A stretch of 64,000 nucleotides of DNA. Source: Methylobacterium sp. GTDB taxonomy: Bacteria > Pseudomonadota > Alphaproteobacteria > Rhizobiales > Beijerinckiaceae. Shown piece by piece: positions 1 to 64,000 of the stretch. Position 1 is the stretch's first letter. Each line of letters opens with the position of its first letter. Position numbers and translations under genes: made by a program. The notes beneath the pieces were generated by a model, which was not told the DNA's origin, ran no database searches, and saw nothing but the letters and a program-made list of their open reading frames with translations. The DNA lies in contig NZ_JAIETD010000070.1 in the NCBI RefSeq assembly GCF_019745455.1, positions 5,517-69,516 of the forward strand, given 5' to 3'.

Positions 1-89
1 ATCCTTTCACTCAAGCGAATGACTGCGCCGATGCGGGATGTCAGCCTGAGGACGCTCGGTCCCCGAAGACCCGGCAGAGCCCCTCCGAC

Positions 90-818
90 GTGTTCTCCTC
101 CCACAGCTCGGTGGGGCCGACCCTCCCCACGCTCACCTTCTCTCGACGCCGTTCCGCCCCTCGCCACTTCGCCGAGCAGACCACCGCCGATCATGGAGCT
201 TTCTCCCTGAACCACATCAGTGCTGCCGATGCTCATCGAGGCAAACCGATCGCGACGGCGCCTCTTCCCTCGTCCGCGTTCAAGGCACCGGCTATCCTGC
301 TCTCGGGCCCCGTGGACGACGCCATGTACCGGGATTTCCGGCGCCAGCTCGATCAAGCCTCGGAGCGGGAACTGGTCGTCGTCGAACTGTCGACGCTCGG
401 CGGCGATCCTGATGTCGCCCGGATGATGGGGGAGGATATCCGCTTTCATGCCGGGCTGACGCCGGAGCGGCGCTTCGTCTTCCTCGGAAAGGCGGTGATC
501 TATTCCGCCGGCACCACCGTCATGAGCTTCTTCGCGCGCCGCGACCGTTACCTCACGCGCAATACCCGGGTCATGATCCACGAGCGCAAGCTGTCGAAGG
601 ACCTGTCGCTCAACGGCCCGCTCACAACCTGCATCGCGACCGTTAAAGCAGCCCTGAACGAGATCGAGTGCTCGATCGAGATGCAGAACGAAGGCTTTGC
701 GGCCCTTGTCAGGGGATCGTCCGTGACCATGGAGGAGGTTCTGAGGCGCGCCCCGTCGAACTGGTATATCGGCGCCGAGGAAGCCAAGATGCTGGGCCTG
801 ATCGAAGGCGTGATCTGA
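90..818 (+). CDS. ClpP-like peptidase (S14 family)
   Basis: ClpP-like motifs: LLSGPVD, LSTLGGD, YSAG (candidate catalytic Ser) and VMIHE (candidate catalytic His). Start (GTG at 90) uncertain. Confidence 0.8.
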   Translation: MFSSHSSVGPTLPTLTFSRRRSAPRHFAEQTTADHGAFSLNHISAADAHRGKPIATAPLPSSAFKAPAILLSGPVDDAMYRDFRRQLDQASERELVVVELSTLGGDPDVARMMGEDIRFHAGLTPERRFVFLGKAVIYSAGTTVMSFFARRDRYLTRNTRVMIHERKLSKDLSLNGPLTTCIATVKAALNEIECSIEMQNEGFAALVRGSSVTMEEVLRRAPSNWYIGAEEAKMLGLIEGVI

Positions 819-1060
819 CTCAAGATGCCGCACCGTTTCGGGTGGACAGGGTCAGCACCGTCTTAGCGATCCTCCTGCAAGGGATGCCGATCGCTGATCG
901 CGATGTGGGCCCGTTCGCTGAGCCCAAGGGCGACGCCGACGAACGTCAATGCTCCGATCGCATCGCTAGCGCGTTGCGTCCGCGCTTTGGAATGCATCGG
1001 TGGCCCGGCACCCGAGGTGCCGCTCGAGGCCGAGCGTTCGGCGCCCTGCCTTCCCACACC

Positions 1061-1288
1061 CTACTTCGTGATCCGCTTGGGTGAGATTGGATCGCTCGCC
1101 GGGAAGGTTTCCTCGATGGCCTCGTCGAGGAGTCGCTCCTGACGCTCCCTCAGGTCCTCATCGGAAACGCGATTTCCCGGCGCAGAATCCGCAGCCCGAT
1201 CGGCTACGAACTGGCCGCTCGTTCGCGATTCTTCACGGTGCGTCGTCTCCGGAGCGGCCGGTGTGTCGTTCGTCTTGGGACCCGTCAT
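1061..1288 (-). CDS. Small acidic hypothetical protein with LDEAIEETFPASDP motif
   Basis: Motif typical of small proteobacterial stress-associated hypothetical proteins. Second ATG (MTGPK) chosen as start. Confidence 0.65.
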   Translation of the reverse strand: MTGPKTNDTPAAPETTHREESRTSGQFVADRAADSAPGNRVSDEDLRERQERLLDEAIEETFPASDPISPKRITK

Positions 1289-1375
1289 GAAAATCTCCAT
1301 CCGAGCGGAACAGGGAATCGATCAGCGAGGAGCCCGACGGTCAGCAGCGGAGTGCTTCACCATCGCGATTCGACA

Positions 1376-1732
1376 TCATTTCACCAGCCAGAGCGCCAAG
1401 CCGACGATGACTGGGACAAGGGCGACGAAGCCGACGAAGAGGTACGGCACGCCTCGGGCGCCCCTGCCGTGCGGGTCGACGGACCGCCTAACCCTCTCGG
1501 ACGCTGCTTCGGTTTCGCGCGCCAGCGCGATCCGCTCGGGCGAGGGCGCGTTGCCGGCGACCTCGTCGTCGGTGCCGAGCGGGGACAGGCCGACGTCGTA
1601 ATGATCGATCTTGTCGCCAGTGCGCCCACTGTCGATGTCGGCCTTCAGCATCGCCGTGGTGGGCTTGTCCGAAACGGGAGGCGTTGCGGCGGCGATGTCG
1701 GCGGGAGCGGGTGGATCCTCGGATCTGAACAT
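1376..1732 (-). CDS. Small C-terminally membrane-anchored hypothetical protein
   Basis: LKADIDSGRTGDK...LSPLGTDDE motif, C-terminal hydrophobic helix, AGGAG RBS before MFRSEDP, EcfG-type promoter upstream. Confidence 0.7.
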   Translation of the reverse strand: MFRSEDPPAPADIAAATPPVSDKPTTAMLKADIDSGRTGDKIDHYDVGLSPLGTDDEVAGNAPSPERIALARETEAASERVRRSVDPHGRGARGVPYLFVGFVALVPVIVGLALWLVK

Positions 1733-1765
1733 GGTGGTGAGCACTCCTGCACGTCTAATCGAGGC

Positions 1766-1791
1766 AACGGCCAGACCCCTGCCGATGTTCG
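1766..1791 (-). promoter_or_regulatory. sigma-EcfG (general stress) promoter-like site
   Basis: Minus strand reads CGAAC-N17-CGTT, ~35 nt upstream of the 1732 start. Confidence 0.55.
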
Positions 1792-2122
1792 CGACTGCGG
1801 CGCTGATGCCGCCTCTGCGGGTCGATCAACTGTCGCGCCGGATCGACATGCGATCCGTGCAGGGGCTTGGACCTGAATGGGCCGGTCGAGCGCTCATGTA
1901 CCGGTTCGGCCGAGCCCTCGCTCTGGTCGGCGGGTCCACGGAGCATCGCGCGATCCCGACGGAGGATCGGGGCGCTGGGCGCGAATGGCGGATGAGAGGA
2001 GTCGAGACGCGATGTCGTCGCGGCGCAGGGCAACAGCGCCCAGGCTTGCCGGCCGCACCGGAGGAGAAACCGGCGACAGGATCATCCGACGGGATCCGGT
2101 AAGGACGTCTCGGCCTTGCTAC

Positions 2123-3238
2123 CTAGATCTCCACCGCCGCGAGTCGGCCCGTCCCGACGCCCTGCGGGTCGAAGGCGACGCTCTTGATGATCGCGAAGAC
2201 CGGTTGGCCCGGCTCGAGGCCGAGATCGCGCACGGAGGCGCGGGTCAGGCGGGCAGCGAGCAGCACGCCGTTGCAGTCGATCTCGGCCAGCATGGAGGCC
2301 TCACCGGCCGGCGAGACGCCGAGGAGGCGGCCGCAGATCAGGTTGCGGGCGCTGAGGCCCACAGGGGCCCTGAGGGCGACGAGGACGTCGCGGGCCGGCA
2401 CGCGGATGCGCACCTCCGCGCCGACATCCTGGGACAGGCGGGGGACCGCGAGCCTCCCGATCCGACCGGTGAGGCGCGTCAGGCCCAGTTCCTCGTCATG
2501 CGCCTCCACGACCATGTCGAGGAGGGCGCCGGCTTCCGCATCGTGGACGGGAACGAGGTCCGCGCGCCGCAAGATCGCATCGGTCGGCCCCATTGCGGCG
2601 ACACGGCCCGCCTCCAGCACGACCACCGTGGCGGCGAGGCGCGCCACCTCGGCGACCGCGTGGCTGACATAGAGAATCGGGATGCCGGCGGCGTCGCGCA
2701 GGCGCTCGATGCAGGACAGGATCTCGGCCTTGCGCGCCTCGTCGAGGGCGGCGAGCGGTTCGTCCATGAGGAGGAGCCGCGGCCGGCTCAGGAGCGCCCG
2801 GCCGATGGCGACGCGCTGACCCTCACCGCCCGATAGACCGGCGGGGCTCCGGCTGAGGAGGTGGCCGATACCGAGGAGGTCGACGATGCCATCCTCGGTG
2901 AGGCCGGTGGTCTCGGGCCGCGCCTTCGCGAACCAGCGCCCATAGCCGAGATTCTGCCGCACGGTCAGATGGGGAAGCAGGCGTGGCTGCTGAAACACGG
3001 TGGCGATGCGGCGGCGATGGGCCGGAATGGCGATCAGGCGCCCGGTATCGAGCAAGGTCTCGTCACCGAGTGTGATGATCCCATGATCGGGGCGGACGAG
3101 GCCGGCGACGAGGTCGATCACCGTCGTCTTGCCCGAGCCCGAACGGCCGAACAGAGCGGTCAGGCCACGCCCGGCCGTGAAGGCGGCTTCGAGGGCGAAA
3201 GCACCGCGGATCAGCTGGAGGTCGACGACGAGGGTCAT
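2123..3238 (-). CDS. modC: Molybdate ABC transporter ATP-binding protein
   Basis: Walker A GRSGSGKT, LSGGE signature, LLLMDEP, C-terminal TOBE-like region, modAB context. Confidence 0.95.
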   Translation of the reverse strand: MTLVVDLQLIRGAFALEAAFTAGRGLTALFGRSGSGKTTVIDLVAGLVRPDHGIITLGDETLLDTGRLIAIPAHRRRIATVFQQPRLLPHLTVRQNLGYGRWFAKARPETTGLTEDGIVDLLGIGHLLSRSPAGLSGGEGQRVAIGRALLSRPRLLLMDEPLAALDEARKAEILSCIERLRDAAGIPILYVSHAVAEVARLAATVVVLEAGRVAAMGPTDAILRRADLVPVHDAEAGALLDMVVEAHDEELGLTRLTGRIGRLAVPRLSQDVGAEVRIRVPARDVLVALRAPVGLSARNLICGRLLGVSPAGEASMLAEIDCNGVLLAARLTRASVRDLGLEPGQPVFAIIKSVAFDPQGVGTGRLAAVEI

Positions 3239-3951
3239 CGATCGCCTGCGATACGGTGAGCGAGGCGCCGGGCCAGGATCTCAGAAGCGAGGACAGCCGC
3301 GAGCGCAATGACGACCGAGATCAGGGTAAGGCGCAGGGCACCGGCCTCGCCGCCCGGCACCTGCGTGAGGGTGTAGATCGCCGAAGGCAGGGTCTGGGTC
3401 TCGCCGGGGATGTTGGACACGAAGGTGATGGTGGCGCCGAACTCGCCCATCGCTTTCGCAAAGGCCAGCACCGCGCCGGCGAGGATGCCGGGAAGGCTCA
3501 AGGGCAGCGTCACCGTGAGGAAGACGGCGAGAGGGCGCGCGCCGAGCGTGGCCGCCGCCTGTTCGAGTCGCCGGTCCACCGCCTCGATCGACAGGCGCAT
3601 GGCCCGCACCATCAGCGGAAAGCCCATGATGGCGCAGGCGAGCGCTGCCCCGGTCCAGCGGAACGAGAGCACGATTCCGAACTCGGCCAGCACCGATCCG
3701 ATCGGTCCTCGCCGTCCGAAAGCGAGGAGCAGGAGGTAACCTGTCACCACCGGCGGCAGGATCAGCGGCAGGTAGACGAGCCCGTCGAGGAGCGCCCGGC
3801 CGGGAAAACGCTTTCGCGCCAGGAGATAGGCAATCCCGAGGCCAGGCCCGAGGCTCGCCAGGGTCGCGACGCTGGCGACCTTGATGCTGAGCCAGATGGC
3901 CGTGACTTCGTCGGGCATGAGGCCGAGCCAAGCGGTCACGGCCGTAGCCAT
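3235..3951 (-). CDS. modB: Molybdate ABC transporter permease
   Basis: LPLILPPVVTG and EFGATITFVSNIPGETQTLP motifs. Start could instead be 3918. Confidence 0.95.
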   Translation of the reverse strand: MATAVTAWLGLMPDEVTAIWLSIKVASVATLASLGPGLGIAYLLARKRFPGRALLDGLVYLPLILPPVVTGYLLLLAFGRRGPIGSVLAEFGIVLSFRWTGAALACAIMGFPLMVRAMRLSIEAVDRRLEQAAATLGARPLAVFLTVTLPLSLPGILAGAVLAFAKAMGEFGATITFVSNIPGETQTLPSAIYTLTQVPGGEAGALRLTLISVVIALAAVLASEILARRLAHRIAGDR

Positions 3952-3972
3952 CTCCCCTTTCCGCAGGGGAGA
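3951..3972. repeat. Hairpin TCTCCCCT-TTCCGC-AGGGGAGA, resembling one arm of the alphaproteobacterial palindromic repeat
   Basis: Perfect 8-bp stem between modA and modB, similar to the arms of the element at 8105-8218. Confidence 0.5.
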
Positions 3973-3985
3973 GTCGCTGCGTCGC

Positions 3986-4783
3986 TCACGTCCGGTTCTC
4001 GGCGCCGATCACGGTGAAGCCCTGACGCTCGAAGAAGACCCGCGCGGGGGCGCTACGCAGATAGGCAAGGAGCGAGACCGCGTCGGGATTGGTCGACTCC
4101 TTCGTGACGGCCAACGGATAGATCACGGGCGGATGGCTGTTCGCCGGGAAGGTGCCGACCACGCGCACGCTCGGATCGGAGACCGCATCGGTCGCATAGA
4201 CAATGCCGAGAGGGGCCTCGCCACGGGCAACGAGGAGCAGGGCGGCGCGCACGTTCTCGGCCTGGGCGAGCTTGTCCTTCACGCCGCTCCAGGCGCCGAC
4301 CGTTTCCAACGCCGCCTTGCCGTACTTGCCGGCGGGCACCGCGTCGACATTGGCGACCGCGAGGCGGCCACCGCCCAGGCGGCCGACGAGATCGAGGCCG
4401 GGAGTGAGCGCGATCGCCTCGGGCTTGTCCTTAGGCGCGATGAGCACGAGGGCATTGCGCAGGATGTTGCTTCGGGTGCCGGGCCGAAGGGCAGCCTTCT
4501 TTTCGGCGTAGTCCATCCAATCGAGGTCGGCCGAGAAGTACAGGTCGGCTGGCGCACCCGCCTCGATCTGCTTGGCGAGCGCGCTTGACGCCGCGTAGGA
4601 CATCTTGGCGACCTTGCCGGTCTCCTTCGACCAGGCCGTCACGGCATCGTCGAGGGCGTTCTTGAGGCTGGCGGCAGCGAAGACGATGACGGGAGGCTCA
4701 GTCGACGTCGAGATCGACGCGGGCAAGATACCCGAGACCGCACCTATCGCGAGGGCGATCCACCACCGTCTCGTTGGCTTCAT
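3986..4783 (-). CDS. modA: Molybdate ABC transporter substrate-binding protein
   Basis: VFAAASL, SSALAKQIEAGAPADLYFSAD and VPAGKYGKAAL motifs, signal peptide. Confidence 0.95.
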   Translation of the reverse strand: MKPTRRWWIALAIGAVSGILPASISTSTEPPVIVFAAASLKNALDDAVTAWSKETGKVAKMSYAASSALAKQIEAGAPADLYFSADLDWMDYAEKKAALRPGTRSNILRNALVLIAPKDKPEAIALTPGLDLVGRLGGGRLAVANVDAVPAGKYGKAALETVGAWSGVKDKLAQAENVRAALLLVARGEAPLGIVYATDAVSDPSVRVVGTFPANSHPPVIYPLAVTKESTNPDAVSLLAYLRSAPARVFFERQGFTVIGAENRT

Positions 4784-4823
4784 GAAATTCGCGCTCCGGC
4801 ACCCCGATGCCGGAGCCGCAGGA

Positions 4824-5060
4824 TCATAGGTCCGCGTCGCGCGAGGGCAAGCGTCCAGAACCATCCGAGCCGAGAGTGTCCATCGGAGAACTCTCGGTCC
4901 GGTGCAGGCGGCTCAACAGCACAAGCAATTGGCCCGGCACGGGCGCGGACAGCGCCTGGGCGTCGAACGTCTCCCCTCGCTCGCGCTTGCGGCGACGCCT
5001 CGACGGCACCCCAGACGCGAGAACCACCGGCGCTTTGCGGCCGGCTTTCTTGGTAACCAT
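4824..5060 (-). CDS. 78-aa hypothetical protein with partial NepR-like motif
   Basis: ATG at 5060 lies ~50 nt downstream of an exact EcfG promoter. The segment FDAQALSAPVPGQLLVLLSRL resembles the NepR C-terminal helix. Confidence 0.5.
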   Translation of the reverse strand: MVTKKAGRKAPVVLASGVPSRRRRKRERGETFDAQALSAPVPGQLLVLLSRLHRTESSPMDTLGSDGSGRLPSRDADL

Positions 5061-5110
5061 ACTCACACGCACCCTCGACTGTCGGGCCGACCTCGTAAGA
5101 AGCCACCGAA

Positions 5111-5135
5111 AACGCGGCACCGACGATGGTGTTCC
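5111..5135 (-). promoter_or_regulatory. sigma-EcfG promoter
   Basis: Plus strand AACG-N16-GTTCC = GGAAC-N16-CGTT on the minus strand, exact consensus. Confidence 0.7.
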
Positions 5136-5226
5136 TGCCGAACCCGAACAACTGAACCGTTCGCGACACGATGCATCATCAGCGCAAAGGTGGCGGCGAT
5201 GCGGGCCGGGTGATAGAGCCGGCGCC

Positions 5227-6144
5227 ATGCTCGAAGGCCTGCCTCCCCACCGCCCGACTCACGTCCTGCGCCTCCTGACCGACGAGGGCTCCGCCAGGGC
5301 GATGACCGATCTTCTGGGCGAGATGTTCGACCCGACCCAGACGGCGGTCGCCGCCTTCGAGGCCGAGGACGGCAAGACCTGGCGGCTCGAGGCCTATTTC
5401 GCCGATGCGCCGGACGAGGCGATGATCCGGGACATGATCCGGCCGGTGGTCGGGAACCAGGCCGATGCCGCGAGCTTCGAGACCATCGATCAGCAGGATT
5501 GGGTCCGCGCCTCCCTCGAAGGCCTGAAGCCGGTGCGGGCCGGCCGCTTCCTCGTCCACGGCTCGCACGACCGCGACACCGTGCGGGTGAACGACCTCGC
5601 CATCGAGATCGAGGCGGCGCTGGCCTTCGGCACCGGCCATCACGGTACGACGCTGGGCTGCCTCAAGGCGCTCGCCCGCGTGCTCAAGCGCGGCCGGCCG
5701 GCCCATGTCCTCGATGTCGGCACTGGCACAGGCATCCTCGCCTTTGCCGCCGCCAAGGCCCTGCGCCGGACCGTGATCGCCGGCGATCTCGACCCCGAGG
5801 CAGTGGTGACGGCCATCGGCAATGCGCGTCTCAACGGACTGGGGCCTTACCTGCGACTCTATCAGGGGCCGGGCGTGCGCCACCCCCTCGCCGACCGGAA
5901 GCGGCGCTTCGACGTGGTCTTCGCCAATATCCTGGCCCGGCCGCTGAAGCGCCTCGCGCCCTCGCTCACCGCCACCGTGGCCGATCGCGGCGTGCTGATC
6001 CTCTCGGGCCTGATCGAGCGTGACGTGCCGGGCGTACTCTCGACCTACCGCCATCGCGGATTTCATCTCGCCGAACAGGGCGTGATCGAGGGCTGGGCGA
6101 CGCTCGTTCTGCGCCGGGGCGGGGCAGCACCGCGGCCGCGCTGA
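5227..6144 (+). CDS. prmA: Ribosomal protein L11 methyltransferase
   Basis: QDWV, AFGTGHHGTT, VLDVGTGTGIL, ANILARPL and LILSGL motifs. Confidence 0.92.
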   Translation: MLEGLPPHRPTHVLRLLTDEGSARAMTDLLGEMFDPTQTAVAAFEAEDGKTWRLEAYFADAPDEAMIRDMIRPVVGNQADAASFETIDQQDWVRASLEGLKPVRAGRFLVHGSHDRDTVRVNDLAIEIEAALAFGTGHHGTTLGCLKALARVLKRGRPAHVLDVGTGTGILAFAAAKALRRTVIAGDLDPEAVVTAIGNARLNGLGPYLRLYQGPGVRHPLADRKRRFDVVFANILARPLKRLAPSLTATVADRGVLILSGLIERDVPGVLSTYRHRGFHLAEQGVIEGWATLVLRRGGAAPRPR

Positions 6145-6196
6145 GCAAGGTCCCGCGAGCTTGCCGCTGACGCGAGCCGGGCTTAACCCTCGGCTC

Positions 6197-8020
6197 ATGA
6201 CGCCCCGCTTCCAGACCTTCGACGACCCGAGCCACCGCGAAGGTGCTTCCCGCATCACGGCCCTGCGCGCTGCCCTGCGCGAAGCCGGCTTCGACGGCTT
6301 CGTGGTGCCGCGCGCCGACGAGCATCAATCCGAATACGTACCCGCCAATGCCGAGCGCCTGTCCTGGCTGACGGGCTTCACCGGCTCGGCCGGGACGGCG
6401 GTCGTCCTCCTCGACGAGGCAGCCCTGGTGGTGGACGGGCGCTACACGCTTCAGGCACCCGATCAGGTCGACATTGCCGTGATCACGCCGGTTCAGCTCG
6501 CCGAGACCAGCGTCGAGGCCTGGATCTCGGCGCATTCGAAACCCGGCGCGGTGCTCGGCTACGATCCGTGGCTCCATACCGCCGAGGGCGTCGGACGCCT
6601 GGAGAAGGCCGCGGCCAAGGCGGGAGCCTCGCTGCGCGCCGTGGCCACAAATCCCGTCGACGCGGTCTGGCGCGACCGGCCGGCTGCACCCTCCGGCCAC
6701 GTCGTCCCCCATTCCGAGGCCCTCGCCGGCGAGACCTCCGCACAGAAGCTGACGCGGCTGCGCGAGGCGCTCAGCGAGGCGGGCTGCGACGCTCTCGTCG
6801 TCTCCGATCCGCACAACCTCGCCTGGGCGTTCAACCTGCGGGGCGGCGACGTTGCCCACACGCCCCTGGCGCTCGGCTATGCGATCCTCCCGCGCGAAGG
6901 TCGCGCCGCGCTGTTCCTGACCTCCGAAACCATCGCTCCGGACCTGCTCAAGGCGCTCGAACCCCTCGCCGACATTCACCCGCGTTCCGCCCTGGACGCC
7001 GCCCTCTGTCAGCTGACGGGCCGCGTCCGGCTCGATTCCGCGACGGCTGCGGTCGCATTGAAAGAACGGATCGAGGTCGCCGGCGCCGTCGCGGATGTCG
7101 GCGCAGACCCGATCACCGCCATGAAGGCAGTCAAGAACGCTGCCGAGATCGCGGGGACACGTGCCGCCCACTACCGCGACGGCCTCGCCGTCACCCGCTT
7201 CCTCGCCTGGGTCGATCGCCAGCCCGCCGGCTCGCTCACCGAGATCGCCGCGGTCGAGGCGCTCGAGGATTTCCGAAGCGAGGACGGCGAGCTCCACGAC
7301 GTCTCGTTCCCGACGATTTCCGGGAGCGGCCCCAACGGCGCGATCGTGCATTACCGCGTCACGCACGGCACCGACCGGACGGTGAGAGACAGCGAGTTGT
7401 TCCTGATCGATTCTGGCGCGCAATATGTCGACGGCACCACCGACATCACCCGCACGGTCGCCATCGGCACACCAAGTACCGAAATGCGGGACCGCTACAC
7501 GCGGGTGCTCAAAGGACATATCGCGATCGCCCGCGCGATTTTTCCGAAGGGCACGACGGGTGCGCAGGTCGACAGCTTCGCGCGGGCGCCGCTGTGGCAG
7601 GCAGGTCTCGATTTCGACCACGGCACCGGCCACGGCGTCGGTGCCTTCCTGTCGGTCCATGAGGGGCCGCAGCGCATCGCCAAGACCGGCCAGGTCGCGC
7701 TGGCTCCCGGCATGATCCTGTCGAACGAGCCGGGCTATTACCGGGCCGGCGCCTACGGCATCCGCATCGAGAACCTGATCCTCGTCGAACCACGGGAGGT
7801 CGCGGGCGGCGAGCGGCCGATGCTCGGCTTCGAGACGCTGACGCTGGCGCCCTACGACCGGCGCCTGATCGAGACCTCGCTCCTCGATGCCGGCGAACTC
7901 GCCTGTATCGACGCCTATCATGCCAGGGTGCGCGAGGCGCTCGCGCCATCGCTCGACGATGAGACGCGAGCTTGGCTTGAGGATGTAACCCGCCCCCTCG
8001 AGCCGGCGAAGGTGGGGTAG
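6197..8020 (+). CDS. Xaa-Pro aminopeptidase (M24B, aminopeptidase P)
   Basis: DEHQSEY, LTGFTGSAG, DSGAQYVDGTTDITRT, HGTGHGVG and SNEPGYY motifs. Confidence 0.95.
   Translation: MTPRFQTFDDPSHREGASRITALRAALREAGFDGFVVPRADEHQSEYVPANAERLSWLTGFTGSAGTAVVLLDEAALVVDGRYTLQAPDQVDIAVITPVQLAETSVEAWISAHSKPGAVLGYDPWLHTAEGVGRLEKAAAKAGASLRAVATNPVDAVWRDRPAAPSGHVVPHSEALAGETSAQKLTRLREALSEAGCDALVVSDPHNLAWAFNLRGGDVAHTPLALGYAILPREGRAALFLTSETIAPDLLKALEPLADIHPRSALDAALCQLTGRVRLDSATAAVALKERIEVAGAVADVGADPITAMKAVKNAAEIAGTRAAHYRDGLAVTRFLAWVDRQPAGSLTEIAAVEALEDFRSEDGELHDVSFPTISGSGPNGAIVHYRVTHGTDRTVRDSELFLIDSGAQYVDGTTDITRTVAIGTPSTEMRDRYTRVLKGHIAIARAIFPKGTTGAQVDSFARAPLWQAGLDFDHGTGHGVGAFLSVHEGPQRIAKTGQVALAPGMILSNEPGYYRAGAYGIRIENLILVEPREVAGGERPMLGFETLTLAPYDRRLIETSLLDAGELACIDAYHARVREALAPSLDDETRAWLEDVTRPLEPAKVG
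7985..8010 (+). promoter_or_regulatory. sigmaF/EcfF-type ECF promoter inside the 3' end of the aminopeptidase P gene
   Basis: GTAACC-N16-CGAA, the same motif and spacing as the site upstream of the ECF operon (32064-32089). Confidence 0.55.
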
Positions 8021-8104
8021 CGGTTGCCGCAGTCACGCCTTCGCGCGTTGGCCGGCGAGAGCGCGCGGCTTATTTAGGTCGCAACGGTATCGAAGAGTGG
8101 CACG

Positions 8105-8218
8105 TCCCTTCTCCCTTGTGGGGAGGGGTTCGGGGTGGGGGTGGTTCCGCTAGCCTCCGAAAGTTGAGGGTCACTCAGCCACCCCTACCTCCCTGCTCCT
8201 CCCCGCAAGGGGGAGGAG
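8105..8218. repeat. Alphaproteobacterial intergenic palindromic repeat (CIR/REP-like miniature element)
   Basis: Left arm CCCTTCTCCCTTGTGGGGAGGGGTTCGGGGTGGGGG and inverted right arm CACCCCTACCTCCCTGCTCCTCCCCGCAAGGGGGAGG, each with an internal CTCCC/GGGAG hairpin. Confidence 0.8.
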
Positions 8219-8242
8219 TGGCGAATAAACCCGAAGGACGCG

Positions 8243-10411
8243 ATGATCCGGCTTTTCGCCCTCTTGCTTCTCGCCAGTGCCGGAATCGGCAGCGCCTCGG
8301 CGCAGGGCCTCAAGCTCCCCGCGGATCTCGTGAAGGCGAGCCTCGTCGCCGAGCCCGGCGCGATCCGGGCCGGCGAGCCCTTCACCATCGGCATCCGCAT
8401 GGTGATTCGCCCGCATTGGCACGTCTATTGGCGCAACCCGGGCGATTCCGGCCTGCCTCCGGAGATGGCCTGGAGCCTGCCGCAGGGCTTCTCCGCCGGG
8501 CCGATCGAGTGGCCGACGCCGAGCCGGATCCCGGTCTCGCATCTCCTCAATTTCGGCTTCGAGAACGAGGTCGTGCTACTGACGCAGGTGACTCCCTCGG
8601 CCGATCTCGCGCCCGGCCGGCCGGTGACTCTCTCGGGCAAGCTCAGCTACCTCGTCTGCGAACGCGAATGCGTTCCCGGCAGCGCCGACCTCAAGCTGAG
8701 CGTCCCGGTGGCACCGGAGGGGTCGAGCGCGGCCCCGAACCCTCAGAACCGCGCCCTGTTCGCCTCGGCCCGGGACCGGCTGCCAACACCCTCGCCCTGG
8801 CCGTCGCGCCTGACGCGGGATGGCGAACGCTTGGTGGTAAACCTCGACGCGCCAGGCCTGAAGCCCGATGCGATCAACAACGCGGCCTTCTTTCCCTATG
8901 CCGAGACCGCCATCGAGCATGCGGCCGAGCAGCGCCTCAGCGTCGACGAGACGGGCCTGCGCCTCTCGCTCAGCCGCAGCACCTATGACGACAAGGTGCC
9001 GACCGAACTGCCGGGCGTGCTGACCTTCGACGAGGTGACGCCGGAGGGAGCGCAGAGCCGCTCCTACGCCCTCGGGCAAGCGCCACCGATCCAGCCGGCG
9101 GCGTCCGTTACGGCAGAGGCGACTCCGGTTCCGGCGCCGCAGGCCGCCGAGCCCGACCTCACGCTCTGGAGCGCCGCCGGCCTCGCCTTCCTCGGCGGCA
9201 TCATCCTCAACCTGATGCCCTGCGTCTTCCCGGTGCTGTCGATCAAGGTCTTGAGCCTCGTCCGGCATTCGGGCGAGCCGCCGGCGCGGGTGCGTCTGCA
9301 CGGCCTCGCCTATACCCTCGGCGTGCTTGCCATGTTCCTCGGGTTGGCGAGCGTGCTCATCGCGCTCAAGGGCGCCGGCGCCGCGATCGGCTGGGGCTAC
9401 CAGCTGCAATCTCCCCTGGTGGTCGCCAGCCTCGCCTACCTCCTCTTCGCCATGGGTCTCAGCCTGTCGGGCGTGTTCCATCTCGGAGGCGGCGTCGCCG
9501 GGATCGGGGACGGACTGACCCGCAAGCCCGGCCTGCAGGGCTCGTTCTTCACCGGCGTGCTCGCCACCGTGGTCGCCACCCCCTGCACGGCTCCGTTCAT
9601 GGGCTCGACCGTCGGCTTCGCCCTGACCCAGCCGGCTGGCGTCGCCCTGATCGTGTTCGCGAGCCTCGGGCTTGGCCTCGCCCTGCCCTTCCTCGTCCTG
9701 ACAACCTGGCCGGCGGCCGTGCGGCGGCTGCCGAGGCCCGGCGCTTGGATGGATACCCTGAAGGGCGCCTTCGCCTTCCCACTCTACGCGACGGTGGCGT
9801 GGCTGATCTGGGTGCTCGCCCAGCAGGTCGGATCGACCGGCCTCCTCGCCGCCCTCGTCGGTCTGGTGCTCGTCGGTTTCGCGGCCTGGACCTGGGACAA
9901 GGCGCAGCACGCGGCTCCCGTAGGCAGCATCGTCGGCCGAGGTGTCGCCGTCGCCGCCCTCGTCGCCCTGGCGGTCCTCACCGTCGGACTCGACCGCGAC
10001 CGCGCCGAGGCCAATGTCACGATGGCGGCCGGGAGCGAGGCTTTCACGCAGAACCGCCTCGATACCCTGCTGGCGCAGGGCAAGCCGGTCTTCGTCAACA
10101 TGACCGCGGCCTGGTGCATCACCTGCCAGATCAACGAGCGCACGGCCCTGCGCACCGATGCGGTTCAGACGGCCCTGAAGACGCGCGGCGTGACCTATCT
10201 CAAGGGCGACTGGACCAACCAGAACCCCGAGATCACCCGCCTCCTGGAGCAGCATGGCCGCAACGGCGTGCCGCTCTATCTACTCTATGCTGGCGGCAAG
10301 GCTCCCGTCGTGCTGCCGCAGATCCTGACCCAGGGCGCGGTTCTCGCCGCCCTCGACACGCTCCCGGCCTCCGAGCGCAGCGCCGCGCTCAAGGCGACCC
10401 CGAAGAGGTGA
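8243..10411 (+). CDS. DsbD-family protein-disulfide reductase (N-terminal DsbD domain, TM domain, thioredoxin domain)
   Basis: Signal peptide, WHVYWRNPGDSG, LNLMPCVFPVLSIK, ATPCTAPF and C-terminal WCITC. Confidence 0.92.
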   Translation: MIRLFALLLLASAGIGSASAQGLKLPADLVKASLVAEPGAIRAGEPFTIGIRMVIRPHWHVYWRNPGDSGLPPEMAWSLPQGFSAGPIEWPTPSRIPVSHLLNFGFENEVVLLTQVTPSADLAPGRPVTLSGKLSYLVCERECVPGSADLKLSVPVAPEGSSAAPNPQNRALFASARDRLPTPSPWPSRLTRDGERLVVNLDAPGLKPDAINNAAFFPYAETAIEHAAEQRLSVDETGLRLSLSRSTYDDKVPTELPGVLTFDEVTPEGAQSRSYALGQAPPIQPAASVTAEATPVPAPQAAEPDLTLWSAAGLAFLGGIILNLMPCVFPVLSIKVLSLVRHSGEPPARVRLHGLAYTLGVLAMFLGLASVLIALKGAGAAIGWGYQLQSPLVVASLAYLLFAMGLSLSGVFHLGGGVAGIGDGLTRKPGLQGSFFTGVLATVVATPCTAPFMGSTVGFALTQPAGVALIVFASLGLGLALPFLVLTTWPAAVRRLPRPGAWMDTLKGAFAFPLYATVAWLIWVLAQQVGSTGLLAALVGLVLVGFAAWTWDKAQHAAPVGSIVGRGVAVAALVALAVLTVGLDRDRAEANVTMAAGSEAFTQNRLDTLLAQGKPVFVNMTAAWCITCQINERTALRTDAVQTALKTRGVTYLKGDWTNQNPEITRLLEQHGRNGVPLYLLYAGGKAPVVLPQILTQGAVLAALDTLPASERSAALKATPKR

Positions 10412-10416
10412 GATCC

Positions 10417-11037
10417 ATGCTCCTGCGCACCAGCCTGACCTTCGCGTTCGCCACAGCTCTCCTGACCCTGCCGATCGCGGCGCATGCCGCGGGCCCTCAA
10501 ATCGACAAGTCCGCCCCGACGTTCAGCGCCACCGATGCCGATGGCAAGACTGTCAGCCTCGGCGATTACAGGGGCAAGACCGTCGTCCTCGAATGGACCA
10601 ATCACGACTGCCCCTTCGTGAAGAAGATGTATGGCGGCCAGGCGATGCAGGGCCTGCAGAAGAAGTGGACCGAGGCGGGCGTGGTCTGGCTGACGGTCAT
10701 CTCCTCGGCGCCGGGCGAGCAGGGCGCGGTGAGCCCGCAGGACGCCAATCGCCTGACGCAGGAGCGCGGCGCCTCTCCGAGCAGCGTTCTCCTCGACACG
10801 GCGGGCACGATCGGCAAGGCCTACGACGCCCGCACAACGCCGCAGATGTTCGTGATCACCGGCGAGGGCACCCTCGTCTACCAGGGCGCCATCGACGATA
10901 AGCCGACCGCCAACCTCGACGACCTCAAGACCGCGAAGAACTACGTCGATGCAGCGCTGACCGAGGTCGCCGCCAGCAAGGCGGTGAGCGTGAAGACCTC
11001 CAAGCCCTATGGCTGCTCGATCAAATACGCTTCCTGA
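10417..11037 (+). CDS. Periplasmic redoxin (AhpC/TSA-like thioredoxin-fold protein)
   Basis: Signal peptide, VVLEWTNHDCPFV, ARTTP, YQGAIDD and PYGCSIKY motifs. Confidence 0.88.
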   Translation: MLLRTSLTFAFATALLTLPIAAHAAGPQIDKSAPTFSATDADGKTVSLGDYRGKTVVLEWTNHDCPFVKKMYGGQAMQGLQKKWTEAGVVWLTVISSAPGEQGAVSPQDANRLTQERGASPSSVLLDTAGTIGKAYDARTTPQMFVITGEGTLVYQGAIDDKPTANLDDLKTAKNYVDAALTEVAASKAVSVKTSKPYGCSIKYAS

Positions 11038-11942
11038 GCATCGACGAAGCTGCGCATCAAAAGGTGGGCGATCGCCATCGGCGGCGGCGTCACCAACCCA
11101 TCGGGATGCGTGCGGGCGATCATGCCTGCCACCTCGGCGCGGGTGAACCAGCGGGCATCGTCGAGTTCGGCGGCATCGATGGAAATAGCGTCGTCGAGGC
11201 TCTCGGCGACACAGCCGATCATCAGCGATGACGGGAACGGCCAGGGCTGCGAGGCGAGGTAGCGGACAGCGCCGATGCGCAGGCCCGCCTCCTCGAAGGT
11301 CTCGCGCCGCACCGCGTCCTCGATCGTCTCGCCGGGTTCGAGGAAGCCGGCGAGGCAGGAATACATCCCCGGCGGGAAATGATGGCCGCGGCCGAGCAGG
11401 CAGGCCTCGCGACGGGCCACCAGCATGATCACGACGGGATCGGTGCGCGGGAAGTGATGCGTTCCGCAGGATTCGCAATCGCGCCGGAATCCGCCGGCTG
11501 ACAGCAGGGTCGGGCTGCCGCAGCGGGCGCAGAAGCCGTGCCGCTCGTGCCAGGACAGGAAGGATCTCGCCGTCGCGATGGTGCCGAGTTCGTCGGCTGC
11601 GACACGGCCGGAAGAGGCGAGGCTGCGCAGGTCGACAAGGTCGAAGGCCGGATCGGCGGCATAGCGGGTCGACGCCTCGGCGACCAGCGCGGCGGCGAAG
11701 ACCGGCCGGTCGTCGATACTGCCGAGATAGATCGTCAGGGCCCTCTCGTCGCCTGGCGGTGAGAGCCCCTGGTCGAGGAGCGCGGTTCCTCCGGCTAGCA
11801 CGATCCCCTCGGGCGCGATCGCGATCGTGATCGCATCGGCGGCGCCTGGTGTGGGCAGCGGCCCCTCCCGCTCGGCCGAGTGGCGGACGAGACGGCTCTG
11901 CGCATAACCGAGGTCGGGATCGGGCACGCGAGGGGGGTTCAT
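11007..11942 (-). CDS. nudC: NADH pyrophosphatase (Nudix)
   Basis: Zn finger CARCG..CESC, FPRTDPVVIM, Nudix box GETIEDAVRRETFEEAG, SQPWPFPSSLM. Confidence 0.95.
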   Translation of the reverse strand: MNPPRVPDPDLGYAQSRLVRHSAEREGPLPTPGAADAITIAIAPEGIVLAGGTALLDQGLSPPGDERALTIYLGSIDDRPVFAAALVAEASTRYAADPAFDLVDLRSLASSGRVAADELGTIATARSFLSWHERHGFCARCGSPTLLSAGGFRRDCESCGTHHFPRTDPVVIMLVARREACLLGRGHHFPPGMYSCLAGFLEPGETIEDAVRRETFEEAGLRIGAVRYLASQPWPFPSSLMIGCVAESLDDAISIDAAELDDARWFTRAEVAGMIARTHPDGLVTPPPMAIAHLLMRSFVDAQEAYLIEQP

Positions 11943-11949
11943 CACCTTC

Positions 11950-12366
11950 TCAGGCCGCACCGAACAGCGCGCCGAGGCGCTCCACCATCTGGATGCGGGC
12001 ATGGGGCGGATAGGGATTGCGGCTCCCGACGCCCCAGACCGGGTGGGGCCACGCGGGATCCGACAGGAACCGCCCGATCACGTGGACGTGAAGCTGAGGT
12101 ACGACGTTGCCGAGGGCTCCGACATTGACCTTGTCGGGCTGGGCGAGCGCCTGCATCACCCCGACAGCGACGCGGGTCTCTTCCATCAAGGCGGCAGCGT
12201 CTTCGGATGTGAGGTCGGTGAGCTCGCTGAGGCCTGCGCGGCGCGGCACCAGGATCAGCCAGGGGAACCGGGCGTCGTCCATCAGCAGCACGCTCGACAA
12301 AGCGAGGTCGCCGACCGGTACGGTCTCGGTGGAAAGGCGCGGGTCGAGGGCGAAGGCATCGATCAT
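11950..12366 (-). CDS. HIT family protein
   Basis: DARFPWLILVPR and NVVPQLHVHVIGR (HIT-like motif). Confidence 0.9.
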   Translation of the reverse strand: MIDAFALDPRLSTETVPVGDLALSSVLLMDDARFPWLILVPRRAGLSELTDLTSEDAAALMEETRVAVGVMQALAQPDKVNVGALGNVVPQLHVHVIGRFLSDPAWPHPVWGVGSRNPYPPHARIQMVERLGALFGAA

Positions 12367-12539
12367 CCTCGCGCATGTAGAGCGGAACGCCGCGCCGGGC
12401 GATGCCGTCGGAGGCCGCAGGCAGGATCAATGTGACAAGTTCGATCACGCACATCAGGCACGTGCGCCGCCACGCTTCCCCACCCTCGCGCAATCCACTA
12501 AGGCCCGAGACACCCGAGGGGTCGAGGCGAAGGGGGGAC

Positions 12540-15083
12540 ATGGAACGCAAGTCGATCCTTTTCGCATGGCGGTCCGCAAGGCCACAGCATGCGGCGGCCC
12601 TCCTCCTCGCCCTGGGCGCCGGCGGACCCCTCGCGCTCGTGACGCTGCTCTGCCTTCGCGACCTCATCTCCGTCCTGGTCGAGCAGAGGACGGGTCTTGT
12701 TTGGTTCCTGCGGATTGCCATGGCTTGGCCTGGTAGGCCCGAGCCGGTGGTGCTGGCTGCGGGTTGGCCGCTTTCGACCTCCGATCTCACCGTTGCCGCC
12801 CTCGTCGGACTGGCCATCGCGGCTGTGACAGCCGCCGGACTCGGCTGGGCGGTGGCGCGGCTGTGCTTCCGTGCCCAAACCCGGACGCTGTACCGTCTCA
12901 ACCGCAGTATCACCGACGCGATCCTGAACGCACCGAGCGGCGCACGCGACGAAGTCCGCAGCCTGACGCAGCTCCTCGGGCAGTTCCTGGCGGGAATGGA
13001 CATGGTGTTCGGGCTCGCCATCGTGGCGCCCGCCATGGCGGGCGGCGCCGTCCTCCTCTCCCTGCTGCTCTCCTGCCTCGCCGCCCCGCGCCTGCTTCCC
13101 GCCGTCGCCCTGGGCCTTCTCGCGGCAGGCCTCACACGGGCGCTGATCCTGCGCCGGAGCCTCGCGCGTGCCGCTCTGCGGCGGCGCGAGAGCGCGGCGG
13201 CCGAACGCTCCCTGGCCGATCTGGTGCGGAGGATGCCGGCGGTGCGTGCCCATGGTGCGGCGGATTTCGAGCGCGCCCGCCTCGCTGCCAAGGGTCATGT
13301 CACCCGCGTCGCCCTGACGGCATCCGAATCCGCCCTCGCCTATGCCCGCGCCCCGTCGGTCGCCCTCGGCATCCTCCTGCCCGCCATCGTCCTCGCCGCG
13401 GCCTCATGGCGGGGGCCAGCCGCGACGGACGCACCGGTCGGCATCGGCGACCTCGCGGCGGCGGGCGGAGCCTTCCTGCTCGCCGTGGTGGCGGTGTCGC
13501 AGGTTCTCCGGCTTTGGATCGTCCATGCCGCCGTGCAGCCGCTCTTCGCGGAGATCGCTCAGACGCTGAAGGGCCTCGACGCGCGCCGCGCGCCGCAGCT
13601 CTCGGCAGCACCGGCTCTGCCCCCATCCGGCGACCTCGCGGCGAGGGAGGTTGGCGCCTACGATCCTGTGAGCGGCGAGCGTCTCACCGGAATTACTGTG
13701 GCGGTTCCGATGCCCGGCCATGCGGCGATCATCGGCGGGGCCGGCAGCGGCAGCCGCGTGCTTGCCGCGCTTCTTGCAGGGCAGCTCGACCCGACAGCCG
13801 GCGCCCTCACCTATGCGGGAACCGATCTGCGCGCTTTCGACCCTGGCGAGCGGGCCCGCCGTATCGCCTTGGCCGGCGCCGAGGCAATCCTGATCGAGGG
13901 AACCTTGCGCCAGAACATCCTCTACGGAGCGGAGCCGGCGCAACCCGCCGAAGAGGATCTGATCGCGATCCTTCATCAGACCGGGCTCGATGCCTTCGTC
14001 TATGCGCGAGGTCTCGAGGGCACCGTCGACCCGAAGGCCGATCCGACCTTGGCCGAGGCTGTGGTGGCGGCCCGCCGCGCGACGCGGGACGCTCTGGAAG
14101 CCGACGGCATCGCCCACCTCGTCGAACCGTTCGATCCGGACCGCTACGGCCAGCAGGCGACGGTCGGCGAGAACATCCTGTTCGGGGAAGCCGTCGATCC
14201 GGCCCTCGCCGGCGCGCGCCTCGCCCGTCATCCCTACCTTCGGGCCGTGCTCGAGGCCGAGGGACTGACGCACCCCCTCGTGGAGATCGGCCTGCAGGTC
14301 GCGCGCAGTACCGTCGAGATCTTCGCCGACCTGCCGGACGATCACCCTCTCTACGATGCGTTCTCGCTATTCCCGGCGTCCGAACGCGGCTTCTTCGAGG
14401 ATCTCGTCGCCCGGCAGCCGGAGGCCAAGCGATGGCGCCGCGGACCTGCGGGTCAACGCGACCGCGAGCGCCTGATCGGTCTTGCACTCCTCTACAACGA
14501 GACGCGGCACCGCTTTGGCCTGATCGATCCAGCTTTCGAAAAACGGATCGTGGCGGCACGCCGTTCGTTCAGGGCGCTGATGCCGGATCACCTGCGCGCG
14601 GGCATTGCGTTCTACGATCCGGCCAAGCTCAACATCGCCGCGAGCCTGGAGGAGAACATCCTGTTCGGGCGCATCAACGGTGAGGAGGCCGCGGCAGAGC
14701 CGCGCGTCCGAGCCTTCGTGCGCCGCGTCCTCTCGGATCAGGGACTGGAGCCGAGCGTGTACCGCCTCGGCCTCGCGAGCCGTGTCGAGCCTGGTCTCGG
14801 CGGCGGAGGCGCGAGCCTCGGCGAGAACGCCATCGACGCACGCACCCGCATCGCCATCGATTTGGCCCGCTGCCTGGTACGCCGACCGGACATCGTCATC
14901 GTCGCGACTGCATTCGAGGAGCGCAAACCCGAACTCATCAGGAGCCGCGTCGCGGCCCTGAGGCAGGCGCGGGCAGGCACCGGACTCATCGTCTGCCTGC
15001 CCGATGCATCTGCCCTGGACCCCGCCGTTCCCTTCGACACGGTGTTCACGCTCGACCGGAGCGGGATGTCGGCAGCGGCCTGA
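12540..15083 (+). CDS. ABC exporter-like fused TMD-NBD protein with degenerate ATPase motifs and a large insertion in the NBD
   Basis: Hydrophobic TMD at the N-terminus. Walker A reads GGAGSGSR (no Lys), GTLRQNILYG is present, ENILFG recurs twice more, and the Walker B region IVIVAT lacks DE. Confidence 0.75.
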   Translation: MERKSILFAWRSARPQHAAALLLALGAGGPLALVTLLCLRDLISVLVEQRTGLVWFLRIAMAWPGRPEPVVLAAGWPLSTSDLTVAALVGLAIAAVTAAGLGWAVARLCFRAQTRTLYRLNRSITDAILNAPSGARDEVRSLTQLLGQFLAGMDMVFGLAIVAPAMAGGAVLLSLLLSCLAAPRLLPAVALGLLAAGLTRALILRRSLARAALRRRESAAAERSLADLVRRMPAVRAHGAADFERARLAAKGHVTRVALTASESALAYARAPSVALGILLPAIVLAAASWRGPAATDAPVGIGDLAAAGGAFLLAVVAVSQVLRLWIVHAAVQPLFAEIAQTLKGLDARRAPQLSAAPALPPSGDLAAREVGAYDPVSGERLTGITVAVPMPGHAAIIGGAGSGSRVLAALLAGQLDPTAGALTYAGTDLRAFDPGERARRIALAGAEAILIEGTLRQNILYGAEPAQPAEEDLIAILHQTGLDAFVYARGLEGTVDPKADPTLAEAVVAARRATRDALEADGIAHLVEPFDPDRYGQQATVGENILFGEAVDPALAGARLARHPYLRAVLEAEGLTHPLVEIGLQVARSTVEIFADLPDDHPLYDAFSLFPASERGFFEDLVARQPEAKRWRRGPAGQRDRERLIGLALLYNETRHRFGLIDPAFEKRIVAARRSFRALMPDHLRAGIAFYDPAKLNIAASLEENILFGRINGEEAAAEPRVRAFVRRVLSDQGLEPSVYRLGLASRVEPGLGGGGASLGENAIDARTRIAIDLARCLVRRPDIVIVATAFEERKPELIRSRVAALRQARAGTGLIVCLPDASALDPAVPFDTVFTLDRSGMSAAA

Positions 15084-15194
15084 TCTTAAGGTCCATTTGC
15101 AGCCCCAATGGGATGCGATACGCGTGAGACTCGGTCGCCTTCAGCGCCGAGTCGTATCCTCCGCCGACGCTCAGCCGTCCTCACCAGGCCCCGC

Positions 15195-16385
15195 ATGGCA
15201 GTCCCGTCCCTGGCCTCGCTCCTGCGCGACGCCCTCCTGCTCGTCCTGATGTTGCTCGCGCTTGCAGCACCGGCAGCGGCGCAGCCGGCCAAGGCCCTGG
15301 CGCCGATTCCGGCCGCGACCCTCGCGCTGATGACCGCCAAGAGTACGTCCGCGGCCGCCTCGGTCCTATTCCGTGCCTACAAGAAAGAATCGGAGATCGA
15401 GGTCTGGAAAAAGGCCGCGAGCGGCCGCTTCGTCCACGTGAAGACCTACCCCATTTGCCGCTGGTCCGGTCAACTCGGACCCAAGCGCAAGACCGGCGAC
15501 CGTCAGACCCCGGAGGGGTTCTACACGGTGGCCCGTTCGCAGCTGAACCCGAATTCGAGCTACTACCTGTCCTTCGACGTCGGCTATCCCAACGCCTACG
15601 ATCGCGCGCACGGCTATACCGGCTCGGCGGTGATGGTCCACGGCGTCTGCTCGTCGATGGGCTGTTTCGCCATGACGGATGCGGTGGCAGGTGAGCTCTA
15701 TGCCATCGCCCGGGAGGCCTTCGACGGCGGTCAGGCTGCCTTCCAGTTCCAATCCTTCCCGTTCCGGATGAACGCCGCCAACATGGCGCGCCATCGGACC
15801 GACCCGGAATACGCGTTCTGGCGCCAGCTCAAGGAGGGCTCGGACCGGTTCGAGGCGACGGGCGAGGAGCCGGTCGTGGGCGTCGCCGACAGGCGCTACG
15901 TCTTCGCGCCATCGAAGGACCCGCGACGCGAGCTCGAAGTCGTGAGCCGGCGAGCCGAGGAGGACAAACGCATTGCCGCACTCATCGCAGAAGGTAGCGC
16001 CGCAATCCGCACGACCTATTCCGACGGCGGCCAGCACCCCTTCTGGGCGGCCTTCGCCGCGAGGGGCGGTTCGGTCGGTATCGTCAGCCGGCCCGAGGCC
16101 CTGGCCTATGCCGGGCAGGAGGTCGTGGTGATCCCCGCACGCCGGGCACCCGTGCAGGTCGCCGAGGCCGTGTGGTCGCGCTGGATCGCCGGCAGCGTTG
16201 CCCTGGCCAGGTGGAACATCGCCACCTTCGTGCCGTCCTACGAGCGGCCGCTGGCGGCCTTCCCGCCTCTGGTCGTCGCCTATGCCGAGACCCTGCCTCG
16301 CATCGTCTCCGAGACGATCGCCGAACGGGTGCCACCCTTGCTTTCCTTGCCGCCGAAGGCACCCGATATTCTCGCGCAGCGCTGA
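15195..16385 (+). CDS. Murein L,D-transpeptidase (YafK/YkuD family)
   Basis: AYKKESEIEVW, GDRQTPEGFY, YPNAYDR and VMVHGVCSSMGCFAM catalytic motif. Confidence 0.9.
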   Translation: MAVPSLASLLRDALLLVLMLLALAAPAAAQPAKALAPIPAATLALMTAKSTSAAASVLFRAYKKESEIEVWKKAASGRFVHVKTYPICRWSGQLGPKRKTGDRQTPEGFYTVARSQLNPNSSYYLSFDVGYPNAYDRAHGYTGSAVMVHGVCSSMGCFAMTDAVAGELYAIAREAFDGGQAAFQFQSFPFRMNAANMARHRTDPEYAFWRQLKEGSDRFEATGEEPVVGVADRRYVFAPSKDPRRELEVVSRRAEEDKRIAALIAEGSAAIRTTYSDGGQHPFWAAFAARGGSVGIVSRPEALAYAGQEVVVIPARRAPVQVAEAVWSRWIAGSVALARWNIATFVPSYERPLAAFPPLVVAYAETLPRIVSETIAERVPPLLSLPPKAPDILAQR

Positions 16386-16605
16386 CGCCACCTCACGTCG
16401 TCGGGCCGGAGGCGTGTGCGGCCACGCACATCGGCGAGACACGGCGCTCACTACCTCCCATGTTAGGCAAGATGCGGAAACCTGCAGCACCCGATTGTGG
16501 GCGCGCGTGACTTACAGCGAGGGAATGCTGCGACGACCGTCGTAGCCCCTGCAACGCAGTGATGGGACCGCGATCGCACGGATCGTGGTAAGTGGTTGAC
16601 GATCC

Positions 16606-17559
16606 ATGGCAAAGTCAGACGGGCCCAACCTGTGTGGCCTGAAATCCTACGAATACGCCGCCACCGTGCCGGACCTGTCCGGACCGGGCAGCGAGCGGCT
16701 GTCTCTCCGGTTCTGGGGTGTGCGCGGCTCGACTCCCGTGAGCGGGCCGGAGTTCGCCGAGTTCGGCGGAAGCACGCCCTGCATGGAGGTCCGCTGCGGC
16801 GAACGGCTATTCATCCTCGATGCCGGTTCCGGCCTCCACGCCTGCGGGGTTCACAATAGGGCCGACCTGCCGCAGGAGATCGACCTCCTGTTCAGCCACC
16901 TGCATCTCGACCACACCGCCGGGCTGCCGTTCTTCAAGCCCGTCGTGTTCGATGCGAGCCGCACCATCAACACCTATTGCGGCAACCTCGACGGGGAATG
17001 CGCGAAGGCAACCCTCGACCGCCTATTCTCGCCTCCGCTTTTCCCGGTGAACCTCGACGTCATCCCGGTCCGGTTCGCGCATCATGGCTTCATTGCCGGC
17101 GAGCCGCTCGTCTTCGGCGACGGGATGCGCGTCGACACGATCCTCCTCAACCATCCCCAGGGGTCGACCGGCTACAGATTCGACCATGGCGGCCGCCGGC
17201 TCTGTGTGATCAGCGACATCGAGCATTCTGACCCATGGCCCGATCAAGAGCTGGCCGAGTTCGTCCGGGACGCCGACCTGATGGTTTATGACGGGATGTT
17301 CACCGAGGGCGAGTACCCCTGCTGCCGCGGCTGGGGCCATTCGACCTGGCAGAAAGGCGTGGAGCTGGCCCAGGCCGCAGGGGTGAAAGCGCTGGCGATC
17401 ATCCACCTCCATCCCGCCCATACCGACCCGATGCTGCGGCAGATCGAGTCCGAGATGCAGGCGGTGATGCCGACGGCCTTCATCGCCCGCGAGCGCCAGA
17501 CGATCGATGTCGGTGGTCAGCGGAGCGCAAGGCCGATGCTGCTGAACGCGCAGGCCTGA
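16606..17559 (+). CDS. MBL-fold metallo-hydrolase (RNase Z/cAMP phosphodiesterase-like)
   Basis: FWGVRGSTP, DAGSG, SHLHLDH metal-binding motif, WGHSTW. Confidence 0.88.
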   Translation: MAKSDGPNLCGLKSYEYAATVPDLSGPGSERLSLRFWGVRGSTPVSGPEFAEFGGSTPCMEVRCGERLFILDAGSGLHACGVHNRADLPQEIDLLFSHLHLDHTAGLPFFKPVVFDASRTINTYCGNLDGECAKATLDRLFSPPLFPVNLDVIPVRFAHHGFIAGEPLVFGDGMRVDTILLNHPQGSTGYRFDHGGRRLCVISDIEHSDPWPDQELAEFVRDADLMVYDGMFTEGEYPCCRGWGHSTWQKGVELAQAAGVKALAIIHLHPAHTDPMLRQIESEMQAVMPTAFIARERQTIDVGGQRSARPMLLNAQA

Positions 17560-17572
17560 CGCCGCCCGAGCA

Positions 17573-19197
<1,625 letters not shown>

Positions 19198-19201
<4 letters not shown>

Positions 19202-20079
19202 CTGAGCGCCCCGAGCCGCCGCGCCGTGCGCGGATCGAGGGCATCGCGCAGGCCGTCTCCGATGATGTTGACCGCGAGCACCGTGGCGGCGACGCACAGG
19301 CCCGGGAACAGGATTACCCATGGGGCGATCTGGAATGCCTGTCGGCCCTCGGCCATGATGTTGCCCCAGCTCGGGATCTCGGTGGGTATGCCGGCGCCGA
19401 GGAAGCTCAGGATCGCCTCCGTCAGGATCGCGGAGGCGCAAACGTAAGTGCCCTGGACGATGAGCGGCGCAATGGTGTTGGGCAGGACGTGGCGGACGAG
19501 CAGCATCGGCAGGCGCGTGCCGGCGCCGATCGCAGCCTCGACATAGGGTTCCGAGCGCACCGACAGGACGACGCTGCGCACCAGCCGCGCCACTCGCGGG
19601 ATCTCGGGAATCGCGATGGCGACGATCACGGTTCCGATGCCGGCCCCCGACAGCGTCACCATGGCGATGGCGAGGAGGATCGACGGGATGGCCATGATTC
19701 CGTCCATGATCCGCATCACCACCGCATCGAGGCGGCGCAGGTAGCCTGCTACCAGCCCGATCACGAGGCCGATGAGGACCGAGGCCGTCGCCACCGCGAA
19801 GCCGATGGCGAGAGATACCCGCGCCCCGTAGACGACCCGGCTCCAGACGTCGCGCCCGAACGCATCGGTGCCGAGCCAGGCCAGCTCGAAAGGCGGCTTC
19901 AGGCGAAGGCGCGGCCGCAGGAGGATCGGGTCGCCGGTCCAGAGATAGGGGGCCGCCACGGCCGCCAAGCCCACGACCAGGAGCACCGCGAGCCCGGCGA
20001 GTACGCCAGGGTTGAGGAGGGCCGGCGGCAGGATGGGACGCCGCGCGGGGAGCCGGGATGGTGCTGTCGATCCGGTCAA
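19198..20079 (-). CDS. Peptide ABC transporter permease (DppC-like)
   Basis: LGTDAFGRD, VYGARVSL, HVLPN and LSFLG motifs. Probable TTG start at 20079 overlapping the upstream gene's TGA. Confidence 0.9.
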
Positions 20080-21017
20080 TAGCGGATCCTCGGATCGAAC
20101 AGGAGATAGGTCAGGTCGATGGCAAGGTTCACCAGCACGTAGAGCGCCGAGAAGAGCAGGATCACGCCCTGGATCACCGGGTAGTCGCGGGCAAGCACGG
20201 AATCCACGGTGAGGCGGCCGAGCCCGGGCAGGTTGAAGACGCTCTCGGTGACGACGACCCCGCTGATGAGGAGTGCGATGCCGAGGCCGATCACCGAGAT
20301 CACCGGCACGGCGGCGTTGCGCAGGGCATGGCGCCAGAGCACCTGCGTCTCGCCGATACCCTTTGCCCGAGCCGTGCGGATGTAGTCCTCGCCGAGCACT
20401 TCGAGCACGCTGGAGCGCGTGGTCCTGGCGATGAGCGCGATGTAGATCACCGACAGGGTCAGGGTCGGCAGGATGAGCCGCGACAGGAACGGCCAGAGCC
20501 CTTCCGTGATGCTGACATAGCCCTGCACCGGCAGGACCCGAAGCTGCATGGCGAAGCCGAAGATCAGGAGGTAGCCGAGCACGAAGACCGGCACCGAGAA
20601 GCCGAGCACCGAGATCGCCATCACCATGCGGTCGACCCAGGTGCCGTGCCACCAGGCGGCGAGCACGCCGAGGGGCACCGCGACCAGCACCGCGAAGAGG
20701 ATCGTGGTCGTCGCCAGGGCCAGCGTCGGCTCGATCCGGTCGAGGATGAGTTTCGCCACCGGCTGGTTCGAAATGATCGAGGAGCCGAGATCGCCTTGGG
20801 CGAGGCGTCCGATCCACGACAGGAACTGGGCGAGGATCGGCTGGTCGAGGCCGAGCCTCGCACGGATCTCCGCAATCTGCTCCGGGCTGGCCGCGTCGCC
20901 GGCCAGGATCGCGGCGGGATCGCCGGGTGCCAGGCGCAACAGCAGGAAGACGATCACCGCCACCACGCCCATCACCGGCAGGGTGGCGGCGAGCCGCCCG
21001 AGGATGAAACGGCCCAT
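20076..21017 (-). CDS. Peptide ABC transporter permease (DppB-like)
   Basis: APGDPA, GDLG, EDYIRTARAKG and RDYPVIQG motifs. Confidence 0.95.
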   Translation of the reverse strand: MGRFILGRLAATLPVMGVVAVIVFLLLRLAPGDPAAILAGDAASPEQIAEIRARLGLDQPILAQFLSWIGRLAQGDLGSSIISNQPVAKLILDRIEPTLALATTTILFAVLVAVPLGVLAAWWHGTWVDRMVMAISVLGFSVPVFVLGYLLIFGFAMQLRVLPVQGYVSITEGLWPFLSRLILPTLTLSVIYIALIARTTRSSVLEVLGEDYIRTARAKGIGETQVLWRHALRNAAVPVISVIGLGIALLISGVVVTESVFNLPGLGRLTVDSVLARDYPVIQGVILLFSALYVLVNLAIDLTYLLFDPRIRY

Positions 21018-21058
21018 TCAGATCTCCGAGCGGGAGTGGGCGATCGGGACCGCGCCCC

Positions 21059-22648
21059 TCACTTCTTGGCGATGTTCCAGAAGACGGGCGCCGGTGCCTC
21101 GAGGATGCCGGTCAGGCTTGAACGGGCTGCGAGGGGCATGACGAACTGTCCGGTGGGATAGTACATGCCGACCGCGTAGGCGCGCTGCTGCACCGCCTTG
21201 GCGATGGCGGCCTGCTTGGCCGGGTCAGTCTCGCGGGCGTAGGCGTCTCGCATCTCCTCGATGGCAGCATCCTCGGCCCAGCCGAAGAAACCGCCCTTCC
21301 TGCCACGGGCGTTGATCCCGACATTTCCGACAGGGTTGAGCATGTCGGCGTTCACCCAGAAGGTGTGGAACAAGTTCCATCCGCCCTGGTCGACGGGGTC
21401 CTGCTTGGCGCGCCGGCCGACCAGCGTCTGCCAGTCCATCGACTGCAGGTCGACGTTCATGCCGATCTTGCGCAAAGCCTGTGCCGTCACAGGCCCGAGC
21501 GGCACGACGATGGCGAGATCCGTCGGCTGCATGATGACGACGGGCCGGCCATCATAGCCGCCCTCCTTCAGAAGTTGCTTGGCCCGTGCCAGATCGGTCT
21601 TGGGAGCGCCGGCGTCGGTGGCGTTCGGCGTGTTGCACACGAACATCGCCGGACACGGCATCATGTAATCGGGGTCGCCGATCTGGGCGTCGAGATAATC
21701 CTGCTGGTTCACCGCCAGCAGGACGGCCTGCCGGATCTTCTCGTTATCGAAGGGCGGGTTCACCCAGTTCATCCGGAGCATGCCGGAGACGCCGAGGGTG
21801 TTGTAGTTGAAGATCTGGACTCCCGAAGCACCCTTGAGGATCGGCAGGAAATCGTGCGGCGGCTGCTCGAGATAGTCGATCTCGCCGTTGATCAGCGCAT
21901 TCACGGCGGTCTGGTAGTCGGGAATGTTGATCCACTCGACGCGGTCGACCTTCACGGTCTTGGCCCCAGCGGTCCAGCTCGGGGCTTCGCTGCGCGGCAC
22001 GTAGTCGGGGTTCTTCTCGTAGACGACCTTGAGCCCCGGCTGGAACTCGCCCTTCACGAACCGGAACGGACCCGAGCCGATCTCCTCGGGCACGTTCTTG
22101 TCGGCCGGCGTGTCGGCGATGCGCTTCGGCATGATGAAGGGCACGTTCGACGACGGCTTGCCGAGGGAGGCGAGGACGAGGCCGTAGGGCTGCTTCAGCT
22201 TGAGGGTGAAGGTCTTGTCGTCCACCGCGTCGAGGGAGGCGGTGTAGTCCATGAGCTTCTGGCCCATGCCGTCGCGCTTGCCCCAGCGCTGGATCGAGGA
22301 GATGCAATCGGCCGAGGTGACAGGGGCGCCGTCGTGGAACTTGAGTCCGTCGCGCAGGGTGAAGGTGTAGGTGAGCGCGTCCTGGCTGACGGTGTAGTCC
22401 TTCACCATCTGCGGCTGGACCTTGAAGTTCGCGTCCGTCGCAAACAGCGTGTCGTAGATCATGTAGCCGTGATTGCGCGCGATGTAGGCGGTGGTGATGA
22501 TCGGGTCGGTGATGCGCAGGCCCGAATGCATCACGGCGCGGATCGTGACGGGCTTGGACTGAGCCAGAGCGGGCCGTGGTTCGCTCACCGCAACCAACGC
22601 GGCGAGACCCAGCGCCAACCGCAAGCCGGACTTGATCGCTTCGTGCAT
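21059..22648 (-). CDS. Peptide ABC transporter substrate-binding protein (family 5)
   Basis: Signal peptide, IYDTLFA, LRDGLKFHDG and IGSGPF motifs. Confidence 0.93.
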   Translation of the reverse strand: MHEAIKSGLRLALGLAALVAVSEPRPALAQSKPVTIRAVMHSGLRITDPIITTAYIARNHGYMIYDTLFATDANFKVQPQMVKDYTVSQDALTYTFTLRDGLKFHDGAPVTSADCISSIQRWGKRDGMGQKLMDYTASLDAVDDKTFTLKLKQPYGLVLASLGKPSSNVPFIMPKRIADTPADKNVPEEIGSGPFRFVKGEFQPGLKVVYEKNPDYVPRSEAPSWTAGAKTVKVDRVEWINIPDYQTAVNALINGEIDYLEQPPHDFLPILKGASGVQIFNYNTLGVSGMLRMNWVNPPFDNEKIRQAVLLAVNQQDYLDAQIGDPDYMMPCPAMFVCNTPNATDAGAPKTDLARAKQLLKEGGYDGRPVVIMQPTDLAIVVPLGPVTAQALRKIGMNVDLQSMDWQTLVGRRAKQDPVDQGGWNLFHTFWVNADMLNPVGNVGINARGRKGGFFGWAEDAAIEEMRDAYARETDPAKQAAIAKAVQQRAYAVGMYYPTGQFVMPLAARSSLTGILEAPAPVFWNIAKK

Positions 22649-22710
22649 GAACCACTTCCCCAATGCCGCGCCGCAGCCGCGGTCACAAGATGTATGCATG
22701 AGGCGCGCCG

Positions 22711-23850
22711 TCAAGCTCCTTCAAGACGCGCCAGCAAACCTGCCAACAGGCGCGCGCGATGCGGCAGCGAGGCGGTGAGGACGTGCTCTTCCAGGGTATG
22801 GTAGCCGGAGCCGCAGGCGCCGAGGCCGTCGAGCGTCGGAATCCCCAGGGCGCCGCCGGTGAAGTTGCCGTCCGAGCCGCCGCCGAAGCTCTCGTGCGGT
22901 AGCGCCGAACCGAGGCTCCCGGCAATCTCCCGCGCCATCTCGTAGAGCGCCATGGTCCCGGCATCAGGCTCCCAGACCGGGCGGGTGACACCCTGCGTGA
23001 CCCTGAACGACACCCCGTCCGCCTCGCCGGACAATGCCAGCATCCGCTCGACCCCGAGGTCGAGGTCGGCCTGGCGCTTGGCCATGCTCAAGGCCTCGCC
23101 CCGGCAGGTGGTGGGAACGCAATTGACCCAGCGCCCGCCCGACACGATGCCGACGCTGAAGGTGCAGTCGGAATCGGACATCGCCTCGATGGCGATGATC
23201 TTCTGCGCCATGGCGCGGATGGCGGAGCGGCCCTCGCCCAGGCGCGCGCCGGCATGGCTCGGCCGGCCGGTCGCCTCCAAGTCGAAGCGGGCAATCGCGT
23301 AGCGGCCGGTGAGGACGCCGTCCTCGGGCTGGCCGGGCTCAGGGACGAGGACATAGCGATGGCGTGCAGCCTCCGCCTCGATCAGGTCGCGAGTGGAGGG
23401 GCTGCCGACCTCCTCGTCGCTGGTGAAGAGGAAGGTGACGGGAAGCGGCGTCGCCACCCCGGCCTCGCGCAACGCCCTAATGGCGGCCAGCGCCAGGTAG
23501 TTGCCGCCTTTCATGTCGAGGATGCCGGGACCGTAGCAGCGCTCGCCCTCGACGCGCCAGGGCAGCGCCGCGAGCGTGCCGACGGGATGAACGGTGTCGA
23601 GGTGGCCGAGCACCAGGATGCCGGGCTCGACCTGCCTGGGATGGGGGAAGCGAGCCCGCACGCAGTCGCCGAAGCCCATGCGGCCCGGGATCATCTCGAT
23701 GGCAGCGCCCGCAATGACGAGGTCGCGGGCGGCAAGCGCCATCATCCGGTTCACTGCGGGGGCATCGTGGGTGGGGCTCTCGCACTCGATCCAGGGCCGC
23801 AGCCCCGCGAGCATGGCCGAGAGGTCGAAGGGCAGGCCCGATGGATTCAT
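22711..23850 (-). CDS. M20/M25/M40 family metallopeptidase (carboxypeptidase G2-like)
   Basis: GHLDTVHP, GPGILDMKGG, SDEEVGS, GGGSDGN and DGLG motifs. Confidence 0.9.
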   Translation of the reverse strand: MNPSGLPFDLSAMLAGLRPWIECESPTHDAPAVNRMMALAARDLVIAGAAIEMIPGRMGFGDCVRARFPHPRQVEPGILVLGHLDTVHPVGTLAALPWRVEGERCYGPGILDMKGGNYLALAAIRALREAGVATPLPVTFLFTSDEEVGSPSTRDLIEAEAARHRYVLVPEPGQPEDGVLTGRYAIARFDLEATGRPSHAGARLGEGRSAIRAMAQKIIAIEAMSDSDCTFSVGIVSGGRWVNCVPTTCRGEALSMAKRQADLDLGVERMLALSGEADGVSFRVTQGVTRPVWEPDAGTMALYEMAREIAGSLGSALPHESFGGGSDGNFTGGALGIPTLDGLGACGSGYHTLEEHVLTASLPHRARLLAGLLARLEGA

Positions 23851-25319
23851 GAACGCTCCTCCTCGAACGGGTTCTCGACGCGCGGCCAGTAGGCGAGGTG
23901 CCGTTTCGTGTAGGGGATCGCGCCGTAATCGGGGGGGACTGCGCCGCCGGGCGCCGCCACGTAGCACACGGCGCTGGCGATGGGCGCGAAGGCGGCGTGG
24001 AAATGCTGCATCGACTTCACCACGACGAGGCGCTTGTCGTCCAGGTTTAGCCCGAGGCCGGTGAAGGCGTCGGGCGCGAAGGGCTGCTGGCGCCGGGAGG
24101 TGAGGACGATGTGGATGCCGTCCGCCTCGACCCAGGCGCTGGCCCCGAGTTGTGCCCGGCCGCCGCTGAGGCCGCCCTGGCTATGGCTTTCGGCAAGCCC
24201 GCGAACGGTGATGCGCAGATCGACGGGATCGCCCGAACTCGTGCCGCACTTGCCGCCGATGCGCAGGTCGAATGTGGCGCCGATCCCGGCCTCGTGGCAG
24301 ATGCCGACGGCGCCGGGATCCCAGTACAGGCCGGTGGCGACGTCTTTGATGCCGCGAGCGACGAGGCGCGCCAGGATCGCGGTGTTGTCCGAGGGTGCGC
24401 CGGCGCCGGCGTTGTCGGCGATGTCGGCCAGCACCATCGGGCGCGGATCGGCGGAGGCGAGCGCCGCATCGATGGCGTCGTCGATCGTCTCGTGTCGGGT
24501 GGCGGCCGCCTCGCGCATGGCCCAGACCTCCCCGGCGAGGGTCTCGGCCAGCACCGCGGCCTTGGCGGCGTCTCCATCGGCCACCACCAGCATCCGAGCG
24601 CCGACATCGGCGACGTCGGCCCAAGGGAAGCCGTGTCCGAACGACACCGAGAGGATGCCGCCCTGTCCCTCCAGCGTCTGCATCCGGCGCACGAACCCTG
24701 AGACCGGCTCCGCGGTGGTGCGCCACATGCTGACCATCCGGCAATCGTGGATCGCCATGACCGGCCGGATCGCGCCCTCCGCCGCGGCGATGATCAACGG
24801 GTAGAGATCGCGGGCGCGGTCCACGATGTCGGTATGGGGATATTCCTTGTAGATCACCATCACGTCCGCGGCCGCGCGCATCGCCTCGGTGAGATGGCAA
24901 TGGAGATCGAGCTCCACGCCGATCGCCGTCTCGGGTCCGACCAGGGCGCGGACGCGGGCGAGCGTGTCGCCCTCGCAATCGTCGTAGCCTTCCGCCACCA
25001 TGGCGCCGTGCATGAACAGCAGCACGGCATCCACCGGCACCGCCGCCGCGAGGTCCGCCAGCAGCAGGTCGCGCAGCTCCTCGTAGACCGCCCGCAGGGT
25101 GATCCCGCCGGGCTGGGCGAAAGTCGAGAGGCTTTCCACCACCTCGTGTCCGTCGGACTGAGCCATCTCGCGCCAGGCGGCGAGCCCGATATTGCTCATG
25201 CTCGGCGGTCCCAGGCTCCCATCGCGACGAGCATAGTCGGCGAGGAAGGCCTTCCGGCCCGTGGGCAAGGGCGCGAACGTGTTGGTCTCTGTGGCGAGAC
25301 CCGCCAGGAAGATTTTCAC
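23847..25319 (-). CDS. M81 family metallopeptidase (MlrC-like)
   Basis: ETNTFAP, HGAMVAEG, ELDLHCH, KEYPHTD, DNAGAG and VVVKS motifs. GTG start inferred. Confidence 0.9.
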   Translation of the reverse strand: MKIFLAGLATETNTFAPLPTGRKAFLADYARRDGSLGPPSMSNIGLAAWREMAQSDGHEVVESLSTFAQPGGITLRAVYEELRDLLLADLAAAVPVDAVLLFMHGAMVAEGYDDCEGDTLARVRALVGPETAIGVELDLHCHLTEAMRAAADVMVIYKEYPHTDIVDRARDLYPLIIAAAEGAIRPVMAIHDCRMVSMWRTTAEPVSGFVRRMQTLEGQGGILSVSFGHGFPWADVADVGARMLVVADGDAAKAAVLAETLAGEVWAMREAAATRHETIDDAIDAALASADPRPMVLADIADNAGAGAPSDNTAILARLVARGIKDVATGLYWDPGAVGICHEAGIGATFDLRIGGKCGTSSGDPVDLRITVRGLAESHSQGGLSGGRAQLGASAWVEADGIHIVLTSRRQQPFAPDAFTGLGLNLDDKRLVVVKSMQHFHAAFAPIASAVCYVAAPGGAVPPDYGAIPYTKRHLAYWPRVENPFEEERS

Positions 25320-25603
25320 TGAGGAACGCGTCTCCTTGGCTGTCCCTTCGGCCGGATACGACTCAATCGTCGCGAGCGCTTTGAGCGGCTCTGCCGATGC
25401 CCGACCTGGATCATGAAGCCGGATCGAGCGACCAAGCAAGCGCCAAGGCGGATCGAAGTTTTGCCTATCGGGGGTGCGGTGCTCCCGGGCGTCATGGTCA
25501 ATATGCAGCATGTCACGGTCCTCGCCAGCCCCTTGCAGCCTCAGCGGCCACGCTTCAAAATGGCGGAACGCCCCTTCCTTGGCGGATGGTGGGACCGACT
25601 GGA

Positions 25604-26749
25604 ATGACCGACATGCCGCCGGCCCTGGCGTTTCGGCTTCGCCAGCAGGCGCTTCTCTCCGATTTCGGCGTCGAGGCCCTGCGCGCGAGCGAGCTTCTGC
25701 CCCTGCTCCAGAGAGCGACCGAGCTGTGCGCCGAGGGCATGGAGGTCCAGTTCTGCAAAGCGCTTGAGTACAAGCCGGACCAGGACATGTTCGTGGTCTG
25801 CGCGGGGGTCGGCTGGGGCGAGGATGTCGTCGGCAAGGCCATCATCGGGGCCGACCTCGCATCCCCGGCCGGATATGCCCTGAAGACGGGCAAGGCCGTC
25901 ATTTCGAACCATCTCCAGAACGAGAGCCGGTTCCGGACTCCGCAGCTGATGGCCAAGCGTGGCATCAAGCGGGCGATCAATGTTGTGATCGCCAATCGCG
26001 ACGGCCATTACGGCGTGCTGGAGATCGACGACACAAGCGAGGGCGCCTTCGAGGAGGCGGACATCGCGTTCATGCAGGGTCTCGCCAACCTCGTCGGCGG
26101 TGCCATCGAGCGTCAGCGCAGCGAAGCGCGCTTAAAGGCGGCTCTGGACCGCCAAGACCTGTTGTCTCGCGAGATGAGCCACCGGGTGAAGAACAGCCTC
26201 GCCGTGGTGGCCGGCTTCCTCGGCCTGCAAGCGCGGGCCTCCGACAACGCGGAGGTGAAGCGGGCGCTCGCCGACGCACGCACCCGCGTCGAGGCGGTTG
26301 CGGCGGTCCACGACCAGCTCTGGCGTCAGCCGAGCCTCGAGGCGATCGACGTGGCGGACTTCCTCGTCTCCCTCTGCGCCAAGCTCCAGGAGAATGCCCC
26401 GCGCCATCCTATCCGATGCCGGGCCGCCCCCGTGACGGTGCCGGCCGACCTCGCGATCCCACTCGGTCTCTTCGTCAGCGAGCTCGTGACGAATTCCATC
26501 AAGTACGCCTACGCCGACGGCCAGGGCGAGATCCGCGTGACGGCCGTAGCGGATGAGGGCGGCCTCATGCTCGGGGTTGCAGATGACGGGGTCGGCCTTC
26601 CGGCGGGGCTCGACATCTCGGCCCCACGAAGCGCCAGCCTCGGCATGCGGATCGTCCATAGCCTGGCGAACCAGCTCGGCGGTCCGCTCAGCGTCGCGCC
26701 CGAAGTTCAGGGCGCGCATTTCTCATTGCCCGTGCTCGTGGCGCGGTAG
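25604..26749 (+). CDS. GAF-domain sensor histidine kinase (HisKA_2 type)
   Basis: GAF region, H-box SHRVKNSL, ELVTNSIKYA, DDGVG and SLGMRIV. Confidence 0.9.
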   Translation: MTDMPPALAFRLRQQALLSDFGVEALRASELLPLLQRATELCAEGMEVQFCKALEYKPDQDMFVVCAGVGWGEDVVGKAIIGADLASPAGYALKTGKAVISNHLQNESRFRTPQLMAKRGIKRAINVVIANRDGHYGVLEIDDTSEGAFEEADIAFMQGLANLVGGAIERQRSEARLKAALDRQDLLSREMSHRVKNSLAVVAGFLGLQARASDNAEVKRALADARTRVEAVAAVHDQLWRQPSLEAIDVADFLVSLCAKLQENAPRHPIRCRAAPVTVPADLAIPLGLFVSELVTNSIKYAYADGQGEIRVTAVADEGGLMLGVADDGVGLPAGLDISAPRSASLGMRIVHSLANQLGGPLSVAPEVQGAHFSLPVLVAR

Positions 26750-26774
26750 CAAGGTTCGGGGCGCCTGGGAGCGC

Positions 26775-28304
26775 TCAGACCAGTCCGAGCTTCTCCGCCA
26801 GCCCGATCCTCTGGAGCTTTCCCGTCGCGCCCTTCGGGATCTCGTCGAGGAACATGATCGTGGACGGAACCTTGAACGGCGCGAGGCGCTCGGAGGCGAA
26901 GCTGCGCAGGTCCTTCTCGGAGAGATGCTCACCCTCGCGCAGCACGATCGCGGCGGCGACGTCCTCGCCGAGTTTGTCGTGCGGCATGGCGAAGGTCACG
27001 CATTGCGACACTGACGGATGGTCCATGAGGATCTCGTCGACCTCGCGCGGCGAGATCTTCTCGCCGCCGCGGTTGATGATCTCCTTCAGACGTCCCGTGA
27101 TGGTGAGGTAGCCCTCCGGCGAGAGCGTGCCCTGGTCGCCGGTGCGGAACCAGCCCTGCGGGGTGAAGGCGTCGGCATTGGCCTTCTCGTTGTTCTCGTA
27201 GCCGGCCATGACGTTGTTGCCGCGGATCACGATCTCGCCGGTCTCGCCCACCGGCAGCGGCTCGCCGTCGTGATCGACGATGGCGATCTCCGGGCCCGCG
27301 GCGATGCCGACGATACCCGGGTAATGGGGCTTCGGCGGCAGCGGGTTCGAGGCCATCTGGTGCGCCGCCTCGGTCATGCCGTAGGCCTCGATCAAGGGTG
27401 CGCCGAAGGTCTCCTCGATCTCCTTCATCACCTGCGGCGGCATCGAGGACGAGGACGAGCGGATGAACCGCAGCGGGTTGGCCTCGATTGTCTCCCGGTT
27501 GCGAGAGGCGCGGCCGAGGATCGCCTGATGCATGGTCGGCACAGCGGTGTACCAGGTCGGGCGCGCCTCGCTCATCCATCCGAAGAACTTCAGGGCATTG
27601 AAGCCGGGCGTGCAGCAGACCTGTCCGCCTGCCGAGAGCGGCGCCAGGATGCCGGCGATGAGTCCATGGATATGGAACAGCGGCATGATGTTGACGCCGC
27701 GATCCTGTGCCGTGAAGGCGAGCGCGGTGCGGATGTTGCGCGCGGAGGCGCAGACGTTCCGCTGCGAGAGAGGCACGATCTTGGGACGCGAGGTCGTACC
27801 CGAGGTGTGGAGTACGAGAGCGATGTCGCCGGGCTCGGCATAGCCGCCGTTCTCAGGCGTGCCGCCCTCGATCGGGAAGGACAGGGTGAAGCTGCCCGCG
27901 CCTTCCGTCGGGGTCGGGGTCAGCCGGACCACGGCGACGCCGAGGGATTCGGCGACGCGGATCGCCGGCGATTGCGATCCCTCGGCCACCACCAGCACCT
28001 TGGCGCCGAGATCGTTGAGGTAGAACGTGAATTCGTCCGACTTGTAGGCCGGATTCAGAGGTGCCGAGGTGGTGCCGGCGGCCACCGCCATGAAGGCGGC
28101 AGCCATCTCGGGGCCGTTGTCGAGGACGATCGCGACCCGGTCGCCGCGGCCGATTCCATGGGCGTTGAAATCCCGAACCGTACGTTCGGCCAGGGCCCGC
28201 AGGCCGGCGAAGGTCAGCGGCACACCGCCGGGGCTCGACAGGGCGGTCGCCTCGTCGGCGCCCGCCTGGATCAGCGCATGGAGGGTAGTGGCGGTCTCGG
28301 CCAT
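26775..28304 (-). CDS. oxs: Acyl-CoA synthetase, probable oxalate-CoA ligase (oxalyl-CoA synthetase)
   Basis: AMP-binding motif LHTSGTTSRPK, EAYGMTEAAHQ, resemblance to the AAE3/PCS60 type, adjacency to a PanE2-like gene as recalled for M. extorquens. Confidence 0.75.
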   Translation of the reverse strand: MAETATTLHALIQAGADEATALSSPGGVPLTFAGLRALAERTVRDFNAHGIGRGDRVAIVLDNGPEMAAAFMAVAAGTTSAPLNPAYKSDEFTFYLNDLGAKVLVVAEGSQSPAIRVAESLGVAVVRLTPTPTEGAGSFTLSFPIEGGTPENGGYAEPGDIALVLHTSGTTSRPKIVPLSQRNVCASARNIRTALAFTAQDRGVNIMPLFHIHGLIAGILAPLSAGGQVCCTPGFNALKFFGWMSEARPTWYTAVPTMHQAILGRASRNRETIEANPLRFIRSSSSSMPPQVMKEIEETFGAPLIEAYGMTEAAHQMASNPLPPKPHYPGIVGIAAGPEIAIVDHDGEPLPVGETGEIVIRGNNVMAGYENNEKANADAFTPQGWFRTGDQGTLSPEGYLTITGRLKEIINRGGEKISPREVDEILMDHPSVSQCVTFAMPHDKLGEDVAAAIVLREGEHLSEKDLRSFASERLAPFKVPSTIMFLDEIPKGATGKLQRIGLAEKLGLV

Positions 28305-28334
28305 GGGTTCGGGTGTCCTTGCGAAATCTGTCTG

Positions 28335-29345
28335 TCAGGCGGCGGTGATGGCGAGGCGCCCGCCAGCCCGTTCGAGGCTCTGCGAGAGGAGCCGCATCAG
28401 CGCGTAGACGGTGCCGATATGCGGAGTCGGGGTGTCGGTGAGACGTCCCAGCTCGATGATCGAGCCGACGAGGGCTTCGAGCTCGATCGGCCGGCCGGCC
28501 TCGACGTCCTGCAGCATCGACGTCTTGTGGGCGCCGACCTTCTCGGCGCCGGCAATGCGCTTCTCGATGCCGAGCTTGAACGTCACGCCGAGCTTGTTGG
28601 CGATGGTTTCGGCCTCCCGCATCATGTCGGCTGCCAGGGCTCGCGTCTCAGGGAACTGGCAGATGTCGACGAGGGTGGCGTGGGCGAGCGCCGAGATCGG
28701 ATTGAAGCTGAGGTTGCCCCAGAGCTTGAGCCAGATCTCCGCCCGGATGTCGCTCGTCACCGGCGCGCGGAAACCGGCCTTGATCAGGCGTTGCGCCAGA
28801 GCCTGGACCCGAGGGCTCATCGACCCGTCGAGTTCGCCAAGGCCGAAGCGGTGCCCCTCGATGACCTGCACCACACCGGGCTCGGTCAGCACGGCCGCCG
28901 GATAGACCACGGAGCCGATCACGTGTTTGGCGTCGAGGTGCCTGGCGATGAGGCCGCCGGGATCGGCGGTCTCGAGGTGGGTGCCGGCAAGATCGCCGCC
29001 ATGGCCACCGGAGAAGTACCACCACGGAATTCCGTTCTGCATCGTCACCACGACGGTGTCGGGGCCGATGAGGTGATGCAGGTCGGCCGCGATGGGGCCG
29101 ACCTGGTGCGCCTTGACGGTGAGCAGAACGACCTCGTGCGGCCCCGCCTCCTCCATCGATTGCGTGGCCTTCAGATTGGTCGCGTGAATCTCGGAGCCGT
29201 TCTCCTCGATCAGCCGCATGCCGTCCGCCTTGATGGCCGCGAGGTTGGCACCGCGAGCAATGACGGTGACTGCCTCGCCGACATTGGCGAGACGTACCCC
29301 GAGGAATCCGCCGATGGCGCCGGCGCCGACGATGGCGATACTCAT
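28335..29345 (-). CDS. panE2: Ketopantoate-reductase-family protein, probable oxalyl-CoA reductase
   Basis: IVGAGAIGG Rossmann motif, QNGIPWW, WLKLWGN and KTSMLQDVEAGR, directly upstream of the oxalate-CoA ligase. Confidence 0.75.
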   Translation of the reverse strand: MSIAIVGAGAIGGFLGVRLANVGEAVTVIARGANLAAIKADGMRLIEENGSEIHATNLKATQSMEEAGPHEVVLLTVKAHQVGPIAADLHHLIGPDTVVVTMQNGIPWWYFSGGHGGDLAGTHLETADPGGLIARHLDAKHVIGSVVYPAAVLTEPGVVQVIEGHRFGLGELDGSMSPRVQALAQRLIKAGFRAPVTSDIRAEIWLKLWGNLSFNPISALAHATLVDICQFPETRALAADMMREAETIANKLGVTFKLGIEKRIAGAEKVGAHKTSMLQDVEAGRPIELEALVGSIIELGRLTDTPTPHIGTVYALMRLLSQSLERAGGRLAITAA

Positions 29346-29391
29346 GCTGCTGTCCTTGACTGTCCTGATGTCCGGCGGTCCGAAACGTTCG

Positions 29392-30156
29392 TCATGCGAA
29401 CCGGTTCGCCAAAACGCCGATGCCCTCGATCTCGACCTCCACGGTCGCTCCTTTCGGGATCGGGCCGGCGCCATTCGATGTGCCGCAGGCGACGAGGTCG
29501 CCGGGTTCGAGGGTCATGCCCTGCGAAACCATCGCAACGACCTCGGCTGGCTTGAAGATCATGTCGGCGAGTGGATAGCTCTGGCGCTCGCGCCCGTTCA
29601 CCCGAACCCGGACGGTGAGAGCGTCGGAGTCGAGCTCCGTGGCGATGACCGGGCCGAATGGCCCGAAACCGTCGAGCCCCTTCGACCGGGTCCACTGCGC
29701 GAAGCTCTGGTCCGCCTTGAGGATGTCGAGAGCGGTGACGTCGTTCAGGCAGGTGTAGCCGAAGATGTGGCTGGCCGCGGTCTCCGCCGTCAGGTCTCGT
29801 CCGGCTTTGCCGACGACGATGCCGAGTTCGCCTTCGAACAGGAGCCGCCCGACGCCGTCCGGAATGACAACGTCCTGGCCGCTCGCCCGGTAGGTGTTGG
29901 GCGGCTTGATGAAGAACAGCGGCGACTGTGGTCGATCGAGCCCCTGCTTCTCCGCCATGGCATGGAAGTTGTTCCAGAGGGCGATGAGCTTCGATGGACG
30001 GCAGGGGAGGTCCAGCGTCACCGCGTCGAGGGGGATCGTTTGTCCGGAGGATACGGGCTCGCCGAACATGTTGCCCTCGAACACCGTGATGCTCTGACCG
30101 TCGAGCTGACCGAAGCCGCTCTCGCCATCGTGTTGATACCGAAGCCACCGCACCAT
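29392..30156 (-). CDS. Fumarylacetoacetate hydrolase family protein
   Basis: FFIKP, EGELGIVVG, YTCLNDVTA, KGLDGFGPFGP and LEPGDLVACGT. Confidence 0.92.
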   Translation of the reverse strand: MVRWLRYQHDGESGFGQLDGQSITVFEGNMFGEPVSSGQTIPLDAVTLDLPCRPSKLIALWNNFHAMAEKQGLDRPQSPLFFIKPPNTYRASGQDVVIPDGVGRLLFEGELGIVVGKAGRDLTAETAASHIFGYTCLNDVTALDILKADQSFAQWTRSKGLDGFGPFGPVIATELDSDALTVRVRVNGRERQSYPLADMIFKPAEVVAMVSQGMTLEPGDLVACGTSNGAGPIPKGATVEVEIEGIGVLANRFA

Positions 30157-30308
30157 GGGATCAGGCGCTCCGCAGCGTCGAAACGCGGCCACGTGCGACG
30201 CGCAGGTGCACGCTTCGCGTGATCATGTGTCGTTCTATCCGGTCGAGAGCTTCGGTCATCGAGCGGTTCTAAAGGTGAAGCCGTTGAATTCAAGAAGGTC
30301 GAGCGATT

Positions 30309-30348
30309 TGGTATACCTTTAGACCACGAAAAAATTTGGACCGTCCAA
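30309..30348. promoter_or_regulatory. Two palindromic operator-like sites upstream of the oxalate operon
   Basis: GGTATACC (30310-30317) and TTGGAC-C-GTCCAA (30336-30348) in an AT-rich intergenic region. Resembles GntR/FadR-type operators. Confidence 0.35.
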
Positions 30349-30438
30349 GTAAAAATTTTTGAATTCGCAGCGTTGAATACGATTTTCGATCGGCAGTAGC
30401 CGACCGTGCGGCAAAACCGACGCAGGTTATTTTTAGGA

Positions 30439-30463
30439 GGAACCTGGGTCGAGCTCTCCCGTT
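30439..30463 (+). promoter_or_regulatory. sigma-EcfG promoter
   Basis: GGAAC-N16-CGTT exact, upstream of the CsbD gene. Confidence 0.8.
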
Positions 30464-30530
30464 CTGGTTGCCGAAAGCGAACGGCCACGTTGCGTGGTGC
30501 AATGGCCCTCGCCGACGAATGGAGCATTCC

Positions 30531-30743
30531 GTGAGCAGCACGACCGACAAGATCAAGGGCCTCGCCAACGAGGCCGTGGGCAACATCAAGCAGGGCATCG
30601 GCTCCGCGACCGGCAACGACAAGCTGCAGGCCGAGGGCAAGGCGCAGGAGCTGAAGGGTGAAGCCCAGAAGACCGTCGGCGATGCCAAGGACGGCGTGAA
30701 GAATGCGGCCCAGAGCGCCGCGGACGCCGTGAAGAAGATCTGA
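30531..30743 (+). CDS. CsbD family general stress protein
   Basis: DKIKGLANEAVGNIKQGIG..TGNDKLQAEGKAQELKGEAQ. GTG start after GGAG. Confidence 0.92.
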   Translation: MSSTTDKIKGLANEAVGNIKQGIGSATGNDKLQAEGKAQELKGEAQKTVGDAKDGVKNAAQSAADAVKKI

Positions 30744-30762
30744 TCCTTCGCAGAACCTTTTG

Positions 30763-30791
30763 GCAGGGCGGTCCACCGCCCTGCTTCTCTT
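30763..30791 (+). terminator. Intrinsic terminator-like hairpin after the CsbD gene
   Basis: GCAGGGCGG-TCCA-CCGCCCTGC followed by TTCTCTT. Confidence 0.6.
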
Positions 30792-30810
30792 CCAGGGGCG
30801 GGGATCCGTC

Positions 30811-31177
30811 ATGGCAGAGACCACCTCGAAGGCGGAATCAAGCATCTCAAGGGCCGCGGCAGGACCGCACGTGTCGCCATCGCGGGCCGTCCGCGCCAGC
30901 AGGCCGAGGTTGCGTTCGAGCAGATCGCCGGTGCCGTCCAGTACGCTTACGGCGGAGCACGTGGTACCGCGCGCAGCCTGGAGCGTGACGGTATCCTTGC
31001 AGAAGAAGTCCTGGAGCGCGGCCGTAAGCTGATCGACGAGGTCAAGGAGCGTGGCAGCAATCTCAAGGTCGCGGCCGCGCGGTGTTCCGGACAGCGGGAG
31101 ACAGCACGGCGATCACCGTGATGCTCGTCGCCGCAGCGGCCTTCGGCGCCCGCTGGCTCCCGAGCCGGCCGCGATAA
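30811..31177 (+). pseudogene. Frameshifted CsbD-like/membrane-anchored stress protein
   Basis: ATG at 30811, then a shifted frame reading RDHLEGGIKHLKGRGRTA...FEQIAGAVQYAYGGAR...EEVLERGRKL, then a third frame ending in the TM tail VMLVAAAAFGARWLPSRPR*. Two frameshifts are required. Confidence 0.55.
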
Positions 31178-31284
31178 ACTTACCGGTCAGAGTCGAGGGC
31201 GCTCTCAGTGAGCTGAGGCCGCTTTTTTGCAGGACGGAACCGGATTATGGGCAGTCGGGCGGCCACAGCCCGGAGTGAAGTCGA

Positions 31285-32067
31285 ATGCCCATGCAGCGCT
31301 GGTCGTCCTTGACGACGAAGGACTTCGCCCGGCGAGACATGAGCCGCGCGATCGCGCTCTTGCCCGTGGCGGCCATCGAGCAGCACGGGCCGCATCTGCC
31401 CGTCTCCACCGACGTGACCATCGCCGAGGGATATCTGGCGCGCGTCGCCGCTCTGGTACCCGAAGAGCTCGACGTCCTCACCCTGCCGATCCAGGCAGTG
31501 GGGAAATCGGACGAGCATGACGGTTTCGTCGGCACGCTGACGCTGAGCACCGAGACCGCGCTCCGTGCCTGGATCGAGATCGGCTCCTGCGTTTACCGGG
31601 CCGGGTGCCGCAAGCTCGTCATCGTCACCTCGCATGGCGGCAACAGCGCCCTCATCGATCTCGTCGCCCTGGATTTACGCGGTCGCCACGGAATGGTTTC
31701 CGTCACCACGGCCTGGAGCCGCTTCGGCTACCCGGACGGCCTCTTTCCGGAAGCCGAAATCCGTCACGGCATTCATGCGGGCGGCATCGAGACGGCCCTG
31801 ATGCTCGCGCTCGCGCCCGACAGCGTACGCCGCGATGAAATCTCGGATTTCCCCTCGCGCTCCCTGGCGATGGAGCGCGATTACGTGCATCTGCGCGCCG
31901 GCCGACCGGCGGCCTTCGCCTGGAAGGCCGGCGATCTCAACCCCAATGGGGCAATCGGCGATGCGAGACTGGGCTCGGCGGAAGCCGGCGAGATCGCACT
32001 CGATCATGGGGCGCGTGCTTTCGTCGACCTCCTTCGGGATGTCGATCGCTTCGAACTCACGGCGTAA
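31285..32067 (+). CDS. Creatininase/amidohydrolase family protein
   Basis: PVAAIEQHGPHLP..TD, SDEH, HGGN and HAGGIET motifs. Confidence 0.92.
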   Translation: MPMQRWSSLTTKDFARRDMSRAIALLPVAAIEQHGPHLPVSTDVTIAEGYLARVAALVPEELDVLTLPIQAVGKSDEHDGFVGTLTLSTETALRAWIEIGSCVYRAGCRKLVIVTSHGGNSALIDLVALDLRGRHGMVSVTTAWSRFGYPDGLFPEAEIRHGIHAGGIETALMLALAPDSVRRDEISDFPSRSLAMERDYVHLRAGRPAAFAWKAGDLNPNGAIGDARLGSAEAGEIALDHGARAFVDLLRDVDRFELTA

Positions 32068-32089
32068 CCGCGGAACGGTGCTCGACGAA
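32064..32089 (+). promoter_or_regulatory. sigmaF/EcfF-type promoter of the DUF1223-ECF-NrsF operon
   Basis: GTAACC-N16-CGAA, matching the consensus recalled for Caulobacter sigmaF, 35 nt upstream of the operon encoding that sigma/anti-sigma type. Confidence 0.75.
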
Positions 32090-32124
32090 GACAGGGACAT
32101 ACTCCTCTGCCCTGGAGCCGTCCC

Positions 32125-32838
32125 GTGCGCCCTCCCCTCCTCGCTTGCCTTGGCCTGCCGTTCCTCGCCCTCGCGTTGCTGGCAGGCCCGACGGCCGCAG
32201 CCTCCCGGCCGGTGGTGGTCGAGCTGTTCACCTCGCAGAGCTGCTCGTCCTGCCCTCCGGCCGAAGCCCTGTTGAAGGAGCTCGCCGCCGAGCGCGCCGA
32301 CCTCCTCCCCCTCGCCTTCCACGTCACGTATTGGAATCATCTCGACTGGCGCGACACCGTCTCGCTGCCGGCCGCGACGGAGCGGCAGAAGGCCTATGCG
32401 GCGCAGTTCGGTGGCGACAGCGTCTTCACCCCCCAGGTGGTGGTGGATGGGCGCAGGAGCGTCGTCGGTTCGCGCCGCGATGCCGTCGGCAACGCCATCG
32501 TGGAGGCTCGCGGCGAGGCCCGCGAAGCAGCCACCCTCGACCTGACCCGTAACGGTGATGCCCTGGTCGTCAGGGTCGGGGCGGGAAGCGGCGCCGGACG
32601 CCTGCTGCTCGTCGGCTTCGACCACGAACACCGGACCAAGGTCGCGCGCGGCGAGAATGCAGGGCGCGAGATCACCCAGGCCAACGTCGTCCGTTCGATC
32701 CGCAGCGTCGGCGAATGGACGGGAACGGCAAAGTCATGGTCAGAGCCCGTGCCGCTCGGTGCCGACGCCGCACTCCTCCTCCAGGCCTCCGACGGGCGCA
32801 TCCTCGGAGCGGCGCGCCTTGCCAAGGCCGGGTCGTGA
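32125..32838 (+). CDS. DUF1223 thioredoxin-like secreted protein
   Basis: VVELFTSQSCSSCPPAE, HVTYWN, FTPQVVVDG and GENAGR motifs. Confidence 0.9.
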   Translation: MRPPLLACLGLPFLALALLAGPTAAASRPVVVELFTSQSCSSCPPAEALLKELAAERADLLPLAFHVTYWNHLDWRDTVSLPAATERQKAYAAQFGGDSVFTPQVVVDGRRSVVGSRRDAVGNAIVEARGEAREAATLDLTRNGDALVVRVGAGSGAGRLLLVGFDHEHRTKVARGENAGREITQANVVRSIRSVGEWTGTAKSWSEPVPLGADAALLLQASDGRILGAARLAKAGS

Positions 32839-32881
32839 CGGAAGCGGTGTCGCGGGCTCGGGCGTGAAGGAAGGTGGCAGG

Positions 32882-33544
32882 ATGAGCGCGTCCATGGCAT
32901 TCGGATTGCCCACCACCTCGCGTCAGACCCCAGGGTCGAACACGGGCGCGGGTCGGAGCGACAACAGGGCCGGAATGGCGCTTGACGAGACCTTGTCGGC
33001 CGCGATGGCCGCGGCCCAGGCCGGCGACGCACTGGCCTATCGCAAGCTCTTGCGGGATTGCCTGCCGGTGATCGCCGGCATGGCGCGAGCGCAGGGCGTT
33101 CGGCCGGAATCCGTCGACGACGTCGTGCAGGATACGCTGGTGACGATTCACAAGGCGCGGGCCACCTACGATCCCTCGCGACCTTTCCTTCCTTGGCTTC
33201 GCGCGATCACGCAGCGCCGGGCGATCGACGCCATGCGCCGAACGGGACGGCGGCCGCAGGAGGTCCACGACCCTTTGGCCTACGAAGCCCATGCGGATCT
33301 TGGCCCCTTACCGGGGACCAGCATCGAAACACGCGAGCGAGACGGAGCGCTTGCTCGCGCCGTGGCGGCGTTGTCGCCGGGTCAGCGCGAGGCGGTGGAG
33401 CATTTGGCTTTCAAGGAACGTTCGCTCGATGAGGCCGCCGCGATCACAGGTCGCAGCAAGGGGGCCCTCAAGGTGAACCTGCACCGCGCCCTCAAGGTGC
33501 TGCGCACGACGCTAGCGCGGGACAAAGGAGAGAGTGATGTCTGA
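32882..33544 (+). CDS. ECF RNA polymerase sigma factor (sigmaF/EcfF-like)
   Basis: AQAGDALAY, DVVQDTL, RPFLPWL and VKV-like region 4 (ALKVNLHRALK). Paired with NrsF. Start may be later (MALDET). Confidence 0.9.
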   Translation: MSASMAFGLPTTSRQTPGSNTGAGRSDNRAGMALDETLSAAMAAAQAGDALAYRKLLRDCLPVIAGMARAQGVRPESVDDVVQDTLVTIHKARATYDPSRPFLPWLRAITQRRAIDAMRRTGRRPQEVHDPLAYEAHADLGPLPGTSIETRERDGALARAVAALSPGQREAVEHLAFKERSLDEAAAITGRSKGALKVNLHRALKVLRTTLARDKGESDV

Positions 33545-34205
33545 GGCCGGGACACGGCCTGACCCGCCGAATCACGACGCGCTGGTGAATTCCCTGAGCG
33601 AGCGACTGTCACCGGTCCGGCGCCTCCCCGATCCATGGCTGAGGGGCCTCGGGTGGTTCAGCCTCGCCGTGCTGGCCGGTCTGGCGGCACTGCCCTTCGC
33701 GGACATGGCGAGCTTGCAGGTCCGCATGGCTGTCATGGACCTGCGTGTCGCGACATTCGGCGCGTTGCTGACGGCGCTGACCGCCGCCGTCGCTGCCTTC
33801 CAGACCAGCGTGCCAGGGCGTTCGGCTGCTTGGGCTTTTCTCCCGGCTGCCCCGGCTGCTCTCTGGCTTGGCGCCAGCGGCCTCGGCTGCCTGCGGCAAT
33901 GGACCGTTCCTGGCACGGATCTGGCTGACGGGGGAGAAATGGGCGGCTGTCTCGTCTTCCTGCTGACGGTCTCGACGCCGTTCTCGGTCGCGCTCGTACT
34001 GATGCTGAGGCGAGCGTGTCCGCTTCGACCGAACCTGACGGCGGCCTTAGGCGGATTAGCGGCGGCCGCAGCCGCCGCCGTGCTTCTCGTACCCTTCCAT
34101 CCTCACGACGCGACGGTGACGGATCTCCTAGCCCATCTTGTCGTCATCGGCCTCATCATCTGGGCCAACTCGGTGGCCGGCGGGCGTCTGCTCGCCGGCC
34201 GATGA
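33537..34205 (+). CDS. nrsF: NrsF/DUF1109 membrane anti-sigma factor
   Basis: LSPVRRL N-terminus, multiple TM helices, conserved Cys in GCL and RACPLRP, overlapping the sigma gene stop. Confidence 0.85.
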   Translation: MSEAGTRPDPPNHDALVNSLSERLSPVRRLPDPWLRGLGWFSLAVLAGLAALPFADMASLQVRMAVMDLRVATFGALLTALTAAVAAFQTSVPGRSAAWAFLPAAPAALWLGASGLGCLRQWTVPGTDLADGGEMGGCLVFLLTVSTPFSVALVLMLRRACPLRPNLTAALGGLAAAAAAAVLLVPFHPHDATVTDLLAHLVVIGLIIWANSVAGGRLLAGR

Positions 34206-34212
34206 AGACGCC

Positions 34213-34719
34213 TCAGGCGGCGGCGCGACCGTTGACGCTGCTCTCGGCGAGCTTCGTCAGGATGGTGTCGGTGGTCCGCTCCTCGTCGAGCGTCTGCTGC
34301 AGGTGGCTGACCACGTTATGGTGGCCGAGCTGCTTGGCGAAAGCGATGATCGTCCCGTAGCGGGTGATCTCATAATGCTCGACGGCCTGGGCTCCGGCGA
34401 TCAGGGCGGCGTCCAGCACCTCCGGATCCTCAACATCGCCCATGATCTCCTTGGTCTCGCTGATGATGCCGTCGATGGCGGCGCAATCGACGCCCTTCGC
34501 CGGCTTGCCGAGCAGGGAGAAGACCTGATCGAGCCGCTTGATCTGATTCTCGGTCTCGCCGAGATGCCGGGTGAAGCCCTGCTTGAGTTGCGGGCTCGTC
34601 GCCTTGTCGATCATCTTCGGCAAGGCCTTGGTGATCTGCTGCTCGGCGTAATAGATGTCCTGCAGCATATGCATGAACAGATCGTCGAGCGTCTTGATCG
34701 GCTTCGAGAAGAGACCCAT
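34213..34719 (-). CDS. Ferritin-like DUF892 (YciE/YciF) stress protein
   Basis: LQDIYYAEQQI, HLGETENQ, DAALI and QAVEHYEITRYGT. Confidence 0.92.
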   Translation of the reverse strand: MGLFSKPIKTLDDLFMHMLQDIYYAEQQITKALPKMIDKATSPQLKQGFTRHLGETENQIKRLDQVFSLLGKPAKGVDCAAIDGIISETKEIMGDVEDPEVLDAALIAGAQAVEHYEITRYGTIIAFAKQLGHHNVVSHLQQTLDEERTTDTILTKLAESSVNGRAAA

Positions 34720-34788
34720 GGATAGTATCCTCGTATGCTTGAGCTTGATCGACCGGCATTCAGAGCCGGGCCGGATCTTGTCCAGAGC

Positions 34789-34813
34789 AACGAGGCGGGG
34801 TTTGGCGGGTTCC
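34789..34813 (-). promoter_or_regulatory. sigma-EcfG promoter
   Basis: AACG-N16-GTTCC on plus = exact GGAAC-N16-CGTT upstream of the DUF892 gene. Confidence 0.8.
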
Positions 34814-34844
34814 TTATCAACGTCGATTAATAACTTGTGTTATT

Positions 34845-35387
34845 CTAATCGCCGAAATCCTCAGTGTCCGGAGTTCGGCTCGGCCAAGTCACGATGCGAT
34901 CGAGGAGCTCGTCAGTGCTGAACTCCTCTTCATTGCCCGACATGCGCCCGCGCACCGAGATGCCGGCTTCGTGCACGCTGTCGCGGCGGCCCGACACCAG
35001 AGGATGCCAATCATACAGGTCGCGGCCGTCGCGGAGCAGTTGATAGGCGCACGTCCGGGGCAACCAGGGGATGGTCCGAACCGCCTCGGGGGTGAGCCGC
35101 ACGCAGTCGGGCACCCGCTTCTGCCGGTTCTTGTAATCGCGGCAGCGGCAGCCGTGGCCGTCCAGCAGGGTACAGCCGACGTCGGTCGGATAGACCTCGC
35201 CCGTCTCGTCGTCCTCGAGCTTCAGGAGGCAGCAGCGGCCGCAGCCGTCGCACAGGCTCTCCCATTCCTGCGGGGACATCTCCTCGAGGCTCTTACGCTT
35301 CCAGAACGGCACAGCCTCGTCGCGCGGCGAGGGCGCATCGCGGTCTGGAGCAGGCGGGGCGGCGCGGAACGCCGAGCGGATGCGCAT
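34845..35387 (-). CDS. YcgN family (UPF0260) cysteine-cluster protein
   Basis: [30 protein letters not shown] and WLPRTCAY. Confidence 0.92.
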
Positions 35388-35531
35388 CGGGGCGCCTTGC
35401 GTCGGTCAGAGGAAGCTGGGAACGATGTTCCGACCTCCTGCCGCAAGGCGAGGCCGCGGGCAAGCGCCACGGACGGATCAGCGGCCCGACAGCTGCCTTC
35501 ATCTTCGGCGCGCCGCAATCGCGTATCAATG

Positions 35532-35546
35532 TTAATGAGAAGTTAC
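35532..35546 (+). promoter_or_regulatory. CtrA-box-like site upstream of PBP1A
   Basis: TTAA-N7-TTAC, one mismatch to TTAA-N7-TTAA. Confidence 0.35.
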
Positions 35547-35672
35547 TGCCGCGGAGCCTGAGGCCGGGGCTGCGCCGGAGGCGTTATTGCGGCAGTAAAC
35601 GAGACCGGTACGGATCGTCCTTCGATCCGGCTATGATTCGACAGGGGCCCCGCGGGGCCGAAGGACGGTGCC

Positions 35673-37910
35673 GTGCGCCTGCCACGAGTGAACGCTCTGC
35701 TGACCCGGATCAAGCGAGGCGCCCTCGCCTTCGACGCATGGGTGAATGCCAGTCTCTACGAGGGAGGCCGCTCGGCGGGCGAAGGCTACGAGACCTTCTC
35801 GAAACGCATGGGCATGTTCGCCGCTAAAGGCTGGAAGCGCGGAGCGCTCGATCTGACGAGCGAAGCCATGACCCTCGGCACCGGCGGGGCGATCGTGATG
35901 CTGGCGCTGGCGCAACCCGCCTTCAATCTGACCAGCGAGAACTGGCTCAAGACCCAGGATCTCGCGGTGACCTTCCTCGACCGCTACGGCACCGAAGTCG
36001 GCCGCCGCGGCATCAAGCACGACGACTCGCTCAAGCTCGATGAATTCCCCGACATCATGATCAAGGCGTTGGTCGCGACCGAGGACCGGCGATTCTACGA
36101 GCATTGGGGCATCGACCCGATCGGCACCGCGCGTGCCCTCGTCTCCAATTCACGCGGCAACGGCTCGACGCAGGGCGGCTCCTCGATCACGCAGCAGCTC
36201 GCCAAGAACCTGTTCCTCTCGAACGAACGTTCGCTGGAGCGCAAGATCAACGAGGCGTTCCTGGCCCTGTGGCTGGAGATGCACCTCACCAAGAACGAGA
36301 TCCTCAAGCTCTATCTCGACCGCGCCTACATGGGCGGCGGCACCTTCGGCGCCGTGGCGGCGGCGGATTACTATTTCGGCAAGCCTCTCAAGGACATCAG
36401 CCTCGCGGAGGGAGCGATGCTGGCGGGCCTGTTCAAGGCGCCGACGAAATATGCCCCGCACGTGAACCTGCCCGCCGCCCGCTCGCGCGCGGTCGACGTG
36501 CTCCACAACATGGTCGAGGCCGGATTCCTCACCGAGGGACAGATCCAGAGCGCCCTGCGCAACCCGGCGACGCCGGTGACCCGTACCCGCGACATCACGG
36601 CCGACTACTACCTCGACTGGGCCTTCGGCGAGATCAAGGGCCTCGCCGATGCGGGCAAGCTGCGCAACGACCGCGTGCTCATGGTGAAGACCCCCCTCGA
36701 CCTCTCGATCCAGAAGCGGGCCGACGAGGCGGTGGCGAACACGCTGCGCAAGTACGGCGACCAGTACGAGGTCGAGGAGGCCGCGATGGTCATCCTCGAT
36801 CCAGACGGCGCCCTGCGGGCCATGGTCGGAGGCTCGGATTACGGCCAGAGCCAGTTCAACCGGGCCACCGACGCCCTTCGCCAACCGGGTTCGTCGTTCA
36901 AGCCTTACGTTTACGCGGCCGGTCTCGCCGCCGGCCTCTACCGGCCCGATACCAAGGTGGTCGATACGCCGATCTGCATCGGCAACTGGTGCCCGCAGAA
37001 TTACGGCCGCTCCTTCTCCGGCGCGACGAACCTCACCGTCGCCGTCGCCAAGTCGATCAACACGATTCCGATCCAGATCTCGATCGCCCTCGGCAGGGCC
37101 ATGGGGATCAGCCATCAGGCCAACGCCGCCAAGGCCGGCCGCGCCAAGATCATCGACCTTTCCCACCGCCTCGGCATCACGACGCCGTTGACGGACACGG
37201 TCTCGCTGCCGATCGGCTCGGCGGAGGTCAACGTGATCGACCAGGCGGCCGCCTATGCGGTCTTCGCCAATGGCGGCCGCAAGGCAAAGCCCTATGCCGC
37301 CATGGAGGTGAGGAACTCGAGCGGGGACGTCATCTACCGCCACGCCGACGAGAAGCCCGAGCAGATCCTGTCGACACAGGTCGTCGCCGATATGAATTTC
37401 ATGCTCAACAAGGTGGTCGAGGAGGGTACCGGCAAGCGTGCACAACTCGACGGCATCAAGGTCGCGGGGAAATCGGGCACGACCAACGCCTACAAGGATG
37501 CCTGGTTCGTGGCCTATACCGGCAACCTCGTCGGCGCCGTCTGGTTCGGAAACGACGATTCCACCTCCACGAACAAGATGACGGGCGGCTCGCTTCCCGC
37601 CATGACCTGGCACGACGTGATGGAGAGCGCCCACCAGGGCATCGAGCTTAGGCCCCTGCCGGGCCTCAAGGAGCCCGGCCGCCCTGCGCCGCAGGCGAGC
37701 CGCGACGCCCCCGCGCCCGTCAATGCCGCGGCCAGCGCAGCCGGCAAGCTTTCGCGCCGCTCCTTCGAGGTCATCGGTGGTCTCGGCGGCCTGTTCAAGG
37801 ACGTCGAGGCCAAGCCCGCACCGCGCGCAGGATTCGAAACCGTCCCGACACCGGCCGGGGCTGTGGCGGAGGGAACGCGCAGTGCCGGCGGGCGCATCGG
37901 CATGCCGTGA
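35673..37910 (+). CDS. Class A penicillin-binding protein (PBP1A family transglycosylase/transpeptidase)
   Basis: EDRRFYEH, GGSSITQQLAKN, RKINE, RQPGSSFKP and GKSGT motifs. Confidence 0.95.
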   Translation: MRLPRVNALLTRIKRGALAFDAWVNASLYEGGRSAGEGYETFSKRMGMFAAKGWKRGALDLTSEAMTLGTGGAIVMLALAQPAFNLTSENWLKTQDLAVTFLDRYGTEVGRRGIKHDDSLKLDEFPDIMIKALVATEDRRFYEHWGIDPIGTARALVSNSRGNGSTQGGSSITQQLAKNLFLSNERSLERKINEAFLALWLEMHLTKNEILKLYLDRAYMGGGTFGAVAAADYYFGKPLKDISLAEGAMLAGLFKAPTKYAPHVNLPAARSRAVDVLHNMVEAGFLTEGQIQSALRNPATPVTRTRDITADYYLDWAFGEIKGLADAGKLRNDRVLMVKTPLDLSIQKRADEAVANTLRKYGDQYEVEEAAMVILDPDGALRAMVGGSDYGQSQFNRATDALRQPGSSFKPYVYAAGLAAGLYRPDTKVVDTPICIGNWCPQNYGRSFSGATNLTVAVAKSINTIPIQISIALGRAMGISHQANAAKAGRAKIIDLSHRLGITTPLTDTVSLPIGSAEVNVIDQAAAYAVFANGGRKAKPYAAMEVRNSSGDVIYRHADEKPEQILSTQVVADMNFMLNKVVEEGTGKRAQLDGIKVAGKSGTTNAYKDAWFVAYTGNLVGAVWFGNDDSTSTNKMTGGSLPAMTWHDVMESAHQGIELRPLPGLKEPGRPAPQASRDAPAPVNAAASAAGKLSRRSFEVIGGLGGLFKDVEAKPAPRAGFETVPTPAGAVAEGTRSAGGRIGMP

Positions 37911-38049
37911 GGGTGCAGGTCCTCTCCTCCGAGCCCAAACTCCTGCCCGAATTCGTCGCCAAACCCCGACCTGCGGCGTCGCATCAGGCTGCAGCCCGAC
38001 CGTCTTGAGGAAAGTGCGTTTCGTGACGACACCGGCTGACACGACGCGG

Positions 38050-38718
38050 ATGCCGGCCCTGCCCCGCGATGGCGCAGGCATCCGCCGCCTCGGCGGTGTC
38101 GCGCGTGACCGCGCCAGGGCCACCCTGCGCAGCGCCTCGGACATCAGCCTCGTCGTCTACGCCCTCGTTCTCGGCGGCGGCCTCGGCCTCGCCAGCGCCG
38201 ATTACGCCACGAGCGGCGGCTACCCCTTCGGCGGGGTCACCGTCGGCCCCTGGACGGCCTGGCCGAGGGCCGGTGCGGTGGGCGCCGATCCCTATACCCG
38301 GGCGGTCAACGCGAGGCGCGGCGAGATTCCCCTCGGCGTCGGCGAGGGCCTGCTCATCACGGCGGCGCAGGACGACGAGGGCCGCGTCCTCGATGCCGGC
38401 TGCACGTACTCGGTGGCCGGCGTCACGCCGCCTGCTCGGGCCTGGACCTTGACGGTCGCCGGACGGGGCGCCCGGCCGAACGGCGCCTCGTCTCTGCGCG
38501 AGGCCTTCACCTCGACCGAGATCCTGCGCGAGGCCGACGGCACCTTCGTCATCACGCTGGCGCCGCAGGCGCAGCCGGGAAACTGGATGCCGATGCCTCG
38601 CCCGAGCGGCCCGGTCCGCCTCGCCTTGCGCCTCTACGACACCCCCGTCGCGGCAAGCGCCGGGACCCTCGACCGCAGCGCGCTGCCGGCGATCCGCCGC
38701 AACGGGTGCCGCACATGA
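38050..38718 (+). CDS. DUF1214 domain protein
   Basis: GPWTAWP, ADPYTRA, AWTLTV, PGNWMP and LALRLY. Start uncertain. Confidence 0.8.
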   Translation: MPALPRDGAGIRRLGGVARDRARATLRSASDISLVVYALVLGGGLGLASADYATSGGYPFGGVTVGPWTAWPRAGAVGADPYTRAVNARRGEIPLGVGEGLLITAAQDDEGRVLDAGCTYSVAGVTPPARAWTLTVAGRGARPNGASSLREAFTSTEILREADGTFVITLAPQAQPGNWMPMPRPSGPVRLALRLYDTPVAASAGTLDRSALPAIRRNGCRT

Positions 38719-39314
38719 CGCCGCGCGGACGCGTTCTCCTCGCCACCGTCTGTGGCCTCGTCATCGCCGGCCTCGTGCATATCGCGGCCGTCCTGCTGAT
38801 CCCGAGGGTGTCCGAAACCGATGCTCTGGCGCGTGCCCGGACCGCCGAGAGCCTCGACCATGCAATGCGGATCCACACCCTGGCCACCGGCGATACGCCG
38901 CCGGCGGCCGAAGCCTGGCTGCCTGTTCCAGATCCGGCCGTGGCCGTCGGCCTGTGTGCCTACGACCTCTCGGAGGGCCCGTTGCGGGTCGCGGCGCGCA
39001 CCGGTCCTCTGATGATGTCGATGGCCGTCCACGGCCGCCGGGGCGCGTTCTACGCGGTCACCGATCAGGCCGCCCTGCGCGGGTCCCTCGATCTCGTTGT
39101 GTTGACCCGGCGGCAGTTCGACGAGGCCCTCGCGAACGAGGACGAGAACGAGGTCAGCCGCGACGTCCGCATCGTCGCGACGGATCGACAGGGTTTCGTC
39201 GTCGTACGGGTGATCGCGGAACTGCCGAGCCAGCGCGCTGCCGCCAACGAGGCGGTACAGGCGGTGTCGTGCACCGTGGATACCGGCAGCGAAGAGACGA
39301 AGCCCGGCGGCTGA
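38715..39314 (+). CDS. DUF1254-like domain protein
   Basis: IAGLVHIAAVLLIP, DPAVAVGLCAYDLSEGP. Typical partner downstream of DUF1214. Confidence 0.75.
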   Translation: MTPRGRVLLATVCGLVIAGLVHIAAVLLIPRVSETDALARARTAESLDHAMRIHTLATGDTPPAAEAWLPVPDPAVAVGLCAYDLSEGPLRVAARTGPLMMSMAVHGRRGAFYAVTDQAALRGSLDLVVLTRRQFDEALANEDENEVSRDVRIVATDRQGFVVVRVIAELPSQRAAANEAVQAVSCTVDTGSEETKPGG

Positions 39315-39358
39315 GCGCCGTCCGGTGCTTCAGCAGTCCTGTTCACTCGTCTTGTGCT

Positions 39359-40189
39359 TCAGTACTTGCGCATCAACGGCGCGACAGGACGTATGGCCGA
39401 CGCTCCGCCGAGGGCTGCCTCGGGCCGCTCCGTCGGAAAAAGGCCGCAACGTGCCTCGGCGTCGCGGGGCAGCAGCGGATCGAGCAGGGCGCGGCGGCCA
39501 TCGAGGAAGCCGAGGCTGCGTTCCGCCGACACCGCTTCGGCCGCTTCCGGCACTTCCGCCACGAGATGCTCGAGGGCGTAGCGGTAGCGTGAGACGCGCA
39601 GGCCCGCCTCCAACCTGACCCAGGCGACGAGACAGCGGTTCTCGGCGACGCGCATCGCCGCCTGGCGAACGTCATCGTCGTTCAGGGTCTTGGCCGAGGG
39701 CAGGCCGCGAAGGCGCAAGGCGTCCGCGTCGCGCACGCGCAATGCCGTCGCCGCGAAGGACGGGATCAAGCGGGCATCGGCACTCGCATCCTCGCCGAGC
39801 TGTCGATAGCGGGACACCGGGGAGCGAAAGGGGCCGCCGACGAGTCCGCGATGGTAGGCCTCGGGATCGTCGGATCGCCAGTCCGGCGGAAGGACGCGGC
39901 TGCGGGTGAGGTTCGCCAGGACGCCGGTGAAGACGTCGTATCCGGCCGCCGGCATCAGGAACCGGAAGGCGCGGTCACGAAGAACCCGCTCGTCGTCGGT
40001 AAGGGCGAAGTCGGAAGAGGGCTCTTCGCGCGCGCTGGCCGCGAGCGAGCCGGTGGTGTCGACGAGCCTGTTCCACGCGCTCGGAGCGGCGCGGCCGAAA
40101 TCGCCTTCCTGAACGCAGCCGACAAGGATCAGAGATGGCGTGATGGCCGCGATCCGCCGGAGACGGCCTAAGGAACGGGCGGGCGGCAT
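39359..40189 (-). CDS. Hypothetical lipoprotein
   Basis: Lipobox LVGC followed by EGDFGR, coding-like composition. Confidence 0.7.
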   Translation of the reverse strand: MPPARSLGRLRRIAAITPSLILVGCVQEGDFGRAAPSAWNRLVDTTGSLAASAREEPSSDFALTDDERVLRDRAFRFLMPAAGYDVFTGVLANLTRSRVLPPDWRSDDPEAYHRGLVGGPFRSPVSRYRQLGEDASADARLIPSFAATALRVRDADALRLRGLPSAKTLNDDDVRQAAMRVAENRCLVAWVRLEAGLRVSRYRYALEHLVAEVPEAAEAVSAERSLGFLDGRRALLDPLLPRDAEARCGLFPTERPEAALGGASAIRPVAPLMRKY

Positions 40190-40261
40190 GGGATCCTCGT
40201 TGGCGCCGAGCGGCGCCAGAGCGTTCTGGAAGGAAAGGAATGTGTCGGATCCGGCCCGCGA

Positions 40262-40498
40262 TCAGGACGGCATCCGTGCCCGCGCGACCATGGCGCAGCC
40301 CTCGGGACCGGCACCCTCGACGGTCAGACGCTCGTAACGGACGCCGGTGAAGAGGAGGATCTCACCCACGGCATCGGCCGGATCGGCCTTTCGCCGGGCA
40401 CGCCGCGCGGCGGCCGCGGCGAATGGCAGGATCGCTGCGCCACGCAGTGCCTGAACCCTCGCGGTCTCATCCTCGCACAGCCTCGGATTAGCATTCAT
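40262..40498 (-). CDS. Small hypothetical protein with GEILLFTGVRYER motif
   Basis: Motif recognised from small Rhizobiales proteins. A partial CtrA box (TTAA-N7-TTGC, 40605-40619) lies upstream. Confidence 0.55.
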   Translation of the reverse strand: MNANPRLCEDETARVQALRGAAILPFAAAAARRARRKADPADAVGEILLFTGVRYERLTVEGAGPEGCAMVARARMPS

Positions 40499-40888
40499 CG
40501 CCGTCGATCCCGTCAATCGTGTCACCTCTTTGCGGCGCCGGTCCCCAAGGCCGTCCAGGCCTTCCGACCCGAGGCGTCGCGAGCGCCAGATCATCACGGG
40601 GTGGTTAACGGAGTGTTGCCGGCGCACGCGGCGTTCGGCACTGCCAGGGCAATGCACGCTAACGGTACCTGGTCGCTACCGGCCGATGGCGGACCTCGTC
40701 CGCCGAGGCTTCTCCGAGCCTTCCCGTCATTGGCTTGTATGTTGCATGATAAGCCATCGCCCATGGCGGGCGTTTCCTCCCTTGCACTTGGCCCCGTTCG
40801 CTGCGCGAGCGGGGCCTTTTCGTGCGCGCGTCGGCCGATCGGGAGGAGCCGGGGCAACGCGGCGCCACATCGCCGCCTCCTTTCGGGC

Positions 40889-40913
40889 GGAACCCCTGTG
40901 GCTGGGATGCGCT
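40889..40913 (+). promoter_or_regulatory. EcfG-like promoter (one mismatch)
   Basis: GGAAC-N16-CGCT upstream of the 40996 gene. Confidence 0.35.
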
Positions 40914-40995
40914 TGCTATGCATCCCGGTGGCCCGATATGGCCGAACGCCGCGACCGCCAGATTTTGACCCATGAAGAGCGAAGGACACCGCAGG

Positions 40996-41304
40996 ATGCG
41001 CGTGGTTACGTCACGACCCTCGATCTCAGGACTGCACCGCACGGCGCTGCTGGCTCCAGTCGCCCTCGCGCTTCTTGCCGCAACCCCGGCCATGGCGCAG
41101 CGCGAGGACCAGGGACTGCAGCTTGGATGCGCGAACGACTATTTCCGCCTTTGTGCCGGCGTCGATCCCAACAGCTCAGATGCCGAGAAGTGCATGGACC
41201 GCAACCGCGGCCGGCTCTCGCCGGAATGCCGGGCGGCCATCGGCGACTATGACCGCCGCACCGGCGGCCGCGCCTCGAAGCGCAATTCGGGCGCGGAGGA
41301 CTGA
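40996..41304 (+). CDS. Small secreted four-cysteine protein
   Basis: Signal peptide ending AMA, then C-X7-C-X12-C-X11-C pattern (GCANDYFRLC...EKC...SPECRAAI). Confidence 0.8.
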   Translation: MRVVTSRPSISGLHRTALLAPVALALLAATPAMAQREDQGLQLGCANDYFRLCAGVDPNSSDAEKCMDRNRGRLSPECRAAIGDYDRRTGGRASKRNSGAED

Positions 41305-41396
41305 CCCTGCCGGTCGGCGCCCGGTGACGGGAGCCGGCTTCCCGTGCGAGAGGGGAGGCGCTCCGCATCGTGGGGGCCTCGGGAGAGACGACAATC

Positions 41397-42344
41397 ATGG
41401 CCCTGACCGTCGCGGTTCAGATGGACCCGATCCAGGCGATCCGTATCGCCGGGGACACCACCTTCGCTCTGCTTCTGGAAGCGCAGGCCCGGGGCCATCG
41501 CCTCCTCTACTACACGCCTGATCGGCTCTCGCTTCAGAACGGCCGCGTCACCGCGCGCATCGAGGCGCTCAAGGTCCAGGACGTCGAGGGCGCCCATGCG
41601 GAGCTCGGCGAGGAGGGTCGGATTGACCTTGCCGAAGCCGACGTCGTCCTGATGCGCCAGGACCCACCCTTCGACATGGCCTATATCACCGCGACCCATA
41701 TGCTGGAGCGGATCGGCCCCCGCACTCTCGTGGTCAACGATCCGATCGAGGTGCGTAACGCGCCGGAGAAACTCTACGTCCTGCAATATCCCGAGTTGAT
41801 GCCGCCGACGCTGATCAGCCGCGACAAGGCCGAGATCGAGGCCTTCCGGGCCGAGAACGGCACCGTGGTGATGAAGCCGCTGCACGGCCATGGCGGCGCC
41901 GCGGTGTTCAGGGTCACGCAGGAGGACCCGAATTTCGGCTCGATGTTCGACTTCTTCGCCGCGACTTTTCGCGAAGCCTGGGTGACCCAGAAGTTCCTGA
42001 CACGCATCACCGAGGGCGACAAGCGCATCATCCTCGTAGACGGGATCGCCATGGGCGCGGTCAACCGGGTGCCGGCGGCGAACGACATCCGCTCGAACCT
42101 CGTGCGCGGTGGCGCGGCGGGCGCCTCCGAGCTCACCGAGCGCGAGCGCGAGATCTGCGCGACGATCGGCCCGGAGCTGAAGCGGCGCGGCCTCATCCTC
42201 GTCGGCATCGACGTGATCGACGGCCACCTCACCGAGATCAACGTGACCTCGCCCACCGGCATCCGCGCCATCCGCAGGCTCGGCGGACCGGATCTCGCCG
42301 CCGCGACCTGGGATGCGATCGAGGCGCGCCTCAAAAGGTCCTGA
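41397..42344 (+). CDS. gshB: Glutathione synthetase
   Basis: QMDPI, MRQDPPFDMAY, RNAPEK, GDKRI and LTEINVTSPTG. Confidence 0.96.
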   Translation: MALTVAVQMDPIQAIRIAGDTTFALLLEAQARGHRLLYYTPDRLSLQNGRVTARIEALKVQDVEGAHAELGEEGRIDLAEADVVLMRQDPPFDMAYITATHMLERIGPRTLVVNDPIEVRNAPEKLYVLQYPELMPPTLISRDKAEIEAFRAENGTVVMKPLHGHGGAAVFRVTQEDPNFGSMFDFFAATFREAWVTQKFLTRITEGDKRIILVDGIAMGAVNRVPAANDIRSNLVRGGAAGASELTEREREICATIGPELKRRGLILVGIDVIDGHLTEINVTSPTGIRAIRRLGGPDLAAATWDAIEARLKRS

Positions 42345-42631
42345 CGGATCAGGCGCCGGACCGCGCCTCCTCGGCATTGCTCGATACCGCTTCGGACGCG
42401 ACGAGATCGCGGCCTCGCTTGAGCGCCTTGCGATAACGCTTCTCGGCGATCTCGTCGTGGATCGCGAGGAGCCGTTGCGCCGTGGAGGACGTCGACTCGA
42501 GGATCGCGGTGGCCTCGCGGGCGAACAGGTCCTCGGCTTCAGGCGGGTCGTCGACAAGAGTGGAGCACCTGCAGGGTCAGGCAGAGCGTCTTGGCCGGAA
42601 TGTCGGACTCGCTCTCCTTGATGACCGCGGA

Positions 42632-42991
42632 TTCGGTATGTCGAGGGCGACGCTTTTTCGCCTGTTCGAAGCCGATGGCGGCGTCGCCGCCTATATCCGC
42701 GAGCGCCGCCTGCTTCTCGCCATTCGCCTCCTCACCGAGGGCGGCGGCGCAGGCCGCCCTCGCGTCTCGGCGGTGGCCTACGCTAGCGGATTATCCGATG
42801 AGAAGACTTTCAGCCCGGCCTTCAAGGGCCGGTTCGACATGCTGCAGCGCGATGCCGAATCCGGCGCTGCCGTGGGCCTCGCCAGCAACGAGAACATGCC
42901 CATCCCGATGAGCTCGATGAAGAACCGTACGGCCTGTGCCGGGCTCCTCGCTTCCCCGCTGGGCTTCATCCCCGCGCGGCGGCGACTTTGA
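42632..42991 (+). pseudogene. AraC-family HTH remnant (C-terminal domain only)
   Basis: GMSRATLFRLFEADGGVAAYIRERRL...VSAVAYASGLSDEKTFSPAFKGRF, with no N-terminal sensing domain. Confidence 0.65.
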
Positions 42992-43475
42992 GCTCGGGCT
43001 TGTGGTTCAGGGTCTGAAACACCACGCAGTAGCGTTCCGTGAGCTTGAGGAGCTGGTCGAGCTTCTCCTGAGGTGCGTCCGTGTCGAGGGCGAAGTCGAG
43101 GCGGATTGCCCGAAAGCCGACCGGCGCTTCCTTGTCGACGCCGAGGGTGCCGCGAAAGTCGAGATCGCCCTCGGCACTGACCGTACCGGCCCGCAGGTCG
43201 ATCTCGAGGGCGGTCGCCACCGCCTTCAGGGTGACTCCGGCGCAGGCGACCAGGGCTTCGAGCAGCATGTCGCCCGAGCAGAGCTCGGCGCCCGAGCCGC
43301 CGGTCGCCGGATGCAGGCCGGCAATGGCCAGCGCCCGGCCGGTCTCGACCTTGCAGGCGATCGACGTGTCGTCGAGGGTCCCCTTGGCCTTGAGGGTGAT
43401 GACGGCGGAGTCCGGGGCGCTGCGGTACTGGTCCTTGAGGGGAGCCTGGAGCGAGCGGAGCGTGGTGGCGTCCAT
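42966..43475 (-). CDS. OsmC family protein
   Basis: ELCSGDMLLEALVACAG and LTERYCVV (two conserved Cys). Confidence 0.88.
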   Translation of the reverse strand: MDATTLRSLQAPLKDQYRSAPDSAVITLKAKGTLDDTSIACKVETGRALAIAGLHPATGGSGAELCSGDMLLEALVACAGVTLKAVATALEIDLRAGTVSAEGDLDFRGTLGVDKEAPVGFRAIRLDFALDTDAPQEKLDQLLKLTERYCVVFQTLNHKPELKVAAARG

Positions 43476-43552
43476 GGGCGTGTTCTCCGTCCTTGTTCTT
43501 GATGCTGTGCGCGGCGTCTACCGTGCCGATCCCGGCGGCGCCAGAGCCGAGG

Positions 43553-44332
43553 CTACCACCACAGGGCGGCCTCGCCGGGCGTATCGTCTCGCGCCCGCCG
43601 CGGCTTCAACGATCGATCGAGGGCCGTGAGGATCTGGCGGGTCGCCGTCTCGCTGCGGGTGGATGTCGGGTTGCGCGGACGCGGCAGCGGCAACGGGATG
43701 GTGTCGTCGAGGCGGCCGGGTTTGGGGCGCATCACGACCGCCCGGTCGGCGAGCGCCACCGCCTCGCTCACGTCGTGGGTGACGATGAGTACGGTCGGCC
43801 GGACCTCCTCCCACAGGGCGAGGAGATGCCCGTGGAGGTCCTTGCGGGTGAAGGCATCGAGCGCCGAGAAAGGCTCGTCGAGGAGGAGCACCCGCGGGTT
43901 CGCCACGAAGGCGCGGGCGATGGCGACGCGCTGCTGCTGGCCGCCCGAGAGGTCGCGCGGCCAGCGGCCCGCATGCTCGGCCAGTCCGACGCGATCGAGG
44001 GCGTGGGCGACGCGCTCCCGGCGCTCGGCCTTCGGCAGATCCGCGAGGCCGAAGCCGACATTCTCGGAGGCCGTGAGCCAGGGCAGCAGCCGCGGTTCCT
44101 GAAAGACGAGGCCGACACCCGGATGCGGTCCGGCAATGGTCTCACCATCGAGGCTGATCGCACCCTCGCTCGCCCGGTCGAGCCCGGCGACGAGGCGCAG
44201 CAACGTTGTCTTGCCGCAGCCGGAGCCGCCGATCAGCGCGACGATCTCGCTCTTCTCGACCGACAGGGCGATGCCGTCGAGGGCGCGTGTCCCGTCGGCA
44301 TAGGTCTTGGAGAGGCGATCGAGGATCAGCAT
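43553..44332 (-). CDS. ssuB: Sulfonate/nitrate-type ABC transporter ATP-binding protein
   Basis: GGSGCGKTT, FQEPRLLPW, LSGGQQQR and LLDEPFSALD. Confidence 0.85.
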   Translation of the reverse strand: MLILDRLSKTYADGTRALDGIALSVEKSEIVALIGGSGCGKTTLLRLVAGLDRASEGAISLDGETIAGPHPGVGLVFQEPRLLPWLTASENVGFGLADLPKAERRERVAHALDRVGLAEHAGRWPRDLSGGQQQRVAIARAFVANPRVLLLDEPFSALDAFTRKDLHGHLLALWEEVRPTVLIVTHDVSEAVALADRAVVMRPKPGRLDDTIPLPLPRPRNPTSTRSETATRQILTALDRSLKPRRARDDTPGEAALWW

Positions 44333-44337
44333 GGCGG

Positions 44338-45168
44338 CTACAGCGTCTCCCGCGCCGTGTCCTGCCACCGCGTCAGTGGACGGGTCAGCGCCACCAGAAC
44401 CGCATCGGCGAGCTTGCCGAGCACCGCGAAGGCGATGATCGCGGCGAGGATCTGATCGGCGCGGCTGAACTGCTGGCCGTCGACGAGCAGATAGCCGAGC
44501 CCTTCCGAGGCCCCCATCAGCTCGGCCGCGACCACGAACAGGAACCCGAGGCCGAGACCCGTGCGCAGGGCCACGAGGGTCGCCGGCAGCACGGCCGGCA
44601 GAAGGATACGACGGGCCAAGGCCGTCTTGGAGAGCCGGAAGATGCGGCCGACCTCGACGAGCTTACGATCGACCGAGGCGATGGCGCCGGCCACCCCGAT
44701 ATAGACCGGGAAGAACACCCCGACGGCGATCAGCGCGACCTTGGGGGTCTCCAGGATGCCGAGCCACAGGATGAACAACGGCACCCAGGCAAGCGACGGC
44801 ACCGCGCGCAGGGCCTGGAGGGTCGGGTCGAGCAGGTGGCGGGCGAATGGCATGGTGCCGGTCAGCGCCCCCGCGGCGATGCCTGTGACGGATCCGAACA
44901 CGAAGCCGAGGGCGACCCGGGTCAGCGTCGCCTGCACGTGCAGCCACAGGTCGCCGGAGACAGCGAGACCGTAGAGGGTGGCGGCGATCCGGCTCGGCGG
45001 CGGCAGGAGACGGCCCTGCGCCAGCCCGTTGCGGACCGCGATTTCCCAACCCAAGGCGACCGCCAGCGGCAGCACGAGACCGAGGGCGAGACGGCCCGCC
45101 CCACCCCACTCCGCTCGTCGCGCAGAGGCGGCCGTGCCGTTCGCCACGGGCGTCGCGGTCTCGGCCAT
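44338..45168 (-). CDS. ssuC: Sulfonate-type ABC transporter permease
   Basis: LPPPS, VPSLAWVPLFILWLGI and VAAELMGASEGLG. Confidence 0.85.
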   Translation of the reverse strand: MAETATPVANGTAASARRAEWGGAGRLALGLVLPLAVALGWEIAVRNGLAQGRLLPPPSRIAATLYGLAVSGDLWLHVQATLTRVALGFVFGSVTGIAAGALTGTMPFARHLLDPTLQALRAVPSLAWVPLFILWLGILETPKVALIAVGVFFPVYIGVAGAIASVDRKLVEVGRIFRLSKTALARRILLPAVLPATLVALRTGLGLGFLFVVAAELMGASEGLGYLLVDGQQFSRADQILAAIIAFAVLGKLADAVLVALTRPLTRWQDTARETL

Positions 45169-45173
45169 TCCGC

Positions 45174-46145
45174 TCAGCGGGCGGCGGCAGGCGCGAAGCG
45201 GGAATCGATCAGGCCCTCGACCGCCGCGGCGACATCGACATCGGCCGGAACCACGCCCGCCTGCTGGAGGGCGACGCCGGCCGCCTTGATGCTCTGCGAC
45301 TGGGCCGTGCCGATCGCCGGCTGGGTCAGGTCGGTGCGCTCGATCTGGCGGGCGATCACCGGCTCGGGCAGCTTCGTCGCCGCGACGAGCGCCTGTTTGA
45401 GGGCATCCGGGTTGGCGATGGCGTAGGCCCGGGCACGCTCGTAGGCGGCGATCACGGCGGTGACGAGGTCGGGATGCGCCTTGGCGAAATCCTCGCGCAC
45501 GTCGAGCACGCCCCAGGTGTTGGCCGCGGCATCGCGGAAGAACAGGACATTGCCGGCCTCGACCTCGGAGGCCGCCATCATCGGGTCGAGCCCCGCCCAG
45601 GCGTCGACATCGCCGCGCTCCAGGGCGCTGCGTCCGTCGGCGTGCTGGAGAAGGACGAGCTTGGCGTCCTTCTCGGTAAGCCCGGCGCCCTGCAGGGCGC
45701 GAATGAGGAAGATGTGCGGGTCGGTGCCGCGCGTGACCGCGATGCGCTTACCCTTGAGGTCCGCCGGCTTGGCAATGCCCGTGTCCTTGCGGGTCACGAG
45801 GGCCGTCCATTCGGGCCGCGAATAGGCGTAGATCGCCTTGATCGGGTTGCCGTTGATCCTGGCCAGAAGCGCCGCCGCACCGGCTGTCGAGCCGAAATCG
45901 ATGGCGCCCGCGTTGAGGAATTCGAGAGCCTTGTTCGAGCCGAGGGACTGCGTCCAGCGGACCTTGATGCCCTTCGCCTTCAGGGACTCTTCGAGGAAGC
46001 CCTTATCCTTGAGGACGAGGCTGACCGGGTTATAGGTCGCCCAATCGAGGCGGATCTCGGTGACCTCAGCGGCACGAACCGGTAGGGCGGAGAGCCCGAG
46101 GGCTGCGCAAAAAGCACCCAGGACTAGACGGCGGACCAGCGGCAT
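45174..46145 (-). CDS. ssuA: Aliphatic sulfonate ABC transporter substrate-binding protein
   Basis: IRLDWATYNP, LNAGAIDFG, DLKGKRIAVTRGT and VDAWAGLDP. Confidence 0.85.
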   Translation of the reverse strand: MPLVRRLVLGAFCAALGLSALPVRAAEVTEIRLDWATYNPVSLVLKDKGFLEESLKAKGIKVRWTQSLGSNKALEFLNAGAIDFGSTAGAAALLARINGNPIKAIYAYSRPEWTALVTRKDTGIAKPADLKGKRIAVTRGTDPHIFLIRALQGAGLTEKDAKLVLLQHADGRSALERGDVDAWAGLDPMMAASEVEAGNVLFFRDAAANTWGVLDVREDFAKAHPDLVTAVIAAYERARAYAIANPDALKQALVAATKLPEPVIARQIERTDLTQPAIGTAQSQSIKAAGVALQQAGVVPADVDVAAAVEGLIDSRFAPAAAR

Positions 46146-46350
46146 CTCGGCTCCTCCCCATGCAGCGAACGCTAAGGGCCCGCGTCGCTGCCATTCCTGC
46201 AAAGGTTATGATACGCCGTCTAGGCAAGCGCGTTCTTTATGTCAAACATCTTTTCCGCCATAGAGAACGCTGTCTGTGAATCGCGCACCGAGGCTCCCGC
46301 GACGAGCCGAGCGATGGCGCCGCCCCCGTAACATGCTAACGGGGTTGCCC

Positions 46351-49140
46351 ATGTTCGACGCCTGCGCCGCCCTCAAGACCGTCCTCGACAATCTCCCGCG
46401 GGACGCACGCGAAGCGACGCAATTGCGCTCCGTCCTGGTTCCGGAATTGCGTCGCGTGATCGCAGCCGGCCACGCGGATGCCGAGGAGCGGCTCCTCGCG
46501 GAAAGGGACGGCGTCGCCTGCGCCAACCGCATCAGCGCGCTGACCGATGCGGTGATCCGGGCGATCCACGACGCCGTGGTCTGGCGGCTCTATCCGAACG
46601 ACAATCCATCCTCCGGCGAGCAGCTCGCGGTGGTGGCCACCGGCGGTTACGGCCGAGGCACCATGGCGCCGGGATCTGATATCGATCTCCTGTTCCTGCT
46701 TCCCTACAAGCAGACCGCATGGTCGGAGAGCGTCGTCGAAGCGATGCTCTACGTGCTGTGGGACCTCAAGGTGAAGGTCGGCCACGCCACGCGCTCCGTC
46801 GAGGAATGCCTGCGCGAAAGCAAGGCGGACATGACGATCCGCACGGCGCTCCTCGAAGCGCGCTTCCTGTTCGGCTCCCGAGCGCTGTTCGAGGAACTGG
46901 TCACACGGTTCGACCAGGAACTCGTGATGTGGACAGCACCCGAATTCGTCGAGGCGAAACTGCGCGAGCGCGACACCCGCGTGAGCAAGGCCGGGGCCTC
47001 GCGCTACCTCGTCGAGCCCAACGTCAAGGACGGCAAGGGAGGGCTTCGCGACCTCAACACCCTGTTCTGGATCGCCAAATACACCTACCGGGTCCGCGAT
47101 CAGGCGGAACTCGTGAGCGCCGGCCTTTTCACGCAGGAGGAGTATAACCTCTTCGAGCGCTGCGAGGAACTGCTCTGGCGGGTGCGATGCCACATGCACT
47201 TCGTCACCGGACGTTCGGAGGAGCGCCTGTCCTTCGGGCTGCAGCCGAAGATCGCCGAGCGTCTCGGCTATGGGCCGCGCGGCGGCCTTTCGGCGGTGGA
47301 GCGCTTCATGAAGGCGTATTTCCTGATCGCAAAGGATGTCGGCGACCTTACCGCTATCGTCTGCGCCGCGCTCGAAGCCCGCCATGCCAAGCGCACGCCC
47401 GTCCTCGACCGTTGGATCGGGAAATTCCGCGATCGTTTCCGTGCCACCGCGATCGAGGCCGAGGATTTCGTCGACGACCACGGCCGCATCAATGTCAGGG
47501 ATGCCGATGCCTTCGTGCGCGATCCCGTCAACCTGATCCGGCTGTTCTGGCTGGCCGACCGCCACAACCTGCCGATCCATCCGGACGCCACCCGCCTCGC
47601 CAACCGCTCGCGGCGGCTGATCGGCCATTCCTTGCGGGCGGATGCGGAGGCCAACCAGCTCTTCCTCGACATCCTGACCTCGAAGAATTCGCCGGAGACC
47701 ATCCTGCGGCTGATGAACGAGGCCGGCGTGCTCGGGCGCTTCATCCCGGATTTCGGCCGCATCGTCGCGATGATGCAGTTCAACATGTACCATCACTTCA
47801 CGGTGGACGAGCACCTGCTGCGCTCCCTCGGCGTGCTGGCGGCGATCGATTCCGGCCGGATCGTCGAAGAGCATCCCCTCGTCTCGCGGCTCATCGAGAC
47901 GATCAGCAACCGCCGCGCCCTCTACGTCGCTGTGCTGCTGCACGACATCGCCAAGGGACGACCCGAGGACCATTCCATCGCGGGCGCCGTCATCGCGTTG
48001 AAGATCGGGCCGCGTTTCGGCCTCAGCCCGGCGGAAACCGAGATGGTGGCGTGGCTCGTCGAGCATCACCTCCTGATGTCGATGACGGCGCAGAGCCGCG
48101 ACCTCTCGGACCCGAAGACCATCGAGAAGTTCGCCGGCGTGGTCCAGACGCTGGAACGCCTGAAGCTCCTGACCATCCTCACCGTGGCCGACATCACGGC
48201 GGTGGGTCCGGGCGTCTGGACCGCCTGGAAGGGAACGCTGCTGCGCACCCTCTACGACGAGACCGAGGTTCTGCTCTCCGGCGGCCATTCCGAGATCGCC
48301 CGCACCGACAGGGTCCGGCTGATCCAGATGGCCCTGCGCGAGCAGCTCGCCGACTGGAAATCGGACGCCTTCGACGCCTACTCCGCCCGCCACAACCAGG
48401 CCTACTGGCTCAAGGTGGATGTCGCGCGCCAGTTCAAGCATGCGGGCTTCGTCGCACGGCTGGCTGCGCAGGGGCGCACCGTCGCCACCGCCTGCGAGAC
48501 CGACCCGGCCCGTGGCATCACCGAATTGACGATCTACTCCCCCGACCATCCGCGGCTGCTCGCCATCGTGACGGGTGCCTGCGCGGCCTCGGGCGGCAAC
48601 ATCGTCGACGCCCAGATCTTCACGACCAACGACGGCTTTGCCCTCGACTCCATCTTCATCTCGCGCGCCTTCGACCGCGACGAGGACGAAATGCGACGGG
48701 CCGGCCGCATTACGACGGCGATTGAGAAGGCGCTGAAGGGCGAGATCCGCATCGCCGATCTCGTTGCCGACAAGCATCCGCCGACCGCGCGGGCGATGAC
48801 CTTCCTGGTGCCGCCGGACATGTCGATCGACAACGCATTGTCGAGCCGCGAGACTGTCATCGAGATCACCGGCCTCGACCGGCCCGGTCTGCTCTACGAA
48901 CTGACGACCGCGCTGAGCCGGCTCAGCCTCAACATCACCTCGGCCCATGTCGCCACCTTCGGCGAGCGCGCCGTCGACGTCTTCTACGTCACCGACCTCA
49001 CCGGTACCCGCGTGACCCAGCCGGATCGGCAGGCGGCGATCCGAAGCGCCGTGATGGAGGTGTTCGCGGGCGACGTCGCCGCCATGCGCGCCGAGGGCTT
49101 GGAGGCTCTGGTCGATTCACCGCCGCCGCGAGAGGCGTGA
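46351..49140 (+). CDS. glnD: Bifunctional uridylyltransferase/uridylyl-removing enzyme
   Basis: [45 protein letters not shown] and two C-terminal ACT domains. Confidence 0.97.
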
Positions 49141-49222
49141 TCATGGGCAAGCGCTTGATTTCGCGGCCTGCGCGCCTGATATCAGCGCCGACCCCGAAAA
49201 CCTCACCGATCGACGACACACG

Positions 49223-49834
49223 ATGATGGCGAACCACATGGAGCACGAGGATCAGCGCGAGACCGTCGAGGCGGTCGCCGAGGATGGGGCTGCCAAAGCC
49301 GAGCCGTCGAAGGCCGATGCGTCGCAGCCCGATCCCGCCGCAGCCCTGGCCGCGGAGCGCGACGAGCTGAAGGACCGCGTCCTGCGTACGCTGGCCGAGA
49401 TGGAGAATCTGCGCCGGCGGACCGAGCGTGAGGTCGCCGATGCGCGCACCTATGCGGTGACCAACTTCGCCCGCGACCTGCTCACCGCCGCAGACAACAT
49501 CCGCCGCGCCATCGAGAGCGTGCCGGCCGAGGCGAGAGAGAGCGCGGACGGTGCCTTCAAGGCGCTTCTCGACGGCATCGAGCTGACGGAACGCGACCTT
49601 GCCAAGACCTTCGACCGCCACGGCGTGAAACTCCTAGAGCCGAAGGGCCAGCGCTTCGACCCGAACCGCCATCAGGCGATGTTCGAGGTTCCCGATGCGG
49701 AGGTTCCGAGCGGGACCGTGGTTCAGGTGATGCAGGCCGGTTACGTGCTCGGCGATCGCGTCCTGCGCCCTGCCCTCGTCGGCGTCGCCAAGGGGGGACC
49801 GAAGCCGGCTGCGACCCCGGCCGACGCGGCCTGA
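49223..49834 (+). CDS. grpE: Nucleotide exchange factor GrpE
   Basis: [20 protein letters not shown] and [14 protein letters not shown]. Confidence 0.96.
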
Positions 49835-49844
49835 TCGTCCGCCC

Positions 49845-50816
49845 CTATTTGACATGAACGCTGTCGACGACGTCGCGGAAGCGTGACAGCGTCACCTCGC
49901 GCTGTTCGGCTCGGACGACCCCGACGGCACGCAGGTAGCCGTCGGGAGCGAAGCGGATCGTCTGCGAGACCACGACCGGCGTATCCGTCGGAAGGTCTTT
50001 GGCCCGTGCCACGATCTCGTGCCAGTCGACGCCGTTCTGGCGGTAGCTCTGCGAGCGCTCGATCACGAAATCCTTGATCGTCTGGTTCGAATAGAGAGCG
50101 GCCTTGGCGAAGGCGTCCCGCTGCTCGGCCGTGGGCGGCGGCTGCACCGCCTGCGCCAGCACGAGGATCGGCTGTTCAAGGTTGCTCACCTCGTCCTTGG
50201 GCCCGAGCGTCATCAACATCGAGTTGCCCGCGAGCACCCGTACCGGACGGAACCCGGCCAGATTGCCGACCCGGAACGGCAGAGCGCCGACGAGTTGATC
50301 GAGGCTGAGGGCGGGCCGGATCCGCACGCCCGTCAGCATCGCCTTCATGGATTCTTCGGTCTCGGCCCCGGGAAGGCTCTGCGCGATGATGATGCCGGTG
50401 ACGGTGGGGTCGCCGACGAGGAGCAGCCACTTCTTGATGGAGGGGGTGCCCGGCGGCTCGGCGATCGGCTGCTCGCCGGTGAACAGGACCGCGTCCACGT
50501 CACCCGCGAGCTTGATCGCCTCGCGATTCGAGACGACGAAGCCCTGCGTCTTCAAATTCTCGTCCGTGAAGTTCTTTTCAAGATCGACATAGGCAGCGGG
50601 TGGCAGCTCCACCACGGAGACGGTCGCTCCCCCTTCCAGGCGTTCGAACCCGGTGAAACGCTTCGAGATCGCCATGTCCGGCGGTGGCGAGAACCCGAAC
50701 CGCGAACCCGGCGGATAGATCGCCTCCGCCGCCATCGCGCTGGACGCAACGAAGGCGCAGAGGGCCAGAGAGAGGGCCAGGGCAAGACTGGAACGCGGGA
50801 GATCACGCAGACGCAT
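49845..50816 (-). CDS. Secreted conserved hypothetical protein
   Basis: Signal peptide ending AMA, YPPGSRFG N-terminus, coding-like composition. Confidence 0.75.
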   Translation of the reverse strand: MRLRDLPRSSLALALSLALCAFVASSAMAAEAIYPPGSRFGFSPPPDMAISKRFTGFERLEGGATVSVVELPPAAYVDLEKNFTDENLKTQGFVVSNREAIKLAGDVDAVLFTGEQPIAEPPGTPSIKKWLLLVGDPTVTGIIIAQSLPGAETEESMKAMLTGVRIRPALSLDQLVGALPFRVGNLAGFRPVRVLAGNSMLMTLGPKDEVSNLEQPILVLAQAVQPPPTAEQRDAFAKAALYSNQTIKDFVIERSQSYRQNGVDWHEIVARAKDLPTDTPVVVSQTIRFAPDGYLRAVGVVRAEQREVTLSRFRDVVDSVHVK

Positions 50817-50946
50817 CGGGTGGATAGCTCCAGGTACGGGACGTCTCGAACGGGGAGCCGCTCGGCGCGGCCGGGGCTGCCCTTCGGCGGCCGGCTTCGC
50901 GCAAGGATGAGGTCGGCTTCCGTTCCACCCCTGTCAAGCGTCGACG

Positions 50947-51630
50947 TCACTCCGGAGGACGCGTGACGCGGCGCAAGGTGAGGTTGCAGCGCCCTCCTGG
51001 GGGCAACAGACCGGTCATGATCTTGGTCAGGACCGGCGGTTCCATGCCGCCGAGAAGGTCGGGAAGAGCCGGAAGAATCCTGTCGACGCCGTGATGGATC
51101 AGGCGCGAGGCGCCGCCGATGACAAGGGCATCCCCAGAAGCGAGCCTGATCGATCGCGTCGGGTCGCTCCGCCGAATGCCGCCGTAGCGAAAGAGCGCGG
51201 TTGCCCCGAGGGAGAGCGAGACCACGGGCGCATCGAGCGCCGCTTCATCCCGGTCCTGGTGCAATCCCATCCGCGCGCCTGGCTCGTAGAGGTTCACGAG
51301 GCAGGTCTCGGGCGGGGCCTCGTATCCGGCAAGATCTCGCCACGCCGCCATCGCTGTGGGAGGGATCGACGGCCAGGTTGCGCCGGTCTCGGGGTGATGG
51401 GGTTGATAGCGATAGCCGGCCTCGTCCGAGACCCAGCCGAGCGCGCCGCAATTCGTCATCCGCACCGAGAACGGCGCGCCGGTCCGCGGCATCCGCGGTC
51501 GGTAAGGCGGCGAGACGGCGATGACCTCAGCGAGCTCGATCCAAAGCCGGGCCAGCCCGGCCGCGTCGAGGTAGCCCGGATGATGGACGAGGCCCGGAGC
51601 GAGAGCGATTCCGGGCCCGGGCGCAGCCAT
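50947..51630 (-). CDS. AlkB-family 2OG-Fe(II) dioxygenase
   Basis: MTNCG..GW, CLVNLY, GLHQDRDE, HHGV and NLTLRR. Confidence 0.9.
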   Translation of the reverse strand: MAAPGPGIALAPGLVHHPGYLDAAGLARLWIELAEVIAVSPPYRPRMPRTGAPFSVRMTNCGALGWVSDEAGYRYQPHHPETGATWPSIPPTAMAAWRDLAGYEAPPETCLVNLYEPGARMGLHQDRDEAALDAPVVSLSLGATALFRYGGIRRSDPTRSIRLASGDALVIGGASRLIHHGVDRILPALPDLLGGMEPPVLTKIMTGLLPPGGRCNLTLRRVTRPPE

Positions 51631-51637
51631 GGCGCGG

Positions 51638-52276
51638 TCAGTGATCCTGGTCGATGTCGCGCTCCAGCACCGACTTGGTCTCCACCGTGGTGTCGGCTTT
51701 GAGGTGGTAGACCAGCGGGATGCCGGTGGCGATCTCGAGGCTGGCGATGGTCTTCGTCGTCATGCCGTCGAGCACCATCACGAGGGCACGCAGGGAATTG
51801 CCGTGGGCGGCGACCAGCACCCGCTCGCCGTTCATCACCCGGGGCAGGATGAACTGGATGTAGTAGGGCAGCACCCGCGCGGCGGTGTCCTTGAGGCTTT
51901 CGCCGCCGGGGGGCGGCACGTCGTAGGAGCGGCGCCACTGGCGGACCTGCTCGTCACCCCAGCGCTCGCGGGCGTCGTCCTTGTTGAGGCCGGAGAGGTC
52001 GCCGTAATCGCGCTCGTTGAGCGCGTCGGAGCGCTGGGTTTCCAGACCGCCCTGTCCCATCTCCTCGAGCATCAGCGAGCAGGTGTCCTGGGCACGGCGC
52101 AGGTTTGACGTGAAGGCGACGTCGAAGGAGAAGCCCTGGGCCTTGAGCCAGCGGCCGGCGTGGCGCGCCTCGGTGACCCCGAGCTCGGTGAGCTCGGGGT
52201 CACGCCAGCCGGTGAACAGCTTCTTGAGGTTCCACTCGCTCTGGCCGTGGCGAGCGAGGACGAGCAGACGCTCCAT
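51638..52276 (-). CDS. gpmA: 2,3-bisphosphoglycerate-dependent phosphoglycerate mutase
   Basis: [22 protein letters not shown] and AHGNSLR. Confidence 0.95.
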
Positions 52277-52393
52277 CGGGATTTCATCCTCTCGGTGGTG
52301 AATGGTGCGGCGCACAAACCGCGATGCGGCCGCTCATGCCAGCCCCTGCCTGAACGCGCAATGACAGGTGTATCCTATCACCAGCATTGCCTA

Positions 52394-53191
52394 TCAGAGG
52401 CCGAGCACGTCGGCCATTCCGTAGAACCCGGGCTGGCGATTATAGGCCCAGAGCGCCGCCCGGACGGCGCCGCGCGCGAAAACGGCGCGGTCCTCGGCAT
52501 GATGGCTAAGAGTGATCCGCTCGCCGGCGCCGGCGAAGACGACGCTGTGGTCGCCGACGACGCTGCCGCCGCGCAGCGTCGCGAAACCGATATCGCCGGG
52601 CCGGCGCGCGCCGGTATGGCCGTCGCGGGTCGAGACGCGCACGTCTGAAAGGGCGACGCCGCGCCCCTCGGCCGCCGCCTCGCCGAGGAGCAGGGCCGTT
52701 CCCGAGGGCGCATCGACCTTCATGCGATGATGCATCTCGACGATCTCGATGTCGAAATCTTCACCCAAGGCCGCAGCCACCTTGCGGACGAGACCCGCCA
52801 CGAGGTTGACCCCGAGGGACATATTGCCCGAGCGCACGATGCGGGCGTGGCGCGCCGCTGCCGCGAGCGTGACGAGATCGGCCTCGCCCATGCCGGTGGT
52901 GCCGACCACATGGACGATGCGGGCCTGGGCGGCGAGTTCGGCGAAGAAGGCCGTCGCCGCCGGAACCGTGAAGTCGAGGACGCCGTCAGTCGCGGCGAAG
53001 ACCGGCAGGGGGTCGTCCGTGACCGCGATGCCGAGGGGAGGCAGGCCGGCGAGCGTGCCTGCGTCCTGACCCAGAGCCGGCGACCCTTCCCTTTCGATCG
53101 CCCCAGACAGGGTACAGCCCTCTGCCTCGACCACCTCCCGGATCAGCATCCGCCCCATGCGCCCGTCGGCGCCGACAACCACGAGCCGCAT
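52394..53191 (-). CDS. dapB: 4-hydroxy-tetrahydrodipicolinate reductase
   Basis: [19 protein letters not shown] and [15 protein letters not shown]. Confidence 0.97.
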
Positions 53192-53287
53192 CGGTGGCTT
53201 GCTCCTTCACAGATCGCGAACCCGGTACAGTCTGGTGCGCGTCATGCCAAGGTGGAAGGAACGGCAAGCCGTCGAGGTTGCGACGCT

Positions 53288-53485
53288 TTAGTGCAGTTGC
53301 CCGTCAAACATCGACCAGGGATTTGGCGCGTAGGGCCCGGGTGCTTCCTCGGTGGACCGCATCGTAGCCGCCGGCTTCTCGCGCTCGACCACTTCGAGTG
53401 CGTGAATGACGTGCGCGTGAGCGTCAGCATCCTCGGCGACGACGGCCCGTAGGGCAGTGACCAGTTGTTCATGAACGTCGGACAT
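53288..53485 (-). CDS. Small hypothetical protein
   Basis: GGAG RBS before MSDVHEQ, amphipathic helix. Confidence 0.45.
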   Translation of the reverse strand: MSDVHEQLVTALRAVVAEDADAHAHVIHALEVVEREKPAATMRSTEEAPGPYAPNPWSMFDGQLH

Positions 53486-53514
53486 GAAGTCACGCTCCAA
53501 AGTGAGAGCTCGGT

Positions 53515-53889
53515 TTATGAGCGCAATATGTAGATTACCGATGTGCGCTTCCTCACCTGAATATCCGCTGATGATCTTGCCGGTTTAGCGTTCAGATTGA
53601 TGACGCGTCGAAGAAGAGCGTCGTTTCGGATCATGCTGCGGATCCTGATAAAACGATTTTTTCCGTCACCCGGGGAGCCCCTTCTGATGACCGATGCTCG
53701 GAAAGCCGGAGACCTGACGCGAACCAGATCCTGAGCCGAGCTCTGTGCATCCCTGCACAGGTCATGCACATCGATGCGCCGTTTGTCGGTCAGGTATGGC
53801 GGTACGTTTGACGCAACCCGTGGTGTCTGCGTGCACTTCGGGACCGGAAGGATCAGGTGGGGCGAGCGCGTATGCGCAGCATCGACCAT
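53515..53889 (-). CDS. Hypothetical protein (doubtful)
   Basis: Open frame only, no recognisable motif. Confidence 0.25.
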   Translation of the reverse strand: MVDAAHTRSPHLILPVPKCTQTPRVASNVPPYLTDKRRIDVHDLCRDAQSSAQDLVRVRSPAFRASVIRRGSPGDGKNRFIRIRSMIRNDALLRRVINLNAKPARSSADIQVRKRTSVIYILRS

Positions 53890-54137
53890 TGCATCGACGT
53901 CTGCAGGCTAAGGGGTGAAAGCGGGGGCTACGCCGAACAGCGACATTCCGCTGACAGAGCCCTGGGTAATCGGGCGCCGGGGTCGATCGGACTACGTCGG
54001 TAGACGAGGCTATTGGCTTTCCGACGTGCCCGGTTCAGGCGTGCCAACTTCGTGACGGAAAGGCAGCGTTCGTCTTGGGCCGCTTGGCCTGCGATGCAAT
54101 TCCTGCCCGTTGCAAATCGCTAAAAGGTTCCGCCGTC

Positions 54138-54320
54138 ATGGAATTGAGCCCGACAGAAGACCCAATTGCCATCCGTGAGATGGCGGCGGTCTTCTCGGCC
54201 GAGACCATCGCTCCCCAGGCCATTGGCTGAGATGAAAACAAGCATTTCCCTGTCGAAACGCTGAGAGACGCCGCCTACGGTATGGCAGGAATTTACGTGA
54301 CGTTGGAAGAATCCGGTGTT
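54138..54320 (+). pseudogene. N-terminal remnant of an acyl-CoA dehydrogenase (isobutyryl-CoA dehydrogenase-like)
   Basis: Manual translation gives MELSPTEDPIAIREMAAVFSAETIAPQAIG*DENKHFPVETLRDAAYGMAGIYV. TGA at 54228 sits where the family has Trp. Confidence 0.7.
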
Positions 54321-54820
54321 CAGGCGACCCGCTTCGTGTCCTGCTTGCCTGTGAACTCGGTGGCAATCGCCTCGCGGATCAAAGCCAGCCATCCTTCGGC
54401 GATCCTCGCCCGCTCTTCTGCCGCCTTGACCCGCTCGTCGGCCGCCTTCAGCAGAGCTTCGCTGCGCGCCTGTATATCGACAGCGCGTGCGTCGGTGGCA
54501 CGGACGCGTTCGGCGGCCGCCTTGATGTCTTCCCGCGCGCGATCAAGCAGGTTCTGGACGTGCAACTCCTGTTCTTGAGACTGGGCCTCGACCCGGCGAA
54601 CATGATTGGCCATGTCGCGGATGCGATCGATGAGATCAGCCCATTCCTGATCGGGAGATGTCCGCGTCGGCGGGCCATCAGCGCCAGGATGATCGAAGGA
54701 GCCGATCAAGCGCAGGACGTTGGTGATGCTGCCATCCGCGGCTTTGCTTTTGGCGGGGTCAATTGGCTCAGATGTCTGCACTGACGGACGCTCCCAGCGA
54801 ACCTGTGTGGCTGAACTCAT
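54320..54820 (-). CDS. Coiled-coil hypothetical protein
   Basis: Long heptad-rich helix (EWADLIDRIR...ERARIAEGWLALIREAI), GGAGG RBS upstream. Confidence 0.75.
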   Translation of the reverse strand: MSSATQVRWERPSVQTSEPIDPAKSKAADGSITNVLRLIGSFDHPGADGPPTRTSPDQEWADLIDRIRDMANHVRRVEAQSQEQELHVQNLLDRAREDIKAAAERVRATDARAVDIQARSEALLKAADERVKAAEERARIAEGWLALIREAIATEFTGKQDTKRVA

Positions 54821-54888
54821 GGAGGTTCTGACCTCTGGACCCTACGGAAGGCGAGTGGCGCTCCTTACCAAACTGTTAAGCAAATTGA

Positions 54889-54904
54889 TTAACGACACGT
54901 TAAC
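54889..54904 (+). promoter_or_regulatory. CtrA binding site
   Basis: TTAA-CGACACG-TTAAC, an exact TTAA-N7-TTAAC consensus. Overlaps an EcfG-like GGAAA-N16-CGTT (54891-54915, minus). Confidence 0.7.
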
Positions 54905-55106
54905 GGCGGTTTTCCAAAGTCGATTGTCGCTCGTTGTTGCCGCTGACCGTTAGCGTGACCCTGTGGACCGACCGTCGGGACGCCGAGTTTAACGAGTGAG
55001 AGCCTGACTGCTGACCCGTTGTCAGAGAGGACCATCAACCCTCCACACGTGGGAGGTTTATTGCACCGATGAAGCAATAATGATGCAGCCAGCACACCAT
55101 GATGCC

Positions 55107-55132
55107 TGAACCAATTTTGCACGCCTGACGTT
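55107..55132 (+). promoter_or_regulatory. sigma-EcfG promoter-like site
   Basis: TGAAC-N17-CGTT, 41 nt upstream of the lipoprotein start. Confidence 0.55.
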
Positions 55133-55173
55133 ACTCACCGCCCGTCAGAGGCATTCAATGATGAGGAACGCTC

Positions 55174-55362
55174 ATGCGCATTCGCACTCTATTGCCGCTC
55201 GTTGGCCTGCTCGCACTTGCCGCTTGCAAGGACGAAAAGAAGGCTGAGGTACCCAATCCGACAAACCCGCCGGCAGCGAGCGCGGCAGCGCCGACGACGC
55301 CTGCGGCAACTCCAACCACGCCCGTCACGCCTGCTCCCACGACTAAGCCACCTGCTCAGTGA
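55174..55362 (+). CDS. Small Pro/Thr/Ala-rich lipoprotein
   Basis: GAGGA RBS, lipobox LAAC (Cys18), low-complexity PTT/PAA tail. Confidence 0.8.
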   Translation: MRIRTLLPLVGLLALAACKDEKKAEVPNPTNPPAASAAAPTTPAATPTTPVTPAPTTKPPAQ

Positions 55363-55389
55363 TCCAAAGCAAACTTGCGATACGCAGAA

Positions 55390-55424
55390 GAAGGCCCCGG
55401 AGATTCAACACCGCCGGGGCCTTC
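55390..55424. terminator. Hairpin between convergent genes
   Basis: GAAGGCCCCGG-N13-CCGGGGCCTTC. Confidence 0.55.
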
Positions 55425-55497
55425 AAAAGATATGTCATACCGCGGAAGGACGGCCAGACCTACTGCCTGTTCCTCTGCCCTGGCGTATACAAACCCC

Positions 55498-55935
55498 TTA
55501 CTGACTCGTGCTCGAGCCTGTGCGCGTCGTCGACTTCACCGGCTTCGAGCCTGGCTCATGCGACATGGTCTTCGTGCGCGACTCGACGCTTTCGCCGTCG
55601 CGCACCTTTGTCTTGGTTTGCGACTTAGAGAAAATGCCCTGATCATTCGCCATGGCCTTAGACTGGCCATTCAGACCCTGACCCGTTTCGTTGACCTTGG
55701 ACCGGCTCTTGGCGTTCTCCCCCGCCGCACTGCCGCCGGTAGCCAAGGAGGAGCCAGTGCCGCTTGCGCCAGTGGAAGTGCCTCCGGTTCCTAAGGTCGT
55801 GGCGGAGGTTCCTCCAGCCGCCGCCGAGCCGCCAGTGCCACCTGTTGCGCTACCGCCGCTCTGAGCCAATGCGGCCGCAGGGCCAAAGAGGAGGAAGGCC
55901 CCGAGGGTCAAGCGCGTGATTGTTGTTGATGTCAT
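55498..55935 (-). CDS. Secreted Gly/Ser/Thr-rich protein
   Basis: GAGGAG RBS, signal peptide ending ALA-Q, TGG-type repeats, then Lys/Ser/Thr-rich C-terminal half. Confidence 0.8.
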   Translation of the reverse strand: MTSTTITRLTLGAFLLFGPAAALAQSGGSATGGTGGSAAAGGTSATTLGTGGTSTGASGTGSSLATGGSAAGENAKSRSKVNETGQGLNGQSKAMANDQGIFSKSQTKTKVRDGESVESRTKTMSHEPGSKPVKSTTRTGSSTSQ

Positions 55936-55945
55936 GGTCGTCTCC

Positions 55946-56335
55946 TCACTTGTTGTCCTTGGGCATGGTGACGACGCAATCGCCATTGCTGGTGGTCGTC
56001 ATCGTCGTGCCATTCGACGACGAACTCACGCCTGAACTCGATGATGAGCTGCTGGACTGTCCGTTGCCGGAGTTCGCGGTGACGGAGGGGCCGCCTGTGG
56101 TCGAGCTTTGAACACCCCCAGGTCCGGCCGTGACCGAACTCGACAAGGTGCCCGTGTTGTTGGCTCCATCCGAGCGAACGACCCGGCAGGGCTTCCCGTT
56201 AGGGCCCGTGGTGACGGTCGTGTTGCCTGAAACCCCACCTTGGCCGGTGGTGACGGTGCTCGTTTGAGCTTGGCTCAGGGCGCAACTCGCAGCCAGCAAT
56301 GTCGCAGTGATAAGGGGAAGAGCAAGGCGAAGCAT
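55946..56335 (-). CDS. Secreted Gly/Ser/Thr-rich protein with a Cys pair
   Basis: GAGGAG RBS, signal peptide ending SQA-Q, VTTG repeats, KPCRVV and GDCVV in the mature chain. Confidence 0.8.
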   Translation of the reverse strand: MLRLALPLITATLLAASCALSQAQTSTVTTGQGGVSGNTTVTTGPNGKPCRVVRSDGANNTGTLSSSVTAGPGGVQSSTTGGPSVTANSGNGQSSSSSSSSGVSSSSNGTTMTTTSNGDCVVTMPKDNK

Positions 56336-56411
56336 GGTGCATCTCCTCTGGAAGCGGGTTGGGCGCGGCTTTTCAGAACCGCGCCCGAGGATCAGCTAAG
56401 CCGCGAAAGGC

Positions 56412-56867
56412 TCACTTCTTGTCTTTGTTATGCCCCGGCGCGTTCTCGGAGTTGCCGGGACCGCTCTTGTCCCTACCCGGAGCGCTGTCGGACGCTCCTG
56501 CCGACGAGCCGCCGGTACCGACCGAAGAACCGCTCTTACCCGCGCCGGCCGAAGAGCCACCGGTGCCGACCGTCGAGGACGAACCCGAACCGCTGCCTCC
56601 GCCCGCCGAGGATCCACCGGTGCCGACCGTCGAAGAGCTGGTGCCGCCCCCCGCAGAAGAGCCGCCGGTGCCAACCGTCGAGGATGAGCTGGATCCCGAC
56701 CCGCTGCCTGCCGAGGAGCCGCCCGTGCCCACGGTCGAGTTGCTCGTGCCGCCTCCTGCCGACGAACCGCCGGTGCCGACCGTGGAGCTGGACTGTGCGA
56801 GTGCGAGCGCCGCGCCACCAACGACGAACGTGGTAGCGAGAGCGGCGATACGAAATTGCTTCAGCAT
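56412..56867 (-). CDS. Secreted protein with six S(T/S)VGTGGSSAG repeats
   Basis: GGAG RBS, signal peptide ending ALA-Q, six repeats, C-terminal PGNSENAPGHNK tail. Confidence 0.85.
   Translation of the reverse strand: MLKQFRIAALATTFVVGGAALALAQSSSTVGTGGSSAGGGTSNSTVGTGGSSAGSGSGSSSSSTVGTGGSSAGGGTSSSTVGTGGSSAGGGSGSGSSSTVGTGGSSAGAGKSGSSVGTGGSSAGASDSAPGRDKSGPGNSENAPGHNKDKK
56500..56795. repeat. Intragenic tandem repeat, six units of ~45-57 nt
   Basis: Core GAGCCGCCGGTGCCGACCGTCGAG recurs six times with synonymous variation. Confidence 0.85.
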
Positions 56868-56905
56868 GCGATTTCTCCAAGCATTTTGAACAATGCAGAG
56901 GCAAG

Positions 56906-56931
56906 AACGCCTTCCTGGAAGCAACCGTTCC
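56906..56931 (-). promoter_or_regulatory. sigma-EcfG promoter
   Basis: AACG-N17-GTTCC on plus = GGAAC-N17-CGTT, 39 nt upstream of the repeat-protein start. Confidence 0.75.
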
Positions 56932-57136
56932 AATAACTTGCTCGTAAGTTTAGAATAACCTCAGGTGAAGGCGGCATTCATCAGGAGTTCAGCGCAATCA
57001 TCGCCTTTCTTCTGTACAATAACTCGCAGGTAATAGCCCGCACTCATAAAGAGCGCGCGCTTTAGCTTGGCCGAGGCGTCCTAAAGATCCCGCATAGGGA
57101 TCGCTCGATCGAGCAATCGGAGTCTGGGGCGGCCAA

Positions 57137-57162
57137 AACGTCGCGCAGTCGAAAACGGTTCC
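57137..57162 (-). promoter_or_regulatory. Second sigma-EcfG promoter
   Basis: AACG-N17-GTTCC on plus, same direction, 231 nt further upstream. Confidence 0.55.
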
Positions 57163-57310
57163 AGGGTAGCGAGGGGATCATGAGATCTCTCATGGATGAC
57201 CGAAGCCCCGCAGGCAGCCAACAGAATTCTTAGTAGCTCCACCTTAGCTTCAGCCGCTCGGTATCTGGAAAAACTGAGGGAAGGTAGTTAAAATTTTCAG
57301 TTCTTACTTA

Positions 57311-57357
57311 TTAATTGGTTTGATTAGTAGTGAATAGTACTGACAAACATCAATTAA
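57311..57357. repeat. AT-rich imperfect inverted repeat
   Basis: TTAATTG-GTTTG-ATTAGTAG...TAGTACTGA-CAAAC-AT-CAATTAA. Confidence 0.55.
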
Positions 57358-57787
57358 AAACGAGTACCTTTAAGATATTGATAGAGCGATCATGCCGATG
57401 ATTGTTGTGACACTTGTCAACGACATCACCCTGGCAAATGTCGATTCAGCTGCCGAGAGGGATTCGCAGTGACATGAACCCGTTCGGAACAGGCTTAGCC
57501 CTCAACGTCTCGCGATGCGGTGGCGGTCAGCCGAGGTCGAATATCAATCCGCAGAAATCAGGCACCTCAAAGTAGAACATAAACCAACATTCGTCAAGTA
57601 TTCAGCCACGCGCTAAATCGGCACAGTTTAGAGATGGAAACAGAACGTCAAGCCTCTTTGAGCTATAAGCATATTTGCAGTACGAGGTCGTTGTCCTAAA
57701 TTGACGACCACGTTGGCACCTGGGTCGATTTTCGCATAGCGGGCGGTTTCCTACCCGCCAGAATAGTACACCTGAGACCATGCCGGA

Positions 57788-58837
57788 TCAGCTGACGACG
57801 ATTCGCTCATCAAGCCTCCAATCCACCGTCTCGACCGTCTCGTCAATCTCGGCGTTCGGTGCACCAAGCTGGTGCGAGATCAGTTTGATCAGCAGGTCAA
57901 CACGTTCGATGAAGGGGGCGCCGTTCGCCACCGCGCGGGCGGCCGATGACGGCTTGAGAAGGCTCTCAGCCGCCTTGGCATATTTCTCGAACGGCACTTG
58001 ATCCTCGGGGGCGGCTCCCAGTTGCCGAGCAATGGCATCAACGTGCTCGTAGATGGCACGCGAGCGCGCCAGATCGCCGTGAACCGCATCGCGAATTGAC
58101 TGAATCTCATCTGGCCTGATGCAGCGATAGTTCCCGGTCAGCAGCATCGACCACTTTGCTAGCGGGACAAACAGCGACTCGGACACCTTGAGCTTGACCG
58201 GCACGTCCTGACCGTCGAGCCGAACAGCACTGATATCCGATTCCAGATCCCGGAGAAGCTGATTGTGGATCTTGTCTGCGAACGGCGCGGCCTTGAAATT
58301 CGTCGGCAGTCCGACATGCAGCACGTTCGCACCTTCGTCCGGCGGGCGGAACGCTTGAGGATCGGGCGAGCAGAGCGACATTAAACCAGGCTCGAACCGG
58401 TCCCAGACGCTGGCATTGGTGTAGGCACCCTCCAAGTCCATTGCCGCGAGCGCAGGGATCCGCTTGAGGTACGGGAGAGGTGGCATGTTCATCAGGGAGA
58501 GACAGGGTAGCTTTGCCGCAGCAACCTTGATCATCAGCACGCGGATCGTGTGATTAGTGTATTGGGGCTCCTGCATGGCGAGAACGACCAAGTCATATCG
58601 CGTAACGTCGATATGCTCGGGCGAAGATGCGTCTACAGTTCCGGGAAGCTCACTTGACCGTATGGTTCTGTGGGCGGCTTCGTCCCGCAACTTAATGCGA
58701 ACTGCTGTCCCCTCTCGGTTGATCAGATCCGCAGTCTTCCTTCGGCAGACGAGGGTCACGTTATGACCCGCCATCAGCAACTTGGTCGAGAGCAGCGAGC
58801 CGTACGAGGCTCCCAAGATCAGGATGTTGCGTTGCAT
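57788..58837 (-). CDS. Rossmann-fold protein distantly related to ketopantoate reductase (PanE/ApbA)
   Basis: N-terminal ILILGASYGSLL...GHNVTLVCR, LVVLAMQEPQY, MNMPP. Confidence 0.7.
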   Translation of the reverse strand: MQRNILILGASYGSLLSTKLLMAGHNVTLVCRRKTADLINREGTAVRIKLRDEAAHRTIRSSELPGTVDASSPEHIDVTRYDLVVLAMQEPQYTNHTIRVLMIKVAAAKLPCLSLMNMPPLPYLKRIPALAAMDLEGAYTNASVWDRFEPGLMSLCSPDPQAFRPPDEGANVLHVGLPTNFKAAPFADKIHNQLLRDLESDISAVRLDGQDVPVKLKVSESLFVPLAKWSMLLTGNYRCIRPDEIQSIRDAVHGDLARSRAIYEHVDAIARQLGAAPEDQVPFEKYAKAAESLLKPSSAARAVANGAPFIERVDLLIKLISHQLGAPNAEIDETVETVDWRLDERIVVS

Positions 58838-59417
58838 GCTTGCTCTCCCCGGAAGCGCAGCGATAGGTGATGGAATGACGGCGAGCGACGGTCATCTCGA
58901 CCACGCATCAACGCTTCGATCCAGTCGCTTGTTGGACGAGGACACATCATAAGATGAACCTTGGGCCGGGCCAAAGCAGGTCGATAAAGACACTGGACGC
59001 GTCCATCCTCGTGCGGAACGAGCCCGGAGCGGGCTCAACCGGGCCGATGGTGGCACGACACGCTGAGGTCGCCGCGGCGCGTGAGTACAGCGGCCGTACA
59101 GTGGACGATAAGTGACGCTGCCCTTTGTGGGTCGTTCCGCAACAGATACGTCCTGACGAACGTCGCGAAAGGAGAAACTCTGATCGGCGTCTCACGCGAC
59201 GTGAAGGCTGTTCCGAGACGAGACCGTCTTGGAAAAAATCCAACGGGGCGTGTCTTGCCCAGGAACGCGGCACTTACTTTACAGGGAAAAATAAGAGCGC
59301 CTCAGTGATGAACTGACTTGAACTCTGATAGGTCGTTATGCATATGTGTGTTCACGAGCAGCACAGCTGCCACATGTTCTTGCGATCCACTTTTTAATTT
59401 ATCAAAGGAGTGACATC

Positions 59418-59507
59418 ATAGCTTGGACTGCACCGGTTGTTCTCGAAGTTTGTGTTGGCATGGAAGTCACCAGCTACGACTCGGCTGAGATCGACACCTT
59501 TAACTAA
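59418..59507 (+). CDS. pqqA: PQQ precursor peptide PqqA, orphan copy with ATA in place of the start ATG
   Basis: Manual translation gives (I/M)AWTAPVVLEVCVGMEVTSYDSAEIDTFN* (29 aa), with the E-X3-Y motif intact. AAAGGAG lies 7 nt upstream and a terminator follows. Confidence 0.85.
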   Translation: MAWTAPVVLEVCVGMEVTSYDSAEIDTFN

Positions 59508-59547
59508 GTCTTGCGAAAAAACTTAAAGACTTGTCGGCACTGACATG

Positions 59548-59572
59548 AAAAGCCGCCCTAGGGCGGCTTTTT
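59548..59572. terminator. Bidirectional intrinsic terminator after pqqA
   Basis: AAAAGCCGCCC-TA-GGGCGGCTTTTT. Confidence 0.85.
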
Positions 59573-59598
59573 GCTGTCTAAAAGAATAGCAAACGCCG

Positions 59599-59856
59599 TT
59601 AATCATCTTCGACTTGGTGTTGGTCCAAGCCACGAAGCGATACTGCGAGGCTGCAGGAAAGTCCCTCGCAGCAACATGACCTTGCCGATGGCGACAAAAT
59701 TTTAGTTGGTGCAGCAAACCGATACGCTACGTCTTTCCCGCGATCTCCAATTCCATCTCCCCCTTGTCCTTGATCGCCATAGTCCATCAGGACGTAACCA
59801 CGCTCTGCTAGCGCCGGATAAAGACTGTGGCGGTGCTTACTGGATGATTGCTCCAT
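59599..59856 (-). CDS. Hypothetical protein or remnant (doubtful)
   Basis: Open frame converging on the bidirectional terminator. No family recognised. Confidence 0.25.
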   Translation of the reverse strand: MEQSSSKHRHSLYPALAERGYVLMDYGDQGQGGDGIGDRGKDVAYRFAAPTKILSPSARSCCCEGLSCSLAVSLRGLDQHQVEDD

Positions 59857-60205
59857 GACAAGCGGCGTCAGACCCGGCTAGGCGACAGCCGAAACGACCA
59901 TCGATGGCACCCAAGACATGTGGGGGCGGGAACGCCGACGGCACCGACTACATCTTCGGAGGAAACATCGGCGCCGTCGGCACTGAGTCGGCCTAAGAAG
60001 CAAGCCGACCAGTTCACCGATAACGGCGTTCGTAAGCAGCCAGTTTCGACATCACCAAGAATAGTTTCGCTCAACCGCATTCAAGACGCTAAACTGTCAA
60101 GCTTGGGATGGTAGCCGAATTTCCTCTATACAGACGCTGGTTGCGGAACCGATAGACCGTTTCTGTAATTACTCCTGCCAACGAAAAAATATGGAGGAGT
60201 ACGCT

Positions 60206-60568
60206 ATGAAGCTTTCAATGATCGCCGGTGCTGCCATTCTCGCGATGACAGCCGGAACTTCGATTGCAGCACCGTGCAACACGGCATCCACCAACGACAA
60301 GAGCGCCAAAGTCGATCCGGGCAGCAAGAATCTCGCAGGAGGGCAACAGCCTGCATCCCCCGGCACCGTAGGTGCGATGAACAACGTCGGCGCGAATCAG
60401 GGCCTCGGCGAAAAGCAAGGAGCCGCTACCATCGCCAGCAAGGGGAACGAGGACCCGGCCAGTAAGAACTTGGCCGGTGGCCAGCAACCTGCTTCGCCCG
60501 GGACGGTCGGCGCCATGAACAATGCCGGCTCGAACCAAGCAGTCGGTAAGAAGGGTGACGATTGCTGA
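60206..60568 (+). CDS. Secreted protein with a duplicated ~29-aa Gly/Gln/Asn-rich repeat and terminal cysteines
   Basis: GGAGGAG RBS, signal peptide, two copies of DPxSKNLAGGQQPASPGTVGAMNNxGxNQ, Cys near the mature N-terminus and as the last residue. Confidence 0.85.
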   Translation: MKLSMIAGAAILAMTAGTSIAAPCNTASTNDKSAKVDPGSKNLAGGQQPASPGTVGAMNNVGANQGLGEKQGAATIASKGNEDPASKNLAGGQQPASPGTVGAMNNAGSNQAVGKKGDDC

Positions 60569-60594
60569 TCCGCTGAGCCGTCGCGATCATTACG

Positions 60595-60628
60595 ATGCCC
60601 GTCCGGTGTATGCCGGACGGGCATTTTT
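60595..60628 (+). terminator. Intrinsic terminator
   Basis: ATGCCCGTCCGG-TGTATG-CCGGACGGGCAT-TTTT. Confidence 0.8.
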
Positions 60629-60703
60629 ATGTCAGCGAAAGAGCTATGATGACAGGCACGCCGTAGCGACGCACTAAAGCTGACATCATCCTCACACGCG
60701 AGT

Positions 60704-61873
60704 TCAGCGCATTTTGGCGACGATCCAGTCGATGATTGCGGCGGCGACCACGCTGTTGTTCGCTTCCAGCATCATCATGTGCCCGTTGCCTTTGATGCCG
60801 TGCTCGGCGAGGGCAAGACGATCCGGCTTCGCCCCAGCTTGAGCCAGAAAGGCAGCGGTGCAGTCATCCATCGTTGCCCGGAATGATGCTTCGCCGGTAA
60901 CAATGACCGCCGGCACCTTCGCAAGGTTCGGAAGTTGCCGGGCAGGCTCAGCCTGCAACCAACACCGGATCTGATCCGGCCGCGTTGGCTGGTCGGCCTG
61001 CACGACCGTCAGTTCGGCTGGGGATCCGACCGGAGGCTCAAAGCGCAGCGGCACGCGGGTGATGCCGTAGGGCCGGGCTCGAGCTTCACCAACGCGCTCG
61101 TACCACTCTGCCCCGCCCTTAAACTTGATGTCGTAGAAGGTCGGCCCGTTCGGCTCGACAGCGACGTGTGCCTTCACGAGGTCGGGCCGCTGATCGGAGA
61201 CCGCCCACCCAAAAACCCCGGCCTGCGAGTGCGTGAGAACAACCGATGGACCCACCTTCTCCAGCAAGGCGATCAGCGCCGGGTTGACCAGTTCCTCGCT
61301 CTTCAGCGCACTGGCGATATAGGGCACCTGCGAGAGGTAGAACTGGTCGAAGGCGACATTGCCCTTCACGCCGGGACCACCGGGCCACTGCGTGTGCCGT
61401 TTGGCTTGTGGGAAGAGGTCGAACTTCTCCTGCCCGGTGAAGATGCTTTCGAGGTCGCGCGCGCCGAGCCGAGCGTAGGGGCCATAGACATCTGGGTTGT
61501 CACCTGAGCGACCCCGTCCGACCTGATCGACGACGTAGACGGCAAAGCCACGCTCGACGAAGTGACTCACCCAGCCGGGCCGGCCATCGGGTGTGCCGAG
61601 GAAGTTGATGCCAGTCTGCGCGGTCCCATGGACCATAACCACGGGGAAGGGCTGCTTCACCTCCGTCGGGGCATGGTACTGGACGAACATGTGACCTGCG
61701 GCGATCTCCTTGCCGCCAACGGTCACGTACTGCCCTCCAACGAAGAAATATCCCTCGCGCTGGCCGGGCTTGAAGACGGCGGGCACATCGGGCGTGGAGG
61801 GTTTTGATTCCGCCTGCGCCGTCACTGTGAGCCCGAACAGGGCACAAGCCCCAAGCAGCGCCATCCTGAGCAT
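60704..61873 (-). CDS. Secreted alpha/beta hydrolase
   Basis: Signal peptide, VMVHGTAQTG, TPDGRPGW, THSQAG nucleophile elbow, GNGHMMMLE. Confidence 0.88.
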   Translation of the reverse strand: MLRMALLGACALFGLTVTAQAESKPSTPDVPAVFKPGQREGYFFVGGQYVTVGGKEIAAGHMFVQYHAPTEVKQPFPVVMVHGTAQTGINFLGTPDGRPGWVSHFVERGFAVYVVDQVGRGRSGDNPDVYGPYARLGARDLESIFTGQEKFDLFPQAKRHTQWPGGPGVKGNVAFDQFYLSQVPYIASALKSEELVNPALIALLEKVGPSVVLTHSQAGVFGWAVSDQRPDLVKAHVAVEPNGPTFYDIKFKGGAEWYERVGEARARPYGITRVPLRFEPPVGSPAELTVVQADQPTRPDQIRCWLQAEPARQLPNLAKVPAVIVTGEASFRATMDDCTAAFLAQAGAKPDRLALAEHGIKGNGHMMMLEANNSVVAAAIIDWIVAKMR

Positions 61874-62456
61874 CGCCAGCCTCCCGTGGACGTCTGGTGC
61901 GTCCTGGAGGAACTATCGACGCTAAACCTGCGGCATGTCCATGCACTAACAGGACGGGGGTCTCAGCGTGCCAATGCCTTTTCGAGCGTGCGCAGCCCAT
62001 CGCCCATTGCCTCCCACAGGGTGATGATCGAAGGTCTTCGCGATACCGTGCCTGCCTCGGCCGATCTCGAATGCACGGCCGCGGCCTTGTCGAGGGAGCC
62101 CGTAACATCGTGCGCCACGGCCCTGCCCGCCGGCCAAGCGGGTGAGGAACAGGCAGCAGCGATGGCCGACCCGTTAGCCAGGAAGCCGCCGACGACCGGA
62201 TTAGGGCGCGTCGCCCCCGAGCGGCTCGTCGCGGCGGCACGATAACCGTCCTTTTCAGGTTCAGCGAACCTGCGAGCAGAATGTAGGTTTCCCCACTGCG
62301 GTCACGACTTCTCTGAGGGGGAGGTTCAAGCGATAGGCGCCCCAAACTCTATTGAGGGCCCGGCGCTCATGAGCTTAAGCGCGCCAATGGTCCAAGACAT
62401 ATGCATACTCGCTTTCCGCGAGCGCGATACGTTGGCCCCTCCGGGAAGGGGCACGC

Positions 62457-62855
62457 ATGAGCATCAAGTCCGTGACAGACATCGATCGGGCCGTCGGCGA
62501 GCGCATCGCGGCGCTGCGCAGGGCCAAGGGCCTGTCGCAGGCCATGCTTGGCATTGCGATCGGCGTCTCGTTCCAGCAGGTGGCGAAATATGAGAAGGGA
62601 CTGAACCGCATCAGCGGCAGCCGTCTGCAGGAGGCAGCCCAGGCGCTCGACGTGCCGGTATTCTCGTTCTTCGGCGAGGTCGCGTCCGAGGTCACGGTTG
62701 AGGACGACGTCTTCGAATCACTCGCTGAGGCCGGCGCCGTAGAGCTGCTCGGGGCCTATGCGGCGATCAAGGATGCTCAACTCCGGGGCGACGTACTCGC
62801 CATGATCTGCATCGCCGCTCGCATCGGAACTCGGCCTGTCGCAGGGAAGGGGTGA
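62457..62855 (+). CDS. XRE-family HTH transcriptional regulator
   Basis: GERIAALRRAKGLSQ..LG..IGVSFQQVAKYEKGLNRIS. Confidence 0.9.
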   Translation: MSIKSVTDIDRAVGERIAALRRAKGLSQAMLGIAIGVSFQQVAKYEKGLNRISGSRLQEAAQALDVPVFSFFGEVASEVTVEDDVFESLAEAGAVELLGAYAAIKDAQLRGDVLAMICIAARIGTRPVAGKG

Positions 62856-63157
62856 TGCTCGCCAACCGTCGGTGTTGGTTGTGCCAGTTGGCTTTCGAAG
62901 ACATGGCGCGAAAGTTGGAGCGTAAGGGCTGACGCCCCGTCTCTGACCTCGCGCTGACCTAATCTCGCAAGTCCCGTTCGTCTTCGGCCGGAGTCAGCGA
63001 AGCTGCACGACGGTTCGAATCAAGCGTGTGCTGAAGCTCATGGCACCGTCCTTCGGCGACATGCTGAGGCTTATTAAGTTGCGCATGTGCGCTTTACCAG
63101 TCGGTGCGGGAGGCGGTATCGGATCGCGTGACAAGTCAGTGAGAGGACGACGAGCCG

Positions 63158-63982
63158 ATGCGAGGATGGTTCAAGCGCTCCGTGCTTACCAATGGGCAAC
63201 GTGCGGATTGGGACCGGGACGGCTTCCTTGCCTTGAGAGGTTTCTTCGATCCGGACACCGTCGCTGCCGTGAACGCCGAAGTTGCGGGATTACTCCAGAA
63301 CCGGACACGCTATCCAAATGTCAGCGTCGACATTCTAACCGGCCCTAACGTCGGGAAGCGTATGAAGCTAGTGGACGCGCCGGACGATGCGTTCAACGGG
63401 CCAGTCAAGATCAACGATCTGTTTTTAGACTCCGACATCGTGCGCAGCTGCAACCTCGACGAGCGCCTCGCCGACGTCTTGGATGCCCTTCTTGATGGGG
63501 AGGCGATGATCTGCAACTCGCTTAACTTCCTCTACGGGAGCACGCAGAGCGCCCATTATGACAGCTGGTTCATGGCGCCACCGGTCCAGAACAAGATGGT
63601 GGCAACCTCGATCTGCTTGGACGTAAACTCAGACGACAACGGGCCGGTTTTCCTTTATCCCGGCACCCACAAGATCCCGCCTTACATCTTTCCTCACGGG
63701 AAGATCGCCAAGCTCGACGCCGCGTTGGCCCCTGCGCTGCAGTACGTCGAGCAAACGTCTCGCGATATCACACCCGTAAAGTTTTATGGCCAGCCCGGCG
63801 ACGTGCTGATCTGGCACGGTCAAGTTTTGCACGGCGGCTCGCCGATCGAAGATCCGAGCAAAACCCGGCGCAGTCTTGTCACACACTATTGGCGCGCGAA
63901 GGACTACAAGGCAGCCCATCGCTTAAAGATCACCCGCAATGGTCACATAATGAAGCGCGCGCATCAGGAAGCAGAGCATTGA
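63158..63982 (+). CDS. Phytanoyl-CoA dioxygenase (PhyH) family Fe(II)/2OG enzyme
   Basis: WDRDGFL, HYD (HxD), GPVFLYPGTHK, GDVLIWHGQVLHGG and RRSL. Confidence 0.88.
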   Translation: MRGWFKRSVLTNGQRADWDRDGFLALRGFFDPDTVAAVNAEVAGLLQNRTRYPNVSVDILTGPNVGKRMKLVDAPDDAFNGPVKINDLFLDSDIVRSCNLDERLADVLDALLDGEAMICNSLNFLYGSTQSAHYDSWFMAPPVQNKMVATSICLDVNSDDNGPVFLYPGTHKIPPYIFPHGKIAKLDAALAPALQYVEQTSRDITPVKFYGQPGDVLIWHGQVLHGGSPIEDPSKTRRSLVTHYWRAKDYKAAHRLKITRNGHIMKRAHQEAEH

Positions 63983-64000
63983 TTTATCGAACGCACTGAT

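Follow-up and report, generated by a model that had tools for sequence, protein, structure and literature searches.

Orphan copies of pqqA, the gene for the pyrroloquinoline quinone (PQQ) precursor peptide, are already well known in methylotrophs. M. extorquens AM1 carries two of them, pqqA2 and pqqA3, both responsive to the supply of lanthanides (PMC11317620), and Methylovorus sp. MP688 is credited with five pqqA genes (Ge et al. 2015, as cited in PMC11317620). The placement of pqqA apart from pqqB-E has also been described for genomes of Methylobacterium (PMC4161386). Here we describe a further copy, found in a draft genome of Methylobacterium sp. (5.41 Mb in 184 contigs, 65.8% G+C) within a stretch of 64,000 nucleotides that we refer to as the window. 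Like pqqA2 and pqqA3 of AM1 and the MP688 copies, it stands alone, has a ribosome-binding site and a terminator of its own and is located far from pqqB-E. It also resembles the PqqA of the AM1 operon (pqqABC/DE), with which it shares a length of 29 residues, a near-identical sequence and the Glu-x3-Tyr pair, but it lies outside an operon and its first codon is ATA rather than ATG. The same codon separates it from other orphan genes of methylotrophs: the 371 other copies that we surveyed in the genus start with ATG, whereas the window copy has ATA and is without the leader of its orthologues. In kind it is ordinary, a spare gene of a known family whose start codon is defective.

A second comparison is with near-cognate start codons that have shown regulatory roles, such as the AUU of infC in E. 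coli and the GTC of sigR in Streptomyces. As in the window gene, a near-cognate codon there follows a good Shine-Dalgarno sequence, and the ATA would likewise be expected to face discrimination by IF3. The infC and sigR starts are conserved across species, however, whereas the window ATA is known from one genome. In E. coli reporters, AUA behind a Shine-Dalgarno sequence initiates at about 1-2% of the AUG level (bioRxiv 10.1101/063800).

Identity and layout of the window pqqA

The reading frame at this locus (Table 1) translates as (I/M)AWTAPVVLEVCVGMEVTSYDSAEIDTFN and is, on profile and nucleotide similarity, a true PqqA gene. It scored 31.6 bits against TIGR02107 (cut-off 20) and 29.6 bits against PF08042 (cut-off 21.1), and because these scores are joined by 91% nucleotide identity to the pqqA of another species, the match lies far beyond chance. 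The Glu-x-x-x-Tyr pair of PqqA comprises the two residues that are cross-linked to make PQQ, and in the window copy it is intact, with Glu16 (59463-59465) and Tyr20 (59475-59477) in the motif GMEVTSY. None of the canonical starts (ATG, GTG or TTG) stands at the family N-terminus, where the window copy has ATA instead. The G+C content of the coding sequence is 48.9%, compared with 65.8% for the genome.

Table 1. Features of the window pqqA locus (coordinates are positions in the 64,000-nt window).
Feature	Position	Strand	Details
Upstream intergenic DNA	58838-59404	+	Found in this genome only; rich in A+T close to the gene
In-frame GTG	59346-59348	+	24 codons upstream of the ATA; start of a 53-aa ORF, 59346-59507
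Shine-Dalgarno sequence AAGGAG	59405-59410	+	7-nt spacer (59411-59417), then ATA
pqqA coding frame	59418-59507	+	29 sense codons and TAA (59505-59507); identified by TIGR02107, PF08042 and codon comparison with orthologues
ATA at the start-codon position	59418-59420	+	G>A at 59420 relative to all relatives
Internal in-frame ATG (Met15)	59460-59462	+	Within the pqqA frame
First 3' hairpin	59505-59533	+	AAGUCUU ... AAGACUU, from folding; overlaps the stop codon
Intrinsic terminator	59542-59578	+	Core stem GCCGCCC-TA-GGGCGGC (59552-59567), T run TTTTT (59568-59572), A run upstream

The initial annotation had described a 29-codon frame behind AAAGGAG-N7-ATA, followed by a terminator and without a nearby in-frame ATG. 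All of these elements were confirmed at the positions in Table 1, and no in-frame ATG is present upstream of the frame. Compared with the orthologues described below, the Shine-Dalgarno sequence has one additional base, and its spacing equals that of their AGGAG-N7-ATG. On the 3' side, the orthologues also have a hairpin immediately after the stop codon, although of a different sequence. The 81-nt region 3' of the window frame folds at -29.8 kcal/mol (z = -3.9 compared with shuffles), and, given the A run upstream of its stem, the terminator could act in both directions. A simple terminator scanner left the 59552-59567 hairpin unflagged, though the fold is clear. Just 3' of the terminator there is an open frame on the minus strand (59785-59871) with 62% identity over 29 residues to an ORF on another contig of the genome (C37, 31516-31602); neither has a Pfam match, and the frame may be a gene fragment.

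The description of the gene as invisible among the listed open reading frames stood only in part. It would be hidden if short ORFs were filtered out, but a 53-aa ORF that begins at an in-frame GTG and ends at the pqqA stop codon is listed. This GTG had been missed in the first reading, as had the absence of the ~130-nt leader found in orthologues. Translation from the GTG would add 24 residues to the N-terminus of PqqA, and the PQQ enzymes might still process the extended peptide; the frame is open from position 59346, and the exact product occurs in public annotation. On direct reading of the sequence, however, no Shine-Dalgarno sequence precedes the GTG, and none of the 371 other copies carries anything equivalent to the extension. 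The latter is low in G+C and not coding-like, and the likeness to orthologues begins at the AAGGAG, which lies inside the supposed extension. We regard a functional 53-aa product as highly improbable, the least credible of the readings considered here.

Both forms of the peptide are on public record. NCBI holds the exact 29-aa peptide with Met at position 1, and NCBI and UniRef hold the exact 53-aa GTG-started product, in each case from a single contig. Presumably one annotation took the GTG ORF and another the 29-codon gene with its ATA start. The Met-started record is a choice of annotation and not evidence of translation. The corresponding 90% protein cluster contains only the window's 29-aa and 53-aa forms together with one peptide from genome G106, which belongs to another species. 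Exact-pattern scans of genome_contigs and metagenome_contigs found no other carriers of the window sequence, and a search for contigs encoding the 53-aa form gave no record.

pqq genes elsewhere in the genome

We found four PF08042 matches above the cut-off in the genome, three of which start with ATG. One of these three, on contig C79, is directly followed by pqqB, a fused pqqC/D and pqqE, with scores of 394.7 bits for TIGR02108, 421 bits for TIGR02111, 80.2 bits for TIGR03859 (fused to PqqC) and 590.5 bits for TIGR02109. In a tblastn search of the whole genome, PqqB, PqqC/D and PqqE were found on C79 only, and none of them is present on the contig of the window (C22). The remaining two ATG copies form a tandem pair at the very end of contig C31 (57873-58126), which ends 3 nt past the stop codon of the second gene. 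The array may run past this contig end, so four is to be read as a minimum copy number. In genomes of the genus with a match, the number of pqqA copies is mostly three or four, with some at five or six.

These results bear out the earlier proposal that the window gene is a stand-alone extra precursor copy with no pqqB-E genes in its vicinity, as it is the fourth PF08042 match of the genome (one on C79, two on C31 and one in the window) and its family scores exceed both cut-offs. Because three ATG copies and the sole pqqB-E set are located elsewhere in the genome, the window pqqA is, by gene content, a redundant fourth copy. A recent gene conversion by the other pqqA copies of this genome was also considered and rejected, since these are only 80-82% identical to the window copy, compared with 91% for the copy in G106.

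The start codon across the genus

To compare start codons, we derived search patterns from the conserved N-terminal half of pqqA and applied them to 146 species genomes from the genus. The start-free pattern gave 372 matches, of which 371 were recovered by the pattern requiring ATG; the pattern requiring ATA, ATC or ATT had one match, the window copy. Reversed patterns, used as a control, gave 0 matches in all scans, and the 26 of the 146 genomes without a match to the start-free pattern are uninformative on the start codon. The first codon is also ATG in every aligned pqqA copy from the loci of 19 relatives.

The closest copy, with 91% nucleotide identity, is that of G106. It reads ACATC-ATG-GCT-TGG-ACT-GCA-CCG-GTT-GTT-CTG... 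where the window copy reads ACATC-ATA-GCT-TGG-ACT-GCA-CCG-GTT-GTT-CTC.... Apart from the start codon itself, the context is the same in G106 and four more orthologues, each of which has ATG (ACATC-ATG-GCTTGGACTGC). Because the G106 copy has ATG where the window has ATA, the change is, from this alignment, a single G>A transition at 59420. Among the 146 genomes the non-canonical start is present only here.

Orthologous cassettes in related genomes

An orthologous orphan cassette is found in G004, G005, G010, G026 and G106, where the peptide reads MAWTAPVV(Q/L)EVCVGMEVTSYESAEIDTFN and is named in NCBI as 'pyrroloquinoline quinone precursor peptide PqqA [Methylobacterium]'. Between these cassettes and the window copy, nucleotide identity is 87-91% over the stretch that begins at the Shine-Dalgarno sequence and ends with the stop codon; the Shine-Dalgarno spacing is the same, and the terminator hairpins are related. 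Their layout consists of a promoter and structured leader, AGGAG, 7 nt, ATG, 28 codons, a stop codon, hairpins and a terminator. Apart from ATA in place of ATG, the window copy differs from them in having Asp rather than Glu at residue 21, in its flanking genes, in the missing middle 3' hairpin and in the lack of a detectable ~130-nt promoter/leader. Two further hairpins precede the terminator in the orthologues.

The ~130 nt upstream of the gene are strongly conserved in the five orthologues and contain a promoter-like pair and a two-hairpin leader. These conserved regions lie at L039:4262-4500 (-), at L014:1380-1512 (+) and around position 1504 of L010, L011 and L012. In transcripts of orphan pqqA genes, the region may serve as a leader, so far undescribed, with a regulatory or stabilising role; no Rfam family covers it or the window pqqA. 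When the upstream 187 nt of the window (-200 to -14) were aligned locally with the five orthologues, the scores were 16-18, the same as for dinucleotide shuffles, whereas the orthologues' upstream regions scored 179 against each other. The folding of the leader region gave a similar contrast, with z = +0.45 (no unusual structure) for the window and z = -3.35 for G106. Patchy MAFFT matches had hinted at residual upstream homology, but they were overruled by the local-alignment comparison with shuffles. Downstream, only the terminator hairpin is alike, scoring 33-41 against a shuffle maximum of 26. Because the upstream scores equal those of shuffles and only the terminator is significant downstream, the likeness between the window and its orthologues is limited to the stretch from Shine-Dalgarno to stop, plus the terminator.

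The orthologues' promoter and leader are thus, by alignment score, without a detectable counterpart in the window, and unrelated AT-rich DNA stands in their place. The 568-bp upstream intergenic region has no match at E<=1e-20 in the 146 genus genomes. Neither a sigma-70-like site on the plus strand upstream of the gene nor an EcfG-type GGAAC-N15-18-CGTT motif near it was found, although this unrelated DNA may hold a working promoter.

Divergence of the window copy

With the orthologues of G004, G005, G010 and G026 as the outgroup for parsimony, the window and G106 copies have in common the derived states GCA, CCG, GTT and Leu9 (CTN), because of which we take them, on codon comparison, to be sister copies. 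Six changes fall on the window branch, namely the start codon, four synonymous changes (CTG>CTC, GTG>GTT, GTC>GTT and TTC>TTT) and one replacement (Glu21>Asp), compared with a single synonymous change on the G106 branch. The Asp21 of the window copy is also found in one of the genome's own ATG pqqA copies. The synonymous changes are mostly toward T-ending codons, in a genome of 65.8% G+C. Together, the excess of changes and the drift to T-ending codons suggest relaxed constraint, with counts (6 versus 1, and two of the six non-silent) too small for significance. From the mostly silent pattern, purifying selection acted on the peptide over most of the window branch, which fits a start-codon lesion of recent date.

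This divergence also bears on whether the ATA is real. A base-calling or assembly error would make the gene an ordinary fourth paralogue with a true ATG, and the sequence is indeed a draft of 184 contigs in which a single base separates ATA from the universal ATG. No second strain with which to compare the codon turned up in the scans described above. However, the flanks of the gene are unique, so that a collapse of paralogues cannot explain the codon, and the ATA is found in none of the genome's other copies. The five other private substitutions and the replaced upstream region also indicate high real divergence at this locus, and single-base substitution errors in a short-read consensus are in general far rarer than the divergence seen here. 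We give an error of this kind a slim chance.

Genomic surroundings

The window pqqA is located in a region that looks like an accessory one (53200-64000), judging from its composition. G+C is 66-71% between 50.0 and 53.5 kb and 46-67%, mostly in the lower part of this range, from ~53.2 kb to the window end, with minima at 57.0-57.7 kb and 59.25-59.75 kb. The window contains no tRNA gene. Homologues of the neighbouring genes, at ~80% identity, occur dispersed through the genomes of other species, and the arrangement is shared by no genome. When 3 kb around each of the best pqqA matches from 19 relatives were compared with the window, nothing was shared beyond the stretch from Shine-Dalgarno to stop. 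Matches in the plasmid collection were limited to the pqqA core carried by Methylocystis plasmids. At 56493-56787 the window contains internal direct repeats of ~75% identity, offset by ~105 nt, in agreement with the repeat-protein genes noted in the first reading; one stretch of these resembles contig C93.

Only in G022 does a homologue of the window's 349-aa neighbour lie near an orphan pqqA, at a distance of ~4 kb, and the DNA between the two matches several small contigs of the genome studied here. G022 has a second pqqA ~1.6 kb from the intact copy (L040:8040-8249 on the minus strand; G022:C1, ~1152040-1152250), in which the ATG and the N-terminal half are kept and unrelated residues follow GMEVTSYES, for a total of 41 aa. 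Its surroundings also match several small contigs of the studied genome. This second gene is an orphan copy that has decayed, its C-terminus scrambled, and together with the G022 layout it shows that spare pqqA copies are subject to rearrangement and decay in the genus.

Status and significance of the window copy

We believe that the window gene is most likely a spare pqqA that is being lost, an incipient pseudogene and not a case of new regulation. Specifically, we propose at a probability of roughly 0.65 that a recent G>A lesion struck the start codon of a redundant orphan pqqA under relaxed constraint, which would now be translated weakly at most. In this scenario, the transition at 59420 would have turned ATG into ATA in a one-gene cassette whose ancestral promoter and leader were lost and replaced by unrelated AT-rich DNA. 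The initiator tRNA would still read AUA behind the good Shine-Dalgarno sequence, but at a low rate, and the copy would supply very little PqqA because AUA initiates at only ~1-2% of the AUG level in E. coli. Selection on it would be relaxed, because the three ATG copies would meet the need, and the remainder of the frame would be intact only through the youth of the lesion. Of the three options in the initial annotation, namely a start throttled by its non-canonical codon, a gene freshly inactivated by ATG>ATA and a sequencing error, the second fits best, given an ATA in one of 372 copies, an ATG in the sister copy and an intact frame. An evolved translational throttle found no support, since the ATA is shared by no relative.

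There are features of the locus that also fit a gene in use, namely the perfect frame, the Glu-x3-Tyr pair, the four synonymous changes against one conservative replacement, the retained Shine-Dalgarno sequence and the intact terminator. Selection might then be keeping the gene as a weak or conditional source of PqqA, with use of the AUA start rising when IF3 proofreading relaxes. The AAGGAG with its optimal 7-nt spacing is one base stronger than in the orthologues, AUA initiation is measurable in E. coli (bioRxiv 10.1101/063800), non-canonical starts under IF3 control exist (PMC5472188), and orphan pqqA genes are differentially regulated in M. extorquens AM1 (PMC11317620). However, this ATA is a singleton (one of the 372 copies from 146 genomes) that the sister copy does not share, and because of this there is no sign that it has been conserved. 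The leader that is conserved in the orthologues is missing as well, and a contributor of 1-2% would be physiologically negligible beside three ATG copies. We therefore consider a functional ATA unlikely. The stricter version, in which the AUA is both used and kept by selection and the spare PqqA is translated only when IF3 proofreading relaxes, for example under stress or in slow growth, has in our view a slim chance. If true, the selected AUA would let a gene in a low-G+C accessory region supplement the cell's PQQ precursor under certain conditions. Near-cognate starts that control the supply of a cofactor precursor are rare in bacteria, and the ATA would count among them if it were shown to be in use and under regulation, but the present data give no such indication.

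On our preferred reading of a start-codon lesion in a spare gene, the significance of the window copy is small beyond annotation. It illustrates how a gene with a defective start can receive an ordinary protein record from an annotation pipeline, and until tested the window copy should not be included in counts of functional pqqA genes or in PQQ engineering in this strain. For the family, it is a clean example of early decay, in which the start codon and the upstream control have gone first while the 29 codons are still perfect.
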